A DNA stretch of 64,000 bases from Acholeplasmataceae bacterium (GTDB lineage Bacteria > Bacillota_I > Bacilli_A > Acholeplasmatales > Acholeplasmataceae), in contig OY775910.1 of the NCBI GenBank assembly GCA_963675245.1, positions 576,001 through 640,000 on the forward strand, in the 5' to 3' direction. A program made the translations under genes and the position numbers. The notes beneath the pieces are model-generated. The model ran no database searches. It saw nothing but the letters and a program-made list of their open reading frames with translations, and had not been told where the DNA came from. Numbering within the stretch: the first letter of the stretch is position 1; every line of letters starts with the position of its first letter. Shown here one piece after another: positions 1 to 64,000 of the stretch.

Positions 1-276
1 AGTTTTAACGACATTCTCATCCCAGTCAATCTTTGATTCAATATACATATCTTCTCTTTTGATACATTGATTTTTAATCGCTTGTGCGACTAAATATTCA
101 TTACGGTAAATAATCGCTGTATCAAACATGCGATATCCAACTTCAATTGCCCATTCCATTTCTTTTGAATCGTCAGTTAGTGCCGCATAAAAATCCGCAT
201 TTAATTTTCCATAACGACTTGTACCACACCCTATTTTAGGTATGACATAATTATTATTTAATTTGAAGTGTTCCAT
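1..276 (-). CDS. Aldo/keto reductase, 5' part (runs off window start)
   Basis: Manual translation from ATG at 276: MEHFKLNNNYVIPKIGCGT...GYRMFDTAIIYRNE...KREDMYIESK, matching AKR N-terminal motifs (DTAxxYxNE, REDxxIxSK); SD-like GGAGAGGAG upstream. Confidence 0.85.
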   Translation of the reverse strand, partial: MEHFKLNNNYVIPKIGCGTSRYGKLNADFYAALTDDSKEMEWAIEVGYRMFDTAIIYRNEYLVAQAIKNQCIKREDMYIESKIDWDENVVKT

Positions 277-305
277 AAAATCTCCTCTCCTTTATATCTT
301 ATATC

Positions 306-340
306 AAAAAGAGCCTATGCTAAATACATAAGCTCTTTTT
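306..340 (-). terminator. Probable intrinsic terminator after mscS
   Basis: Inverted repeat AAAAGAGC...GCTCTTTT flanked by A and T tracts. Confidence 0.6.
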
Positions 341-364
341 ATCATTATTTTTACTGTTCAATGA

Positions 365-1324
365 TTATCTTTCTTTTATATCGGTTGCTGATTGATGAAT
401 GACTAATTGTGGGAAAGGAATATTAATGCCGTGTTTATCAAATAAGATTTTCAGTTCTCTATTCATCGCACGACGTACTTCAGGTCTGTGCTTTTCTTGA
501 ACATATGCTGCGACTCTGACAACAACAGCTGAATCAGCAAGTTCTTCAACACCTTGATATACTGGTCCATCTACAATATTAGGAATAGCTTCTTTGATTT
601 TCGATAAATTTTCTTTAATAATGCGTTCAACGAATTCAACATCAGCACTATACTCAAAAGAAATATTGGATATAGCGATTGATAACTCATGTGATAGATT
701 GACGATTTCTCTAATATCTGAATTCGCAATAATCAATACGTTTCCGTTGATGTCTTTTATTCTAGTGTTTTTAGTCCCTATTTCCAAAACGGTTCCTCTA
801 AAATCATTGACCTCAACAATATCGCCAACAACGAATTGTTTCTGGAAGATAATCGCTAATCCAGCAAACACATCTTCTAATATACCTTGTGCACCAAATG
901 AAACAGCTAAACCAGCAATACCAGCACCAGCTAATAATGTTGGTGTTTGTACACCCCAAGCAGCTAGAATCAAGAATGCAGCAATCAATATAGTGATGTA
1001 CTTAACAATGTTGGCGAATAACACACCTAGTGTTTCACCACGTCTTCCTTTTCTTGTTAATAATTTCACAAGTAACATGAGCACATAATTTAAAACAAAT
1101 ACAAATAATAAAATTGCTAAACTTTCTAATAAAACGACGTAATTATTTTGAAAGAATCCAATGAGATCAAAGAACTTACCAATGGAATTATCTATGATAC
1201 TTTCAAATTGTGTTCCCTGAAATAATATACTTGCAAAACTTCCCATGAATACAAATGCAGCAATAATAATTAATACAATAATTAATTGAATACTGACTCT
1301 TCTCTTTTCTTTTTGTTCTTCCAT
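365..1324 (-). CDS. mscS: Small-conductance mechanosensitive channel family protein
   Basis: TM helices then LLAGAGIAGLAVSFGAQ, FVVGDIVEV and GINIPFPQ MscS motifs. Confidence 0.9.
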   Translation of the reverse strand: MEEQKEKRRVSIQLIIVLIIIAAFVFMGSFASILFQGTQFESIIDNSIGKFFDLIGFFQNNYVVLLESLAILLFVFVLNYVLMLLVKLLTRKGRRGETLGVLFANIVKYITILIAAFLILAAWGVQTPTLLAGAGIAGLAVSFGAQGILEDVFAGLAIIFQKQFVVGDIVEVNDFRGTVLEIGTKNTRIKDINGNVLIIANSDIREIVNLSHELSIAISNISFEYSADVEFVERIIKENLSKIKEAIPNIVDGPVYQGVEELADSAVVVRVAAYVQEKHRPEVRRAMNRELKILFDKHGINIPFPQLVIHQSATDIKER

Positions 1325-1335
1325 TTTCTCTCTCC

Positions 1336-2643
1336 TTATTCGATAATCTCATCATATATGACATGACGGATTGTAAAGTCTGTTTGATTTTGAACTTCAA
1401 TACTTAATCTATAACTTGTATCAACTGGTATATATACATTAAAGGTTACCGTCTTCTCATCACCATTTAATATGAAATCAGATGATTCACTATTCAACCA
1501 CATTTCTTGACCATCAATGATTTCATATATCTCATAAGATGGTACTTGGAAATAGTGGTTAGGATCTCTAAGTGTGATTGTTATTTCTAAGTAATCATCA
1601 TATGGTGTCACAGAATATGAGATGTTGTAATCTTCAAGTGTTGTTATTTCTTCTTCATAAATCACAGAGCTTTCACGTCTTAATGTAATAGGATTCTTAT
1701 ATGTCGCAATCCCCTCAATACGGTAAGTTTTACCCGAAGACAATCCTGTGATACCAGTAACAATATCATGATAATCATTTTCGCCTATATCGACATCAAC
1801 ACTCTTAATTAATATATTACCTATATACGCATTAAGTTGATAGGCAATTTCTAACTCAGGTTGCATATCCCCATATATTGAGAAATATACAGCATCATCA
1901 TTCATGCGTTCTACATACATCGAACTGTATAACTCGAATGGTGGTGTAACCCAAATGTCATCTAGTAATTCAGCACCATCTGCTGTCATACCTTCTAGAT
2001 AAATATGGAAAGGTTCAGTCGTATAAATATCAAACAATTCAATTTCCTCACGATTAGATGACACACTGACCGCACTATATTGAATCGGTAAATCAGGTTC
2101 CCACTCTACAGCGTAACCATAATATAACGTGACTGATTGATAAATTTGATCTGGGTCGTTAATGCTGACATCAACGACATAAGATGTTTCAAAATCGAGT
2201 TGAACCTTATCAACATTTAGAATCATGCCACCGACTGACGCTCTTGTTCGAACCATCCTACTATCAAGTCGTTCTTGCCCAAAACCTTTACTACCATATA
2301 TGTTTAACCAGTATTCTGTATTCGCTTCTAATTGTTCGAAGTATCCTGAATTTTCACCTAAACTAATTGGAGTTTCATAATATTCAAATTGATTTTCTAG
2401 TGTCACAACAAGTGTCGATAGATCAAGTGCATTATCTTCATCAGTAACTGTGACTTGATACGCTACAAGATCAATTGTAGATTCTATTTTAATAATCTCT
2501 GCTTTAGGTGATGCAGGTATAAAAACAACCGCTGCTACAATAGCGGCGGTTCCTACAACAAAAGAAGACATCAAATTTTTGATGATCTCAAAACGACGAT
2601 TGATTTCTTCTCCCTTTTCTTTTCGTGTACGCTTCTGTGCCAT
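1336..2643 (-). CDS. Hypothetical membrane-anchored protein, acidic beta-rich ectodomain
   Basis: 435-aa ORF with a single N-terminal hydrophobic segment; no family recognised. Confidence 0.7.
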   Translation of the reverse strand: MAQKRTRKEKGEEINRRFEIIKNLMSSFVVGTAAIVAAVVFIPASPKAEIIKIESTIDLVAYQVTVTDEDNALDLSTLVVTLENQFEYYETPISLGENSGYFEQLEANTEYWLNIYGSKGFGQERLDSRMVRTRASVGGMILNVDKVQLDFETSYVVDVSINDPDQIYQSVTLYYGYAVEWEPDLPIQYSAVSVSSNREEIELFDIYTTEPFHIYLEGMTADGAELLDDIWVTPPFELYSSMYVERMNDDAVYFSIYGDMQPELEIAYQLNAYIGNILIKSVDVDIGENDYHDIVTGITGLSSGKTYRIEGIATYKNPITLRRESSVIYEEEITTLEDYNISYSVTPYDDYLEITITLRDPNHYFQVPSYEIYEIIDGQEMWLNSESSDFILNGDEKTVTFNVYIPVDTSYRLSIEVQNQTDFTIRHVIYDEIIE

Positions 2644-3503
2644 GACTTGTCCTTATCCCTTAACATCATCATGCCGTATCGTGTTGTTTTTATATTTATT
2701 TCTATTATACGATATGAATGTTATTCTGTCATGTGTTTTTTATAATTATTATCATAAAGAAGAAAATCTTAAAATTATATGCAACATGAATCATAAGAAC
2801 TCACCTGTATTTTAATGAATTACATCTTTAAATTTTCAGGTGATAATGAAAACAGTATTTTATTTTTAAAGTAATCTCATTCTCCAACTATCCTTCAAAA
2901 TATGCAAACAAATCTTAAAATCAGATGCATTGAAGGAATTTGCATAAAAAAAGTTCATGGTATTGAACCACAAACATTTATGATCAAATAATAACCGTTA
3001 ATGGCTTGATAAGAACATTTAACATTATTTAATCTTAAAATCATACTGAATTCATCACTTTTTAAGTTTTTAAGTAGATTTTTTTTCAGATAATACCAAT
3101 TAGCCTTTCAAACTTTCTTTGACGTATATATCAAGTGTTTTGTTTTTAATGGTGAATGACTATGAACGTTTGAAGAGAAATCACACCTCTTGTAAGTGGC
3201 TTTATAGAGAGATTATACAGTATTTATAACGATTGTACTTATATTAACCATGAAATACCTTTATACGAACATGAGAAATCAATTTCAAAAAAATGTACTT
3301 TCATTTTTGCTCATTAAAAAGTGTGAATCAAACATTTTTAAAACATGTAAAAATCACTAAAAAATATTGAAACTCTCGGGTTGACTTATATGTAAAACGA
3401 TATCTAATCAAATCTTGATGCACTAAATATTTTATGGTCAAAAATCAGACTGTGACCAGTCAAATTCATATCTATAAAATTTGAAAGACTTTCTGTAACA
3501 TTT

Positions 3504-4724
3504 TTACAATGTGAGATGATCTGTTTCGACATCCTTAATTTTAGCGATACCCATTAAACTTAAAAATGGAACAACTAATAGTAACGCAGTTACCAAATAC
3601 ATCGATTGAATGTTAGTCAAATAAACTAATGTAACCATTAATGCACCCGAGATTAATTGACCAATTGAATCTAACTGTCCAAACCCACTAAGCACGGTTG
3701 CTTTAATTTTTGATGGTGTATTGATAATAAGAATGGCATTCAAAAGTGGTTCTGCCCCTTCTTTCACAATTGTGAAAAATACGAATCCAAATAACGCGAC
3801 ATACATGAATGGTAAATATGCAAACATTAAAATGCCAATTATCATCATAAACAAAAGATAAGCACTCCAGATTGCTAGATGGTTTTGTTTTTTAACAAAT
3901 TTCTTAATGAATTGTAAAAATATAAAACCTACAATGGCGATAACGCCATTAACGCTCGCTATCATCCAAATCGGTTCCCATCCATTCAATCCTCTAAATC
4001 CGAGATCGTCTAATATGAAAAGTTCATATGTGCGATCGATACCTTCGCTAAATAGTCCAATAAATAACATGACTATAAACATAAGTCTTAATACGTTATG
4101 TTTTTTAACATGTTTGAATCCGTGCGCTAATTGATTAAAGTACTCTTTATAAAATGGTATGTCGTGTGGTTCTTTATGAAAGTGTTCTTCTTTCATTGAT
4201 AACAAACTAAATAGACCTAAAAAGATGAAAATACCACCGGCAACATAAATACCTAACCTAATAGAAAACGTACCAATGAGACCAGCTAACAAAATACCCA
4301 CAAAGGAAAATAACTTATTCATTTGCTGGCCAGTAATCAACGTTTTTTGAACATTAATATTCATTGTTTCATCACTTACCCATGAATCTAATGCACCACT
4401 AATAAATGTATATCCAAAACCCCAAACGATCTGGGCGATAAAAATTATCGCGAAATATGTCGTTAACGCTTCTAAAGCAAACCCTATACCAATAATAAAT
4501 AATCCGATGATCACACTTAATCTTCTACTCTTTAAATCAGCAATAATACCTGTGGGTACTTCAAAAAGTAGAACAGCAATCTCCAAAGCGGTCCCTAACA
4601 AGATCAGTTGATATGCTTCAAGATTTGCGATATCGATGCGATAAAGAACAGATATCGTAAACATCATATGAAACGATAATCCCATAACACTTCTTAAGAT
4701 GTAGTATACTTTTTTAGCATTCAT
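3504..4724 (-). CDS. MFS transporter (TetA(P)-like)
   Basis: About 12 TM segments; FEVPTGIIADLKSRR MFS motif-A-like sequence. Confidence 0.85.
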   Translation of the reverse strand: MNAKKVYYILRSVMGLSFHMMFTISVLYRIDIANLEAYQLILLGTALEIAVLLFEVPTGIIADLKSRRLSVIIGLFIIGIGFALEALTTYFAIIFIAQIVWGFGYTFISGALDSWVSDETMNINVQKTLITGQQMNKLFSFVGILLAGLIGTFSIRLGIYVAGGIFIFLGLFSLLSMKEEHFHKEPHDIPFYKEYFNQLAHGFKHVKKHNVLRLMFIVMLFIGLFSEGIDRTYELFILDDLGFRGLNGWEPIWMIASVNGVIAIVGFIFLQFIKKFVKKQNHLAIWSAYLLFMMIIGILMFAYLPFMYVALFGFVFFTIVKEGAEPLLNAILIINTPSKIKATVLSGFGQLDSIGQLISGALMVTLVYLTNIQSMYLVTALLLVVPFLSLMGIAKIKDVETDHLTL

Positions 4725-4796
4725 TAATCGACCTACTTATATGATATGAATATAGTATATCTTATAACCACATAAAAAAGAAAACGCCAGTTGAAA

Positions 4797-5462
4797 TTAT
4801 CCAACGAGCGCTTTTTTATTTAATTTGCTTGTTCTTGTTCCATCTAACATTTTAATTGTAAATGATTTAGACATGTTTAATAATAAGGTGAAGACAATCA
4901 TCGCGACAATCGTTCCTTCTCTAATGAAATACGCTTCATTAAAAATGAATGACAAGGCGATGGATGATGCGAATAGAATCACATCTAAACCATATCTTGC
5001 TTTTACAAACGATATTGTTTTGTTCTTCTCAAGTTGGTAACATGACGCTTCTACTGGGAAAGTGATGACTTGAAGTACAGTGATGATGCCAATTGATACT
5101 GCTGATATCGAAATGCCTAAGATTAAGAAAACAAATCTTGTCACATAATTCGATACTTCAAATAAACTGAATACATTATAAACCAATAAATTTACGATTA
5201 AACCAAAGATAATAATTGAGATGATTTGAATGATGTATGTATATATATATTTACCTTTAGATAAAAACATAAAGATAAAAACAAATAGGATATTAGTTAT
5301 TGATACGATGGTTCCTACTCTGATGGATGTCACAACAGACACTGAATTTGTAAAAGCGTAGAAAGCATCCATACCTATATTTGCTTTTACGACGAAACTC
5401 GCACCTACTGCAACCATTAAATAAAATAGACTTGATACAATAATTTTGGTTCTTAATTTCAT
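4797..5462 (-). CDS. YczE/YyaS/YitT-like membrane protein
   Basis: Multi-TM; ANIGMD and IREGT motifs typical of the family. Confidence 0.65.
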   Translation of the reverse strand: MKLRTKIIVSSLFYLMVAVGASFVVKANIGMDAFYAFTNSVSVVTSIRVGTIVSITNILFVFIFMFLSKGKYIYTYIIQIISIIIFGLIVNLLVYNVFSLFEVSNYVTRFVFLILGISISAVSIGIITVLQVITFPVEASCYQLEKNKTISFVKARYGLDVILFASSIALSFIFNEAYFIREGTIVAMIVFTLLLNMSKSFTIKMLDGTRTSKLNKKALVG

Positions 5463-5623
5463 GTGTTATTAATCCTTTATTGTGCCATTGCACAAGCATC
5501 ATTATACACCAATTAAATTCAAGAAATGAATGACTTTGATTATAAATTGATGTGATAATGTTTTCATTTTGAAAAAGAAAGAATCTATACCTCTAAAATG
5601 TGTATAGATTCTATATTATTACA

Positions 5624-6679
5624 TTATTTGTTGTGTTGATTTCTTTCTGTCAATCCTTTTTCAACTAGCGGTTTGACTTGTGAGCCAAACAACTCTATTG
5701 ATTTCATCACGAGTGTATGATCAAGTGGACCCACTGGTGTGTGTATAGCAAATCTATCGACATCTAATATATCAATGAGATTGAGTATTTTGTTTGCGAC
5801 ATATTCAGGATCACCAACATATAGTGCGCCTTCTCTGCTATTGGCACTTTCATAGCTTGATCTTGTATATGCACCCCATCCACGTTCTTTACCAATCATA
5901 TTCATCGCTTTTGCCATGGATGGATAATACTCATCCATTGCCAGTTCATACGTATCAGATACATAACCATGAGAATGAACCGATATGAACATCTTACGTT
6001 CATCATGACCATATTCTCTGTATGTTTTTTTATAAAGATCAACTAAACCTTTAAACATTCTAGGGCTGCCCCCAATAATGGCTAAGAAGAGTGGTAAACC
6101 ATATCGTCCGGCACGTATAACAGATTCAGGTGTCCCTCCAACCGCGACACTAATCGCTAAGTTGTTTGTTCTAGGATATACCCCTAAATGATTGATTGAA
6201 GCTCTATGTTTGCCTGTGAATTCAACGAATTCGTTATCTCTAATCTTAACGAGCAAATCTAATTTTTCATTAAATAGTTCATTATAATCGTGAAGACTAT
6301 ATCCAAACAATGGAAACGATTCAATGAATGATCCTCTACCCACCATGATCTCTGCTCTTCCGTTTGATAGTGCATTAAGGGTTGCGAAGTTTTGATAAAC
6401 TCTCACTGGATCTTCACTCGATAATACTGTGACGGCACTACCAAGTTTGATGTGCTTCGTCATTGGTGCAGCTGCAGCCAATATCATATGTGGTGCTGAA
6501 GCGGCATATTCAACTCTGTGGTGTTCACCAACACCAAAATAATCTAAACCTAAATCATCGGCTAATTTAATTTCATCAACGACTTGTCTTATACGTTCAT
6601 CATAAGCGACTGTTTGATGTGTTTCTGGGTTCTCCATCACTTCTGCAAATGTTGTGATACCCAATTCTATTTTTCTCAT
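5624..6679 (-). CDS. LLM-class (luciferase-like) flavin-dependent oxidoreductase
   Basis: GVGEHH, LSSEDPVRVYQNFATL and GRGSFIESFPLFG motifs. Confidence 0.9.
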   Translation of the reverse strand: MRKIELGITTFAEVMENPETHQTVAYDERIRQVVDEIKLADDLGLDYFGVGEHHRVEYAASAPHMILAAAAPMTKHIKLGSAVTVLSSEDPVRVYQNFATLNALSNGRAEIMVGRGSFIESFPLFGYSLHDYNELFNEKLDLLVKIRDNEFVEFTGKHRASINHLGVYPRTNNLAISVAVGGTPESVIRAGRYGLPLFLAIIGGSPRMFKGLVDLYKKTYREYGHDERKMFISVHSHGYVSDTYELAMDEYYPSMAKAMNMIGKERGWGAYTRSSYESANSREGALYVGDPEYVANKILNLIDILDVDRFAIHTPVGPLDHTLVMKSIELFGSQVKPLVEKGLTERNQHNK

Positions 6680-6766
6680 TTATACCACCTGATTTTCTCT
6701 TGATTGCTTTAATCGCGTATATTCTATATCAGTGTGATACTTTAATCAAATGAAGCGCTTGGTAGT

Positions 6767-8086
6767 TTATTGTATGTCACTTAAAAATCGTTTAAACTTA
6801 TTCTTCTCTTTAGGAAGATCAATCTTTGATACACTTATGTGAATACTCGGTTCAGATATATCGTATTGTGCGAGTTCCTGTATAAGCTTATCGCGAAGTA
6901 CTGTTATGACACTTTGATCTTTTTTTAATAAATCTATTGTAATATCAAGTTTGTTTATCTCATGTTGGACGACTTGAAATTCTCTAATGAGATCACTTGA
7001 TACAATGATCCATCTCACAAATAAATCAGGATAAATGATTTTTTTGTTGAGCTCTTTATCATAGAAATAAAGTAAGTCATCATGTCTTCCTAATACCTTT
7101 TTAATTCTTCTAAAATGTGAGCCACACGAACACGTTGTATCAAGAACAATCATATCGTTCATTTCATAACGTATGAGTGGCTGCGCTTGATTGATTAAAT
7201 TAGTGATAATCATTTTATGACCAACAACATTATCTTCAGTGATTAAATGATCATCTTCATCATATAATTCAACATACACCAAATCTTCATTGATATGTAA
7301 ATGACCCTCTTTACAAGCACTTGCCATTTGGCCTTCACTTGCTTGATATATCTCTATTACAGATGTTTTAAATGCGTTCTTAAACCTTGACTTGTCTTCT
7401 TCATTTAAAACTTCTGCATATGTAACAATCTGTTTCAAAGGTACCTGAATTTGATTAGCTAATGGTAATAGTTGTCTTAAAAGACTAGGCGGTGCCATGA
7501 TGATATTCATCTTATGTGTATTAATCGTATGTATGATGTCATGAACATCCGTCATGGTGGATAAATATTTAAGTGAAACAACGTTGGAATTAATATCCTC
7601 AAAGCCTTGAGAAAACACTCTTAATAGGAATAAAATTCTAAATGGCAATTGTCGTAATTTTAAACCACTTCTTGCTAAAAAAACGAATGGTAATCTTCTC
7701 GTAAGTTCCTTAGGTGTTAAATAGATACCTTTATTACCACTGGTGCCACTTGATAGACCAACAACAAATTCATCTTTATAATAGCCATAATAGTCTTTAT
7801 TCACTTCTTTTTCGACAGCATATGCCAATACATCATCTTTATTAATACCTACCGTATTTAAATCAGAGAAGTTATCCATCATGATTTGTTTATTAATCGT
7901 TGGTAAATGATAAAAGTCTTCAAAACTATGAACATCATATCCCTCATATAGACGTGCATAAAAGGGGCTATTCGCCTTTGCATATGATATGATTTTTTTA
8001 ATTTCTTTCAATTGATACTGCTTAATACGTTTCGTGGAATAGTGTGATCTGTGATGTACCAGTCGAAAATAATCAAGTATCCCCAT
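6767..8086 (-). CDS. Adenylate-forming enzyme (F390 synthetase / phenylacetate-CoA ligase-like)
   Basis: SSGTSG loop, EIYQASEG, PLIRYEMND and GRHDD; start placed at ATG 8086 just after the upstream stop. Confidence 0.8.
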   Translation of the reverse strand: MGILDYFRLVHHRSHYSTKRIKQYQLKEIKKIISYAKANSPFYARLYEGYDVHSFEDFYHLPTINKQIMMDNFSDLNTVGINKDDVLAYAVEKEVNKDYYGYYKDEFVVGLSSGTSGNKGIYLTPKELTRRLPFVFLARSGLKLRQLPFRILFLLRVFSQGFEDINSNVVSLKYLSTMTDVHDIIHTINTHKMNIIMAPPSLLRQLLPLANQIQVPLKQIVTYAEVLNEEDKSRFKNAFKTSVIEIYQASEGQMASACKEGHLHINEDLVYVELYDEDDHLITEDNVVGHKMIITNLINQAQPLIRYEMNDMIVLDTTCSCGSHFRRIKKVLGRHDDLLYFYDKELNKKIIYPDLFVRWIIVSSDLIREFQVVQHEINKLDITIDLLKKDQSVITVLRDKLIQELAQYDISEPSIHISVSKIDLPKEKNKFKRFLSDIQ

Positions 8087-8090
8087 TGAT

Positions 8091-9317
8091 TTACCCTTGA
8101 AGTTTTTCTTCTTTTTGTGAACCACCAAAGTGTTTCATAAACTTAACATATCCATATTCAATACCATATTTGTAATGTGCTTTTTGCCACAACATTAATA
8201 CGAATCCCCAGAATATAGCAATCACTACCCCGATAACAACCGATGTATACATACCAAGATATAAGTTGGCATCAATAAGTAACATGAATTGTTTCAATGC
8301 ACTTGAGAATAATTGTTCGACAAAGAAAACCGTCAACCCAGCTACACCAAAACGATATAGGAAATTAGAAACAACATTCAATTTAGATGACGCGCCATCT
8401 TTATCATAAATAGAGATGAATAAATAGATTAACAATTGGAATAAACCAATCTGGAAGACCATGATACCATACCATGTATAATCGATTAATCGATCTAACA
8501 TCGTTTCTTCCGCTGTTAAATAAATAACTAAACCGACAACAAAAAATAAAATACCACTGGTTAAGATCATTAATTTCGTTTTCTTCTTATTGTTTTCAAT
8601 TAACAATGTCGCAATCCATGAACCAAACAATCCGAATGATAAGAATGGTAAAATAGGATTATTTTTGTTGATGAAGAAGTTCATCACAAGTGCTAATCCA
8701 TATTGGTTATTATCTCTCACATCTAAATACGTTGTATATAAAGGAATTCTGACTGTACTTAAGATAAGAACAGCCACCGCTAATATAAGAAAATAATAAG
8801 AACGCTTCTTATCATCTTTAATCCATTTGAAGCCTAACGCTATAATTAGCCCCATTAAGATGATGTTAATTCCTATCATGACAAGTGAATCAACATATAA
8901 AATACGATCAATAGAAGGCCATATAAAGCGTCCACTTTTAATTAATTCAACCAGAATACTTTGGTCCATTGATCTCGTATCAAAATGAATAATACCTGGG
9001 CCAGTGAATAAAAAGTATATATAGGCAATTAATAAAACATATAACCCAGCAAAACATGCATATTTAATAAGTGATTTTAACGATTGTCCTTTTTCTTTAT
9101 GTTTTCTATAAAATTGTAGGGTATGAACAATACCACTGATCATCGCGAACAAACCAGCAAACATTAAGATAAACCCGATTAACGTAATGATGAGAGGTGG
9201 GCTATTTAGATCAAGATCATAAATGCCATCAAAATAGTAAAAAGCTGTATGTAACACCAACACACCAAAAATACCTAATCCTCTCAAAACATCTAAACCC
9301 ATGTAATGCTTTTTCAT
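8091..9317 (-). CDS. Multi-pass membrane protein, acyltransferase-3/HGSNAT-like
   Basis: N-terminal LDVLRGLGI motif, about 10 TM; SD GAAGGAG before ATG 9317. Confidence 0.6.
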   Translation of the reverse strand: MKKHYMGLDVLRGLGIFGVLVLHTAFYYFDGIYDLDLNSPPLIITLIGFILMFAGLFAMISGIVHTLQFYRKHKEKGQSLKSLIKYACFAGLYVLLIAYIYFLFTGPGIIHFDTRSMDQSILVELIKSGRFIWPSIDRILYVDSLVMIGINIILMGLIIALGFKWIKDDKKRSYYFLILAVAVLILSTVRIPLYTTYLDVRDNNQYGLALVMNFFINKNNPILPFLSFGLFGSWIATLLIENNKKKTKLMILTSGILFFVVGLVIYLTAEETMLDRLIDYTWYGIMVFQIGLFQLLIYLFISIYDKDGASSKLNVVSNFLYRFGVAGLTVFFVEQLFSSALKQFMLLIDANLYLGMYTSVVIGVVIAIFWGFVLMLWQKAHYKYGIEYGYVKFMKHFGGSQKEEKLQG

Positions 9318-9437
9318 ATGTGTCTCCTTCTTGATCAATCTTATATTACTGTTTACAAGTATATATGATGATGTCAAAATCGCATGGCTATACACATATC
9401 ATATATGAAACACATACAACTTACAACCTACAGAAAT

Positions 9438-9471
9438 AAAAAAGGGACTCTATTGCTAGAGAACCCTTTTT
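9438..9471 (-). terminator. Terminator after cold-shock gene
   Basis: AAAAAGGG..CTCT...AGAG..CCCTTTTT inverted repeat. Confidence 0.65.
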
Positions 9472-9488
9472 ATAGACTCATTTGTAAT

Positions 9489-9686
9489 TTATAGTTTTAC
9501 AACGTTTGCAGCTGTTTCGCCGCGATCGCTTGATTTAACTTCAAATTCTACTTTGTCGCCTTCGTCTAATGATTTGTAACCATCAGATTGAATTGCGCTG
9601 AAGTGTACAAATACATCTTTGCCTTCTTCTGTTGAGATAAATCCATATCCCTTGTCAGAATTGAACCATTTTACTGTTCCTGTCAT
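9489..9686 (-). CDS. cspA: Cold-shock protein
   Basis: [15 protein letters not shown] (RNP1) and VFVHFSAI (RNP2). Confidence 0.95.
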
Positions 9687-9746
9687 GTCGCTTACTCCTT
9701 TTACTTTTTATTTTGATAAACTGCCATATCATGTTGCACCTTTGTA

Positions 9747-9774
9747 AGTATACCGCATTTTTCGCCATTTGCAA
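9747..9774 (-). promoter_or_regulatory. Sigma70-type promoter of csp gene
   Basis: Minus strand TTGCAA-N16-TATACT. Confidence 0.6.
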
Positions 9775-9835
9775 CATAATAATGCATTTATATCCAAAGA
9801 AAATTTTATTTTTAATCTAAAATGCTATAAATAGC

Positions 9836-11176
9836 CTATATTTGCTTTTTATTTCTTTCAATCATCGTGTATACGAAATAACCAATGATTAATACACCAA
9901 CACCGATAATCGATGGTAACCAACTCTCAACAAGTGTTGCGATGAGTAACATAACAAGACCAAATATCGCTAGTGCGGGTACATAAGGATATCCCCATAC
10001 TTGATATCTTGGGTATTGATCAACTGGATGAGTTTTTCTAAATCTGAATAATGATATAAAAATTAATGTGTTAAATATTAAGCCAGCAAACACAACAAAC
10101 GTCAATAACGATTCAACACTGATTGCAGTAAAAATAAATTCTAACCATACCAAAATACTCGCAAACAGTGCAGAAAGAATTAATGCTACAGCAGGTGTAT
10201 GATAAACCGGATGTTCCGTTTCAACTGCTTTAAAGAATAAACCATCTTGTGCCATTTTTTGATAGACTCTTGGAAAAACCAATATACTACCATTTAATGC
10301 ACCAAATACAGAAATTCCTACTGAGATCATAATGAGTAATTGACCGACATCACCGAATAGTGCATAAGCGGCATTAAATATAAACCAACCATTATATGCT
10401 GAAAGTAAATCTGCATAAGCAACCACCCGATATAACGATATGATAAACAATACATAAATAATCATGACGCCAATGGTTGCGATTGATAACGATTTAGGCA
10501 AATCGTTTTTAGCATCTTTCATATGTCCGGCTATCGCATTTAAGTTAGTCCATCCTTCATATGCCCATAACGTACCGACAACTGCAAACCCAAATCCAAC
10601 CAATATTTGGAAAAATGATTGTCCAGACATCACTGATGTCCAAACGATTTGTTGTCTACCTATGATTAATCCCATCACAATAATCATCGCGATTGGAATA
10701 AGCTTAGCAACAGTGAAAATCATTTGAATAATTGTACCAAATTTCAATCCGAAATAATTAATTGTTGTAAGCAGTGCAATCACTAACACAGCAATCAAAC
10801 TGATCCATGATGCTAAACCAGGAAATATATTAGACATCACCTGTCCAAACAGTATCGCTAGTAACGCAATACTTCCTGATGATGAAAGTATTAAATTCAT
10901 AAACCCTGATAAAAAAGCGACTTTATGCCCATAAGCTTTTTTAAGATAAAGATAGTATCCACCATTTTCTGGAAATAAAGTGCCAAGCTCTGCATAAGAT
11001 AATCCGGAAAATAATGTGATTAACCCACCAACAATCCACGCGAGTATTGATAAAGGTAATGATGCGAATGATCGATTAAGTATTTGGAATCCTAAAAAGA
11101 AAATACCCGAACCAATCATAATACCAGCTAAAATTGAAACACCACCCCATACACTAATGATCTTACGTTTTTCCAT
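9836..11176 (-). CDS. APC-family (LAT-like) amino acid permease
   Basis: IGSGIF, SYAELGT..P..GG.Y.YL and WAYEGW motifs; about 12 TM. Confidence 0.9.
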   Translation of the reverse strand: MEKRKIISVWGGVSILAGIMIGSGIFFLGFQILNRSFASLPLSILAWIVGGLITLFSGLSYAELGTLFPENGGYYLYLKKAYGHKVAFLSGFMNLILSSSGSIALLAILFGQVMSNIFPGLASWISLIAVLVIALLTTINYFGLKFGTIIQMIFTVAKLIPIAMIIVMGLIIGRQQIVWTSVMSGQSFFQILVGFGFAVVGTLWAYEGWTNLNAIAGHMKDAKNDLPKSLSIATIGVMIIYVLFIISLYRVVAYADLLSAYNGWFIFNAAYALFGDVGQLLIMISVGISVFGALNGSILVFPRVYQKMAQDGLFFKAVETEHPVYHTPAVALILSALFASILVWLEFIFTAISVESLLTFVVFAGLIFNTLIFISLFRFRKTHPVDQYPRYQVWGYPYVPALAIFGLVMLLIATLVESWLPSIIGVGVLIIGYFVYTMIERNKKQI

Positions 11177-11296
11177 ACGTTCCTCCTAATATCATTTGTC
11201 ATTGATGTCTCATTCATTATGTGACATGTAGATTTTACCATTTTAGCAATTTTATATATAGAGAAATACATGAATTTTTTACCACTTAATTAAATG

Positions 11297-12574
11297 TTAA
11301 TTAATCCCTTTAAGTGAATGTGTTTTTTGTTTTGCTCCTTTGCCAATATCTTTTCTATAAACTAAATGTTGGCAGTTGATTTTTGACACTTTGTCATATA
11401 CCATTTGTTTTACTTCTTCAAATGTTGTCGCTTCACCTTTCACAAACAACACACGACCCCCATGAGTCACGAATTGATCACCATCTTTTTTGATACCCAT
11501 ATGAAGATATGAATCATCTTTAAGATCATTATCTATGACATATCCTTTTTCATAGACACCAGGATAACCCTTGGATGCCATAACAACACCAAAGTGAATA
11601 AGATCATCAAACATTAATGGCTTGACATGTCCATTCACTAAATGAATCATTGTTTCTAAAAAATCAGATGTTACTTTTGCTAAAATAACTTCTGTTTCAG
11701 GATCTCCTAACCTTGCATTGAATTCAATTACTTTCGGTCCTTCATCAGTTAAGATTAACCCTGCATATAAAAAACCTTGATAAGTGATACCTTCTTGTTT
11801 TAATCCATCTAATGTCGGTTTTAATATAGACTCAATCACTTGTTTTTCGATTTCTTTTGTAACAAATTCAACAGGTGATATAGAACCCATTCCTCCTGTG
11901 TTTGGTCCTCGATCACCATCAAGTAAACGTTTATAGTCTTTAGACACGGGTAATGGAATGATGTCATTATGATGAATTAAAGAGATAAAGGAAAACTCTT
12001 CACCTTCCAAATAATCCTCAATAACAACTCTTGCATCACCAAACTTATGATCGTTTAACATATCATCAAGCGCATGAATAGCTTCCTCTTTTGTAAAGGC
12101 GACCACAACCCCTTTACCAGCAGCTAATCCATCATATTTAATAACAATCGGTACACCTCGTTTTAAAACATACGATTTAGCTTGTTCAAAATCAGTGAAT
12201 GATTTAAAGGAAGCTGTTGGAATTTGATACTTTTCCATTAACTCTTTAGCGAATGTTTTAGATGTTTCAATTTTCGCAGCTTCTTTTTTGGGACCAAATA
12301 CAATCACGTCCGTTTCTTCAAATAAATCTGCAACACCATTTTCTAAATATACTTCACTACCTGGAATAATCAAGTCTATAGCGTGCTCAAAAACAAACGT
12401 TTGAAGTGCCTTGTGATCAAGGGGGTCAAGATCAATTCCAATCGCTTCTTGCGCCAATATGGTGCATGTAGAGGTGATATATAGTTTGTTTAGCAGTTTT
12501 GATTTTTTTATTGTTTTTAATAAGGCGTGTTCTCTTCCACCACTGCCTAAAATTAATACATTATATGTTTTCAT
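11297..12574 (-). CDS. purD: Phosphoribosylamine--glycine ligase
   Basis: GSGGREHA, GLAAGKGV, GPNTGGMG and EFNARLGDPE. Confidence 0.97.
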   Translation of the reverse strand: MKTYNVLILGSGGREHALLKTIKKSKLLNKLYITSTCTILAQEAIGIDLDPLDHKALQTFVFEHAIDLIIPGSEVYLENGVADLFEETDVIVFGPKKEAAKIETSKTFAKELMEKYQIPTASFKSFTDFEQAKSYVLKRGVPIVIKYDGLAAGKGVVVAFTKEEAIHALDDMLNDHKFGDARVVIEDYLEGEEFSFISLIHHNDIIPLPVSKDYKRLLDGDRGPNTGGMGSISPVEFVTKEIEKQVIESILKPTLDGLKQEGITYQGFLYAGLILTDEGPKVIEFNARLGDPETEVILAKVTSDFLETMIHLVNGHVKPLMFDDLIHFGVVMASKGYPGVYEKGYVIDNDLKDDSYLHMGIKKDGDQFVTHGGRVLFVKGEATTFEEVKQMVYDKVSKINCQHLVYRKDIGKGAKQKTHSLKGIN

Positions 12575-14109
12575 TAGTGCTTGAAATGCCTATTGTTTGT
12601 GAATACCATTTTTATCCCTAATAGATTACAAGCGTCAATTGAATCTTGATCGCGAATAGATCCACCTGGTTGAATGATTGTCTTCACACCATATTGACTT
12701 GCCATTTTCACAACATCGTCAAAAGGAAAAAATGCATCACTAGATAACGTCAGTTCTTTATGATAACCGTTCTCTTTTGCTTGTTCTAAGGCAATCTGTG
12801 CAGCACCTACTCGATTCATTTGACCGGCACCAACACCTACTGTTTGATTTTTATATGTGACGACGATTGCATTTGATTTAACATGTTTCACGACTTTCCA
12901 AGCAAACATTAAATGTTCAAACTCTTCCTTAGTTGGCACCTCTTTTGTAACAACCGTTAATTCATTTGGTTTTACCATGTACTGGTCTGACTGTTGTAAT
13001 AGTAATCCACCATTTACCTTAACGGTCATATATTCGGGTTTATTTGGTAGGTTTGTATCTAATTTTAGAATTCTTAAATTCTTCTTTTTAGATAACACTG
13101 CAAAAGCATCATCCGTATATGATGGTGCAATCACAATTTCTAAAAACAATTCATTTAGTTTTTCTGCGAGTGGTTTTGTTACTTCTCTATTTAAAGCGAC
13201 AATACCCCCAAATATTGAGACCTTATCACTTTCATATGCTTTTACATATGCCTCTAATAAATTATCTGCAGACCCAATACCACAAGGATTCATATGCTTT
13301 AATGCAACCGCTGTTGGTTCACTAAATTCTTTCAACATATTAATCGCTGCGTTAGCATCTTGAATATTATTATATGAAAGTGGTTTACCATTTAGCATGT
13401 CAGCGTTAAGTAGCGAATAAGGATTCTTTTGGTCTGCATATAATGCTGCATTCTGATGAGGGTTTTCACCATATCTTAACGGTTGCTGAAAATCATATGT
13501 GAGGGTTAAAGATTCTGGAAATTCAATGTCTAGTGACTTTGTTAAATAAGTTGCGATATGGGCATCATATTGCGCTGTCTTTCTAAACACCTTCGCACTT
13601 AATGCTTTTTTGGTTTCTGGCGTTGTATCGCCATATTCTTGAATTTCATGAATAACTTGATCATAATCATTGACATCCGTAACAACCGTAACAAATTTAT
13701 AATTCTTAGCCGCACTTCGAAGCATTGATGGTCCACCAATGTCAATTTGTTCGATGGCTTCATCAAAAGACGTGTCTTCCTTTTTAATGGTTTCTACAAA
13801 AGGATAAAGATTGACACAAACTAAATCAATATAATCAATGCCGTTTTCTTTTACTTCTTTTTGATGTGTTTCATTATCTCTTAACGATAATAGTCCACCA
13901 TGAATAAGCGGGTGTAGGGTTTTAACACGACCATTTAGTATTTCTGGGAATGCTGTAACTTTCGTGATAGACTCTGCTTTTACACCAGCATCTACTAGTG
14001 CTTTTAATGTCCCCCCGGTCGATATAATGTCATAGCCATTTGACACTAACGCTTGTGCAAATGAAACAATCCCTGTTTTGTCTGATACACTGATTAACGC
14101 TCTTTTCAT
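12574..14109 (-). CDS. purH: Bifunctional AICAR formyltransferase/IMP cyclohydrolase
   Basis: RALISVSDKTG, GRVKTLHP, LRYGENPHQ and SDAFFPF. Confidence 0.97.
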   Translation of the reverse strand: MKRALISVSDKTGIVSFAQALVSNGYDIISTGGTLKALVDAGVKAESITKVTAFPEILNGRVKTLHPLIHGGLLSLRDNETHQKEVKENGIDYIDLVCVNLYPFVETIKKEDTSFDEAIEQIDIGGPSMLRSAAKNYKFVTVVTDVNDYDQVIHEIQEYGDTTPETKKALSAKVFRKTAQYDAHIATYLTKSLDIEFPESLTLTYDFQQPLRYGENPHQNAALYADQKNPYSLLNADMLNGKPLSYNNIQDANAAINMLKEFSEPTAVALKHMNPCGIGSADNLLEAYVKAYESDKVSIFGGIVALNREVTKPLAEKLNELFLEIVIAPSYTDDAFAVLSKKKNLRILKLDTNLPNKPEYMTVKVNGGLLLQQSDQYMVKPNELTVVTKEVPTKEEFEHLMFAWKVVKHVKSNAIVVTYKNQTVGVGAGQMNRVGAAQIALEQAKENGYHKELTLSSDAFFPFDDVVKMASQYGVKTIIQPGGSIRDQDSIDACNLLGIKMVFTNNRHFKH

Positions 14110-14681
14110 GATGTCATCTCCTTTAAAATTTGATTGATAATAATTTTGTAATATTGATGTTCAATATGATGAATCGTTTCTTCAACATGCTCTAACGTGG
14201 TTGGATATGTGATAGGAATGGGATGTTGATAAATAATTTTACCAGTGTCAACACCACAATCTACATAATGAATACTAATACCTACTGGAGAAATGCGGTC
14301 TCTATGTTGTCTTATGATCGCATCTTTCCCACGGTATGCAGGTAATAGTGAAGGATGAATGTTGATGATTTTTCCTTCATACGCTTCTAATAAGGTAGGA
14401 CCAATAATTTTCATATATCCCGCTAAAACGATTAAATCAATGTGTGCTTCATTTAAATGTTTAATCACTTGTTTTTCAAAAGATGCTTTATCTGGAAACT
14501 CTTTTAATTCAAAACCGATCGCGTTTAACCCTAACATCTTCGCATGCTTCAATGCTTTAGACATTTTTTTATCTGAAAAGAATAATGCGAGATTCGCATT
14601 AAGTTCATGCTTCTTAATCGCGTGATATATAGCTACAAAATTTGTGCCAGTTCCAGATGCGAATACCGCAATGTTTTTCAT
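14106..14681 (-). CDS. purN: Phosphoribosylglycinamide formyltransferase
   Basis: IAVFASGTGTN, LAGYMKI, NIHPSLLP; ATGA overlap with purM stop. Confidence 0.95.
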   Translation of the reverse strand: MKNIAVFASGTGTNFVAIYHAIKKHELNANLALFFSDKKMSKALKHAKMLGLNAIGFELKEFPDKASFEKQVIKHLNEAHIDLIVLAGYMKIIGPTLLEAYEGKIINIHPSLLPAYRGKDAIIRQHRDRISPVGISIHYVDCGVDTGKIIYQHPIPITYPTTLEHVEETIHHIEHQYYKIIINQILKEMTS

Positions 14682-15706
14682 GAGATTAATTCCCACTGTT
14701 CTGAATGAATAACTTTCCCAATCACACACGGTTCATAATCATATTGATTCAATATTGATAGTGTTTCTGATACATCTTTTTCTTCAATCACAACAACCAT
14801 ACCAATACCCATATTAAAAATATTGTACATTTCATCTTCATCAATATTACCTAGGGATTGCATTAATTTAAATATGGGCTTAACGGGAACTGCCATTTTA
14901 TTGATTGAGAATGAATATCCCGTTTTAAATGCACGTGGTATATTTTCAATAAATCCACCACCAGTAATATGAGCAATACCATGTACTTTAACTTTTGAAA
15001 TTAATTCTAATACACCCTTAACATATATTTTTGTAGGCTTGAGTAGTTCATCTTGTAATGTCGATGATAATTCATCAATATAATCCCCTAATTGATAGTT
15101 GTGGTCTTTAAAGAATATTTTTCGAACGAGACTATATCCATTCGAATGAATACCGGAAGACGAAAGGCCAACAATGATTTGTCCTTCTTTCATGCCTTCA
15201 TTTGAAACCATGTCATCTTTATCAACAACACCGGTGACATATCCTGCTAGATCATAATGATCTTTTTGATACATATCGGGCATTTCAGCAGTTTCACCAC
15301 CAATCAGTGCAGCACCCGCCAAAACGCATCCTTGACTAATGCCCTTTACAATATCTTCCATTTTATTGGGATCGGTATAGCCTAAAGCGACATAATCTAA
15401 AAAGAAGAGTGGTCTCGCACCTGTGGTGATAATGTCATTAACACACATAGCGACTAAATCAATCCCCACGGTATCATGTTTGTTCGCTTCTTGTGCAATG
15501 AGTAATTTCGTACCAACACCATCAGTGCCTGAAACCAATATAGGATGTTTTAAGTGATACTTTCCTAAATCGAATAAACCACCAAAACTACCAATATCGC
15601 TCATGACACCAAGATTATGTGTGGACTTAATATGTTTTTTTATACGCTTTACGGTTTCGTATCCACGTTCAACACTTACACCTGATGCTTCATATTTTTT
15701 AGACAT
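14678..15706 (-). CDS. purM: AIR synthetase
   Basis: GTDGVGTK, GGETAEMP, HITGGG and FNMGIG. Confidence 0.97.
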   Translation of the reverse strand: MSKKYEASGVSVERGYETVKRIKKHIKSTHNLGVMSDIGSFGGLFDLGKYHLKHPILVSGTDGVGTKLLIAQEANKHDTVGIDLVAMCVNDIITTGARPLFFLDYVALGYTDPNKMEDIVKGISQGCVLAGAALIGGETAEMPDMYQKDHYDLAGYVTGVVDKDDMVSNEGMKEGQIIVGLSSSGIHSNGYSLVRKIFFKDHNYQLGDYIDELSSTLQDELLKPTKIYVKGVLELISKVKVHGIAHITGGGFIENIPRAFKTGYSFSINKMAVPVKPIFKLMQSLGNIDEDEMYNIFNMGIGMVVVIEEKDVSETLSILNQYDYEPCVIGKVIHSEQWELIS

Positions 15707-15714
15707 ATATACTC

Positions 15715-17124
15715 CTAAAATTTTCCATCTTTATTTGCGTCTTTAATATTATCGTAAATATAAGTTGGATATTTACCTGTAAAACACGACGTGCACATTT
15801 TTTCTCTACCAATAGATTTTTTTAACCCTGCCATCGATAGATATTCTAATGAGTCCGCACCAATGATCTTTCTTACTTCTTCTTTATGATGATGCGCAGA
15901 GATGAGTTCATCATACGTTGAGATATCAACACCATAAAAACAAGGATGGCTGATTTCTGGTGCAGCTATTCTAAAGTGAACTTCCTTCGCACCAAATTCT
16001 CTTAACATTTCAACAATCTTTCTTGAGGTTGTACCACGTACGATTGAATCATCAACAACCACCACACGTTTTCCTTCAACAATGCCTCTAACTGGTGATA
16101 GCTTCATTTTGACGCCTTTATCTCTCATTGCTTGAGAAGGTTTAATAAACGTTCTACCTACATATTTATTTTTAATTAAACCCATTTCAGCTGGAATCTT
16201 CGCTTCTTCTGCATATCCTAATGCAGCTGATGTCGATGAATCTGGCACCCATACGACAACATCTGCATCCACGTAAGCTTCTCTTGCAAGTTGTCTTCCT
16301 GTTTCTTTTCTGGCTGTGTGCACATTGATACCATCAATATTTGAATCCGGTCTTGAAAAATAGATATATTCCATCGCACACATATTTTGATAAGATTTTT
16401 TAGCAAAAAAATCAGATATCATATGGTTATCTTTATCAATGATTAGAATTTCTCCTGGTTTAATATCTCTAATGAAAGTAGCTCCTATCGTATCAAACGC
16501 ACACGTTTCAGACGACACAACAAAACCACCATTGAGTTTAGCAAGTGATAAAGGTCTTAATGAATTTTTATCCCTCATAATAATAATTTGATCTTTTTCT
16601 ACAACTAAAAATGCAAACGCACCTTCCAATTGATTTAATGCATCTTTAATAGCTTTCATGCGATCTGGTTGCGTATCTCTTTTAATCAAATGTGCAAAGA
16701 TCTCGCTATCGCTTTTTGATTGTAAGATTGAACCGCTTCTTTCTAATCTGATTCTTAATTCTTTGTAATTAACGAGATTGCCGTTATGACATAACCCGAA
16801 GTCTCCTGTATTATGTTGAAACAAAAACGGTTGAACATTGACTAATCCACCCCCACCCGTTGTTGAATAGCGTACATGTCCAATACCTATATTTCCTTTA
16901 AGGTTTGTTAACGTATCGTTTTTAAAAACATCCGTTACCAACCCTTCACCTTTATGATATAAGAGTTCCTCACCATCGCTCACAATCATGCCAGCACCTT
17001 CTTGACCACGATGTTGTAATGCATGTAAGCCGTAATATATGACTTCACTCGCGTTTTCTACATTGATTACGCCAAAAACGCCACACTCTTCATGAAGTTC
17101 ATCATCCATCCAAACTTCTTTCAT
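15715..17124 (-). CDS. purF: Amidophosphoribosyltransferase (propeptide + Fe-S, Bacillus type)
   Basis: EE|CGVFG Ntn cysteine after short propeptide, QHRGQE, VDDSIVRGTT, four conserved Cys. Confidence 0.97.
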   Translation of the reverse strand: MKEVWMDDELHEECGVFGVINVENASEVIYYGLHALQHRGQEGAGMIVSDGEELLYHKGEGLVTDVFKNDTLTNLKGNIGIGHVRYSTTGGGGLVNVQPFLFQHNTGDFGLCHNGNLVNYKELRIRLERSGSILQSKSDSEIFAHLIKRDTQPDRMKAIKDALNQLEGAFAFLVVEKDQIIIMRDKNSLRPLSLAKLNGGFVVSSETCAFDTIGATFIRDIKPGEILIIDKDNHMISDFFAKKSYQNMCAMEYIYFSRPDSNIDGINVHTARKETGRQLAREAYVDADVVVWVPDSSTSAALGYAEEAKIPAEMGLIKNKYVGRTFIKPSQAMRDKGVKMKLSPVRGIVEGKRVVVVDDSIVRGTTSRKIVEMLREFGAKEVHFRIAAPEISHPCFYGVDISTYDELISAHHHKEEVRKIIGADSLEYLSMAGLKKSIGREKMCTSCFTGKYPTYIYDNIKDANKDGKF

Positions 17125-17135
17125 ATAAGAACCTC

Positions 17136-17837
17136 CTATTTAATGCGATTTAAAATCTCAATGTATGCTTCTTCAATACTTCCTAAATCTCTTCTAAAAC
17201 GATCTTTGTCTAATTTTTCTAAAGTATTTTTATCCCATAAGCGACAAGTGTCTGGACTGATTTCATCTGCTAGCAAAATGTTACCTTCAGCATTTTTACC
17301 AAATTCAATCTTGAAATCAACCAATAAAATATCATGCTTAATAAATTCATTTAATAAAATATCGTTTATCTGTTTTGTGTATGCATAGATTTGCTGAAGT
17401 TCTTCATAAGTGCATATACCTAATGCGACAGCGTGATGATCATTAATTAATGGATCATTAAGTTCATCATTTTTATAGCAAATTTCTAATACTGGATATT
17501 GAAGTTTCGTACCTTCTTCGATTTGAAGTCTTTTAGCCATGGATCCTGCTACGACATTTCTAACAATAACTTCTAACGGAATGATATCAACTTTTTGACA
17601 CAATTGACTTCTCTCATCAAGCATTTTAATAAAGTGCGTAGGAATACCTTTCTCACTTAATTTTGAAAACAGTATGTCTGTGATTTTATTGTTCAAAATG
17701 CCTTTGTTTGTAATTCTAGCTTTTTTTACACCATTGAAAGCGGTCGCGTCATCCTTATAATAAATGATGACTTGATTTGGATCTTCAGCTTGATAAACAA
17801 TTTTAGCTTTACCTTCATAAATAAATTCTTTTTTCAT
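17136..17837 (-). CDS. purC: SAICAR synthase
   Basis: YEGKAK, DFKIEFG and [14 protein letters not shown]. Confidence 0.97.
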
Positions 17838-17838
17838 T

Positions 17839-20800
17839 TTATTTTTCCTCGTTTTTGAAATATGCTATCGCATTTCTAAATATTTCTTGTGTTGAAACAT
17901 TAGGTATATTTTGATAAAGGTTTTTGGCATAACGTTCGGAATGTCCCATCTTGCCTAAAATTAATCCATCTTCTGAAATGATACCTTCAATCGCGTAACT
18001 TGAACCATTTGGGTTATATATTGGATCATATGTTGGTTGATTCGATTGATCAACATATTGAAAAGCTATTTGATGTTTCTCTTTTAATGCTCGATACATC
18101 TTTTCATTGATCACGAACTGCCCTTCACCATGACTGACGGGTAATATGTGTGTTTGATTTAAATCAAATCCATTAAGCCAAGGTGATTTAATAGATGATA
18201 CTTTGGTTTTAACCAATTTGGATACATGTCTGTTAATCGTGTTTTTAAATAAAATAGGATCGTCTTCTTTAAGTGCTTTAATTCTGCCATAGGGTAGAAG
18301 TCCTGATTTAACGAGTGCTTGGAACCCATTACAAATACCAATGATTAACTTTTTGTCATCAAGAAATTGATGAATGGCATGTTTTACTTTGTCATTCCTT
18401 AAAATAGTCGCGATAAATTTCCCGCTTCCATCTGGTTCGTCTCCACTACTAAATCCGCCACTAAACATAATGATGTGTGATTCATGAATTAATTTCACTA
18501 GTTCATTCGTTGACGCAATAATATCTTGTTCGCTTTGATTGTTAAATACAAATGTGTGTGTTTTAGCACCTACACGTTCAAATGATGATGCACTATCATA
18601 TTCACAGTTTGTTCCCGGAAAAACAGGTAATAAAACTTTTACTTTTTCTACTGGTTTACCGTAATGATATACATCTTTATCCATTATTTTATCTTCATCA
18701 GTCAAATGACGTTCGTCATGATGTTGTATCGGATAAATTGTTTTAAATGTATGACGATTCCAATCTAGGGCTTGTTCAATAGCTATTTCTACATTATTTA
18801 TTTTAATGGTGTTATCGTTCGTTGTTTTCCCTAAATAATTCGCGTTCGGTAAATCCAATAATTCAGAAGATTCAACAACGATTGATCCATAACTGTAGGC
18901 AAATATATTTTCACTTGTTTGAATATCAATACCGATATGATTACCAAACGTTGACTTGATGAGTCCTTCACTTAAACCACCATATTCTAAAGCAATCGCG
19001 CTACGTATTTTGTGTGCACGATTTAATGAGATGATTGATTCAAAATTATTTTTAAGTTCATCAACATTAATTTCATATTCATTATTTAAGTGATGTTTAA
19101 ATAAATAGAGATAGCTATCTTTATCCTTAAACTCTGGTGAAATCACGTGACCGACATCCATCGTCGAAACAGCAAATGAAATCAAAGTCGGAGGTACATG
19201 TAAATTCTGATAACTCCCACTCATTGAATCTTTTCCACCGATGGCTGCGAGTCCAAATGCTTTCAATGTTTTATAGGCACCTAATAAACTCGCCATCGGT
19301 TTAGACCACTTTGTTTCATCGCTCATCTTTTCAAAATACTCTTGAAAAGAAAAACGAATGTTTTTATAATCACCACCGGTTGCAACAATTTTAGACATTG
19401 ATTCTACAATAGCTAACATAGATCCATGGTAAGGACTCCAGGATGATATATAGGGATTAAAACCATAAGCGAGTATGCTCGCGGTTGTCGTATCTTGGTC
19501 AAGTGTTGGAATTAAGTGAATACTTGATTGTGCCTTAGTTAACTGGTATTTCCCGCCATAAGGCGCTAAAACAGTAGTCTTACCAATCGTTGAATCAAAC
19601 ATTTCAACCAAACCTTGCATGTCAGATATATTCAAATCCTTCAAATGTTTTTCTATATCAATGATAGATTCTTGATAGGATTCATTCTTGTGAAATAGTT
19701 TCTTTGCAATTGGCTTAAAATGTACATTCGTTGTTTGTCTAACACCCGATGTATCAATAAATTCACGGTCAATATCACAAATAATTTTATCTTGCCAGAC
19801 CATTTTTAAACGCGCTTCTTTTGTAACTTTAGCAACAACGACTGCTTCAATATTTTCATCGTGACATAACTTAATAAATAATGCACTATCCTCGCAACTG
19901 ACAACAACTGCCATCCGCTCTTGACTTTCAGAAATAGCTAATTCTGTACCATTAATACCTTTATACTTAACAGGCACTTTATCCAAGTCAATGAGTAACC
20001 CTGGTGCCAATTCACCTATCGCGACACTAACACCACCCGCACCAAAGTCATTAGATTTTTTAATTAACTTAGTAACTTCAGGATTTCTAAACAAACGTTG
20101 AATTTTACGTTCTTCTGGTGCATTTCCTTTTTGAACCTCTGAGTAAGATGTTCTGAGTGATTCTTTGTTGTGAGACTTAGATGAACCCGTGGCACCACCA
20201 ATACCATCTCTTCCTGTTCTACCACCTAACAAAATGATTTCATCTCCAGGTAATGGTGATAATCTTTTTACATGACTTTCTTTAGCAGCTGCTACAACTA
20301 CCCCAACTTCCATGCGCTTTGCCATATAACCTTTATGAAATATTTCTTTGACATAACTTGTAGCTAAACCAATTTGATTACCATAAGATGAATAACCGTG
20401 TGCGGCTTTTTTAGAAATCGTTCTTTGTGGTAATTTATTAACCATTGTTTCTTGAATTGGTGTTGTAATATCTGCAGCACCTGTAATTCTCATAGCTTGA
20501 TAAACATAACTTCTACCACTAAGCGGATCTCTTATAGCGCCACCGATACACGTGGATGCGCCACCAAATGGCTCTATTTCAGTTGGATGATTATGTGTTT
20601 CGTTTTTAAACATCAACAACCATTTTTCAGTACCTTTTGGCGTTTTAACATCTATTCTAATACTTGAAGCATTGATCTCTTCAGATATTTCTAAATCATC
20701 TAAATGGTGATTCTTTAATTCATATTTTGCATTAATGGTTGCTAAATCCATGAGTGTTTGTGGTTTATTTTCTCTATGTAAATATCTTCTTGTCTCTACA

Positions 20801-21537
20801 TAATCTAGATAAGCATTTTTAATACCTTGTGATAATTGATCTTCTGAAAACACAATATTTTTTAAATGTGTTTCAAATGTTGTGTGACGACAATGATCAG
20901 ACCAATATGTGTCCAATACACGAATTTCAGTTTCATATGGGTTTCTTTTTTCTTGATGTTTAAAATAGTCTTGTACAAAATAAAAATCCTCAATATTCAT
21001 TGCTAAAGATAATGACTGATATAGTTCACTCAAATCTTCTCGTTCGATAAATCCATCCATGACCCCCGTCATTTCTTGGTAATCGACATGGTGCATCTCA
21101 AATATTGAAAGATCTTTTTCTCGCGCTTCTATACGGTTGATTAAATATGTCTTAATAGATTGTAATAAATTATCATCAATTTCTTGATTGAAACATAGCG
21201 TTTCAAAGCTATATATGAGTGGCTTTTCATTTGGATTAATAAGCTGAATACTCTGGATGGCAGAATCAGCGCGTTGATCAAATTGCCCAGGTAAGAATTC
21301 AATGGACAATGTATTTTCAAATGAATTTAATTCAACAAATTTATCTTTATTGGGTTCACTAAAAACTGTGTATAAGGATCTTTCTAAAGTTTCTTTGCTG
21401 ATGTCAAAACAATCATATCCAATCAAATACCTGAGGTCGGGTATTTGAATATGAAAGTTCTCTTCTAATTCACGAAGAAGTTCTAATCGCTCAATATCAA
21501 AATGTTCTCTTCTCTCGATAAACAGTCTCTTTTTCAA
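17839..21537 (-). CDS. purL: Phosphoribosylformylglycinamidine synthase, large fused form
   Basis: WSDHCRH, ETHNHPT, C-terminal glutaminase GICNGFQ and MGHSER; 1232 aa. Confidence 0.96.
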
Positions 21538-22589
21538 AGTTCTTCTCCAGTTATTTCCGCTAGTATTTTTTTGTAGTTCTTTCCTACAATGGTAAGATGT
21601 CCCATCTTACGATCAGGTCTTGGTTCACGTTTGTTATACATATGGATATAGATGTTTGGCACATCTTTATATTGTTCAATCAGATGAAGATTTTTTCCTA
21701 AAATATTGACCATTGCACAAGTCTCTTTTAATTTAGGTTCAATGACATGTTGATTTGTGATGGCTAAAATGTGGTTATCGAATTGACTGACTTGACAACC
21801 TTCAATACTATAATGACCGCTATTATGTGGTCTCGGGGCAAACTCATTAAATAACACTTGACTACCAACAATAAAAAATTCAACTGCCAATGTTCCTACA
21901 TAAGAGAGACTATTTACAATTCTTTTCGCATAATCTTTCGCTTGATTTTGAATCTCTTCAGGAATAAGATCATCGATGATGGAAACAAATAAAATACCAT
22001 TTTTGTGTATATTTCTTGGTACTGGAAAATAAGCAATATGACCAAACTGATCTCTCGTTAAAATAATAGATATTTCATAATCAAAATGAATCATTTCTTC
22101 TTTGATATATTCTTTTTGATTCAGATCTTTCACATGTAATAAATCCTCTTTTGCACGAATAACAAACTGGCCATGCCCATCGTAGCCAAGTGTTGTTGTT
22201 TTAAGAATAAACGGATATTGATAAACTTGATCATGTCTAAATATCTCATATGCTGGTGTAGGTATATTTAACTCGCTTGCGAATTCTTTTTCAGTATGAC
22301 GATGTCTAGATATTTCTAATGCTTTCGTCTTTTGGGGTATTTTATCCACATAAGCATGTACCCAATCAAGACTGACGTTTTCAAACTCATATGTGAGTAC
22401 ATCACATGATTCATAAAGTCTTTGATATCCCACTTGTTTAGAAAACCCATGATGAAATAGTTTTTCACAATAAGGTTTGATAGGTGCTTGATCAGTTGTG
22501 TCTAACGCGTATACGATATGATGTCTTTTTATGGCACTTTCTGCCATCATCATTCCTAGTTGTCCACCACCTAATATGCCAATCTTCAT
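21534..22589 (-). CDS. purK: N5-CAIR synthase
   Basis: GILGGGQLG, GYDGHGQ, NEFAPRPHNSGH and RKMGH. Confidence 0.96.
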   Translation of the reverse strand: MKIGILGGGQLGMMMAESAIKRHHIVYALDTTDQAPIKPYCEKLFHHGFSKQVGYQRLYESCDVLTYEFENVSLDWVHAYVDKIPQKTKALEISRHRHTEKEFASELNIPTPAYEIFRHDQVYQYPFILKTTTLGYDGHGQFVIRAKEDLLHVKDLNQKEYIKEEMIHFDYEISIILTRDQFGHIAYFPVPRNIHKNGILFVSIIDDLIPEEIQNQAKDYAKRIVNSLSYVGTLAVEFFIVGSQVLFNEFAPRPHNSGHYSIEGCQVSQFDNHILAITNQHVIEPKLKETCAMVNILGKNLHLIEQYKDVPNIYIHMYNKREPRPDRKMGHLTIVGKNYKKILAEITGEEL

Positions 22590-22590
22590 A

Positions 22591-23064
22591 CTATTTCAAC
22601 TCACTGTTATGTAAGACGTTTTGGGTTTGATTCGCCATAAATTTATCTAGTTTTTCTGCAATGTCAATATCCTTTATAGCAAGTATACGAACAGCAAATA
22701 AAGCAGCATTTTTTGCGCCATTAATCGCCATTGAAGCTACCGGAATACCAGGAGGCATCTGAGCGATTGATAATAAAGAATCTATACCATCTAATGATTT
22801 TGTTTTAATCGGAACACCAATAACAGGTAACGATGTCATTGAAGCTACCATACCGGGAAGATGTGCAGCACCACCAGCACCAGCAATGATGACTTCTATT
22901 TGTCGTTGTTTCGCTTCTTCTGCGTAATCATACAGAAGTTTGGGTGTACGATGTGCACTCACAACTTTCTTTTCATATGCAATACCAAATTCATCTAACA
23001 TATCACAAGCAGCTTTCATAACATCCCAATCACTTGTTGATCCCATAATGACTCCAACGCGCAT
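22591..23064 (-). CDS. purE: N5-CAIR mutase
   Basis: [32 protein letters not shown] before ATG 23064. Confidence 0.97.
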
Positions 23065-23090
23065 GATAATCTCCTTTTTTAACCCCTTTA

Positions 23091-23136
23091 AAAATAAAAA
23101 AATGGGTTTCTTTGACGAACGCAAAGAAACCCATTT
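23091..23136 (-). terminator. Riboswitch expression-platform terminator
   Basis: AAATGGGTTTCTTTG-loop-CAAAGAAACCCATTT followed by U-tract on minus strand; competing antiterminator GAGACCC/GGGTTTC. Confidence 0.9.
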
Positions 23137-23151
23137 ATATGTGGGGTCTCT

Positions 23152-23220
23152 GAACGTAGTCCTAACATTTACGGTATTAGGGTAGAAACTTGCTCACCAT
23201 ATCAGAGCTATTATACGTCT
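23152..23220 (-). ncRNA. Purine (guanine-sensing) riboswitch
   Basis: Minus strand AGACGTATAATAGCTCTGATATGGTGAGCAAGTTTCTACCCTAATACCGTAAATGTTAGGACTACGTTC: UAUAA, GAUAUGG loop, GUUUCUACC, CCGUAAA loop, and GAC with the specificity C; directly upstream of purE. Confidence 0.95.
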
Positions 23221-23228
23221 ACGCATAA

Positions 23229-23257
23229 ATCATAACATATAACATGTCATGTATCAA
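23229..23257 (-). promoter_or_regulatory. pur operon promoter
   Basis: Minus strand TTGATA-N17-TATGAT with TGn extension, just upstream of the riboswitch. Confidence 0.75.
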
Positions 23258-23378
23258 TATGAAATCGTTATTACTGCTATATATTTTTTAATATATAGCG
23301 TTATATTTATGCTATGAATTTTTGTGATTAATTAACTTCTCGCTTTAATTTATTAACATTTAATCTCCGGATTTATTA

Positions 23379-23801
23379 CTAAGACTCACTTTCAATGATG
23401 TTTGATGAAAATGATAAAATATTTTCTATATCATTTTTATTGGGGTGTCTCATAAAAAGAAATAAAAATCCTCCTCGGCAGATAAATTCATCAATCACCT
23501 CTATGCCTTTGCTTGCTAATATGTGTCTAATCTCATCTTGTTTTTGTCGCTTTGATAGACAACTTGTTATAATCACAGCTTTCTTAATGCTATTTTGTTG
23601 AAGGTTCTTTACATAGGCTATGAGTTTAGGCGAACTTACACCACCATATATACCTCCAACAATAAAAAGTAGATCTACGTCCATGAGTTCTGGTTCATCA
23701 GCAATGTTATGAACCGGTATATTAAATTGCTGCCCTAATGCTTCAGCAATTTTTTTAGAGTGTTTTGTCACGGTTGCGTAAATGATTAATCTATTTTTCA
23801 T
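23379..23801 (-). CDS. Flavodoxin-domain protein
   Basis: IIYATVTKHSKKIA N-terminus and EFICRG; short flavodoxin-fold size. Confidence 0.75.
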   Translation of the reverse strand: MKNRLIIYATVTKHSKKIAEALGQQFNIPVHNIADEPELMDVDLLFIVGGIYGGVSSPKLIAYVKNLQQNSIKKAVIITSCLSKRQKQDEIRHILASKGIEVIDEFICRGGFLFLFMRHPNKNDIENILSFSSNIIESES

Positions 23802-23895
23802 TTTACCCTCCACCACTTATCGATACTTATCTTTGATTCTATTCTATCACTTCTACAAAATATAGTGTCCATCACTTTATGATAGACACTATATT

Positions 23896-24627
23896 TTATG
23901 TTTGATGAAATATGTTATCAGTACCCATAACAAACGCTTTTAATAAGAAATCATGATTCGGATCTTCGTTTTCTCTTAATCTGATAAATGCCATGACGGG
24001 AATCGCATCTACTATCTTTGACTTATCAAATCCTTTTTCAATCATCGTGTTCAAATATAGGTCTGCGTATGCTTCTGCAAATACTCTAAAAATAATATAT
24101 GTGCTAGCAATATCCATCACAGGATTACCTAATTTTGCATTTGTCCAATCAATAATGTATGGTTCATTATCGTGATACATAATGTTTTCCGGATGGTAAT
24201 CAAAATGGCATAGATGATATTTTTTTTCGATTTTATCAATTGACGCTAATGCCTTTTCTTTTAATGCATCATCTAGTTTTGTCTCTTTAATTTGAGTAAC
24301 AAACGTTTCAAATGCGTCAGCTAAATTTAGATCTTTATATTTAAATGTTTCTAGTTGTAAATCGATGAAATCTTGTAAACCCTGAATGTCGTTTTCTTTC
24401 ATGATTCTATCTGCTAAATTCAACCCCTCAAACAATGTCATACGAATCATGTCATCAATGATTTCATATTTAGCCACTCTTAAATCTGTATGTTCATAAA
24501 TTTCATTTTGGATATACACTTCAAATCTCATATTATCAACACTATAATTTGGACGATATTTTTTGTAAGCATATTTTCCATCTGAGTAAACGGTAGCTGA
24601 TATACCTTCTCCAATTTTAATCATCAT
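23896..24627 (-). CDS. Aminoglycoside phosphotransferase/kinase-like family protein
   Basis: IGEGISATVY, CHFDYHPENI (HxDxxxxN) and IIDW. Confidence 0.8.
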   Translation of the reverse strand: MMIKIGEGISATVYSDGKYAYKKYRPNYSVDNMRFEVYIQNEIYEHTDLRVAKYEIIDDMIRMTLFEGLNLADRIMKENDIQGLQDFIDLQLETFKYKDLNLADAFETFVTQIKETKLDDALKEKALASIDKIEKKYHLCHFDYHPENIMYHDNEPYIIDWTNAKLGNPVMDIASTYIIFRVFAEAYADLYLNTMIEKGFDKSKIVDAIPVMAFIRLRENEDPNHDFLLKAFVMGTDNIFHQT

Positions 24628-24801
24628 CACACCTCGTTTCAAATCAAATTTATCATAGCACATTTCCATATATTAATGCCATGATATTGATATATGATTT
24701 AGCGTGTTTATCTCATGCTGACTCGTGATGAATAAAGCAATCATATGATATAATAAGACGAGTTATTTGATTATATATGTTTCATTGAAAGGAATTAATT
24801 T

Positions 24802-26031
24802 ATGATGTTTGAAGCCATTATAATTGGTGGTGGACCTGCAGGTTTGATGGCTGCTAATCAGTTTGAGTTATCACATGTTAATTATCTCTTATTAGAAAAA
24901 AACGAAAAATGTGGAAAAAAACTTCTTTTAACAGGTGGTAGACGTTGTAATGTCACAAATCGTCTATCAATTAAAGAATTTATTGACACTCTAACCTTTA
25001 AACATAAACGTTTCTTATATCCAGCATTACAGCGTTTTAGTGGTACCGATGTCCTTTCTTTTTTTAAAAACCATCATTTAGATTTTGTTTTAGAAAACAA
25101 CTTTAAATATTTCCCGAAAACTGAAAAAAGTTTAAGTGTTTTAGAAGCGTTAATGGCGGATATAGATGAGAAACATATTAGATACCAACAACACGTCAAA
25201 AACATATCTAAAGAGGAAAATGGCTATAAGATTGTTACTAAAGATCAAACGTATCTTGCCAAGCATGTGATCGTTGCTACAGGATCAAATAGTTTTCCAT
25301 CGACAGGTAGTAGTGGAGATGGCCTAGATTTTGCTAAACATCTAGGTATTCCTTATTCTGAATTTACACCAGCAGAAACACATATCTATTCAGATCAAAT
25401 AAAAAATGATTACCAAGAATTAAGAGGGATCTCTTTAAATCAAGTCATTGTTAAAATTAAAAACACAAACATATCATTTCAAGGCGATTTATTATTTACA
25501 CATTTTGGATTAAGTGGTCCTGTGATCATGCACCTATCGGAATTTATTGATCAAAATATTAGAGAACACGGTACATCCGTCATAGAATTCCCTTTAATCT
25601 CAATGTCTTATCAACAATTATATGATCAATTACAATCAGAAAATCATAGATTACTACATAAAGTATTGGAAACATATACAATAAAACGAATCGTTTCAGT
25701 GATATTAAAGACGCTCAATATCGCATCAAAAAAAATAGCAGAAATGAAAAAAAGCGATTTGATTAAAGTATGTGAAACATTCACTTCCTTTCACGTGCTT
25801 GTGAACAAAGTGGAGGACAAAGAAAAAGCTTATGTGAACAAAGGTGGTATCGACACAAAAGCTCTGGATCCTAAATCAATGGCATCAAAAACACATAAGG
25901 GTTTATACTTTATTGGTGAAGTAACAAATCTACATGGTCCCATTGGTGGGTATAATATCACGATAGCCTTATCAACTGGTTATTTAGCATCAAACCATAT
26001 TTTATCATTACTAAAGTATAACGACAATTAA
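24802..26031 (+). CDS. HI0933/BaiN-family FAD-dependent oxidoreductase
   Basis: GGGPAG, GKKLLLTGGRRCNVTN, FTHFGLSGP and GGYNI. Confidence 0.9.
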   Translation: MMFEAIIIGGGPAGLMAANQFELSHVNYLLLEKNEKCGKKLLLTGGRRCNVTNRLSIKEFIDTLTFKHKRFLYPALQRFSGTDVLSFFKNHHLDFVLENNFKYFPKTEKSLSVLEALMADIDEKHIRYQQHVKNISKEENGYKIVTKDQTYLAKHVIVATGSNSFPSTGSSGDGLDFAKHLGIPYSEFTPAETHIYSDQIKNDYQELRGISLNQVIVKIKNTNISFQGDLLFTHFGLSGPVIMHLSEFIDQNIREHGTSVIEFPLISMSYQQLYDQLQSENHRLLHKVLETYTIKRIVSVILKTLNIASKKIAEMKKSDLIKVCETFTSFHVLVNKVEDKEKAYVNKGGIDTKALDPKSMASKTHKGLYFIGEVTNLHGPIGGYNITIALSTGYLASNHILSLLKYNDN

Positions 26032-26036
26032 CCCAT

Positions 26037-26071
26037 AAAAAAACCATCACTCATATGATGATGGTTTTTAT
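26037..26071. terminator. Bidirectional terminator between convergent genes
   Basis: AAAAACCATCA...TGATGGTTTTT. Confidence 0.75.
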
Positions 26072-27475
26072 TTATATATGGTGCCAGGCTTTCTCAAGTG
26101 CTTTTATGGATTGATTTATATCATCATTGTTGAGATGAGAATATCCCATTACCAACGTTTTATGTTTCATTTTTGTTTGTTTATTTAAGTAGTATTCGTT
26201 AATACCGTATAATTTAATACCTTCTATTTCAGCACTTTGAATTAACTGCTCAAGTGACATATCGGTATCGATATCCATTAAAAAATGTAACCCGCTATCT
26301 TTAGATTTAATAGTTAATTTTTCTGCGAAACTTGTTTTCATTAGGAGATCAATTAATTGATCTCTTTTAGTTTTGTAGATATTTTTCATTCTCGATAAAT
26401 GTTTTTCATATGATTTTTCTTTGATGAATCTTTCCAGAACCAACTGTGTCATCATTGGGACTGAACAATTAAGATAATAAAAATCTTTATTAAACCTATA
26501 CATTAAATGATCTGGTAAAACCATGAAACTTACACGCATTGAAGGAGCAATGCTTTTGGAGAATGAATTGAGATAAATGACTTTATCCTGATGATCCAGA
26601 CTTTTTAATGCGGGTATTGGTCTCCCTGAAAATCTAAATTCGCTGTCATAATCATCTTCGATAATGTATCTCTTGGAAGACTCATTTACCCAATTTAATA
26701 ATGACATTCTTCTAGATATAGGTGTAACAATACCGGAGGGAAACTGGTGGCTTGGCGTCACATGTACGATGTCAATATCGTGAATAGATGCGATATTGAT
26801 ACCCTTATCATCAATATGAAATGTTTTTGATATAGCACCATAATCTTTATATAAATGATAATTCTTCAAATATCCAGGTTCTTCTACACCATACACCTTC
26901 TCTCTACCAATCAATAACACTAATAAAGAAATTAAGTTTTCTGAACCTGATCCAATAACGATGGATTCTGGTTTCGCTACAATACCACGATAATCAAATA
27001 AGAGCTTAGCAATTTGCATACGCAATCCTTCATAACCTAAATGGGAGGTTTGATTCAATGTATTCTTGTAGTCATATTGCCAAATTTCTTTCTCAATTTT
27101 AGCTAGTTTATCATATGGAAAAGATACTTCATCAACAAGATTTGTTCGAAAATCGATGAGATGTTGTGTATGATGATTGCTTTTTTCAACCACAATCTGT
27201 TTTTGTGATACAACAGTTTGTGGTTTTAAAGATATATAAGGTAACACAAAATAACCAGATTTTATTTTTGATTTAATATACCCTTCAGCTATCAATTGAA
27301 GATACGCATTTTCAATTGTGATCACACTCACCTTTAAATGTTGTGCTAATTTTCTTTTTGAAGGTAGTTTTTCATCCGCTTTCAAATCACCTGAAACGAT
27401 GCTTTTCTTGATTTCAATGTATAACTGTTCATATAAAGGTGTATTTAAAGCTTTATCTAAAAAATAAGTTAACAT
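26072..27475 (-). CDS. pdxR: MocR/GabR-family PLP-dependent regulator
   Basis: GntR wHTH (KLPSKRKLA) plus aminotransferase-like domain (TPSHQFP, IIEDDYDSEF, SFSK); divergent from pdxST. Confidence 0.9.
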   Translation of the reverse strand: MLTYFLDKALNTPLYEQLYIEIKKSIVSGDLKADEKLPSKRKLAQHLKVSVITIENAYLQLIAEGYIKSKIKSGYFVLPYISLKPQTVVSQKQIVVEKSNHHTQHLIDFRTNLVDEVSFPYDKLAKIEKEIWQYDYKNTLNQTSHLGYEGLRMQIAKLLFDYRGIVAKPESIVIGSGSENLISLLVLLIGREKVYGVEEPGYLKNYHLYKDYGAISKTFHIDDKGINIASIHDIDIVHVTPSHQFPSGIVTPISRRMSLLNWVNESSKRYIIEDDYDSEFRFSGRPIPALKSLDHQDKVIYLNSFSKSIAPSMRVSFMVLPDHLMYRFNKDFYYLNCSVPMMTQLVLERFIKEKSYEKHLSRMKNIYKTKRDQLIDLLMKTSFAEKLTIKSKDSGLHFLMDIDTDMSLEQLIQSAEIEGIKLYGINEYYLNKQTKMKHKTLVMGYSHLNNDDINQSIKALEKAWHHI

Positions 27476-27479
27476 GTTT

Positions 27480-27539
27480 CTGACCTTATCGTTTTCTTAA
27501 TTTCTGGTTATTTCAAACATACCAGTTCAACTGTATAAT
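27480..27539 (+). promoter_or_regulatory. PdxR operator and pdxST -10 box
   Basis: CTGACC (27480), CTGGTT (27504), inverted ACCAG (27521) and TATAAT (27534): two direct plus one inverted motif layout. Confidence 0.65.
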
Positions 27540-27583
27540 AAAGGATGAAATCAGTTTTGTCAACGATAAATTGGAGGTATATC

Positions 27584-28459
27584 ATGAAAACCGAACGTTA
27601 TGAGTTAAATAAGGCTTTAGCACAAATGCTAAAAGGTGGTGTCATTATGGATGTTACAACTGCCGAACAAGCGAAAATTGCTCAAGAAGCTGGTGCATGT
27701 GCTGTCATGGCTTTAGAAAGAATTCCTGCTGACATTAGAGCTGCAGGTGGTGTTTCAAGAATGAGCGACCCACGTCTGATTAAAGACATTCAAAAGGCAG
27801 TTACTATTCCTGTGATGGCGAAAGTTAGAATAGGTCATTTTGTTGAAGCACAAATTTTAGAAGCGCTTGAAATTGATTATATCGATGAATCGGAAGTATT
27901 ATCACCCGCAGATGATATTTTTCACATTAATAAACATGAATTTAAAGTACCCTTTGTATGTGGTGCGAAAAACTTAGGTGAAGCATTAAGACGTATCTCT
28001 GAAGGTGCTTCTATGATTAGAACAAAAGGCGAACCTGGTACGGGTGACGTCATTCAAGCGGTTAAGCATATACGTCTAATTCAATCAGAAATCAGACATG
28101 TTAAATCTTTGCGTGAAGACGAATTATTTAACCAAGCTAAAATATTAGAGGTACCTTATGACTTAATCAAATATGTTCATGAGCATGGTAAACTACCCGT
28201 TGTTAACTTCGCTGCAGGCGGCATAGCTACACCAGCGGATGCTGCACTGATGATGCAACTAGGTGCAGAGGGTGTATTTGTTGGCTCTGGTATTTTCAAA
28301 TCAGGGGACCCTGCTAAAAGAGCGGCCGCTATCGTTAAAGCTGTCACGAACTTTAAAGATCCTAAGGTGCTTGCTGAAGTGAGTGAAAATCTTGGTGAAG
28401 CGATGGTGGGTATTAATGAAGAAGAAATTGAACTATTAATGAGAGATCGTGGTATTTAA
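27584..28459 (+). CDS. pdxS: Pyridoxal 5'-phosphate synthase lyase subunit
   Basis: [42 protein letters not shown] before 27584. Confidence 0.98.
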
Positions 28460-29046
28460 TGATGAGAATCGGTGTCTTAGCATTACAAGGCGCATTCATA
28501 GAACATCAATCAATGCTAAGTGCTTTAGGTGTAGATGCTTTTGAAATCAGACAGAAAAAAGATTTAACAATAGAGATGGACGGGTTAATTCTACCTGGTG
28601 GAGAATCTACTGTGATGTATAAGTTATTAGTTGATCTTGATATGGTAGATGACATTAAGCATCTCATCGTTTCTGGACTACCTGTTTTTGGCACATGTGC
28701 TGGATTACTATTATTAGCGAATGTTGTACATAATTATAAATGCGCCTATATTCAAACCATGAATATCACTGCAATGAAAAATGGTTATGGTAGACAATTA
28801 GGCAGTTTTAGAGCGCGTGGTGTCTTCAATCATCAAAACGATGTTGAGTTCGTGTTTATAAGAGCACCTTATATTGAATCTGTTGGTGATAATGTTGAAG
28901 TACTTGCAGTTGTTGATGGAAAAATAGTTGCTGCTAGACAAAACAATCAATTGGTGACTGCTTTTCATCCTGAACTTACGAGCGATTTAACTATTCATAA
29001 ATATTTTATCAATATGTGCAAAGAAAAAAGCAACTCACTTTCATGA
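28459..29046 (+). CDS. pdxT: PLP synthase glutaminase subunit
   Basis: GVLALQGAF, PGGEST, GTCAG and FHPEL. Confidence 0.97.
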   Translation: MMRIGVLALQGAFIEHQSMLSALGVDAFEIRQKKDLTIEMDGLILPGGESTVMYKLLVDLDMVDDIKHLIVSGLPVFGTCAGLLLLANVVHNYKCAYIQTMNITAMKNGYGRQLGSFRARGVFNHQNDVEFVFIRAPYIESVGDNVEVLAVVDGKIVAARQNNQLVTAFHPELTSDLTIHKYFINMCKEKSNSLS

Positions 29047-29061
29047 GTTGCTTTTTCTTTA
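29020..29061 (+). terminator. Terminator after pdxT
   Basis: AAAAAGCAACTCA...TGAGTTGCTTTTT. Confidence 0.75.
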
Positions 29062-29154
29062 TTGTTCCTTCTTTTTAATCAATATATGTAGAATTTACTT
29101 TTAAGTTCAAACCATATGATATAATACGATTACAAAAGTAAAAGAGGGTATCCT

Positions 29155-30312
29155 ATGTTGAAAGACTTTAAGGAAAAATTTTCCGATGTATTTGTCAAAC
29201 TCGCTAGACCAATCATTTTCATGTTAATGAAAAGAGAAATTAGAGTAGAGGCCACCGGAATAAAAGTCACACCAAAACGGGATCCTTTTATTATGATCTC
29301 TAATCATTTCAATACATGGGATAGTTTTATCGTGATGAAAAACATCAATTATCCTATTCGATTCGTCGCTACAGAAATTGCTTTTTTAGACCCAGCTAAA
29401 AAATTTAGCATGGGTATTCTGGCCAGAGCGATTCCAAAGTGTGTGGGTAAACCTGATATCGTCGCAACCAGAAAGATTTTTAATTATTTAAAAAAAGGTT
29501 ACGCCATAGGTTTATTTCCAGAAGGTGATAACACCTTTTATGGTGAAACATTGGAAATTTTTGAAAACACAGGAAGATTACTAAAAAAAGCGAATGTTGA
29601 TATTATATTAGTTAAGCAACAAGGTGGTTATTTATCACAACCACGTTGGGCAGATTACTTTTCAAAAAAAGGGTTCACTAAAACAGAAACGACGTTATTA
29701 CTTACAAAAGAGAAACTCCAAACGTTAACTGTAGAACAAGTAACTGAAATTGTTAAAAAAGCGTTGTACAATAATGATTATGATTTCCAGAAACAAATGA
29801 TGATTCCTTACAAGAGAAAATCAAGAGCCGAGGGTATAGAACGATTGATTTATTATTGTAATAAGTGTGGAAGCATACTCACTGTACATGGTGAAGGCGA
29901 TGATATCGTTTGTGATAATTGTGGAACAATAGGTCACATTAATGCATATGAACTCATCGAAAATAACCCTTTTGACAACCTTGTTGATTACGCGAAGTTT
30001 CAATTTCAATATATGAATAAAATTGTAGAGTCTTCTTTCGATTTTGATGTTACATTCAACCGTGTTAATGTTAAGAAAAAGAAAAATATCAAATTAGGGA
30101 AATTCCGTTTGCATTACAAGAGTCAAACACTCACATTAAAAAACAATAGAGATACTTATGTGTTTGATATGAAAAAAATGACATCGCCAGTTAACACTAT
30201 GAGACATAGTTTCAGTTTTGATTACGAAGGTGAAACATATAATTTCACAGATATAAGACACCAATTCGTTTTATTTGAAATGTTGATGTATCTTAATGGT
30301 AATTATAAGTAA
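29155..30312 (+). CDS. Lysophospholipid acyltransferase (PlsC-like) with C-terminal CxxC-CxxC extension
   Basis: NHFNTWD (HxxxxD) and LFPEG; CNKC...CDNC in C-terminal half. Confidence 0.8.
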   Translation: MLKDFKEKFSDVFVKLARPIIFMLMKREIRVEATGIKVTPKRDPFIMISNHFNTWDSFIVMKNINYPIRFVATEIAFLDPAKKFSMGILARAIPKCVGKPDIVATRKIFNYLKKGYAIGLFPEGDNTFYGETLEIFENTGRLLKKANVDIILVKQQGGYLSQPRWADYFSKKGFTKTETTLLLTKEKLQTLTVEQVTEIVKKALYNNDYDFQKQMMIPYKRKSRAEGIERLIYYCNKCGSILTVHGEGDDIVCDNCGTIGHINAYELIENNPFDNLVDYAKFQFQYMNKIVESSFDFDVTFNRVNVKKKKNIKLGKFRLHYKSQTLTLKNNRDTYVFDMKKMTSPVNTMRHSFSFDYEGETYNFTDIRHQFVLFEMLMYLNGNYK

Positions 30313-30389
30313 GCCTTAGAATGCATGATACTTTAGTTTTATATTTAAATTATATATAATATAAATACAAATAATCAGGAGGTTATTTT

Positions 30390-31184
30390 ATGGAAGAAAA
30401 ACTATTAAGTTTAAGAAAGTTTAATCGCAACATGGGTTTAGTTCACTTGGTACAAGCAATTATTATGCTGGTATTAGCGTTCACTGTAATTCAACAAATC
30501 AGTGAATTCACACCTACGATTACACAAAATTTCATTCAATATAACCCCACGACACAAGCTTTGGAAGTCGCAAGCAAGTCTTTATTTACATTACCGTTTG
30601 GTGTGTTGGTTGCTTCATTTTTATTCATTTCAGCACTCGCACACGCTTTAATTGCCCTACCTAAAGCAACCAATGATAAATACAATGCGGATTTGGCAAA
30701 AGGCATCAATCAGTTCAGATGGTATGAATATGCATTAAGTTCTTCTATCATGATCGTATTGATCGCAACTTTATTTGGTATTTATGATATTGCGTCACTA
30801 CTATTAATCTTTGTAGCGAATGCAACCATGAACCTCTTTGGTCTCTTTATGGAAAAATATAATGCGAATAGATCTGAAGGTGAAAAAGTACATTGGAGTC
30901 CATTTGTTTATGGTTCATTAATTGGTGCAGTGCCTTGGGCTGCTATCTTAATTTACATGTTTGGTACAGGTAATTATGCCGAAGTGCCTTGGTTTGTTTG
31001 GGCCATCTTAGGAAGTTATTTCGTAGCTTTCAATACGTTCCCAATCAATATGGTCTTACAATACAAAGGTGTTGGTAAATGGAAAGACTATCTTTATGGT
31101 GAACGTGTTTATATCACATTAAGTTTAGTAGCTAAAACCATTCTTGCGTGGCTCGTCTTCTTCGGAGCAATGCAACCCTCATAA
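30390..31184 (+). CDS. heR: Heliorhodopsin
   Basis: 7 TM; N..MG.VHLVQ, LAH, FRWYEYALSSS (counterion Glu) and YITLSLVAK (retinal Lys). Confidence 0.95.
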   Translation: MEEKLLSLRKFNRNMGLVHLVQAIIMLVLAFTVIQQISEFTPTITQNFIQYNPTTQALEVASKSLFTLPFGVLVASFLFISALAHALIALPKATNDKYNADLAKGINQFRWYEYALSSSIMIVLIATLFGIYDIASLLLIFVANATMNLFGLFMEKYNANRSEGEKVHWSPFVYGSLIGAVPWAAILIYMFGTGNYAEVPWFVWAILGSYFVAFNTFPINMVLQYKGVGKWKDYLYGERVYITLSLVAKTILAWLVFFGAMQPS

Positions 31185-31200
31185 AAAACAAAATTAAAAT

Positions 31201-31230
31201 GATTGCCGTTTAGTAACGGCAATTTTTTTA
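31201..31230 (+). terminator. Terminator after heliorhodopsin
   Basis: ATTGCCGTT-TAGT-AACGGCAAT followed by T-tract. Confidence 0.8.
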
Positions 31231-31306
31231 TGCTTTTTATTGTTTTTAAATTTTGTTAAACAACAATGAAGATATTTGTTTTATAATATTTTTGGATGGT
31301 GAAATC

Positions 31307-32476
31307 ATGAAAAAAAATCCTATTACTTTAGAAACATATGTTGTCTTAATTTTGGTTCTACTTGTCTTTGTTTTATTTTCTATTGAGATGGGTGTTGCTT
31401 ATTTCATGAGCACGTTAATCAATACTGCTTTTTATCTATTAATCAATGTTGCTTTTTATATCATGGCTTTAGCCGTTCTTACTGGGGCAATCGCAGGTAT
31501 TTTTTCTGAATTTGGTGTATTATCACTGTTCAATATTATTTTATATCCTTTAGTACGCTTCATTTATAGATTACCTGGTGTTGCTGGTATCGGTGTATTA
31601 AGTGCTTATCTATCAGATAATCCTGCAATTATTAGTTTAATTCGCGAAAAAGAATTTAAAAAACGATTCAAAGATTATCAAATTCCGGTTTTAGTGAACT
31701 TGAGTACCAGCTTTGGTATGGGGTTGATTATAGCTGTTTTTTTCTTGACTTTACCTGCTAAATTAGGAAGTGAAGTCGATGGTTTTGGTAATTTCACAAC
31801 TGCCACTTTAATCGGTATTGTTGCTGCCGTCGTAGGTAGTATTGTATCCGTTGGGTTACTCACTTACTTCTCAAAAAAATATCATCATGTTCCTAAAAAG
31901 GATAAGCCGATTAAAACACTCGAGGGTGAAGAATATTATCGTGAAACCAGAAACGGATCTTTTGTTAATCGCTTTTTAGAAAGTGCACTTGATGGCGGAA
32001 AAAACGGCGTTGAGATTGGTATCCAAATTATTCCTGGTATCTTGGTTATCTCAACTGTCATCTTGATGTTAACAAATACAATGCCTGCTGGTGGATATTC
32101 AGGTGCCGCTTTAGAGGGTGTTGGTTATCTTCCTCAAATAGGTCAGTACTTAATGTTTATATTTAAACCTTTATTTGGATTCCAAAATCCTGAAGCTATC
32201 GCATTCCCGTTAATTAGTTTGGGTAGTGCTGGTGCTGCCATAGGGATAGTTCCTGATTTTATAACAAACGGTTATATCACCATTAGAGATATTGCAGTAT
32301 TTACGGCGATTGGCACCACGTGGAGTGGCTATTTATCAACACATGTATCTATGATGGATGGTGTTGGGTCTAGGGGATTAACAGGAAAGGCTATTTTATC
32401 CCACACCATTGGTGGTTTGGTAAGTGGTGTTGTTGCTAATTATTTATTCATGTTGTTTACATTAATTTTTGGATAA
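31307..32476 (+). CDS. Nucleoside-recognition (Gate)-like membrane protein
   Basis: Multi-TM; YLSDNPAII, LDGGKNGV and WSGYLSTH.SMMD motifs seen in CD0519/CD1768-like proteins. Confidence 0.65.
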   Translation: MKKNPITLETYVVLILVLLVFVLFSIEMGVAYFMSTLINTAFYLLINVAFYIMALAVLTGAIAGIFSEFGVLSLFNIILYPLVRFIYRLPGVAGIGVLSAYLSDNPAIISLIREKEFKKRFKDYQIPVLVNLSTSFGMGLIIAVFFLTLPAKLGSEVDGFGNFTTATLIGIVAAVVGSIVSVGLLTYFSKKYHHVPKKDKPIKTLEGEEYYRETRNGSFVNRFLESALDGGKNGVEIGIQIIPGILVISTVILMLTNTMPAGGYSGAALEGVGYLPQIGQYLMFIFKPLFGFQNPEAIAFPLISLGSAGAAIGIVPDFITNGYITIRDIAVFTAIGTTWSGYLSTHVSMMDGVGSRGLTGKAILSHTIGGLVSGVVANYLFMLFTLIFG

Positions 32477-32496
32477 AGTTAAAACATACATATTCA

Positions 32497-32531
32497 TAAA
32501 AAAGATCACCACATGATAGTGGTGATTTTTT
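32497..32531. terminator. Bidirectional terminator
   Basis: ATCACCAC...GTGGTGAT flanked by A and T tracts between convergent genes. Confidence 0.75.
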
Positions 32532-32555
32532 ATGTGATTCAATAAATAGTTATCC

Positions 32556-33692
32556 TTACCAATTGCCTTGCAATCCAATAAATATGATTATAAAATCCTC
32601 TAAATCAATTGATTCATCTGTTATGTATGTATCTAGATCATCCGGAAGTTCAGGCATATCTACATTAAAACGCATGTCAAAAGAAAAATTCAAATCAACC
32701 GTCTGTGTTGTGCTTGATGTTGAAGAAAACATTCGAATATCAATTGTTGAAACCACACGCACAATTTCTTCTTGATCCATAACGACATCAACAGTGATAT
32801 TGAAATTATCAATATCTGCAATGCTTTCTCTGTAATCACTAATGATTGAGTCTATTTCAGCTGATACTTCTTCTTCAGATCCAACATCTTCTTCATTTTC
32901 CGCTCTTTTGTCATAGATAAACTGAAGTAAATCTTCTAAGTGGATTCGGAGTAGTCCTTTATTTATTTCAAGACGAACATCTGTTATACCTCGTCTTTGG
33001 TATACTGTCATGATTGGAAAAACATCAAGCATTTCAAAAAAGTTTTCCAAACTAAATAAATCCAAAAGTTCAGATGAAAAGTCGATATCAATATCCGTCA
33101 GATCTGATGTGTCTAACAAATCATCTAGATTTAAATTGGAAAGAGATGTCTTTTCTTTGCCTAAACCATTAAAGATAACTTCATGATTTTTATCTTCCCA
33201 TTCTTTATACTCCATTAAATCTTCATACTCGACATTTCTATTCAAAAATACATAACCATCATCTAAATATGTGTCAAACGCTACTTTCATCATGACATCT
33301 TCTTCTTTTACCATGTTATTACTCATTGTAAAAATTTGATAAAAAACTCTGTGATAGCTGCTATTAGCAGTTGCACTTAATTGAATGTCATTTAAAGAAT
33401 CTGATTCAGTCATATAAATAAAAGCGTTCATTGAAAAATCAATTGTCTGCTTATAATCATTGCCATAAAATGTGTTTTGATTTGTTTCTGAATTCATATT
33501 AAACGTGAAATCAAGCGAATTTGCTCCGTTAGTTTGTTCTAAATCAAGCTCATCGAAAATTGCTTTAAGATCCTCGCTTGATATATCAATAATATCGCCT
33601 TCATCAAAATGACTAATATCATATGGATCACCACAGGCAAATAATAAGAGTGATACTAAGATCATAATTAACATCAGTGATGTTTTTTTCAT
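32556..33692 (-). CDS. Hypothetical acidic lipoprotein
   Basis: MKK-hydrophobic-LFAC lipobox; very D/E-rich mature part. Confidence 0.7.
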   Translation of the reverse strand: MKKTSLMLIMILVSLLLFACGDPYDISHFDEGDIIDISSEDLKAIFDELDLEQTNGANSLDFTFNMNSETNQNTFYGNDYKQTIDFSMNAFIYMTESDSLNDIQLSATANSSYHRVFYQIFTMSNNMVKEEDVMMKVAFDTYLDDGYVFLNRNVEYEDLMEYKEWEDKNHEVIFNGLGKEKTSLSNLNLDDLLDTSDLTDIDIDFSSELLDLFSLENFFEMLDVFPIMTVYQRRGITDVRLEINKGLLRIHLEDLLQFIYDKRAENEEDVGSEEEVSAEIDSIISDYRESIADIDNFNITVDVVMDQEEIVRVVSTIDIRMFSSTSSTTQTVDLNFSFDMRFNVDMPELPDDLDTYITDESIDLEDFIIIFIGLQGNW

Positions 33693-33852
33693 AATTAACT
33701 CCGCCTTAAAAAGCTTTGTCATGATTAATCATTTTATCACACACATTAAACTTTCTTTTAAGCGACTATCAACAATTAACATGTTGATGACTCCTCTTGA
33801 ATATTACACATAAGAAGGGTATGTATAGTGTGATTAAAACATAGAAGTTTTT

Positions 33853-34908
33853 CTAATGATCAACTTTACTTTTGTTTACGTGCTTAATCTTTTTAATCAT
33901 CAAATATATAACGGGTACCGCATAAATGCTTAACAACCAATAAAATCTTGGTATTTGGTCTTTGATAAATAAAAATGCTACTGGTATGGTTGTCCCAATC
34001 GACATAAAACAAATCGTAATTAAAATGAAGAATGCAAGTATTTCTGTTATCCACAAAAATGATTTTAATAATGCTTTTACGAAGTGATAACGTGAAGACG
34101 TTTTTGGCTTTTTTACTAAAAGATCTTCGTTTTCTTTTGATTTGAATGAAAGTGATACAATTGACACAATAATATTTAAAATGATAACAATGATCTTCGT
34201 TGTAAAAGTGATCGATTGTTGATTGATTTTAGTGCGCGTAATACGCACCAAATCAAAACCACCTCGTTCATATAATTTCATTTGAACATCATCATCTTTA
34301 AAAACTATGTATTCATGAAATATCCACTCATCATCTGAAATTAGCTCAATGTTATCCTCAGAAAAAAATATGTATTGCATATTAACATTCGGTTCATCAA
34401 CAACGCCTGAAACGACATATTCAATATCCCCTATGGTTATTGTTTCACCCACACTGTTAATGTGATCAAACATATCAATTGAAACTGACTTTGTTAGAAC
34501 AATTTGATTATTGTTTATAAATGCTCCACCAAATAAGAAGTCAAATTCATAAAAATTAAATAACGGACGGTAATACTCTTCCGTTGGCATGCCAACATTA
34601 AAAATATCGCTATCGCTGAACACAGCTTCATATCTAACATCATTAATTAATACAGTGTCTATTTTTATTGGGATTTCATCATCAAATGCAATAGTTGTGT
34701 TTGGTGTTTCAACATATTGATCATATGAATGTTGACTAATATACCCAACGTTGTCACTAAATGTATAATCTGTTGTTTCATAGTAAAGTAAAGATAATTG
34801 AAATGCAACGGGAATTAAAGCAATATTTACCACCAATAATAGCATACTGATGATTTTCTTCTTGATTTTTCCATGTTCTTGATATTTCTCTGTCAAACCA
34901 TCATTCAT
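33853..34908 (-). CDS. Membrane protein with MacB-like extracytoplasmic domain (ABC permease-like)
   Basis: One TM + ectodomain (SVGETITIGDIEYVVSGVV) + three TM. Confidence 0.6.
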   Translation of the reverse strand: MNDGLTEKYQEHGKIKKKIISMLLLVVNIALIPVAFQLSLLYYETTDYTFSDNVGYISQHSYDQYVETPNTTIAFDDEIPIKIDTVLINDVRYEAVFSDSDIFNVGMPTEEYYRPLFNFYEFDFLFGGAFINNNQIVLTKSVSIDMFDHINSVGETITIGDIEYVVSGVVDEPNVNMQYIFFSEDNIELISDDEWIFHEYIVFKDDDVQMKLYERGGFDLVRITRTKINQQSITFTTKIIVIILNIIVSIVSLSFKSKENEDLLVKKPKTSSRYHFVKALLKSFLWITEILAFFILITICFMSIGTTIPVAFLFIKDQIPRFYWLLSIYAVPVIYLMIKKIKHVNKSKVDH

Positions 34909-35043
34909 AAGCTTCCCCCACTATAAATTTTAGTTTTCAACGTGATTAACTGATTAAATTATAACATTTTTAAGTTCTGATAACTACTTTAATTTTTATT
35001 CATTAATAGGTTTATGGTTGACTGTAATCTGAAAATATATATT

Positions 35044-35086
35044 AAAAAGTCCTCAGTAATTGATACATATTCATTGAGGACTTTAA
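35044..35086 (-). terminator. Terminator after tocopherol-cyclase-like gene
   Basis: AAAGTCCTCA...TGAGGACTTT. Confidence 0.65.
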
Positions 35087-35087
35087 T

Positions 35088-36047
35088 CTATTTCATAATT
35101 TCTATACCAGCATGATAACCAATGTCTTCATAAATGATATTCTTCTCTTTATAAAGAGTCAAGGCTATCTCTCCAGATAAACCTTCTTTAATTTGATTAA
35201 TCATTTCTCCGTTGATAGGTGATGCAAGCGATGTTTCAACAATAGAATGAGCTTTAATATCCAATATGTATTTTCCTTTTTTTATTTTATAGTGCACTCG
35301 ATTTTTATGAATCTCTTCTAATATGACTTTGGCACAGTTATATGTTGCAAATCTATATTCTTTACTATCAACCACTAAGTTAACAATCAAACCTTTAAAA
35401 TATAATTTACCAAACGGTATATCCGCATAAGAAAACATAAACGATGTAGATGAATGACTAAAGTGATTAGATTGTAGCCAAACATAGGCACGTGGAAATG
35501 ATTTACCCCAATCTTTTTCGATATACCCTTTTTCGTGATTGAAATCGATGCTATGATTATTCGCCCTAAATGAACCTGATAGGATATGATTCATGCTCAC
35601 CACACCATGATAACACTCCATAAAATTCAAATAGGCAAATGGTCCCATAATATTTGGTGCGTATAATGATGTTCTCAAAGGTGTAAGATGTTGTAGCGTT
35701 ATCATACCATCAAGCTTTATATTTTGATCATCTATATGAATATTAACACTTGTTTTTGAGAAATGATTATCATCAATTGATATCATAAATGGTTTTTCTT
35801 GTGTGATAAAAGCTGTTGTTGGATATTTAATATAGTGCGTTTTTAATGTATGTTCTCTATCGTTTATTTCTGATATAAATATTTGAATAAATGCATGAGG
35901 ATCTTTTTTATTCAAACTAATTCCGGGAATTAATGCCAGTGTAAAGTCATTCTTTTCACTGACAAACTTATAGTACCAACCTTCAAAATAGTTGTTTTTT
36001 TTATGAATGCCTTGATACAATTCTGGATTTTTTATTCGTTTGAACAT
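35088..36047 (-). CDS. Tocopherol cyclase family protein
   Basis: YFEGWYYK, IMGPF, MECYHGVVSM and GYIEKDWGKSFP..YVW.QSN. Confidence 0.85.
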   Translation of the reverse strand: MFKRIKNPELYQGIHKKNNYFEGWYYKFVSEKNDFTLALIPGISLNKKDPHAFIQIFISEINDREHTLKTHYIKYPTTAFITQEKPFMISIDDNHFSKTSVNIHIDDQNIKLDGMITLQHLTPLRTSLYAPNIMGPFAYLNFMECYHGVVSMNHILSGSFRANNHSIDFNHEKGYIEKDWGKSFPRAYVWLQSNHFSHSSTSFMFSYADIPFGKLYFKGLIVNLVVDSKEYRFATYNCAKVILEEIHKNRVHYKIKKGKYILDIKAHSIVETSLASPINGEMINQIKEGLSGEIALTLYKEKNIIYEDIGYHAGIEIMK

Positions 36048-36092
36048 TCTATGCTCCTAACTAAGTGTCACTTTTATATATCGTTTTATATT

Positions 36093-36821
36093 TCATTTAA
36101 ACGTTTTTTCTATTTCTTTAACAATTTTATTCCGTGTGAAAGAGTAGGTATGAAATATGGTTTGTTCTAACAAGTATGGTTCATTATATGTTTTTGTAAG
36201 TGCATATAATGAGTCTAGGATTTCTTGATAAGAAATTTGGTTTTTCCGATACTGTTCAATATGTTTGAAATACGTTTCTTTATCGCTATGTGTTATATTT
36301 TTTTTAAAATATCCATACATATGCGTTAATGTGTTTTCACGATTTTGATTCGTGGGTGTTAGTGCAAACAATTGATCTAATTTCTCTTCATACTTTAATT
36401 GTATGATTTCATTTGCTAGTTGTTCTTTATTAGCAATTAAACGTCCCATTTCTTTTAGTATATGTTGATGATATGTCATAAATAGATATTTATTTATCGA
36501 TTGAAATGAAACAAGTTTCCTATATGAAAAATCTTTTTTAATCTGCTCAAATAATGCTAATTGAGACAGTTTGTTTAAACACTCGTTATCAATATATGTG
36601 ACTGATTTTAGCATTATCGTTTTGATATCTTTGTCTCTAAATTGATCGATACATTTATCGTTGTTTGCAATAATCACCAATAAATCAATCTTTAAAGCAT
36701 CAAACGTTTCGCTAAGATTATCGATATGATGTAACTCGGATTGTTGATCAAAATATATACCTTTAAGTTTATAACAGCTATATATATAAATCGTTGGGGA
36801 TGTTTGATTCAAATATCTCAC
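36093..36821 (-). CDS. DUF1722 (YbgA-like) domain protein
   Basis: C-terminal KYLFM, NTLTHMYGYFK and YLLEQT motifs; GTG start. Confidence 0.7.
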   Translation of the reverse strand: MRYLNQTSPTIYIYSCYKLKGIYFDQQSELHHIDNLSETFDALKIDLLVIIANNDKCIDQFRDKDIKTIMLKSVTYIDNECLNKLSQLALFEQIKKDFSYRKLVSFQSINKYLFMTYHQHILKEMGRLIANKEQLANEIIQLKYEEKLDQLFALTPTNQNRENTLTHMYGYFKKNITHSDKETYFKHIEQYRKNQISYQEILDSLYALTKTYNEPYLLEQTIFHTYSFTRNKIVKEIEKTFK

Positions 36822-36947
36822 CTTATTTTATTGATTGTTTAGCATGTGATTGCATATAGGGAATGTGTTTCAAATTATATCATATTGCGTGTCTGATCAA
36901 TAATGATTAACAATCGTTAGTGTCGTTTTCTTCGTAACTTATCATAT

Positions 36948-36976
36948 AAAAAAAGTTCATATGATATGAACTTTAT
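36948..36976 (-). terminator. Terminator after diguanylate cyclase
   Basis: AAAGTTCATA...TATGAACTTT with U-tract on minus strand. Confidence 0.65.
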
Positions 36977-36987
36977 TAGTCGTTTAA

Positions 36988-37887
36988 TTATTTAATAACA
37001 CTCTGGTTTTTCCCGTTCTTTTTTGCTTCATACATATATTCATCTGCACGCTTAATAAGTGATTTTTGATCATCATTATCATTAAATAACGATCCACCTA
37101 TTGAAACAGTTACATCTATTGTCTTGCCGTCTTCCATGATATAACTTGATCCCTGTACAACGTGTCTTAATCTTTCGGCAATCATCAGCAAAGCTTCGTT
37201 GTTATCTACATTAATCAATCCAACAAACTCTTCCCCACCCCACCTACTAATTAAATCAGGTTTAGCTACATTAGATGCCAATGATTTCGCAACAATTTTC
37301 AATACTTCATCGCCAATCAAGTGACCATACGTATCATTAACATGTTTGAAGTCATCAATATCAATGATTAACAGACCAAATATATTCTTAAAAGTCTTTG
37401 CTTCATCAATACGCTTTGAAAATTGAAAATCAAAGAAATGCCGGTTAGCAGTGTTTGTAAGTGGATCTGTTTTTAGCTTATCTTTTAATTTTACATTTTC
37501 CTCGTAAATGTGCCGTTGAAAACGTTCATCTGTAAACACCTCTATCGCAGCAACGATATGATTGTCTTGGTCATATATAGGTTGTGTTTTAACATTAACT
37601 GGTATACGATAACCGTCTTTATGTTTAAGATAGATTCTTGCTTTATTAACAATGCCTTTTTTAATCGTATCCAACAGCGGACATCCCATGATGCACAGTT
37701 TATTTCCTTGTTCATCAATGTGTTGTAAGATATTGTCATAACAATAACTATTCAATACTTCTTCAGCTGTATATCCTGTAATGATTTCACAACCTTCATT
37801 CCAAAAAATAATTTTGCGTGCTTTGTCTACGACATAAACACCTTCATATAAATATGGAATAAGACTCTCTTCGTATTTGGTTTTCAT
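36988..37887 (-). CDS. PAS-domain diguanylate cyclase
   Basis: PAS (IIFWNEGCE.ITGY..EE) plus DPLT, DIDDFK.VND.YGH..GD and RWGGEEF. Confidence 0.92.
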   Translation of the reverse strand: MKTKYEESLIPYLYEGVYVVDKARKIIFWNEGCEIITGYTAEEVLNSYCYDNILQHIDEQGNKLCIMGCPLLDTIKKGIVNKARIYLKHKDGYRIPVNVKTQPIYDQDNHIVAAIEVFTDERFQRHIYEENVKLKDKLKTDPLTNTANRHFFDFQFSKRIDEAKTFKNIFGLLIIDIDDFKHVNDTYGHLIGDEVLKIVAKSLASNVAKPDLISRWGGEEFVGLINVDNNEALLMIAERLRHVVQGSSYIMEDGKTIDVTVSIGGSLFNDNDDQKSLIKRADEYMYEAKKNGKNQSVIK

Positions 37888-38238
37888 GCTTTACTCCTTT
37901 ATGGGATAATACGAAAATAATTGTCTCGTATCACATTTCCAGTATGTCTATTCACTCTATTTTATCACGTATCGCATCCATATGACGACAGTGATATAAA
38001 ACATGTCGAATTTTTATGCTCATATGTCTTCATTTTTCTCTACTATGATGTACCTGTAATAGATTTTTTTGACTCAATATTACTTATTTAAAACTAATAT
38101 GTATGGACTTATTAGGTTTGAAAAAGACCATCGCATATCTGTGATGATCTGTTTAAGTCATAATTGGAAACTATATAAGTTCGCCATTTAACTCGAATCT
38201 TTTAAACCTTTGTTAATTTATGGTTAAATTAATCACTT

Positions 38239-39085
38239 TTATTGTTTATCCATATTGTATCTGTTTTTTGTAACTTCATATAAGACGAGCATGGTGTCGA
38301 TTATCAACATATAGCTCAAAAAAAATACCCAATAATAATCATCTTTCACAATAACATACCATCTTTCAGGTGATGTAAAGGAAGAGTACCATTGATGAAC
38401 GCTATACGAATTCATATATAACCAACAAACGACTACCCATATAAAGTTGGTAGCAATAATGATTAAATGACTAAATCTATTCTTTGCTTTTCTAATAAAC
38501 AAGTACACACCATACAAGATGACTAATAAAATTGCAGACAAAGTAGTCCAAGATGCAAGAGGGTAAAGAAAGTCTAAATATCCCATGGCCTCTTGAATAG
38601 TATATGACGATAAATCAACGAATATCCACAAATTCCTAAATAACTCAAACAACGGAAGTATACTCAAAAGGATATACCATTTTGAAAATTTTATTGACGC
38701 ATATACAATGGTAGAAAAAATAATAAGTTGAATGCATAACCACATTGGTAACCCTTGTAAAACTAGCATTAATATACTTAACAATATATTCACTAAGATT
38801 AATACAGAATAAAATACATTATTCCTTACTATATCATTGAATTTTTTAAGTCCTTTTTTTGTTTTTATATTTAAATATCGAGATATTACTGATGTTTCCA
38901 TCCATTAAATCGTTCATTTGAATTTGATAGATTTTTGATATTCTTTCAAGCATATAAATATCTGGAATTGTTCTATCGTTTTCCCATGAACTAACTGTTT
39001 TAGGCGAAACAAACAACTGATCGGATAATTCTTGTTGTGTTAAGTGATGTTCTTCTCTTATTCTTTTTAGTATTTGGCTTATCAT
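38239..39085 (-). pseudogene. XRE-HTH + membrane-domain regulator split by a +1 frameshift
   Basis: HTH ORF 38846-39085 overlaps membrane ORF 38239-38901; deleting one base of the 7-nt homopolymer at 38854-38860 fuses them (...KNKKGLKKF...). Confidence 0.6.
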
Positions 39086-39335
39086 TTGATTCCCCTCGGT
39101 ATGCGATAATCATTATTTTAATTATACCAAATCATTAATTAAATGTTTTTTTATCTATTATCTACAATATGTAGACTTAAAGTTTATTATCTATTCATTA
39201 AGTTGATAAATTATATTAACATAAAATATTGAAATTATTTTGTCTTGTAAAAAACATATAAATGTCCTTATTTCTATACATAAATTGCTTAGTTTGATAT
39301 AAGCTTTTGACTATGTGAGTTTTCTTCTCAAATAA

Positions 39336-39395
39336 ATGAAAAAAGCCCATTTCATAAGTGAAATAGGCTTATACTTATCATTTTGGTGACCCGTA
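39336..39395. repeat. 60-bp direct repeat copy 1 (tRNA-Glu 3' end + terminator; att-like)
   Basis: 57/60 identical to 40541-40600; includes TGGTGACCCGTA, the last 12 nt of tRNA-Glu. Confidence 0.9.
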
Positions 39396-39427
39396 TTGGT
39401 TCCACGTTTTTAACCAAAAAATATGAA

Positions 39428-39745
39428 TTAAACTAAACAGACGATTATCATCATTAAAAAATTAAGTACACCCGCTACCCCTATAGCAACAATGGCGTAT
39501 AATACTTTACTAATACTTCTCCCAAACTTAATTCCAAATAGTGATGTAACTCCTGACAGAATTAAACCTACAATATAATAAGTAATTTGATGTTTAAATA
39601 AAAAACTCAATATTGATTCATTTAAAAGTGTATACATGGCATTGTTCAAAGTAATAAGTATATTGAAGAAAAAAGTTATAGTCGGTATAAATCCTATTGT
39701 AAAGATAAATAGTATGATCAAAAAAACAGCTTTGCTTTTATTCAT
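39428..39745 (-). CDS. Hypothetical small membrane protein
   Basis: 105 aa, about 3 TM; overlaps stop of upstream ORF. Confidence 0.6.
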   Translation of the reverse strand: MNKSKAVFLIILFIFTIGFIPTITFFFNILITLNNAMYTLLNESILSFLFKHQITYYIVGLILSGVTSLFGIKFGRSISKVLYAIVAIGVAGVLNFLMMIIVCLV

Positions 39746-40256
39746 GAATTTGTGTGTTGTTCTTTAGTATCTCAAAGATTCTAATTATTTGTTTTTCAGA
39801 GTATTTATTAATAACTATTTGTTCAATTTTATCAGTAAGCATTATTTCAATGCATTTTAGCTTTTGTTGTCCATATATGATAAACCTTTCATTGCCATAT
39901 TTATAGGTAAATTTAAGTGTTTCACCATGTGAGTTAGTATGTTCTTTCATCTCAACTATATTTATTGCTTTGATATAAGCATATTCAATCACTGTCGCTT
40001 TTTGGATCTGACTGGTTTCAATTGCAAAGTCTCCACGAACTTTAATATAATTTTCCTTAAATACTAATGTTGAAAATGAAAACATAATTAAACTGAATAA
40101 TAGCCAACTCAGTACAATTGAAAAAATAATAGTAATTAATATATCTTCGTTAGAAATCAAAATGAAAAATCCTGTAATAATAATAAAACCAGCAAAAAAC
40201 ACTAGGATTGATCTTAATCCTAACGAAATAAATCTCCTTTTTATTATACTTTTCAT
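39738..40256 (-). CDS. Hypothetical membrane protein
   Basis: Two N-terminal TM + soluble domain; SD AAGGGGG before ATG 40256. Confidence 0.6.
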   Translation of the reverse strand: MKSIIKRRFISLGLRSILVFFAGFIIITGFFILISNEDILITIIFSIVLSWLLFSLIMFSFSTLVFKENYIKVRGDFAIETSQIQKATVIEYAYIKAINIVEMKEHTNSHGETLKFTYKYGNERFIIYGQQKLKCIEIMLTDKIEQIVINKYSEKQIIRIFEILKNNTQIHE

Positions 40257-40540
40257 GATATAACCCCCTTTAACCATGTCTAGTTTAAATTAATTTTATC
40301 ATATGAAACCCTACTATAACTCTATTATTCATAAAAACATAGAAACTTATATGCGTATAAGTTAATTTATTTGAACAAGTTTTCGAGAATTACTAAAGAC
40401 TTTCTTTATTAAATACTGTTTGCAGCTTATATATACATAAGTTCAATAATCCTTTTTCTTTATGTGGAAAATCTACAATTTTTTAATGATTTTATGTTTG
40501 TTTTAATGCTTTAACTTTTTTGTTATTTATATGAATTTTT

Positions 40541-40600
40541 ATGAAAAAAGCCTATTTCATTAATGAAATAGGCTTATACTTATCATTTTGGTGACCCGTA
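40541..40600. repeat. 60-bp direct repeat copy 2 (tRNA-Glu 3' end and tRNA operon terminator)
   Basis: Perfect hairpin AAGCCTATTTCAT-TA-ATGAAATAGGCTT with U-tract on minus strand; matches 39336-39395. Confidence 0.9.
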
Positions 40601-40664
40601 CGGGATTCGAACCCGTGAATGCATGCGTGAAAGGCATGTGAGTTAACCGTTTCTCCAACGGGCC
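40589..40664 (-). tRNA. tRNA-Glu(TTC)
   Basis: GGCCCGTTGGAGAAACGG...CATGC-CTTTCAC-GCATG...GGTTCGAATCC...GGGTCACCA; 76 nt with encoded CCA. Confidence 0.97.
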
Positions 40665-40669
40665 AAAGG

Positions 40670-40761
40670 TGGCGGAGTAGAAGGGATTTGAACCCTTGCG
40701 CCGGTTTCCCAGCCTACACCCTTAGCAGGGGCGCCTCTTCAGCCAACTTGAGTACTACTCC
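40670..40761 (-). tRNA. tRNA-Ser(GCT)
   Basis: GGAGTAGTACTCAAGTTGG...CGCCC-CTGCTAA-GGGTG, long variable arm, GGTTCAAATCC...CTCCGCCA. Confidence 0.97.
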
Positions 40762-40795
40762 GTTTATCTATAAAGGTGCTTGTTTGCGCCTTTAT

Positions 40796-40824
40796 AGAAT
40801 ATCTTAAATTTAACTAATTGTCAA
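40796..40824 (-). promoter_or_regulatory. tRNA operon promoter
   Basis: Minus strand TTGACA-N17-TATTCT followed by GC-rich GGCGC. Confidence 0.7.
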
Positions 40825-40830
40825 TGCTTT

Positions 40831-42996
40831 TTAGTTCTTTATCATTGAGAGTCCGACTTTTCCTTTTTGTAGATCAATCTTAATGACATAAACCTTGACG
40901 ATATCACCTACATTGAGTACGTCTTTCGGATGTTTAATGTAGCGATTTGAGATTTTAGAAATATGGAGTAATCCATCTTCTTTTAATCCAATATCAACAA
41001 ATGCCCCAAAGTCTACAACATTACGCACAGTACCTTCTAATTCCATACCTATTGATAAATCATCAATCTTTAAGATATCACTTCTTAAAAGAGGTTGTGC
41101 AAATTGATCACGGGGGTCTCTTAATGGTGCAACAAACGCGTCAATAATATCATTCAATGTATATTCATCCACATCTAATTCTCTCATCAATTGTGCGCGA
41201 TCCATATATTGCAAGAAGAGTTGAACTTCAGGTTTGCCAAACATATCACCTGTAATATTATAACGTTTCATAATCTCTTTAGCAACACCATAACTTTCAG
41301 GGTGAACAGCCGTCATATCAAGTGCTTCATCACCTTCAGGGATACGTAAGAACCCAATGGATTGTTCAAATGATTTTTCACCTAATTTTGGCACTTTTAA
41401 TATATCTTCACGACGATTAAAACGGCCGACTTTGTTTCTGTATTTAACAATGTTTTCTGCACTTGATTTATTAAGACCAGACACATACATTAATAATGCT
41501 TTAGATGCTGTATTGACATTAACACCAACACTATTAACTGCTTGTGTTACAACAAAGTTTAATGAATCATTTAACTTTTTAGGTGCAACATCGTGTTGGT
41601 ATTGACCAACGCCTATACTTTTGGGATCAATTTTAACAAGTTCTGAAAGTGGATCTTGAAGACGTCTTGCAATAGATGCTGCAGATCTTTCTTCAACAGA
41701 GAAATCTGGAAACTCTTCTCTAGCAAGTTCACTTGCCGAATACACTGAAGCGCCAGCTTCATTAACGATGACATATTGGACTTTCATCGCTGTCGTTTTA
41801 ATTAAATCAACCACAAAACTTTCTGTTTCACGTGATGCTGTACCATTACCAATCGCGATGATTTGTACTTTATATTTATGGATTAAACGTAACAGTGTAC
41901 GTTGTGATTCCATGGTTTGTTGTTCTGTGATAGTACCACCTTTCGTCTTTTCATGCGGATAAATCACACCTTTTTCTAAAACAGTACCTAATTCATTAAC
42001 AACGCTTAGTTTACATCCTGTTCTAAAAGCGGGGTCAATACCTAAGACAACCTTACCTTTTAGAGGCGGTTGTAGTAATAGTTTTTGAAGATTATCAGCG
42101 AAAACCTCAATCGCTTGCTCTTCTGCTTTTTCAGTTAGTTCTGATCTAACATCTCTTTCAAGTGATGGATAAATAAGTCTTTTTAGAGAGTCAGCAATTG
42201 CATCTTTAATGAATGGCGTTGCAGTAGATAATTGATTTTTAATCACTTTCTTTTCAAGATAAGAAGTCATGATATCTTTATCTAAATCAATTTTAGCTGT
42301 GATGACCTTTTCTTTTTCTGCACGGTTAACTGCGAGAATTCTGTGTGGTTTTAATTGTTTAACAGGTTCTGTGTAATCATAATACATTTCATACACGGCA
42401 CGTTCATCTTCTGCATCTTTCTTTTTACTTGAAACAAGATTACCCATTTTAACCATTTCTGCTCTTAATGCTTTACGATAGTTAGCGTCATCAGAAATCT
42501 TTTCGGCAATAATGTACTGCGCCCCTTCAATTGCTTCTTTAACTGTTTTGACTTTATCTTTGACAAATTGTTTCGCATACGCTTTAACGTCATCTTCAGG
42601 AAATGTTAATAACCAATCAGCGAGTGGTTCTAAGCCTTTTGCGATTGCTTCGGTTGCTTTTGTCTTTTTCTTTTCCTTATATGGACGGTAAAGGTCTTCA
42701 ACTTCAACTAACTTTTCAGCTTTTAAAATCTCTGCTTTAAGTTCATCTGTTAACATACCTTTTTCATCAATTAAGCGGATAACAGCATCTTTTCTTTCTA
42801 AAAGATTGTTTTGATACTCCCATGTTTTATGGATTTCATTAATCTGTTCTTCATCAAGACCACCAGTCGCTTCTTTACGATATCTGGCGATAAAGGGAAT
42901 AGTGTTTCCTTCGTTTAATAAGTCTAATACAGTAGTCACTTGTTTAGCAGAAATGCCTAACCCTTTTCTAATTTCTGTAATAATTTGTTCGTTCAT
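40831..42996 (-). CDS. tex: Tex family RNA-binding transcription accessory protein
   Basis: TIPFIARYRKEATG, GIDPAFRTGCK, EAGASVYSAS and C-terminal S1 domain. Confidence 0.95.
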   Translation of the reverse strand: MNEQIITEIRKGLGISAKQVTTVLDLLNEGNTIPFIARYRKEATGGLDEEQINEIHKTWEYQNNLLERKDAVIRLIDEKGMLTDELKAEILKAEKLVEVEDLYRPYKEKKKTKATEAIAKGLEPLADWLLTFPEDDVKAYAKQFVKDKVKTVKEAIEGAQYIIAEKISDDANYRKALRAEMVKMGNLVSSKKKDAEDERAVYEMYYDYTEPVKQLKPHRILAVNRAEKEKVITAKIDLDKDIMTSYLEKKVIKNQLSTATPFIKDAIADSLKRLIYPSLERDVRSELTEKAEEQAIEVFADNLQKLLLQPPLKGKVVLGIDPAFRTGCKLSVVNELGTVLEKGVIYPHEKTKGGTITEQQTMESQRTLLRLIHKYKVQIIAIGNGTASRETESFVVDLIKTTAMKVQYVIVNEAGASVYSASELAREEFPDFSVEERSAASIARRLQDPLSELVKIDPKSIGVGQYQHDVAPKKLNDSLNFVVTQAVNSVGVNVNTASKALLMYVSGLNKSSAENIVKYRNKVGRFNRREDILKVPKLGEKSFEQSIGFLRIPEGDEALDMTAVHPESYGVAKEIMKRYNITGDMFGKPEVQLFLQYMDRAQLMRELDVDEYTLNDIIDAFVAPLRDPRDQFAQPLLRSDILKIDDLSIGMELEGTVRNVVDFGAFVDIGLKEDGLLHISKISNRYIKHPKDVLNVGDIVKVYVIKIDLQKGKVGLSMIKN

Positions 42997-43042
42997 GCGA
43001 GCCTCCATTTATAGCACAAAAGGGCAATTTGCCCTCTTATTT

Positions 43043-43723
43043 TTATTCTAAGTTTGTAAGTGTTGATAAGATATCGTTAATATCAATTGTCAGTGTGAAT
43101 TCATTGGCATTAACATCAAATGTCAGTAACATATTTTCTGCTTCAGAATCAAGATTTAAATGAGTAAAGCTTGTATTTTCGAATATGCTGGCATTAATTG
43201 TAGCATCCAAATCTAAGAAGAATACCGCGCGATAATCATCATCTGGATTGTCTTCTAATAATGTCATTGTAGGAATACCACCTACTGTTGATGATATAGC
43301 ACCTGTATGATCTTTTACAGCTGCAGCGATTTCATCGTTAATCATTGAACTATGATAGAAATATATATAGAAGTAATTGTTACTTTGATACAATTTATTG
43401 ATATCTTCATAGCCATCTTGTTTTAATGTGTCTGAATCGACATACTGTCCAAGATCTTCATAGTATTTTGTTAATGGAACTAGTTCTGTAACTGAAATCA
43501 CAACGTAATCTTCAAATGGATCATCAGCTGCTCTATCAACATAATATTGAACTATGAAAATAATGGCGATAATAATGACAGCTAAACCGATCACGCTCAT
43601 TCCTATTTTGAAAAATAGTATTTCTTTTGGAGAAGCTTCTCTTGGATCGCGAGGTTGTTGCTGTTGTGGCTTTGATTGTTTCTTATTATTTATTTGATTT
43701 TGTTTTTTCTTCTTGTTTGCCAT
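43043..43723 (-). CDS. Hypothetical membrane-anchored protein
   Basis: K/Q-rich N-terminus, one TM, acidic C-terminal domain. Confidence 0.7.
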   Translation of the reverse strand: MANKKKKQNQINNKKQSKPQQQQPRDPREASPKEILFFKIGMSVIGLAVIIIAIIFIVQYYVDRAADDPFEDYVVISVTELVPLTKYYEDLGQYVDSDTLKQDGYEDINKLYQSNNYFYIYFYHSSMINDEIAAAVKDHTGAISSTVGGIPTMTLLEDNPDDDYRAVFFLDLDATINASIFENTSFTHLNLDSEAENMLLTFDVNANEFTLTIDINDILSTLTNLE

Positions 43724-43793
43724 GTGGTCACATCCTATTCTATGAAAATTATAGCGGAAATCACTACAAATTACAATAATATGGGTAAATATG

Positions 43794-44150
43794 TTAAGTA
43801 ATTTCTAAAATCACATATGCTATAGCATATTCTTTTGTATGTGCAATTGATAAATGAACAATAACATCCTTAAGGATATCTGGTTTGTCAACTAAATACG
43901 GTTTACCGTTGGCACCATTCAAGATCACGAAATCTTTGAAGTTCATCTGCCCTGTTCCTGTGGAAATTGCCTTTGAGAGTGCTTCTTTGCAAGCGAATCT
44001 TCCACCAAGAAAAGTAAGCCTTCTTGACACATCAGTTATCGTATCATAAATCACGCGTTCTTTCTCATTTAAAACACGGTTGATAAATGATTCACCTTTA
44101 TCTTTAAGACGTCCTAAATCAACGATATCAGTTCCTATACTTTTAATCAT
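43794..44150 (-). CDS. acpS: Holo-ACP synthase
   Basis: IGTDIV, GRFACKEALSKA, GKP and LSIAH. Confidence 0.95.
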   Translation of the reverse strand: MIKSIGTDIVDLGRLKDKGESFINRVLNEKERVIYDTITDVSRRLTFLGGRFACKEALSKAISTGTGQMNFKDFVILNGANGKPYLVDKPDILKDVIVHLSIAHTKEYAIAYVILEIT

Positions 44151-45088
44151 GATATGTGCCTACGTTTCTTAATATCAGATGCGAGTTGTTTAATCTTTTG
44201 AATACGATGATTAAGTCCTGATTTACTAATTGACTCACCATACTTAGTTGTATACTCATCTGCTAATTCTCTTAAATTAATATCTGGATATTGTTTTCTT
44301 AAGTCGATGATTTGTTTCACCTTAGGGTCAATTTCTTCTTTTTTCATATATTTGTTAATGAGTTTAATGTCATTCAATTGATCCCTGGCTGCATCGAGTG
44401 TTTTCTTTTCGTTTGCGACTTCGCAATTGATCACACGATTAATCGAATTATTAAAATCTCTTTTAATCCGAATATCTTCATATAGAAACATTGCATTTTG
44501 GGCACCGACAATCTGTAAAAACATACTGATACCTTCTGCATCTTTTAAATATACGATATAACCGTTTCTTCTTTTCGCGATTTTCGCATTTAAATCAAAG
44601 CTATTCATTAAACCTTGAATAAAAATGATTAAATTAGCGTTATTTGAAAATATTTCTAAATGATATTCTGCAGTTTTCGGATGATTCACAGAGCCACTAG
44701 ATAAAAATGCCGCCCTCAAATAAGCTTTTTTAGCTTCAGGTGATTGTGTTAATAATTCTTCTGCTTCAAGGTTATTTTCTAATAAACTGTGTTCATTTAA
44801 AATATCTTCAACTTTAGATTGAATGCTTACAATCACGGTTTGTCTTTTTTTAAGTTTCGTTTGTTTTTGTGTAATGAGTTGAATTTCTGCTTGATAAAGT
44901 GTTCTGATTAACTGCAAAAACCGTTTTGCAACGGTTGGGTTGTTCGTTTTAAAATCAAGACTTTTGTGTTTTGATTCTATATGTAATTCAGTGTTTAAGT
45001 TCAAGAACGCAGCACATTCAGCTAATTGTTCTTCCAACTCAACCGGAATTGTTACCAATTCCTCTTTAACAGTTTTTGCAAAACTCAT
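44147..45088 (-). CDS. whiA: DNA-binding protein WhiA
   Basis: MSFAKTVKEEL, YLRAAFL..GSVNHP...YHLE, NRVINCEVAN and SKSGLNHR. Confidence 0.95.
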   Translation of the reverse strand: MSFAKTVKEELVTIPVELEEQLAECAAFLNLNTELHIESKHKSLDFKTNNPTVAKRFLQLIRTLYQAEIQLITQKQTKLKKRQTVIVSIQSKVEDILNEHSLLENNLEAEELLTQSPEAKKAYLRAAFLSSGSVNHPKTAEYHLEIFSNNANLIIFIQGLMNSFDLNAKIAKRRNGYIVYLKDAEGISMFLQIVGAQNAMFLYEDIRIKRDFNNSINRVINCEVANEKKTLDAARDQLNDIKLINKYMKKEEIDPKVKQIIDLRKQYPDINLRELADEYTTKYGESISKSGLNHRIQKIKQLASDIKKRRHIS

Positions 45089-45089
45089 A

Positions 45090-46004
45090 TTATTCTAACG
45101 ATTCTAAGTAACGTAAGCAATTTTGAGCAGCAACGGCACCGTCACCGGTTGCTGTAACAACCTGTCTGATTTGTTTAACGGTCACATCACCTGCTGCAAA
45201 TATGCCAGGTACTTTCGTTTCCATCTTTTCGTTTGCTTCAATATAACCAAATTTATTTGTAATGCCTAAATCTTTAATCATATCTGTAACAGGAATTAAA
45301 CCAACGTATTCAAATACACCATCAGCTTCAATGGTCGTTTCTTTACCGTTTTCGTCTTTAATAACAACACCTGTTAACCCCTTGTCATCTTTTAAGAATT
45401 TTGAAACAAGTGACGAATAATGAAAGTCAACATTTTTTTGTTTATATAACAGGTCTTGTGCTTTTTTATCAGCCGTTAATGTCGCTAAGTTTTGTACGAC
45501 TGTGACATGTGTTGCAAGTGTAGCTAAATAATTTGCTTCTTCTACAGCACTGTTGCCACCACCAATGACGACGACTTTTCTGTCTTTGTATAATGGACCA
45601 TCACAGATAGCACACCAGCTAATACCGTTAGCTGCAAGCTCATCTTCATTTTCAACACCTAAGCGTCTTGGTACTGTACCAGAGGCAATAATCACTGCTT
45701 TAGTTTCATATGAACCATTTGGTGTTACTAATTTTTTAACTTTTCCATCAAGTTCAATGTTGGTTACTTCATCATAAATCACTTCAATATCTAATTGGTA
45801 TGCATGATCAATCATCATCGTTGCTAATTCGAAACCAGCTACTTTTTTAGCACCCGTATAATTTTCAATTTCATTCGTGTTCACCAGTTGTCCACCTGGT
45901 GTTCCTTTTTCAAACATCGCGACTTTTAAATTCGCACGTTTCGCATAGATAGCTGCAGTAATCCCTGCAGGACCTGCACCAATAATTAATACGTCATAAA
46001 GCAT
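45090..46004 (-). CDS. trxB: Thioredoxin-disulfide reductase
   Basis: GAGPAG, CAICDG, GGGNSAVEEA and AAGDV. Confidence 0.95.
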   Translation of the reverse strand: MLYDVLIIGAGPAGITAAIYAKRANLKVAMFEKGTPGGQLVNTNEIENYTGAKKVAGFELATMMIDHAYQLDIEVIYDEVTNIELDGKVKKLVTPNGSYETKAVIIASGTVPRRLGVENEDELAANGISWCAICDGPLYKDRKVVVIGGGNSAVEEANYLATLATHVTVVQNLATLTADKKAQDLLYKQKNVDFHYSSLVSKFLKDDKGLTGVVIKDENGKETTIEADGVFEYVGLIPVTDMIKDLGITNKFGYIEANEKMETKVPGIFAAGDVTVKQIRQVVTATGDGAVAAQNCLRYLESLE

Positions 46005-46022
46005 TGTTTTATAGTCTCCTTA

Positions 46023-46655
46023 CTAAATAATATCTTTTAAATTGCTGAGATCGTCAATGACGAAATCAGGAAATTCATTTAACATTTGTTGTAAACGATA
46101 TGAATATGTGACCGCACATGACGTCATGCCAGCACGTTTCGCTGCAATCATATCGTTTTCATGATCACCCACATAAATAGCATCACTTGCTTTTGTATCA
46201 AATACCTCTAAAGCCTTTAATAATGGATCTGGGTGCGGTTTGTGTTTTTCAACATCATCGTAACCGATTAATCCGTCAATTAAATTTGATAGTTTTGTAA
46301 TATCCAAATGATGAGAAGCCACTTTATTTATCTTAGATGTGACAACACCCACTTTACAACCCTGATCCTTTAAGTATTTAATCGTCTCATGGGCATTTGG
46401 ATATGCTTCTAATTCTTTTTCTAATAAGGCTTCACTCGCCATTCTATAATAGGTAATGATTTCTTCTATGAGTGCGTCATCATCTGTATATTCACCAAAT
46501 GTTTGCCATAACGTTGTGCCTAAAAAACTCGTTACTTTTTCTTCTGTAAGTTCGACATCTGGAAAATATCTTTTAAATGTCATTTTGAAAACTTCTAATA
46601 TAATACCCGTAGAACGAATGAGTGTACCATCTAAATCAAACAGTACTAGTTTCAT
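46023..46655 (-). CDS. ppaX: HAD-family hydrolase (PpaX-like pyrophosphatase)
   Basis: FDLDGTL, KPHPDP, YVGD...D; hprK-lgt-ppaX synteny. Confidence 0.8.
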   Translation of the reverse strand: MKLVLFDLDGTLIRSTGIILEVFKMTFKRYFPDVELTEEKVTSFLGTTLWQTFGEYTDDDALIEEIITYYRMASEALLEKELEAYPNAHETIKYLKDQGCKVGVVTSKINKVASHHLDITKLSNLIDGLIGYDDVEKHKPHPDPLLKALEVFDTKASDAIYVGDHENDMIAAKRAGMTSCAVTYSYRLQQMLNEFPDFVIDDLSNLKDII

Positions 46656-47604
46656 CTATTTTTACCAATAAATCATAGTAATATGGTTGATTTTTAATGA
46701 AATAATGTTTTAAAACAATGATTAAAATACCACCCAACATGAGCACACCAAAGCTAAGAGCGATATTTGTTGGGATACTTGTTCCGGGAATCATTAATGC
46801 ATCCCCGTCTTCTCCGAGTGTACGAAGTGGTTCAATTAAAGCTCCTCTACCCAAGCCATACCAAATGAGGTAGACGCCCATTAAATCGCCTACTTTAAAC
46901 CATTTCTTTCTTCTAGCGATGAGTAAGAATACTAAACCTACAAAGTTCCACGCACCCTCATATAAGAAAGTCGGATGATGAATTACACCGTTAATCGTCA
47001 TTTGTTCTTTGATGAAATGAGGTAATATGTTCAATACGAAAGATCCGTCAGCAATTGCTGGTCCATATGCTTCAGCATTCATGAAGTTTCCCCAACGGCC
47101 AGCGATTTGACCCACAAGAAAACCAACAGCTAAAATATCTGCAACCAACCAAAAACTCACTTTTTTGTGTCTCGTGAGGAAGAATAAAGCAATGATTGTG
47201 ACGATGACTGCGCCATGAATAGCGAGTCCCCCTCTAGTTATATTGATATAATCAAAAAAGGTATTATAGTTTGGATACGGATCAAAAATAATGTAATAAA
47301 GTCTAGCACCAACGATAGATAAAGGCACACATAAAAGTAGTCCGTCAAATAAGATGTTTGTGTCTAACCCAACTCTTTTAAATTCAAAGTAGGCAAGTAT
47401 ACCCCCACCGGTAATACCATATAAAATAAATAGTGCATACCATTGAATCGCTAAACCACTTGATCCAAATCTAATAGCAGTTTCTTCATATGGATAACCA
47501 CTCTGTGTTAATGTCGCTATTAGTATTAACGTAATTAACCCTAGAAATACACCACCATATAATAATATAGGTTGTTTGTACTTATTTATAAAATCAGTCA
47601 TCAT
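46636..47604 (-). CDS. lgt: Prolipoprotein diacylglyceryl transferase
   Basis: GARLYY, GGLAIHG, GRWGNFMNAEAYG and HPTFLYE. Confidence 0.96.
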   Translation of the reverse strand: MMTDFINKYKQPILLYGGVFLGLITLILIATLTQSGYPYEETAIRFGSSGLAIQWYALFILYGITGGGILAYFEFKRVGLDTNILFDGLLLCVPLSIVGARLYYIIFDPYPNYNTFFDYINITRGGLAIHGAVIVTIIALFFLTRHKKVSFWLVADILAVGFLVGQIAGRWGNFMNAEAYGPAIADGSFVLNILPHFIKEQMTINGVIHHPTFLYEGAWNFVGLVFLLIARRKKWFKVGDLMGVYLIWYGLGRGALIEPLRTLGEDGDALMIPGTSIPTNIALSFGVLMLGGILIIVLKHYFIKNQPYYYDLLVKIDETSTV

Positions 47605-48526
47605 CTTTGTCCTTTCCGCTTGCTTTTCTAGCAACTGCTTCTGCTAACTCCATCGCTGCATGATGGCCAAGATATTTTAATTTTTGATTCATTGCTGCAC
47701 TTTCTACAAGTGTTGCAGCATTTCTACCAGGTAAAATTGGAATCGTCACTTTAGCGATTTCCGTATTGAAATATTTAACCATTTCGGTTTCTAAACCTAA
47801 TCTGTCATATTCCTTACCTTCTTTCCACTGTTCCAATTCAACGACAAGACGAATCTTTTTGTTTTCACGATAAGCACCTGCGCCAAACATGGAAACAACG
47901 TCAACAATACCAATACCTCTGACTTCAATATATCGTTCTAGTAATTCTGGTGCATTACCTACAAGATTACCGGGTGAGGCTTCGAAAATATCAACACGGT
48001 CATCAGAAATTAGTATATGTCCTCGTTTAATTAATTCAAGTGCAACTTCACTTTTACCAATACCGCTCGCACCAACAATTAACGTACCCATACCATGGAT
48101 GTCAACTAAAACACCATGAACGCTCATCCTCGGTGCAAGTTTTGAATGTAAGTAAGCGTAGAGCAAACTAAATAATGGTGTTGTACGCATATCAGATTTT
48201 AATATAGCGACATTAAATTCCTCACCTAAATCGAGAAACATAGGTTCAACTTCAACATTGATGCTAAAAATAATGCCTGGAGGTTGGTGTGACATAATAT
48301 CAGATATTCTTTCTCTTCTAATATCAGGTGGTAATAATTGCATGAATTGATATTCTTTTGAACCAATTAAGATCATACGATCCTTATCAAAAAAATCAAG
48401 AAACCCTGCCATTTCTACACCTGGTCTAGAAAGCATTTCTGCTGTTACTTGTCTTTCAAGTGCTTTTTCTCCAGCCAACACTTTAAGATTAAAATCTTTC
48501 ACGAGATGTTTAACTTTTAGTTTCAC
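47594..48526 (-). CDS. hprK: HPr(Ser) kinase/phosphorylase
   Basis: HGVLVDI.G.G.LI.GASGIGKSE.ALEL, DDRV, EVRGIGI; GTG start with SD AGGAGG. Confidence 0.96.
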   Translation of the reverse strand: MKLKVKHLVKDFNLKVLAGEKALERQVTAEMLSRPGVEMAGFLDFFDKDRMILIGSKEYQFMQLLPPDIRRERISDIMSHQPPGIIFSINVEVEPMFLDLGEEFNVAILKSDMRTTPLFSLLYAYLHSKLAPRMSVHGVLVDIHGMGTLIVGASGIGKSEVALELIKRGHILISDDRVDIFEASPGNLVGNAPELLERYIEVRGIGIVDVVSMFGAGAYRENKKIRLVVELEQWKEGKEYDRLGLETEMVKYFNTEIAKVTIPILPGRNAATLVESAAMNQKLKYLGHHAAMELAEAVARKASGKDKDDD

Positions 48527-49056
48527 TTTTTGCCTCCTGTAAATGAAATACGTTTTGTATATACCCAACGTCTTAAATACGTTGATAGCACAAGTCTAAA
48601 GAACGTGAATCCAATCGTAAATATAATGAGCCTCACAATGTTGGAAAAATGAAAACCACCTTGTAAGATTAAATCCACGAGATATAGCATCACAAATGTA
48701 GTAATAACGGATAGCAATCCAAAACTATACAAGATTGCACGAAATGCATATCGAAACATTAATATCTTTACAAGATTTTCCATGAGTGTTAGTAAGACTG
48801 CAGCCAATAAGAAACTTGCGATGTTATCCATCTCTACAAGTGGATCGCCAATACCAATAGATAATCCCATCACTACTGCTAAAATCAATGTGTTCACTGC
48901 TAAAGAAAGTGTTAGATGAACAAAATAATCCCTATGTAGCATGAAACCAAAATTTGTGAATGTTCTTTTTTTACTATTCTGTTGTTTTAATTCTTCAATT
49001 AAACGCTTTAATTCTTCTTCCGTTTTTTTATCCGGATCTTGTCGATTGTTATTCAC
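48523..49056 (-). CDS. YvlD-like 4-TM membrane protein (phage-holin-4 superfamily-like)
   Basis: Four TM segments, positioned immediately upstream of hprK as in many Bacillota. Confidence 0.55.
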   Translation of the reverse strand: MNNNRQDPDKKTEEELKRLIEELKQQNSKKRTFTNFGFMLHRDYFVHLTLSLAVNTLILAVVMGLSIGIGDPLVEMDNIASFLLAAVLLTLMENLVKILMFRYAFRAILYSFGLLSVITTFVMLYLVDLILQGGFHFSNIVRLIIFTIGFTFFRLVLSTYLRRWVYTKRISFTGGKK

Positions 49057-49095
49057 GTTAGCCCCCTATACATCATAACATAAAACTTTATTTTT

Positions 49096-53914
<4,819 letters not shown>

Positions 53915-53943
53915 TCAATAATTTAGGTGAAATCCTTTATTCA

Positions 53944-55206
53944 TCAGAAGGTTTTATCATATGATAATAGATCGCGTTTTAGCTCTTTTATAAATATTGA
54001 CTTTAAGAGATGCTTGGAATCGTTGTTAAACCTAACAAATGAAAGATATAAAAAGTGTTTAGCACGTGTCATTCCAACAAAAAATAAGCGTCTTTCCTCT
54101 TGTAAATCTAGGTTCGTTTTCGCATGATAAGATGGTATAGATCCTTGTTCTAAACCAATGATGAAAACGACTGAAAATTCAAGTCCTTTTGCTTGGTGTA
54201 ATGTGAGTAGATTTATCGCCTTTTGAGATACAGAATTAGCGGAATTATCATGATATGCTATATCAAGATAATTCATTTTCTCTTTGAGTGTATAACACCG
54301 ATTATGATTACGAAATAAGACTGCAATATCATTAGCCGTAACACCTTTTTTTAGATGTTCTTCTATGCATTTGCACACGTATTTTGACTCATCGTTTTCA
54401 TTCAAACTTTCAATCAGAAACTGCTTATAGTTATGGTTGTTGTCGGTGACAAGTATTTTCTTATATCTGTTATTATTTCTCTTTATAAGGCTATTTGCCA
54501 GTGTTAAAATGTGATTCGTTGAACGATAATTCATTGTTAATTTTAAAACCTTAGCTTGATAATCTTTAATATATGAATTGATGATTTGAGCGTGAGCACC
54601 ACGAAATTTATAAATGCTTTGATCTGGATCTCCGACACACAAGACATTCGTCTTTTTTGTGATTAATTTTTTGATAATCATGTATTGTAAATAGTTCGTG
54701 TCTTGAAATTCATCAATGAAAATATAATCATAATTCACATAACGTTTTAATTTATGAAAATGATGATGAAAATCAATGAGTAAGTCATCAAAATCTTTTT
54801 CGTTTTTTTCTACTAAAATTGATTGATATACGTGATATTCTTTTGGCTTTTTTTGTCTATAAAAACTATTTTTATATCTTGTAATTAAAAGTAGTGATTC
54901 TTCTTTAATTGGTATGTCTTCAGAGATGATATGATAACTATAATCCAAATGTTCTTTTAACTTCTGAAAACAAAATTGATGGAATGTGTGAATAGCAATG
55001 TTTTCATTTTTAACACGTTCTCTCATTTCATTTGATGCTCGATTTGTGAATGTAATTGCGAGTATTTTATCTGGACTAACACCCGTTGAAACTAGGTGTT
55101 TAATGCGTTCAACAATCACTCTTGTTTTACCTGTACCTGCTCCTGCTAACAAAAAGAGAAAGGGCTCATTTGTATAGACCACTTTCTTTTGTAATTGATT
55201 TAACAT
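53944..55206 (-). CDS. Short UvrD/Rep-family (SF1A) helicase
   Basis: AGAGTGKT, DEFQD, VGDPDQSIY.FRGA, NYRS, TLHQAKGLEF and EERRLFFVGMTRA in only 420 aa. Confidence 0.9.
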   Translation of the reverse strand: MLNQLQKKVVYTNEPFLFLLAGAGTGKTRVIVERIKHLVSTGVSPDKILAITFTNRASNEMRERVKNENIAIHTFHQFCFQKLKEHLDYSYHIISEDIPIKEESLLLITRYKNSFYRQKKPKEYHVYQSILVEKNEKDFDDLLIDFHHHFHKLKRYVNYDYIFIDEFQDTNYLQYMIIKKLITKKTNVLCVGDPDQSIYKFRGAHAQIINSYIKDYQAKVLKLTMNYRSTNHILTLANSLIKRNNNRYKKILVTDNNHNYKQFLIESLNENDESKYVCKCIEEHLKKGVTANDIAVLFRNHNRCYTLKEKMNYLDIAYHDNSANSVSQKAINLLTLHQAKGLEFSVVFIIGLEQGSIPSYHAKTNLDLQEERRLFFVGMTRAKHFLYLSFVRFNNDSKHLLKSIFIKELKRDLLSYDKTF

Positions 55207-55248
55207 ATGACCACCTCTATTTATATTATTGAAGTGGTCAAGTGATTA

Positions 55249-57324
55249 CTATTTTTTAATTTTTTTGATGGCTGGATGACTTTCGAGTATTTGTTTGATA
55301 CCATGTGGCATAGCAAAAGCAATCGTCGCTACATCTTCTTCGACTTTGATGACAACACCTTTTCCAAAAACTTGATGTTCAACGTGGTCTCCCATTTTAA
55401 GTATGTGGCTGCCATTATCAAAAATAATTGGTTTTTCTTTCGGTTGATCAAGTCTTGATTCATCAATGAATCTTGATGGATAACCTAGTCTTTTCTGTCC
55501 ATACACTAATCTTTGATTAGCGTGTGTCATATAAATTTTTTCTTTCGCACGCGTGATGCCTACGTACGCGACGCGACGCTCTTCCTCCAGATCAACTGCA
55601 CTATATTTTGCATTGTCATTTGGAAATATACCTTCTTCCATAACAACCATAAATACGACCTTAAACTCTAGTCCTTTGACTTGATGATACGTGGATAACT
55701 TAACGTGGTTTTCTTCTGTGACATCTTGATCAAGATCCGAATATAATGCAATCTGATCAAGTTGTTGTTGAAGTTTTTCATAAAAATTACCTTCATAATA
55801 TAAATCTCCGCGCACAAATACAGATTGTAATTCTTTAAGATTATCAATACGATTATCGGCGATTTCACTATCTTCAGCTTTCAGCATAGCGACATAGCCC
55901 GTTCTTTCCATCACATACGCCATGATTTGCGATAACTCTGTCATCCCAAAAAATGCTTCGCTAATATCTTCGATCATTTTCTTGAAATCGCTTAATCCCG
56001 TCATAGCTGCTGGTGAAAGTGACATATAATTAATCGCGTCAAACATTGAAATACCTAGTTCTCTCGCTTTATCAACTAATCGTTGCACTGTGACTTGTCC
56101 AATGCCTCTTTTAGGTACGTTAATGATTCTTTTTAGATAAAAATCTTGGTTATGATCAAGGGCTACTCTGATAAATGCGAGCGCATCTTTGATTTCTCTT
56201 CTTTCGTAGAAAGAGATACCACCATAAATAATATATGGCATATTTTCTTTCATCATCGTATCTTCAAAGAGTCTTGAAAGAGCATTGTTTCTGTATAAAA
56301 CAACAATGTCATCATATCGATATCCTTGTCGTACGAGACTATTAATTTCATTAATTACATAAAACGTTTCACGATAATCATTTGGTGCAACATAGTATGT
56401 AATATCTAAACCTGTTCCTAAATCACTTTCCAAATTTTTAGCACTCGGTCTATTAAAGTTGTATGAAATAAGTTTATTTGCTGATTGTAATATCTTAGTT
56501 GTGGATCTATAATTTTTATCTAAAATGACTTTTTCTGCATGAAAATCGCGAATAAACAATTCACTGTTCATGTAGTTCGCTCCTCTGAAACTATAAATAC
56601 TTTGATCGGGATCACCAACAACGAAAATATTTCTGTGTTTAGCACCTAAAATTTTTAATAGTTTATATTGAACGATATCTGTATCTTGAAACTCGTCTAC
56701 TAAAATATGTTCAAAATCTGTTTGGTATCTATCTCTTAAATGTGGATACTCAGTAAATAACTCAAGTGGGTACAGCAATAAGTCATCGAAATCAACTAAT
56801 TGATTGTCATACAAATATTGTTGATATTTCTTATAGATTTTTTCTTCATTTGTTTGATCAAATTTAGGTAATCTTTTCGTCTTGAATAGTGCAATTAGAT
56901 TCTTTAAGTTTTTAATCGAGAATTGTCTGACATCTAACCCAAGTTCCTTGATCGCATCACTGATAATTTTTCTACCGTCTTCTTCATCAATGACATTGAA
57001 TGTCACTTTATACCCATAGGGTAACTCAGCAATATGTCTTCTGAGAATTTGCAAACCAAACGCGTGAAATGTATATAACCACACATCAATCGCGTGTGGA
57101 CCAGTCATGTCGATGACTCGCTCCTTCATTTCACGTGCTGCTTTATTGGTAAACGTCACGGCTAATATGCGCTTCGCTTCAACACCGTTCATGATAAGAT
57201 AAGCAATCCTAGCTGTGAGTGTTCTTGTTTTTCCTGTTCCGGCACCAGCAACAACAAAAAGCGGCCCACCTGGGTGGACGACCGCTTTCAATTGCGATTC
57301 ATTTAGTGTCGCTAGCCAATTCAT
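55249..57324 (-). CDS. pcrA: ATP-dependent DNA helicase PcrA/UvrD
   Basis: Full SF1A motif set, 2B domain (FYERREIKD...INVPKRGIG) and C-terminal Tudor-like HQVFGKG. Confidence 0.92.
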   Translation of the reverse strand: MNWLATLNESQLKAVVHPGGPLFVVAGAGTGKTRTLTARIAYLIMNGVEAKRILAVTFTNKAAREMKERVIDMTGPHAIDVWLYTFHAFGLQILRRHIAELPYGYKVTFNVIDEEDGRKIISDAIKELGLDVRQFSIKNLKNLIALFKTKRLPKFDQTNEEKIYKKYQQYLYDNQLVDFDDLLLYPLELFTEYPHLRDRYQTDFEHILVDEFQDTDIVQYKLLKILGAKHRNIFVVGDPDQSIYSFRGANYMNSELFIRDFHAEKVILDKNYRSTTKILQSANKLISYNFNRPSAKNLESDLGTGLDITYYVAPNDYRETFYVINEINSLVRQGYRYDDIVVLYRNNALSRLFEDTMMKENMPYIIYGGISFYERREIKDALAFIRVALDHNQDFYLKRIINVPKRGIGQVTVQRLVDKARELGISMFDAINYMSLSPAAMTGLSDFKKMIEDISEAFFGMTELSQIMAYVMERTGYVAMLKAEDSEIADNRIDNLKELQSVFVRGDLYYEGNFYEKLQQQLDQIALYSDLDQDVTEENHVKLSTYHQVKGLEFKVVFMVVMEEGIFPNDNAKYSAVDLEEERRVAYVGITRAKEKIYMTHANQRLVYGQKRLGYPSRFIDESRLDQPKEKPIIFDNGSHILKMGDHVEHQVFGKGVVIKVEEDVATIAFAMPHGIKQILESHPAIKKIKK

Positions 57325-57339
57325 GGCATCCCAACTCTC

Positions 57340-58974
57340 TTATTTTTGATAACTGCTCTTTAGTGGCACAGTTTCATTAAACACAAGACTACCTTGTGTT
57401 GTATCATCGTCAGTTGTGAAATATCCAATTCTCATAAACTGATATTTATCTTGAATCTTTGTGTCTTTTAATGCTGCTTCAACAAACCCATGTTTAATTT
57501 CTAAAGAATCTTCATTAAATCGATCCATTAATTCGCTTGATTCATCTTCTGATAACATTGGTTGATAAATATTAAATTGAGCTGGTACCCCTTGGGTAGC
57601 CTCTACGAAATGGATAGTCCCATTAGGTTTACGCGCATCAAAGCCTGATCCACTTCTTGTTTCTGGATCGTAGGTTGCTAACACTTCGATAATGTCACCA
57701 TCGCTGTTATACTTAACATCGACAGCTTTGATAAAATAAGCATAAAATAATCTTACTTCGCCACCTAAATAAAGTCTTTTGAACTTTTTGTTAGGTTTTT
57801 CTAATGCGAAATCATCTTTTTCAATGTAAATATGTTTTGAAAATGGTATATCTCTACTGCCAAATTCTGGATGTTCTTTGTGATACTCTTCATTGAAATA
57901 TTCAATTTTTCCATCAGGGTAATTTGTAATAGTGACCTTTAACGGATTAATCACGGCCATCACTCTGTTAGCTTTATCTGATAAATCGTTTCTAACAGCT
58001 GCTTCAAGCATATCTGCGCCAACTGTAGAATTTACTTTTGATAGTCCTGTGGATAAAATAAATGTTTTAATGGCATCAGGTGTGTAACCGCGACGACGCA
58101 TACCTGATAACGTAGGCATTCTTGGATCATCCCAACCTTTGACCTTCCCTTGTTCCACAAGAGCACGTAAAAATCTTTTTGATAAAACTGTATTTTCGAT
58201 ATTTAATCTGCCAAACTCGATTTGTCTTGGTTGAGCAGGCATATCTGTTTCTCTTACGAACCAATCGTAAAGTGGTCTATGATCTTCAAATTCAAGTGAA
58301 CATAATGAGTGTGTAATGTATTCAACTGCATCTTCTAATGGATGTGCAAAATCATACATTGGGTAAATTACCCACTTGTTACCAGTTCTGTGGTGCTCAG
58401 CATGTACAATACGATAAACAACAGGATCTCTCATGTTCATGTTGGGTGAAGCCATATCAATCTTGGCACGTAAAACACATTCACCTTCAGCAAATTCACC
58501 ATTTTTCATTTTGTCGAATAATGCTAAATTTTCTTCAATGGATGTATCACGATAAGGTGAGTTCTGTCCCGGTGTTGTTACATCACCACGCGTATTAGAT
58601 ATCAATTCTGCTGATTGGAAATCAACATATGCTAATCCTTTTTTGATTAAAATGATGGCACGCTCATACATTTCTGTGAAATAGTCAGAAGCGAAAAGAA
58701 TATGTTTAGGATCATAACCCAACCATCTAATGTCTCTTTCGATTGATTTGACATACACATCATCTTCTTTTTCTGGATTTGTGTCATCATATCTCAAATT
58801 TGTATATCCACCAAAGTATTTTGCTAGTTCAAAATTAGTCACAACAGCTCGTGCATGACCAATATGTAAGAACCCATTGGGTTCTGGTGGAAAACGTGTT
58901 ATGATTTTGTCGTGTTTTTTAGATTCAAGATCATTTTCAATGATTGTCTTGATGAAATTTGATTGATTTTCCAT
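57340..58974 (-). CDS. glnS: Glutamine--tRNA ligase
   Basis: TRFPPEPNGFLHIGH, YPMYDFAH, THSLCSLEF, LSKR and GWDDPRMPT. Confidence 0.97.
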   Translation of the reverse strand: MENQSNFIKTIIENDLESKKHDKIITRFPPEPNGFLHIGHARAVVTNFELAKYFGGYTNLRYDDTNPEKEDDVYVKSIERDIRWLGYDPKHILFASDYFTEMYERAIILIKKGLAYVDFQSAELISNTRGDVTTPGQNSPYRDTSIEENLALFDKMKNGEFAEGECVLRAKIDMASPNMNMRDPVVYRIVHAEHHRTGNKWVIYPMYDFAHPLEDAVEYITHSLCSLEFEDHRPLYDWFVRETDMPAQPRQIEFGRLNIENTVLSKRFLRALVEQGKVKGWDDPRMPTLSGMRRRGYTPDAIKTFILSTGLSKVNSTVGADMLEAAVRNDLSDKANRVMAVINPLKVTITNYPDGKIEYFNEEYHKEHPEFGSRDIPFSKHIYIEKDDFALEKPNKKFKRLYLGGEVRLFYAYFIKAVDVKYNSDGDIIEVLATYDPETRSGSGFDARKPNGTIHFVEATQGVPAQFNIYQPMLSEDESSELMDRFNEDSLEIKHGFVEAALKDTKIQDKYQFMRIGYFTTDDDTTQGSLVFNETVPLKSSYQK

Positions 58975-59059
58975 AATAACATGTAAGATTTAAAGTGTAT
59001 TAAGTTAGTTACTTAAGTCTTTAAATCTTTACTCCTTTCGTTCTAATTTAATATACTAA

Positions 59060-59216
59060 TAATGTACTGTGGATCTGTGTCATATTTTTATAACCTAGAC
59101 TATTTTGAGGTGACGCTTACCACGGTCTTTATTTTAATCAGCAATAGTTAGTTAGCGGAAGACGCTTTTTACATGATTATGAGATAAAGACGCTGCTGGA
59201 CTTACCACACGTACAA
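59060..59216 (+). ncRNA. Putative IS110 bridge RNA (target- and donor-binding loops)
   Basis: Structured left-end region with segments matching the target flank (59104-59114) and both donor ends (59143-59150, 59169-59175); exact transcript ends unknown. Confidence 0.7.
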
Positions 59217-59239
59217 ATTTAATTCTTGGAGGTGTACTT

Positions 59240-60400
59240 ATGATCTATATCGGCATCGATATTTCAAAGTACAAGCATGACTGTTTCATCGCCACCGAAA
59301 CAGTTAGCCATCAGTTCTCATTTGAGAACAGTCAGTCTGGGTTTAAAGAACTATTAGGATACTTTAACTCTTTAGTCAAGCAAGAAATGATAATAGGCTT
59401 AGAGGCCACAGGTCATTATGGAGAAAACCTTAAGTCATTTCTTATCCTCCATGGATATTCATTCATGGAGATTAATCCTTTTCTCGTGAAGAAGTTTGGA
59501 GAAGCCCATTCACTGAGAAAAACAAAGACGGATAAGAAAGATGCACAAATGATTTCAACTTATATGAGATCTGTAGACTACAAAGCCTATCATCATCAAT
59601 CTTATCATATAAGTGCTTTAAAATCACTGACCAGGTTACGTTTTAAACTCATCTCAATTCGGACGAAACACTACAATATGATGACCAAGGTCTTAGATGT
59701 CATCTTTCCTGAATTCAAACCTTTTATGCAAGAACAAGGCTATAGTGATACATCTTTATACATCTTGAAGCGCTTTTCATCACCGGATAAAATAGCAAGG
59801 ATGACTGATGACCACTTCGATAAGCTTCGTAAACGATCGATGGGTAAATTCAATTATCCGAAGTTTGTTAAACTGAAGGAACTCGCAAAATCAACCATTG
59901 GTGTGACACAAGATCATCAACTATTCAAACTTAAGACTTCAATTTCTTATGTTGAGAAACTCAATCAAGATATCGAAGAAACTGAGAAACAGATCACTTC
60001 TTTAATGCATCGATATCCAACTAAGATTCAAACCATTAAAGGTATCGGAATCATTTCAGCAGCTGTCATCGTTTCAGAATATGGTGATATTTCACTTTTC
60101 TCCAATCCCGCTGAAATGTTATCCTATGCAGGTCTGGATTCAACCATCAGACAGTCTGGCACCATGTCTTCAACAGGTAAACTGGTTAAACGTGGCAGCA
60201 AGTACCTAAGAGCAACACTCATCAATATCTCAATGATGGTTATGATCTATAACCCCGTCTTCTACGACTACTACACCAAGAAGAAACAAGAGGGTAAACA
60301 TCATCGTGTCGCACTGGTTCATCTTTCAAAAAAACTCATTAGAGTCATTCATCATCTCGAAACACATCAGGAAGATTTTGATTCCTCTAAACTACAATAA
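59240..60400 (+). CDS. IS110 family transposase/recombinase
   Basis: DEDD RuvC-like GIDISK, GLEATG, KTDKKDA; C-terminal IKGIG, YAGL, QSG and KRGSKYLR. Confidence 0.96.
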   Translation: MIYIGIDISKYKHDCFIATETVSHQFSFENSQSGFKELLGYFNSLVKQEMIIGLEATGHYGENLKSFLILHGYSFMEINPFLVKKFGEAHSLRKTKTDKKDAQMISTYMRSVDYKAYHHQSYHISALKSLTRLRFKLISIRTKHYNMMTKVLDVIFPEFKPFMQEQGYSDTSLYILKRFSSPDKIARMTDDHFDKLRKRSMGKFNYPKFVKLKELAKSTIGVTQDHQLFKLKTSISYVEKLNQDIEETEKQITSLMHRYPTKIQTIKGIGIISAAVIVSEYGDISLFSNPAEMLSYAGLDSTIRQSGTMSSTGKLVKRGSKYLRATLINISMMVMIYNPVFYDYYTKKKQEGKHHRVALVHLSKKLIRVIHHLETHQEDFDSSKLQ

Positions 60401-60525
60401 TTGATTCCTTAAACTGTGGCGGTTAAGTCATAAAATCATCCAGTTATATGGCTAACCTCTAAAAATTATGGCTATTGGAGGTTTTTACAGTTTATCTACT
60501 AAAAGTACTTGACTTTTAATAGTTA

Positions 60526-60575
60526 GTCACCTCAAAGTTATTGTATCATATTTTCGTTTGAAATTATGTTGCTAT
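60526..60575 (-). promoter_or_regulatory. Displaced native SD and probable promoter of glnS
   Basis: Minus strand TAGCAA..N17-18..TATGAT, then GAGGTGA (60527-60533) with no start codon following except across the IS. Confidence 0.6.
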
Positions 60576-60604
60576 CATAAAGAAAAATACCCCGAAAGGA
60601 GTAT

Positions 60605-61540
60605 CTATTCTTCGTCGTTTATTTTAACATATTTTTTATTTTTAACAAACCGCTTTAGTGCAAAATCCACTGGATCAAGTCCCGTGTCTTTGACAATTCG
60701 TTCATAAAACATTTGTTTTTGTTCCGCCGTTCTATGCTCTAAATTCAGGATTGATTGAACTAAATGATGTTCAAATTGTTCTTGATCTCCTAAACGTTGA
60801 TGTGCTAATGCTTTGTAGTAGTGGAAATAGTCTAATAAGTAGTGCATATAATATGCTTCGCATTTTTCAATAGCGATGTTACACATTTCAACCACTTCTT
60901 CGTATTGCTCATTTCTTCCAAAGTTTTTAATCATCCAGAAATAAACGCGATATTCTGCAGTCACATTTCCACCCAAAGAGTGTCCCTTATCTCTCAAAAT
61001 ATCATACAATTTTTTTAGAATTGATTTCCTATCCTTATCGCTATATTCCATTAGAATTCCGAGCATGTATATTTCATCATCAGGGAAAGCTGATTTTTTC
61101 ATCACCCTTGGGTAATCAAGCATTTTATATATTTCGTTAATTAAATCTTCTTTTCTGATTCTTCCGGATTGTAAATCTAATATCAATTTAGAACTTCTAA
61201 ATAAATTCTCGTTAACTGTACTAATAAACACATGACTCTTCATCTTTTGATAATTTTCATACGCTTGAATGCCTTGATTAGAAGCAACCAAATTAAAAAA
61301 ACTTAAAGTGCTTTCGATTTCGTTAGCAAATTCATCGTCAAATTGATCAAGTAAACTAATAATCGAAATATTTAATTTTTCAGCAAATCTAGTAATTACT
61401 TCAAACGGGATTTCGCTTTCACCGCTACGATAGCGATAATATTGACGCTGTGATATAATACCGTCTAAGTAGTTCTCCTGGGAAATTTTTCGATCATATC
61501 TTAAATTTTCCATAAAATTTATTAATTTTAAGCTGTCCAT
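60605..61540 (-). CDS. Rgg/RRNPP-like transcriptional regulator (XRE HTH + TPR-like helical domain)
   Basis: N-terminal LRYDRKISQE...ISQRQYYRYRSGESEIPF HTH; all-helical C-terminus with TPR-like YFHYYKALAHQRLG. Confidence 0.75.
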   Translation of the reverse strand: MDSLKLINFMENLRYDRKISQENYLDGIISQRQYYRYRSGESEIPFEVITRFAEKLNISIISLLDQFDDEFANEIESTLSFFNLVASNQGIQAYENYQKMKSHVFISTVNENLFRSSKLILDLQSGRIRKEDLINEIYKMLDYPRVMKKSAFPDDEIYMLGILMEYSDKDRKSILKKLYDILRDKGHSLGGNVTAEYRVYFWMIKNFGRNEQYEEVVEMCNIAIEKCEAYYMHYLLDYFHYYKALAHQRLGDQEQFEHHLVQSILNLEHRTAEQKQMFYERIVKDTGLDPVDFALKRFVKNKKYVKINDEE

Positions 61541-61626
61541 GGGGGCTTCTCCTCGAAAAGTATGACATATCCGCCGTAGTTTTATATTAAGATATATATT
61601 ATTATATAGTTAAGGAGGGGTGAGCT

Positions 61627-61788
61627 ATGAAAAAGTTTTTATCAATTATCTTTGTCATTATCTTACTCGTAAGTACAGTATTTGTGATTTCAAGAAATTC
61701 AAACGTTAATGTTGAACCTAAAAACGACATTACTGTTGATTTCGACGATCCCGATTTTCCGCCACCAGTTAATATTAGATTATATTAA
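61627..61788 (+). CDS. 53-aa secreted peptide, putative signalling propeptide (below the ORF-track size)
   Basis: MKKFLSIIFVIILLVSTVFVISRNSNVNVEPKNDITVDFDDPDFPPPVNIRLY; strong SD AAGGAGGGGTGA; Sec-type N-terminus. Confidence 0.8.
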   Translation: MKKFLSIIFVIILLVSTVFVISRNSNVNVEPKNDITVDFDDPDFPPPVNIRLY

Positions 61789-61896
61789 TTGCGGAAACTG
61801 TTTTAAAAACGACACTGATTGACAACAAATAAATTTAATATTTCCTAATACTTAATCTAAGATTTCTGCACATATTTTATGATTTTAGATAAAGTG

Positions 61897-62045
61897 GAAT
61901 TCCCTAACACTGCTTTTACGCCTGTACAAGGTTCGATTCAATTTGTCGATCAAGGGTTTTTATGGGTGAGCCAACTTTTTCTGGTGCGCTCAGCTTATGG
62001 GATGAAGAACTCATCACTGCCAAAACTACACAACAATCCCCCTCT
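61897..62045. ncRNA. Candidate structured non-coding RNA (rod-like; family unassigned)
   Basis: Relatively GC-rich intergenic stretch with nested complementary segments (TGAGC/GCTCA, GGGTTTTT/AAGAACTC, GGAATT/AATCCC); strand ambiguous. Confidence 0.35.
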
Positions 62046-62150
62046 TATTAATAATTATTAAATAGGGAAGAAATCTTCCCATATAATTATCTTACAACAA
62101 TTTAATCTTTTTTAAAAGGTTGTAAAACCACTTTCCTTATTTACATTGGT

Positions 62151-62186
62151 GAAACAGCGCACCCTCTTTTGAAGGTGCGCTGTTTC
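62151..62186. terminator. Strong hairpin/terminator downstream of the 62237-63916 gene
   Basis: GAAACAGCGCACC...GGTGCGCTGTTTC 13-bp stem. Confidence 0.7.
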
Positions 62187-62236
62187 GCGTATTTTTATTA
62201 AATTTTCTTTCTATATTATTAATATATATATTTATC

Positions 62237-63916
62237 TTAAGGAAGTAACCCTAAAATGTCATCAAGTGACATACCAGAATCAACGAGGTCTTGAGCAAGA
62301 TCAGAGAAGAGTTGTTCTTGTTCTTCATCTGGTAATTCATCAATAGAACTAATGACTGCTTCTACTGCTGCATCCAAGTCTTCCTGTGTCGCGTTTGGAT
62401 CACTTAAATCTGCTAATAAATCATCGATATTTGTTCCTACATCACCGTATGCAGATGCATCAAATGCATCTAAAACATCGGTAACTGTGTCTTGAATGTC
62501 ACTTAATAAATTAGCATCATCAAGTCCAACATATAATCTTAATCTACTATTCATCACACTTACATCTTCAAGTGACATGCCTGATTGTTGAAGTTCTTGG
62601 TCAAAGTTCTCAATAACGATTTGACCATCTTGAATTAAATCGTTATCACCTAACAAAGTCAATATATTTCCGATGTTATCTTCACCGATTGTTACTTCAC
62701 CAGCAGTTAATGAATTTAATGCAATCACTAAATTTGAGCCATCAATTGATGGGCTTGCATCAATCTTAATGATCGTTTTAAATTCTTTTGTATTATCATT
62801 TATATCATATAATGACAATGGTAAATTAACCGTAAGCTGATCGTCTAACATTGAAAGGTATGGGACACCTGCTTTCATTTCATATTGCTCAAACAATTCT
62901 GTTTTCAATAAATAATAGGTGCCTGGATTATCAATATCTTCTGTAAATGAAGATCTCATCATATATTCCATCATGCGATTAAGTGTTAATTCGCCAAATG
63001 AAATGTATGGGTCAGTATCTGTTGTTAATAAACTAACTAATAAAGATGATGCTTTAGACTCTAAGATATCTTGAAGTTCTTGATCTGAAGTTATTCTTTG
63101 ATTGCCAACTGTGAAAGGATCTGTGTCGTCATAAGCTCTACCTAATGCTAATGATGCACTAAATTCACCTTCAGTAAAGCCAACATCAAGCATATCGTTA
63201 GCTTCTAAAAATGATAATAATGAGTTGACTAAAGCAGATTGTTGTGGGTCAGTAATTTGCTCATCTACTAAATTTTGAATGTCGATATTAACTGATCTTG
63301 TAGCAACATCAAATTCCCCTAAACCACCCAACTGTTCATTAATCATTGCTGAAATATCTTGTTGAGCAATGGTTTTTACAAGCCAGTCTGCGACTGGAAA
63401 TGCCCATGCTAATCCTAAATTCCCGATTGTTAGTTTATCTAATGTCAATGTGACATTTTCTGTCGTGACATCCAATGTAAACCTTAACAAAAGTCTTGTT
63501 CGATATGTAATACCCGCAACAAACACGTGGGCACCAGCTTCAACTTCAACAATATCGTCTTGGAATCTCATCCACGCCCCTTGTAAACCATAATACTCAG
63601 TTTTTTGGACGTATTGATCATCATCTCCACCAGAACCATCTAAGTAATTAGGGTTCATATCTAGGAACACCATATTCTTAATCATGGTGTTAGCATCAGA
63701 CTGTTCTAAGCCAAGACTAATTTCTGAAGCACTATTTGTGTTTGTCAAAAATGAATCTAATTCAGTCGTTACCATTTCGGTCAGATTAGCTGGACCAGTT
63801 GTTGTGTAATCCTCTACTGGAATGTCAACACTCTTATACATGAGCGCTAAAATGGTAACCGGAATAGCAAGAATAACTAATATTGGTAAGATAAATACTT
63901 TAAAAATAAACTTCAT
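62237..63916 (-). CDS. Hypothetical membrane-anchored acidic protein
   Basis: N-terminal TM, about 530-aa D/E-rich ectodomain; SD AGGGAG; no family recognised. Confidence 0.7.
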   Translation of the reverse strand: MKFIFKVFILPILVILAIPVTILALMYKSVDIPVEDYTTTGPANLTEMVTTELDSFLTNTNSASEISLGLEQSDANTMIKNMVFLDMNPNYLDGSGGDDDQYVQKTEYYGLQGAWMRFQDDIVEVEAGAHVFVAGITYRTRLLLRFTLDVTTENVTLTLDKLTIGNLGLAWAFPVADWLVKTIAQQDISAMINEQLGGLGEFDVATRSVNIDIQNLVDEQITDPQQSALVNSLLSFLEANDMLDVGFTEGEFSASLALGRAYDDTDPFTVGNQRITSDQELQDILESKASSLLVSLLTTDTDPYISFGELTLNRMMEYMMRSSFTEDIDNPGTYYLLKTELFEQYEMKAGVPYLSMLDDQLTVNLPLSLYDINDNTKEFKTIIKIDASPSIDGSNLVIALNSLTAGEVTIGEDNIGNILTLLGDNDLIQDGQIVIENFDQELQQSGMSLEDVSVMNSRLRLYVGLDDANLLSDIQDTVTDVLDAFDASAYGDVGTNIDDLLADLSDPNATQEDLDAAVEAVISSIDELPDEEQEQLFSDLAQDLVDSGMSLDDILGLLP

Positions 63917-64000
63917 ATGTCTCACTCCCTTATGCGTATATAATATAATTTTTTAGTGAAAACCACAATAGATATACGCTATTCTTTTAAACATCATTAA

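Follow-up and report, generated by a model that had tools for sequence, protein, structure and literature searches.

An IS110-family element between the Shine-Dalgarno sequence and the start codon of glnS

The window, the whole stretch of 64,000 nucleotides that was analysed, carries on its minus strand an intact 544-amino-acid open reading frame for glnS (glutamine--tRNA ligase) at 57340-58974, with its start codon at 58974-58972 (CAT on the plus strand). The gene matches the profiles TIGR00440 (E 1.3e-194) and NF011291 (E 2.8e-220) and the Pfam family tRNA-synt_1c, and its product aligns free of stops with that of the relative G006 at 88% amino acid identity. An insertion sequence of the IS110 family lies between this start codon and the Shine-Dalgarno (SD) sequence of the gene. 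It occupies 58980-60527 or, equally, 58982-60529 on the plus strand, which is 1,548 bp with one copy of its core. The preliminary description had put an IS110 element at this position, and both the junction strings that it quoted and the CAT of glnS at 58972-58974 are present in the sequence; the position stands, while the borders it gave, 58979-60525, are one to three bases off.

The element encodes a DEDD/Ser recombinase of 386 amino acids on the plus strand (59240-60400), preceded by an SD of its own, GGAGGTG, at 59228-59234. The protein scores 231.3 bits against the profile NF033542, 'IS110 family RNA-guided transposase', for which the cut-off is 140. It contains a DEDD RuvC-like N-terminal domain matched over its full length (PF01548, 1-155/155, E 4.9e-36) and a C-terminal Tnp domain (PF02371, E 4.7e-22), in which S306 (RQSGT) aligns with YESGS of ISCro4. 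Residues D7, E55, D98 and D101, which we take to be catalytic, align with identical residues of ISCro4. The accessible text of the IS621 report (PMC11208158) names D11, E60, D102 and D105 in that protein. Among PDB entries the protein matched ISCro4 (9t56, E 7e-17) and IS621 (8wt6, E 1.2e-15).

The genome holds four near-identical copies of the element, with at most two differences, and the stretch common to them is 58980-60533; the other copies thus have the same ends, a point on which the preliminary description had asked for a check. The ends read CA-TGTAAG... and ...TTAGT-CA, terminal inverted repeats are absent, and contigs from sequencing runs of the organism span both junctions. The stretch is present in four such runs, all of them contigs; metatranscriptome runs contain less than a tenth of its sequence words, and the locus is present in no RNA run. 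The six bases CACCTC at 60528-60533, although shared by all four copies, belong to the target and the core is CA, because element-free relatives read GAGGTG in this place. The element-free glnS site of G006 has the gene-strand sequence GAGGTG-TTATT-ATG (plus strand, CCATAATAACACCTC), and removal of 58982-60529 restores this site base for base. The two copies of the CA core (TG on the gene strand) lie at 58980-58981 and 60528-60529. The filled site therefore reads GAGG-TG-(IS)-TG-TTATT against GAGGTGTTATT when empty, and duplication is limited to the 2-nt core at both junctions. The orphaned native SD of glnS, GAGGTG, is found at 60528-60533 on the minus strand, its TG forming the second core copy, and the original 5-nt spacer TTATT (58975-58979, minus strand), identical in the empty site of G006, now separates the left end of the element from the ATG.

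The glnS upstream region is uninterrupted in 28 of 30 glnS loci, and empty sites of the form GAGGTG-N5-ATG occur in 8 of the 10 genomes of the genus. Together with the ends common to the four copies, these empty sites bear out the earlier view that the element inserted without target duplication. The core TA and the empty site CCATAATAGTCACCTC proposed at the same time did not survive the comparison with relatives, which instead read GAGGTG-TTATT-ATG. One could still suppose that the GAGGTGAC at the right border is owned by the element as its own SD and lies near an ATG for some other reason, or that the borders do have a TA core. The presence of GAGGTGAC in all four copies would allow this, since that alone cannot separate element from target; but in element-free relatives GAGGTG stands at just this place before all three of glnS, the lpdA-like gene and the GDSL gene, and the G006 site is restored by the removal of 58982-60529, not by the earlier reconstruction. 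We regard both suppositions as scarcely credible.

The gene that has been split from its SD is very probably essential in this genome; the preliminary description had spoken of usually essential genes in the run that glnS begins. There is a single glnS copy, and gatB was not found in the 99.96%-complete, single-contig genome; glnS is therefore the only route to Gln-tRNA and must still be expressed. The question posed by the locus is how an essential gene survives with 1.5 kb between its SD and its ATG.

Insertion sites in this genome and in relatives

All four copies in the genome lie 5 nt upstream of a start codon. The targets of the other three are an lpdA-like gene, a GDSL lipase gene and a small ORF, and for the lpdA-like and GDSL targets empty sites with GAGGTG were also found in relatives. 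Among 30 loci from relatives, all 25 evaluable copies have a start codon at 4-10 nt. We also examined a wider set of 110 related loci, from which 27 were dropped because they failed automatic end detection or filters, 83 being kept. In 59 of the 67 unique evaluable sites of this set a start codon follows the core after 4-14 nt (5-6 nt in 43 of the 59), leaving eight sites without one. The start-proximal position of the copies is not due to chance.

Another species, G009, has a diverged relative of the element at this very position before glnS. In G019, a relative with 84% amino acid identity in the transposase is found 6 nt upstream of a GTG-initiated gene, the start region of which resembles, as judged by eye from the sequence, that of the lpdA-like target. 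By record titles, the hosts of the clade are Acholeplasmataceae, Izemoplasmatales, gut Bacilli, Erysipelotrichaceae and Clostridia. SD-site targeting is a property of the whole clade rather than a single event at glnS.

A bridge RNA whose guide is an SD sequence

The left end of the element has the layout of a bridge RNA, with a predicted target-binding stem-loop at 59066-59126 and a predicted donor-binding stem-loop at 59125-59190, both on the plus strand. This agrees with the published bridge RNA model as set out in the accessible parts of PMC11208160 and PMC11208158. Both stem-loops fold and show covariation: across the bridge RNA alignment, 96.4% of the cells are paired and 12 pairs show compensatory change, which none of 500 shuffles reached. 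On the 3' side of internal loop 1, at 59107-59114 (plus strand), lies the sequence GAGG-UG-AC (GAGGUGAC), in the position of right target guide, core and handshake guide. It complements top-strand GT-CA-CCTC, in which the SD of the target, the core and the two terminal bases of the element are joined, and the element is therefore expected to recombine at CA/TG, at the 3' edge of a GAGGTG-type SD. The putative left donor guide, AAUAGUUAGU (10 nt, 59143-59152), and right donor guide, UUACAUG (7 nt, 59169-59175), are on the plus strand as well, 26 nt apart.

The correspondence between guide and target is general. In all 48 distinct variants counted, the left end contains an exact copy, 6-12 nt long (mode 9), of the right target plus the core plus two or three nucleotides of the element, where shuffled left ends give a mean match of 4.5; a further 16 rows, in which the core given by the right-end rule disagreed with the left end, had been dropped from this count. 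In 45 of the 48 the copy lies 3-7 nt before the CCACRG stem, its expected place in loop 1. Moreover, the guide varies together with the SD variant that is targeted (GAGGTGAC, GGGGTGAC, GGAGTGAC, GGAGATGAC, TAGGAGGCT and others). For the donor guides, a crude search with considerable noise (shuffled means 5.7-5.8) placed 27 of 52 variants at the expected offset of 20-31 nt, 26 of them at 25-31 nt.

We conclude that RNA-guided targeting of the SD by this element is very likely, on the strength of this match between guide and target. The bridge RNA would direct the element, in one orientation and without duplication, to the gap between SD and start codon, and some IS110 elements would land there because the right target guide itself is an SD sequence. 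A start codon is found near the element because the SD targeted is a real one; recognition of the start codon itself was considered and set aside, as spacers of 5-6 nt occur at 43 of 59 insertion sites and at 29 of 45 native GAGGTGA sites, with no clear excess. A left target guide could not be made out: AUCUGUGUCAUAUUUUU, which forms the 5' side of loop 1, agrees with the four left targets at (G)UCA and nowhere else, and among the registers tried by eye on alignment A2 none follows the changes in the core (CA or CT) or those in the left targets. The string GACTATT beside GAGGTG, tried as a guide for the spacer (ACTAT), was rejected, since it belongs to the inner stem of loop 1 as its 3' strand and nine compensatory changes are seen there. 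An Rfam scan of 58900-60650 returned no real family, only a chance snoRNA match (E 0.44).

Probable transcription of glnS across the element

The probable native promoter of glnS is an extended -10 box, TGATACAAT, at 60540-60548 on the minus strand. It was read by eye and is not listed by a two-hexamer promoter scan; a -10-like box is kept 8-12 nt upstream of the SD in relatives. Thus, of the earlier claim that the element had cut an intact ORF off from both its SD and its promoter, the intact ORF and the separated SD hold, while the promoter comes down to this box. From its present position, the native promoter would fire into the antisense strand of the element and cross 1.5 kb into glnS. 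Such read-through is the most likely source of glnS transcripts, judging from the DNA. Within the element, the minus strand has no predicted intrinsic terminator; the genome yielded no Rho gene, and the promoter scan gave no outward promoter on the gene strand in the left end.

The remaining promoter-like sequences face the other way. TTTACT-18-TATACT, a consensus match only, lies at 59028-59057 on the plus strand, just upstream of the bridge RNA. The right end of the element (60509-60527, plus strand) holds the sequence TTGACT (60509-60514) together with the 13-nt left-donor end. A circular form would create from it a junction promoter, TTGACT-17 nt-TAAGAT, with TTGACT as its -35, and this geometry is repeated in other variants. 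No circle junction is present among the contigs from the sequencing runs of the organism, which cannot show its absence.

A terminal hairpin and a 16S-complementary motif at the gene-facing end

The end of the element that faces glnS contains, on the minus strand, a predicted hairpin at 58983-59032, with arms 58983-58995 and 59019-59032 (minimum free energy fold 58985-59029, -13.5 kcal/mol). Its outer arm coincides with the right-donor end, including the TAAGAT (58984-58989) that would be the -10 of the junction promoter. Directly before the hairpin on the gene strand lies GAAAGGAG (CTCCTTTC on the plus strand) at 59032-59039, a candidate replacement SD, which is complementary over 8 nt to the 3' tail of the 16S rRNA (...GGATCACCTCCTTTCTAAGG). 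The motif directly precedes the hairpin in 13 of 13 distinct variants from relatives, folded sequence by sequence, and in 83 of the 103 loci for which a terminal hairpin was detected, although the latter count is not independent of the motif because a purine motif was among the three filter criteria. Its match to the 16S tail is 5-9 nt long, and at least 7 nt in 43 of 59 sites.

The arms of the hairpin co-vary, with 38 arm sequences among 63 distinct variants, and the stems are 5-11 bp long compared with 5.4 in shuffles. Over the 59 sites, the distance from motif to start codon is 43-62 nt with the hairpin included and a predicted 6-19 nt with it skipped; the aligned spacing with the hairpin skipped has its mode at 11 nt, versus 7 nt in native genes. 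A mixed alignment of gene-strand ends (A1) gave no structure with RNAalifold because its groups are out of register.

We tentatively suggest, with a little less than even confidence, that motif and hairpin form a portable split ribosome-binding site carried by the element. Under this model, the hairpin would loop out some 45-50 nt, among them sequences needed for recombination and for the junction promoter, and leave GAAAGGAG 8-12 nt from the ATG of glnS. The predicted spacing is made up of 10 nt of single strand 3' of the minimum free energy stem plus 2 nt 5' of it, and shrinks to 8 nt should two more pairs form across a bulge. For variants of the element in general, the hairpin would place the motif at some 6-13 nt from the start codon of the host gene. 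Translation of glnS would then be re-initiated from the SD of the element. Taken as a whole, insertion guided by a bridge RNA at SD sites, read-through transcription and an element-borne split ribosome-binding site are in our judgement the best explanation of the locus; we hold it with good confidence overall, the split ribosome-binding site being its least certain part.

Alternative explanations

The motif and hairpin might serve the element itself, in which case translation of glnS would do without an SD and be weaker, yet sufficient. As an anti-SD mimic on the transposase strand, the motif could pair with the SD of the transposase and so limit its translation from long or read-in transcripts; the inverted repeat could serve, as DNA or as RNA, as a signal to the recombinase or for the junction promoter. 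In all 14 sequences, RNAalifold does pair the CCUUU of columns 58-62 with GGAGG, the SD of the transposase, and the outer arm shares its bases with the right-donor end and with the junction promoter's -10. Neither does the folding energy show a clear preference for the gene strand, which is the more stable strand in 28 cases, the less stable in 26 and equal in one (Wilcoxon p 0.19); the hairpins have 33 G-U pairs on the gene strand compared with 16 on the transposase strand. However, the helix with the transposase SD has only 5 bp, two of them U-G, across approximately 240 nt, and it lacks covariation support because it hardly varies. A role confined to the element also leaves the longer AGAAAGG(AG) conservation unexplained, with its 16S-tail match of 7-9 nt in 43 of 59 sites, and the positions of the features imply that transcripts from the junction promoter or the internal promoter would be without the outer arm. 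We consider a role of this kind rather unlikely.

It is also conceivable that the insertion is damaging, recent or transient, so that glnS is poorly expressed and the organism survives through heterogeneity, part of its cells having the empty site, or on Gln-tRNA from elsewhere. The near-identity of the four copies indicates that they are recent insertions, as such a scenario would have it. Against it stand the failure to find gatB and the single glnS, and the right glnS junction is present in contigs of two samples with no empty-site joint (contigs do drop rare variants). In addition, the diverged relative at the same glnS site in G009 and the G019 relative 6 nt upstream of the gene with the lpdA-like start region (matched by eye) speak against it. 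We consider an event of this kind very unlikely.

Comparison with known systems

Insertion between SD and start codon has precedents in IS900 and IS901, for which PMC2942039 cites Doran 1997 and Inglis 2003. These elements of Mycobacterium avium, also of the IS110 family, are described as inserting in this way in the accessible parts of PMC2942039 and PMC8141618, so that SD targeting by IS110 elements is already known. The element at glnS resembles them, as they are described there, in its fixed orientation, in carrying the transposase on the strand opposite the target gene and in having no inverted repeats. IS900 has the hed ORF, which runs along the whole complementary strand and is said to need the SD and promoter of the host. 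Nothing like hed is present here: behind the orphaned SD, each of the three antisense frames comes to a stop within approximately 45 nt, the longest antisense ORF in the element has 51 amino acids, and none on the minus strand reaches 60. Unlike IS900, this element has a conserved SD-like motif and a hairpin at its gene-facing end, and its host is low in GC.

With IS621 and ISCro4 the element shares the DEDD and Ser recombinase and a left-end non-coding RNA with target- and donor-binding stem-loops. As in those systems, loop 1 bears on its 3' side the guide for the right target, the core and the 2-nt handshake guide, loop 2 bears the donor guides, and the junction promoter is split between both ends. 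By sequence, however, significant alignment extends over only 15-17% of the protein, and an SD sequence takes the place of a repetitive extragenic element as the natural target. Where IS621 has the core CT, this element has CA (CT in other variants); its right target guide, at 6-9 nt, exceeds theirs in length, and a clear left target guide did not emerge.

A far-off SD brought near its start codon is known from phage T4, where hairpins cut the distance from 22 to 5 nt for gene 38 and from 27 to 11 nt for gene 25 (PMC3014915, accessible part). At glnS too the candidate SD is far from the start codon and the intervening hairpin is predicted to restore the distance; unlike in T4, the loop-out would be 36-53 nt long, borne by a mobile element and completed only upon insertion. 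A literature search, which was not exhaustive and took in the accessible parts of PMC11187229 and 10.64898/2026.10.21.760802, brought up no account in which a bridge RNA explains SD targeting, and none of an SD carried by an element.

Significance

The habit of inserting between SD and start codon has been seen in IS900 since the 1990s, and the guide sequence shows why it arises, with different variants of the element tuned to different variants of the SD. A large clade in low-GC bacteria may possibly be programmed to split the SD of its hosts from the start codon and to bring along a portable, hairpin-bearing replacement SD that serves the host gene, a generalization to which we give slightly under an even chance. 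In that case, insertion at ribosome-binding sites would be nearly neutral, and each genome would offer hundreds of safe and conserved landing sites. Were the split ribosome-binding site real, mobile elements would have a new means of making their insertion less costly, and it would serve as a ready-made part where bridge-recombinase insertions are designed so that expression of the downstream gene is maintained. Otherwise, GAAAGGAG and the hairpin are still an unexplained conserved signal in a family used for genome engineering. Other SD-like targets may be listed in Supplementary Data 2 of PMC11208160, which gives target motifs for each guide.

Element borders and empty sites

The genome, a single contig of 1,626,300 bp with 33.9% G+C, contains the element in four copies, with differences at 2 positions at most. 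All four share one block, 58980-60533 in the window, which reads CATGTAAG...TTAGTCACCTC, and in each a CAT (ATG on the opposite strand) stands precisely 5 nt left of this block. One copy lies upstream of glnS (57340-58974, minus strand; TIGR00440, E 1.3e-194); the targets of the other three are an lpdA-like flavoprotein gene, a GDSL lipase gene and a 109-aa ORF. On the plus strand the element encodes an IS110-family recombinase (59240-60400; PF01548 and PF02371; NF033542 at 231 bits, cut-off 140), to which the solved ISCro4 and IS621 recombinases align with E-values of 7e-17 and 1.2e-15, respectively; in this alignment D7, E55, D98, D101 and S306 are conserved positions.

We compared 30 glnS loci, 29 from relatives and one from this genome, and found 28 of them uninterrupted; within the genus, the site is empty in 8 of 10 genomes. 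In the closest relative, G006 (88% amino acid identity in glnS), it reads ...acaataactgtGAGGTGTTATT-ATG, while the filled site in the window reads, on the gene strand, ...acaataactttGAGG-TG-[element]-TG-TTATT-ATG. This comparison identifies GAGGTG as the target's own Shine-Dalgarno sequence (SD); that GAGGTG belongs to the element is ruled out by its presence in the uninterrupted G006 site. As read from this alignment, the gene-strand core dinucleotide is TG (plus strand, CA), and the element spans 1548 bp, at 58980-60527. The preliminary description had placed an IS110 element between the SD and the start codon of glnS, and the common ends of the four copies and the relatives' empty sites support that interpretation. 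Its borders (58979-60525), its TA core and the empty site it reconstructed differ by 1-3 bases from those read in G006 and the common block; relatives do have an empty site, with a sequence other than the one proposed.

The second filled glnS locus (L008, on contig G009:C23) is from another species of the genus and carries a diverged relative of the element ending at the same position, approximately 75% alike over the 85 nt visible before the contig stops inside it. Because the closer relatives G006 and G005 have the empty site, the G009 insertion appears to have hit the same ribosome-binding site independently. G006 and G005 also have empty sites for two of the three other targets. Contigs from public runs with the same organism label cover both element junctions, the right junction at glnS is present in contigs of a second sample, and no empty-site joint was seen in the public-run contigs. 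A 1554-nt contig of the element from sequencing runs X1-X3 has T at window position 59997 and about three times the flank depth, which fits the three other copies, where this base is T; the glnS copy has C.

Insertion sites across the clade

Relatives of the transposase are present in 12 of 40 related genomes. We fetched 30 element loci from these relatives, 25 with an evaluable left end, and in all 25 a start codon lies 4-10 nt beyond the core and opens an ORF no shorter than 109 aa. Scanning contigs of public genomes brought in 80 further loci, for a total of 110; the record titles of these 80 name Acholeplasmataceae, Izemoplasmatales, gut Bacilli, Erysipelotrichaceae and Clostridia. A terminal hairpin was detected in 103, and 83 of these passed our filters (core TG or AG, a purine motif, and a hairpin of at most 56 nt), leaving 67 unique evaluable insertion sites. 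At 59 of the 67 a start codon (58 ATG, 1 GTG) follows the core by 4-14 nt, 43 of them at 5-6 nt; at the remaining 8 no start codon is evident. Mis-set borders account for most of the 27 loci lost at detection or filtering. One example is a group of approximately 47% identity, including five copies in the relative G001 and resolved by hand among the 30 loci, which has core CT and target AAGG-AG and fails the automatic procedure.

The element is thus an SD-targeting IS110 element, a known type of behavior found here in a low-GC host. Insertion between SD sequences and start codons is described for some IS elements in PMC2942039 (citing Doran 1997 for IS900 and Inglis 2003 for IS901). IS900 shares this habit but has a hed gene, described in PMC8141618, with no counterpart in our element.

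One locus, L140 (JAVVFA010000048.1), is an exception to the ribosome-binding-site rule: its right end is shortened, with TTGACTTTTAA followed directly by TGGAGGACCC..., and by eye it seems to abut the 3' end of a tRNA gene. In many target genes the SD at the insertion is preceded at just 6-12 nt by a TATAAT-like box (flanks of L036, L037, L049, L050, L054 and L061; window 60540-60548), which often places the elements behind promoters whose leaders are very short; this may reflect a preference, a survivor bias or the usual layout in these genomes.

Target choice by the bridge RNA

When folded, the left end forms two stem-loops that contain internal loops. Aligning 14 distinct left ends gives a structure with 96.4% pairing and 12 pairs in which both partners have changed; neither the 500 shuffles nor the slid controls come near these values. 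In the published model, as given in PMC11208160 and PMC11208158, the 3' side of the first loop contains the right target guide followed by the core and by two handshake bases, which pair with the end of the element. At this position our element has GAGG-UG-AC (59107-59114), matching the right junction GT-CA-CCTC. Leaving out 16 rows where the right-end rule disagreed with the left core, we found an exact copy of the right junction in the left end, 6-12 nt long (mode 9), in 48 distinct junction/left-end pairs (mean 4.5 in shuffled left ends), and in 45 of the 48 it lies 3-7 nt before the CCACRG stem. The guide varies together with the SD variant targeted (GAGGTGAC, GGGGTGAC, GGAGTGAC, GGAGATGAC, TAGGAGGCT, GAAAGGCT). 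At the level of sequence, these comparisons show a targeting mechanism in which the right target guide specifies the SD; no use of the SD in this role was found in the available parts of the literature searched, supplements aside. The second loop carries AAUAGUUAGU and UUACAUG, matching the element's two ends, and a search for the left target guide in the element's bridge RNA did not find one.

The genome has 321 GAGGTG sites and 113 GAGGTGA sites, 45 of the latter preceding a start codon; thus there are many possible landing sites, of which the element uses four. The transposase's own ribosome-binding site (59228-59242), GAGGTG-TACTT-ATG, has the exact target motif (GAGGTG, 5 nt, ATG), and the element could, in principle, insert into another copy of itself.

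Expression of glnS after insertion

No gatB was found in this 99.96%-complete genome by a search that finds it in 12 control genomes, and glnS is present in one copy. From established knowledge, GlnRS would then be the sole route to Gln-tRNA, and glnS should be essential here. In relatives, the SD is preceded at 8-12 nt by a conserved -10-like box; in the window this box (TGATACAAT; 60540-60548, minus strand) is now directed into the element. We infer that glnS stays expressed, most likely by transcription from this probable native promoter: antisense read-through across the element into glnS is plausible, since no terminator is predicted on the element's minus strand and no Rho gene was found. 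Behind the orphaned SD all three frames are closed within approximately 45 nt, and the longest antisense ORF in the element is 51 aa.

Directly downstream of glnS are tandem UvrD/PcrA-like helicase genes (53944-57324, minus strand), one of 691 aa that scores under the PcrA equivalog cut-off, and a short form of 420 aa with both helicase domains. Upstream of the glnS promoter are ORFs of 311 aa (60605-61540, minus strand) and 562 aa (62237-63925, minus strand), neither with a Pfam family; the former has weak sub-threshold matches to HTH-type repressor models and nothing else.

A candidate ribosome-binding site on the element

Read on the gene strand, the end of the element consists of GAAAGGAG, a hairpin and then ACA-TG. 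GAAAGGAG is complementary to the 16S 3' tail, ...CACCUCCUUUCU, and the right-donor end forms the outer arm of the hairpin and includes the -10 of the junction promoter that forms once the ends are joined (TTGACT-17-TAAGAT). The order of motif, hairpin and core is kept in 13 of 13 distinct variants from relatives. Among 63 distinct variants the hairpin arms co-vary, with 38 arm sequences, and the longest stems are 5-11 bp, compared with 5.4 in shuffles. At 43 of 59 sites the motif and the 16S-tail complement agree over 7-9 nt. The aligned distance from SD to start codon is 43-62 nt in full and 6-19 nt (mode 11) if the hairpin is left out of the count, the latter somewhat long against that of native genes (4-11 nt, mode 7). 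The predicted fold gives this layout the same geometry as the split ribosome-binding sites in T4 genes 38 and 25, as described in PMC3014915.

The motif, the covarying hairpin and the T4-like geometry lead us to propose that the element supplies the interrupted gene with a replacement SD, which the hairpin would bring near the start codon. Comparing gene and transposase strands, hairpin folding energy favors the gene strand in 28 variants and the other in 26, with no clear preference, and G-U pairs number 33 against 16 in favor of the gene strand. In a rival pairing the motif would bind the transposase's own SD, though this helix is weak and almost invariant. Of the candidate readings of these sequence patterns, a portable split ribosome-binding site built on the replacement SD interests us most, although we would give it slightly less than an even chance. 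No conserved SD-plus-hairpin end was described in the literature searched, as far as its available parts go and supplements aside.

In variants with core TG, the element's last A and the core create an ATG at the junction (ACA-TG; window 58978-58982). At 6-nt spacers this ATG shares the frame of the host start codon (for example, L037, L050 and L054); at 5-nt spacers, as at glnS, it is out of frame.

Follow-up and report, generated by a model that had tools for sequence, protein, structure and literature searches.

The element at positions 58982–60527 (+ strand) of the window, by which we mean the whole 64-kb stretch of DNA analyzed, is an active-looking insertion sequence of the IS110 group. 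Its 5′ noncoding region probably encodes an IS621-type bridge RNA for the junction between the Shine–Dalgarno (SD) sequence and the start codon of host genes, and we put the probability of this reading at roughly 0.88. The initial annotation had already proposed an IS621-type bridge RNA with an SD sequence as its target guide. This proposal is supported by the 4/4 element copies in the genome itself, by an empty site in a close relative, and by covariation of guides and flanks over 59 loci.

The element proper is 1546 bp long, extending from TGTAAGAT to AATAGTTAGT, with ends determined from copy comparison and an empty site. The genome (1.63 Mb, one contig, 33.9% G+C) contains four copies with a mutual identity of 100%. 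At the left junction of all four, CAT and 5 nt are followed by CATGTAAG (the core plus the left end, CA-TGTAAG), and at the right junction AATAGTTAGT, ending in TTAGT, is followed by CACCTC. Insertion is site- and orientation-specific with a 2-nt core: CA lies on both sides in 4/4 copies, and a single CA is found at the empty glnS site of the closest relative, G006. In the window, the left copy of the core occupies 58980–58981 (+) and the right copy 60528–60529. A sister subgroup has CT, not CA, at both junctions. A first boundary model (CATG...TTAGT, bordered by GT on the right and by a dinucleotide from the target on the left) was dropped because the CT-core subgroup and the empty site show a duplicated CA core. 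The ends given in the initial annotation were off by 2 nt, and both the core dinucleotide and the handshake bases discussed below had been missed.

Related elements occur in Acholeplasmataceae and in other Mycoplasmatota and Bacillota genomes. Two of the copies are 5′-truncated: in L018 the left end is missing together with the first half of the target loop, and L020 carries tRNA-gene-like sequence in place of its left part. In contigs from four sequencing runs of the same organism (region 58300–61200; contigs only), there was no joint skipping the element and none uniting its ends. The depth of the element contig in these runs is about 3 times that of the flanks, which fits a collapsed repeat.

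The recombinase gene (59228–60400, + strand) comprises its own SD, GGAGGTG, and a coding sequence at 59240–60400 (386 aa). Two full-length Pfam domains were found, DEDD_Tnp_IS110 (PF01548, 4.9e-36) at residues 4–157, matching profile positions 1–155 of 155, and Transposase_20 (PF02371, 4.7e-22) at residues 262–345. Comparison with solved bridge recombinases gave E values of 7e-17 for ISCro4 and 1.2e-15 for IS621. Residues D7, E55, D98, D101, and S306 align with IS621 chain positions 13, 62, 104, 107, and 243. The catalytic residues of IS621, as listed in the available part of the published account, are D11, E60, D102, D105, and S241 (PMC11208158), and the aligned positions would be these same residues if the chain numbering is shifted by +2. 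With its DEDD RuvC-like and Tnp (Transposase_20) domains and the catalytic D, E, D, D, and Ser, the protein has the features that define the IS110 group. Downstream of the coding sequence, the motif ACTGTGG, which also forms part of the bridge RNA, recurs at 60413–60419 as part of AAACTGTGGCGGTTAAGT, a block conserved within the close family. After this block (60450–60490) there is a hairpin, AACCTC...GGAGGTT, with a T run, resembling a terminator of the recombinase gene.

The predicted bridge RNA (59064–59216, + strand, ends approximate) contains a target-binding and a donor-binding loop and maps between the left end and the recombinase gene. A covariance model was built on 59055–59222 from an alignment of 13 close relatives. 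It detected a homologous RNA upstream of the recombinase gene, on the same strand, in 80/80 related loci (77 at E ≤ 1.6e-6), 12 of which served to build the model and so match by construction. Among the remaining 68 loci, 64 have a recombinase that is only 47–52% identical. The noncoding RNA gene is therefore conserved together with the recombinase gene in all 80 loci. An Rfam scan of 58800–60700, at E values up to 10, returned chance-level matches only.

All strings cited in the initial annotation were found in place by a string check of the window, and the conservation of the stems formed by them could be compared in the 13 aligned sequences. Over four stems, 95.9% of the cells are paired and three pairs have changed on both sides. 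The proposed closing stem of the target loop, ACTGTGG (59066–59072) with CCACGGT (59120–59126), is 100% paired. The same is true of the inner hairpin of the donor loop, AGCG-GAAGA-CGCT (59154–59166; strands at 59154–59157 and 59163–59166), which had also been recognized and in which one pair has changed from G-C to A-U in 3/13 sequences. The strings of the proposed donor-loop closing stem, TCAGCA (59138–59143) and TGCTGG (59194–59199), are present as described, but the stem is weaker, with 86% of the cells paired and no covariation. The target loop has an inner hairpin, ATAA/CTAT (59090–59103), in which two of the four pairs show changes in both strands (C-G to U-A in 3/13); in the close-relative alignment it varies as A[C/U]AG / CU[G/A]U. 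A local stem previously suggested to compete for part of the guide, GTGTCA/TGACGC, is not conserved, since its central pair is broken in 8/13 sequences and no compensatory change is seen.

The 5′ strand of the target-loop stem (59064–59072) can alternatively pair with CCACACGTAC (59205–59214), which lies a short way upstream of the recombinase SD. In the 13 sequences this pairing is 99% formed, with one compensatory change. It may represent another fold or act as a closing stem, so the fold described above is provisional.

The right target guide, TTTGAGGTG (59104–59112, +), is the reverse complement of the core CA plus CCTCAAA. Its counterpart, the right copy of the core together with the right target (60528–60536), reads TTTGAGGTG on the minus strand and represents the native SD of glnS; the orthologous site in G006 is GAGGTG-TTATT-ATG. 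To quantify this relation in the family, the 9 nt preceding the 2-nt handshake position were compared with the reverse complement of core plus right flank, with shuffled flanks as the null and without L018, L046, L074, and L078, for which the call of the right end or core is doubtful. The identity was 0.775 versus 0.533 for the null (59 loci; z 14; 0/1000 shuffles), although this and the other shuffle tests overstate independence, as the loci are related and several have one shared RNA. The covariation of guide and target suggested as a check in the initial annotation is thus observed over these 59 loci, with flanks following the changes in the loop. Correlated changes from guide to flank include GGGGTG to CACCCC, GGAGTTG to CAACTCC, GGAGATG to CATCTCC, and AAGGTG to CACCTT. 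In CT-core loci, guides with GGAGG (GGAGG-C) or GAAAG go with CTCC or CTTTC flanks.

The extent of the right guide is shorter than first supposed. The initial annotation had assigned it 11 nt, and the exact complement is indeed present: TTTGAGGTGAC lies at 59104–59114 and its reverse complement at 60526–60536. This 11-mer and its complement occur twice in the 64-kb window versus 0.07 expected (0/100 shuffles reach 2). Moving outward from the core, the identity over the 59 loci is 1.0, 0.98, 0.97, 0.95, 0.88, 0.85, 0.54, 0.32, and 0.29. Because it drops from 0.85 at the sixth base to 0.54 at the seventh, about 6–7 nt of the guide (the core plus 4–5 nt), not 11, are constrained by the target as judged from these alignments. 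The last two bases of the 11-mer, AC, correspond to the handshake guide. At the four copies of its own genome, the right guide of the window matches 6–9 nt.

The left target guide, TCATATTTTT plus A (59080–59090, +), was placed by a permutation scan of registers, in which each group showed a single significant register. Loci with a left flank shorter than 14 nt were left out, as were seven whose left ends are doubtful or truncated. The guide contains CAU, the complement of the start codon, and in the family-wide register this CAU sits over CAT, the complement of the host start codon. In distant members it is replaced by UAU, for which pairing by a U.G wobble is still possible. The guide ends in UA, which reads the core CA through a U.G wobble and an A-T pair. 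The signal was clear in the two distant groups (z 4.8 and 4.5), with identities of 0.496 versus 0.392 in the distant CA-core group and 0.652 versus 0.545 in the CT-core group (0/500 shuffles each). It was weak in the close group of the window (0.548 versus 0.496; 12/500 shuffles; z 2.3). At one locus (L064) the left guide covers 13 positions with 11 identities and two wobbles. In the four copies of the genome itself, 7/8 cells at distances of 2 and 3 nt from the core are mismatches to the left guide. The left guide originally proposed, TTTTTATAA at 59085–59093, must be replaced: it overlaps the family register by five bases, and its remaining 3′ half, ATAA (59090–59093), is the 5′ strand of the covarying inner hairpin, whose partner is CTAT at 59100–59103.

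The target loop consequently has the IS621-type arrangement, in which the left guide corresponds to left target plus core and the right guide to the reverse complement of core plus right target. In the available part of its description, the left guide of IS621 reads the bottom strand and the right guide the top strand, with the core included in all four pairings (PMC11208160).

A corresponding arrangement is found in the donor loop. The left donor guide, AATAGTTAGT followed by UA reading the core (59143–59154, +), is identical over 10 nt to the right end of the element (60518–60527). This confirms the match noted previously, AATAGTTA at 59143–59150 and 60518–60525, and makes it longer. The 10-nt sequence occurs twice in the window versus 0.28 expected (3/100 shuffles). 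The guide is laid out like the left target guide, with A as the first base of the inner hairpin, and both left guides end in UA over the core. The right donor guide, TTACATG, is followed by the handshake bases AT (59169–59177, +). It is the reverse complement of the core CA plus TGTAA, so that 7 nt are complementary to core and left end, and the previously described pairing of TTACATG (59169–59175) with CATGTAA (58980–58986) holds. Donor ends vary little across the family, hence the weak covariation of the donor loop.

Handshake bases are located 3′ of both right guides, a concept and position taken from the available text on IS621 (PMC11208158). The handshake guide of the target loop, AC (59113–59114, +), is complementary to the terminal GT of the right end (60526–60527). 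Across the family, this dinucleotide complements the terminal dinucleotide of the right end in 58/59 loci (AC/GT 43 times, GC/GC 15 times). For the donor-loop handshake AT, 7/14 left flanks in the close group end in AT.

It could be argued that the 5′ region is a mere mRNA leader, with insertion at the SD–ATG interval achieved through protein–DNA recognition or through DNA opened by transcription or translation, the guide matches being incidental. The stability of the single-sequence fold, which is not above that of shuffled sequences (z −0.58), would agree with this. However, the differences between loops are tracked by the flanks on both sides of the core, the homologous two-loop RNA precedes the gene at each of the loci searched with the covariance model, and the recombinase shares homology with IS621 and ISCro4, which are RNA-guided enzymes. 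We therefore consider a mere leader improbable, and favor a bridge RNA that would be transcribed, bind the recombinase, and direct recombination.

The insertion sites themselves point in the same direction. All four own copies (4/4) separate GAGGTG from the ATG of an oppositely oriented gene; the occupied genes are glnS, a Pyr_redox_2 dehydrogenase, a GDSL lipase, and a 109-aa protein of no known family. A search of GlnRS orthologues in nine same-genus genomes yielded an unoccupied glnS site in G006, the closest of them, with 97.5% GlnRS identity in the 80 N-terminal residues. The sequence there is ...caataactgTGAGGTG-TTATT-ATGGAAAATC with one CA, and the window flanks joined at a single CA equal this site except for one SNP. 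Therefore, the SD is native host sequence and the core is CA. Native GAGGTG also precedes the orthologues of two further target genes, the lpd-like and GDSL genes, in G006. An orthologue of the fourth target gene (109 aa) was not found with the query used in G006, G005, or G002.

The same preference is seen across the family. Among 63 insertions with enough left flank, 52 have an ORF starting 4–14 nt from the core on the opposite strand (ORFs of at least 60 codons, or at least 20 if open to the locus end). In 42 of these the start lies at 4–6 nt, and 51 start with ATG. Seven more copies from two same-genus genomes all have such a start (7/7), which gives 59/70 insertions versus 507/5000 random genome positions; the other 11/70 have no ORF by the criterion used. 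Of 60 right flanks, 39 share at least 5 nt with the canonical SD string, as compared to 4.4% of random 10-mers. The enrichment of SD and ATG at the flanks, which the initial annotation had named as a check on its view that the element specializes in translation-initiation regions, is thus present, and that view is well supported by these counts.

The genome contains 37 GAGGTG-N5-ATG sites, four of which are the RBS of the element's own recombinase genes; the 33 host sites carry no element. The recombinase RBS, GGAGGTG-TACTT-ATG (59228–59242), itself fits the target motif, and its complement, TCATAAGTA+CA+CCTCC, matches the guides about equally to the glnS site. Self-insertion at this RBS looks possible from the match, and no nested copy was seen there in the loci examined.

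This placement, in one orientation between RBS and start codon in 4/4 own copies and 59/70 insertions family-wide, is reminiscent of IS900. Doran is said to have reported in 1997 that IS900 targets translation initiation signals and has a hed gene. IS901, IS902, and IS116, IS110-family elements of mycobacteria and Streptomyces, behave like IS900. In the available part of the published description, from which the likeness is drawn, IS900 inserts orientation-specifically between RBS and start codon, as does the present element, and lacks terminal inverted repeats, which may also hold here; the target motif of IS900 is CATG, six bases, TCTCCTT, and its hed ORF is encoded opposite the transposase, on the complementary strand (PMC8141618). 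Given the similar target geometry, the RBS/ATG junction might be targeted so that host translation signals express an antisense gene. We regard this as very unlikely here, since unlike IS900 the element has no long, hed-like antisense ORF (the longest minus-strand ORF, 51 aa at 59472–59627, is far from the right end), and reading from the host SD into the right end encounters no ATG, just ATT and 11 codons. A further difference from IS900 is the host, a low-GC Acholeplasmataceae genome rather than mycobacteria or Streptomyces.

The idea that the SD-like GTCACCTC is an outward RBS of the element, its match to 59104–59114 being element-internal (a terminal repeat or regulatory pairing), can draw on the presence of GTCACCTC behind all four genomic copies and on its first bases, GT, belonging to the element, but it is hardly tenable because the empty glnS site of G006 already has GAGGTG directly before TTATT-ATG, the 33 further host sites have the motif without an element, the flanks of same-RNA copies diverge 6–9 nt from the core, and the true right end is matched by a separate loop.

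Under the bridge-RNA reading, we propose the following course of events. The target loop would read the right target, which on the gene strand is the Shine–Dalgarno GAGGTG, and the donor loop would read the joined ends of the element itself, namely AATAGTTAGT, the core CA, and then TGTAA. Recombination is expected at the core CA, corresponding to the TG of GAGGTG when read on the gene strand. Consequently, the element would land one way round, antisense to the host gene, in the SD–ATG interval. The handshake dinucleotides AC and AT would read the opposite partner after strand exchange.

A circular form would unite a −35 hexamer in the right end, TTGACT (60509–60514, +), with a −10 hexamer in the left end, TAAGAT (58984–58989, +), and is predicted to create a promoter for both the RNA and the recombinase. 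The spacer on the circle is 17 nt, composed of 13 nt of right end, the 2-nt core, and TG. TTGACT is conserved in close loci and in the variant of G001, which has TTGACT-17-TATACT, the same geometry despite different end sequences. A promoter scan also gave TTTACT-18-TATACT, with an internal −10-like hexamer, TATACT (59052–59057, +), just upstream of the bridge RNA. This place holds TATAAT or TATACT in close loci and TATAAT in distant loci, and it may serve as a second, internal promoter. Between the left end and the internal −10 box, the C/U-rich TACTCCTTTC (59040–59049) is conserved in close and distant loci. It is complementary to GGAG-type SDs, and one may speculate that it could mask the recombinase RBS in long transcripts.

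The natural target of IS621 is a REP-type repeat, and that of the present element is the SD–start-codon junction. The two systems are otherwise similar in many respects. As far as the available parts of the reports on IS621 and ISCro4 go (Durrant 2024, PMC11208160; Hiraizumi 2024, PMC11208158), the shared features are DEDD RuvC-like and Tnp domains with a catalytic Ser, an RNA encoded between left end and gene, two internal loops with left and right guides around a hairpin, a 2-nt core within the pairings, and handshake dinucleotides 3′ of the right guides. The promoter geometry is also shared: the −35 box is part of the right end, as described for IS621 (PMC11208160), the −10 box is part of the left end, and the circle unites them. 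In contrast to these systems, the core is CA here (CT in the sister subgroup) instead of CT, the left guides read it as U.G plus A-T, and a second −10 box lies directly before the RNA. The protein identity is low (E about 1e-15), with 386 aa here versus 328 aa for the solved chain.

In IS1111 elements the RNA lies downstream of the gene; in the present element it lies upstream, so it does not have the IS1111 arrangement. Both systems combine a DEDD transposase with a short guide RNA for target selection; the available text on the IS1111 seekRNA also describes subterminal inverted repeats (Siddiquee 2024, PMC11187229).

Both the kind of system and the class of target are known, and the element extends existing knowledge without overturning it. 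RBS–ATG targeting is not new for the IS110 family, IS900 being in print (PMC8141618) and bridge RNAs having been known since 2024. Among searchable full texts, a scope outside which most subscription journals fall, we found no paper linking IS900-type RBS targeting to bridge-RNA guides, and the available portions of two IS110 preprints mention neither RBS nor start codons.

A particular case is glnS, which encodes glutaminyl-tRNA synthetase (57340–58974, − strand; Pfam tRNA-synt_1c, 3.9e-99). The ORF is intact. Its ATG (58972–58974) is separated from the core by 5 nt, and its SD is now 1.5 kb away from the ATG. GatB was not found in this 99.96%-complete genome by a search that was positive in 12/14 control genomes, and GlnRS is encoded by a single gene. 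Because of these two observations, glnS is probably essential here. In G009 (L089) this glnS site carries a related element, and in G007 (L090) it is empty. In the left end, a search for an outward promoter for glnS gave consensus-level matches only (11 versus 7.6 expected), and the sequence near the junction of left end and glnS contains no SD. A probably essential glnS thus appears to tolerate the loss of its adjacent SD.

Several features near these junctions may be mentioned. An extended −10-like sequence, TGATACAAT, lies directly upstream of the glnS SD. There is also a 311-aa ORF (60605–61540, −) without a Pfam match at 1e-3, behind which the sole terminator-like hairpin of the region is found. 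In the CT-core subgroup (L021–L084, e.g., L058 and L068), the base before the core is C in 18/22 left flanks. On the gene strand, the terminal G of the left end, the core AG, and the G opposite this base would rebuild GAGG before the host ATG, so that insertion may leave a minimal SD. No comparable rebuilding is seen in the CA-core group of the window.

Insertion of some IS110 elements between RBS and start codon has been in print since the 1990s, and these results account for it at the sequence level: one half of the target loop copies the SD, and the other is complementary to the start codon. The universal SD plus AUG signal would then be a landing pad in any host. The clade is also a natural data set of bridge-RNA guide drift, with GAGGTG, GGAGATG, GGAGTTG, GGGGTG, AGGAG, and GAAAG each matched by its guide. 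More tentatively, and at odds that we would place well below even, both target guides may have become fixed on the translation-initiation signal in a large IS110 clade of Mycoplasmatota and Bacillota, with insertion tolerated even at a probably essential gene and acting as a reversible translational switch. If this is true, the right guide would read the SD and the left guide the complement of AUG, giving dozens of landing sites per host. Hosts would either translate such genes without an adjacent SD or have their expression restored by the element, and scarless excision would make the switch reversible. For annotation, an element just upstream of a gene start in these genomes is not a random disruption.
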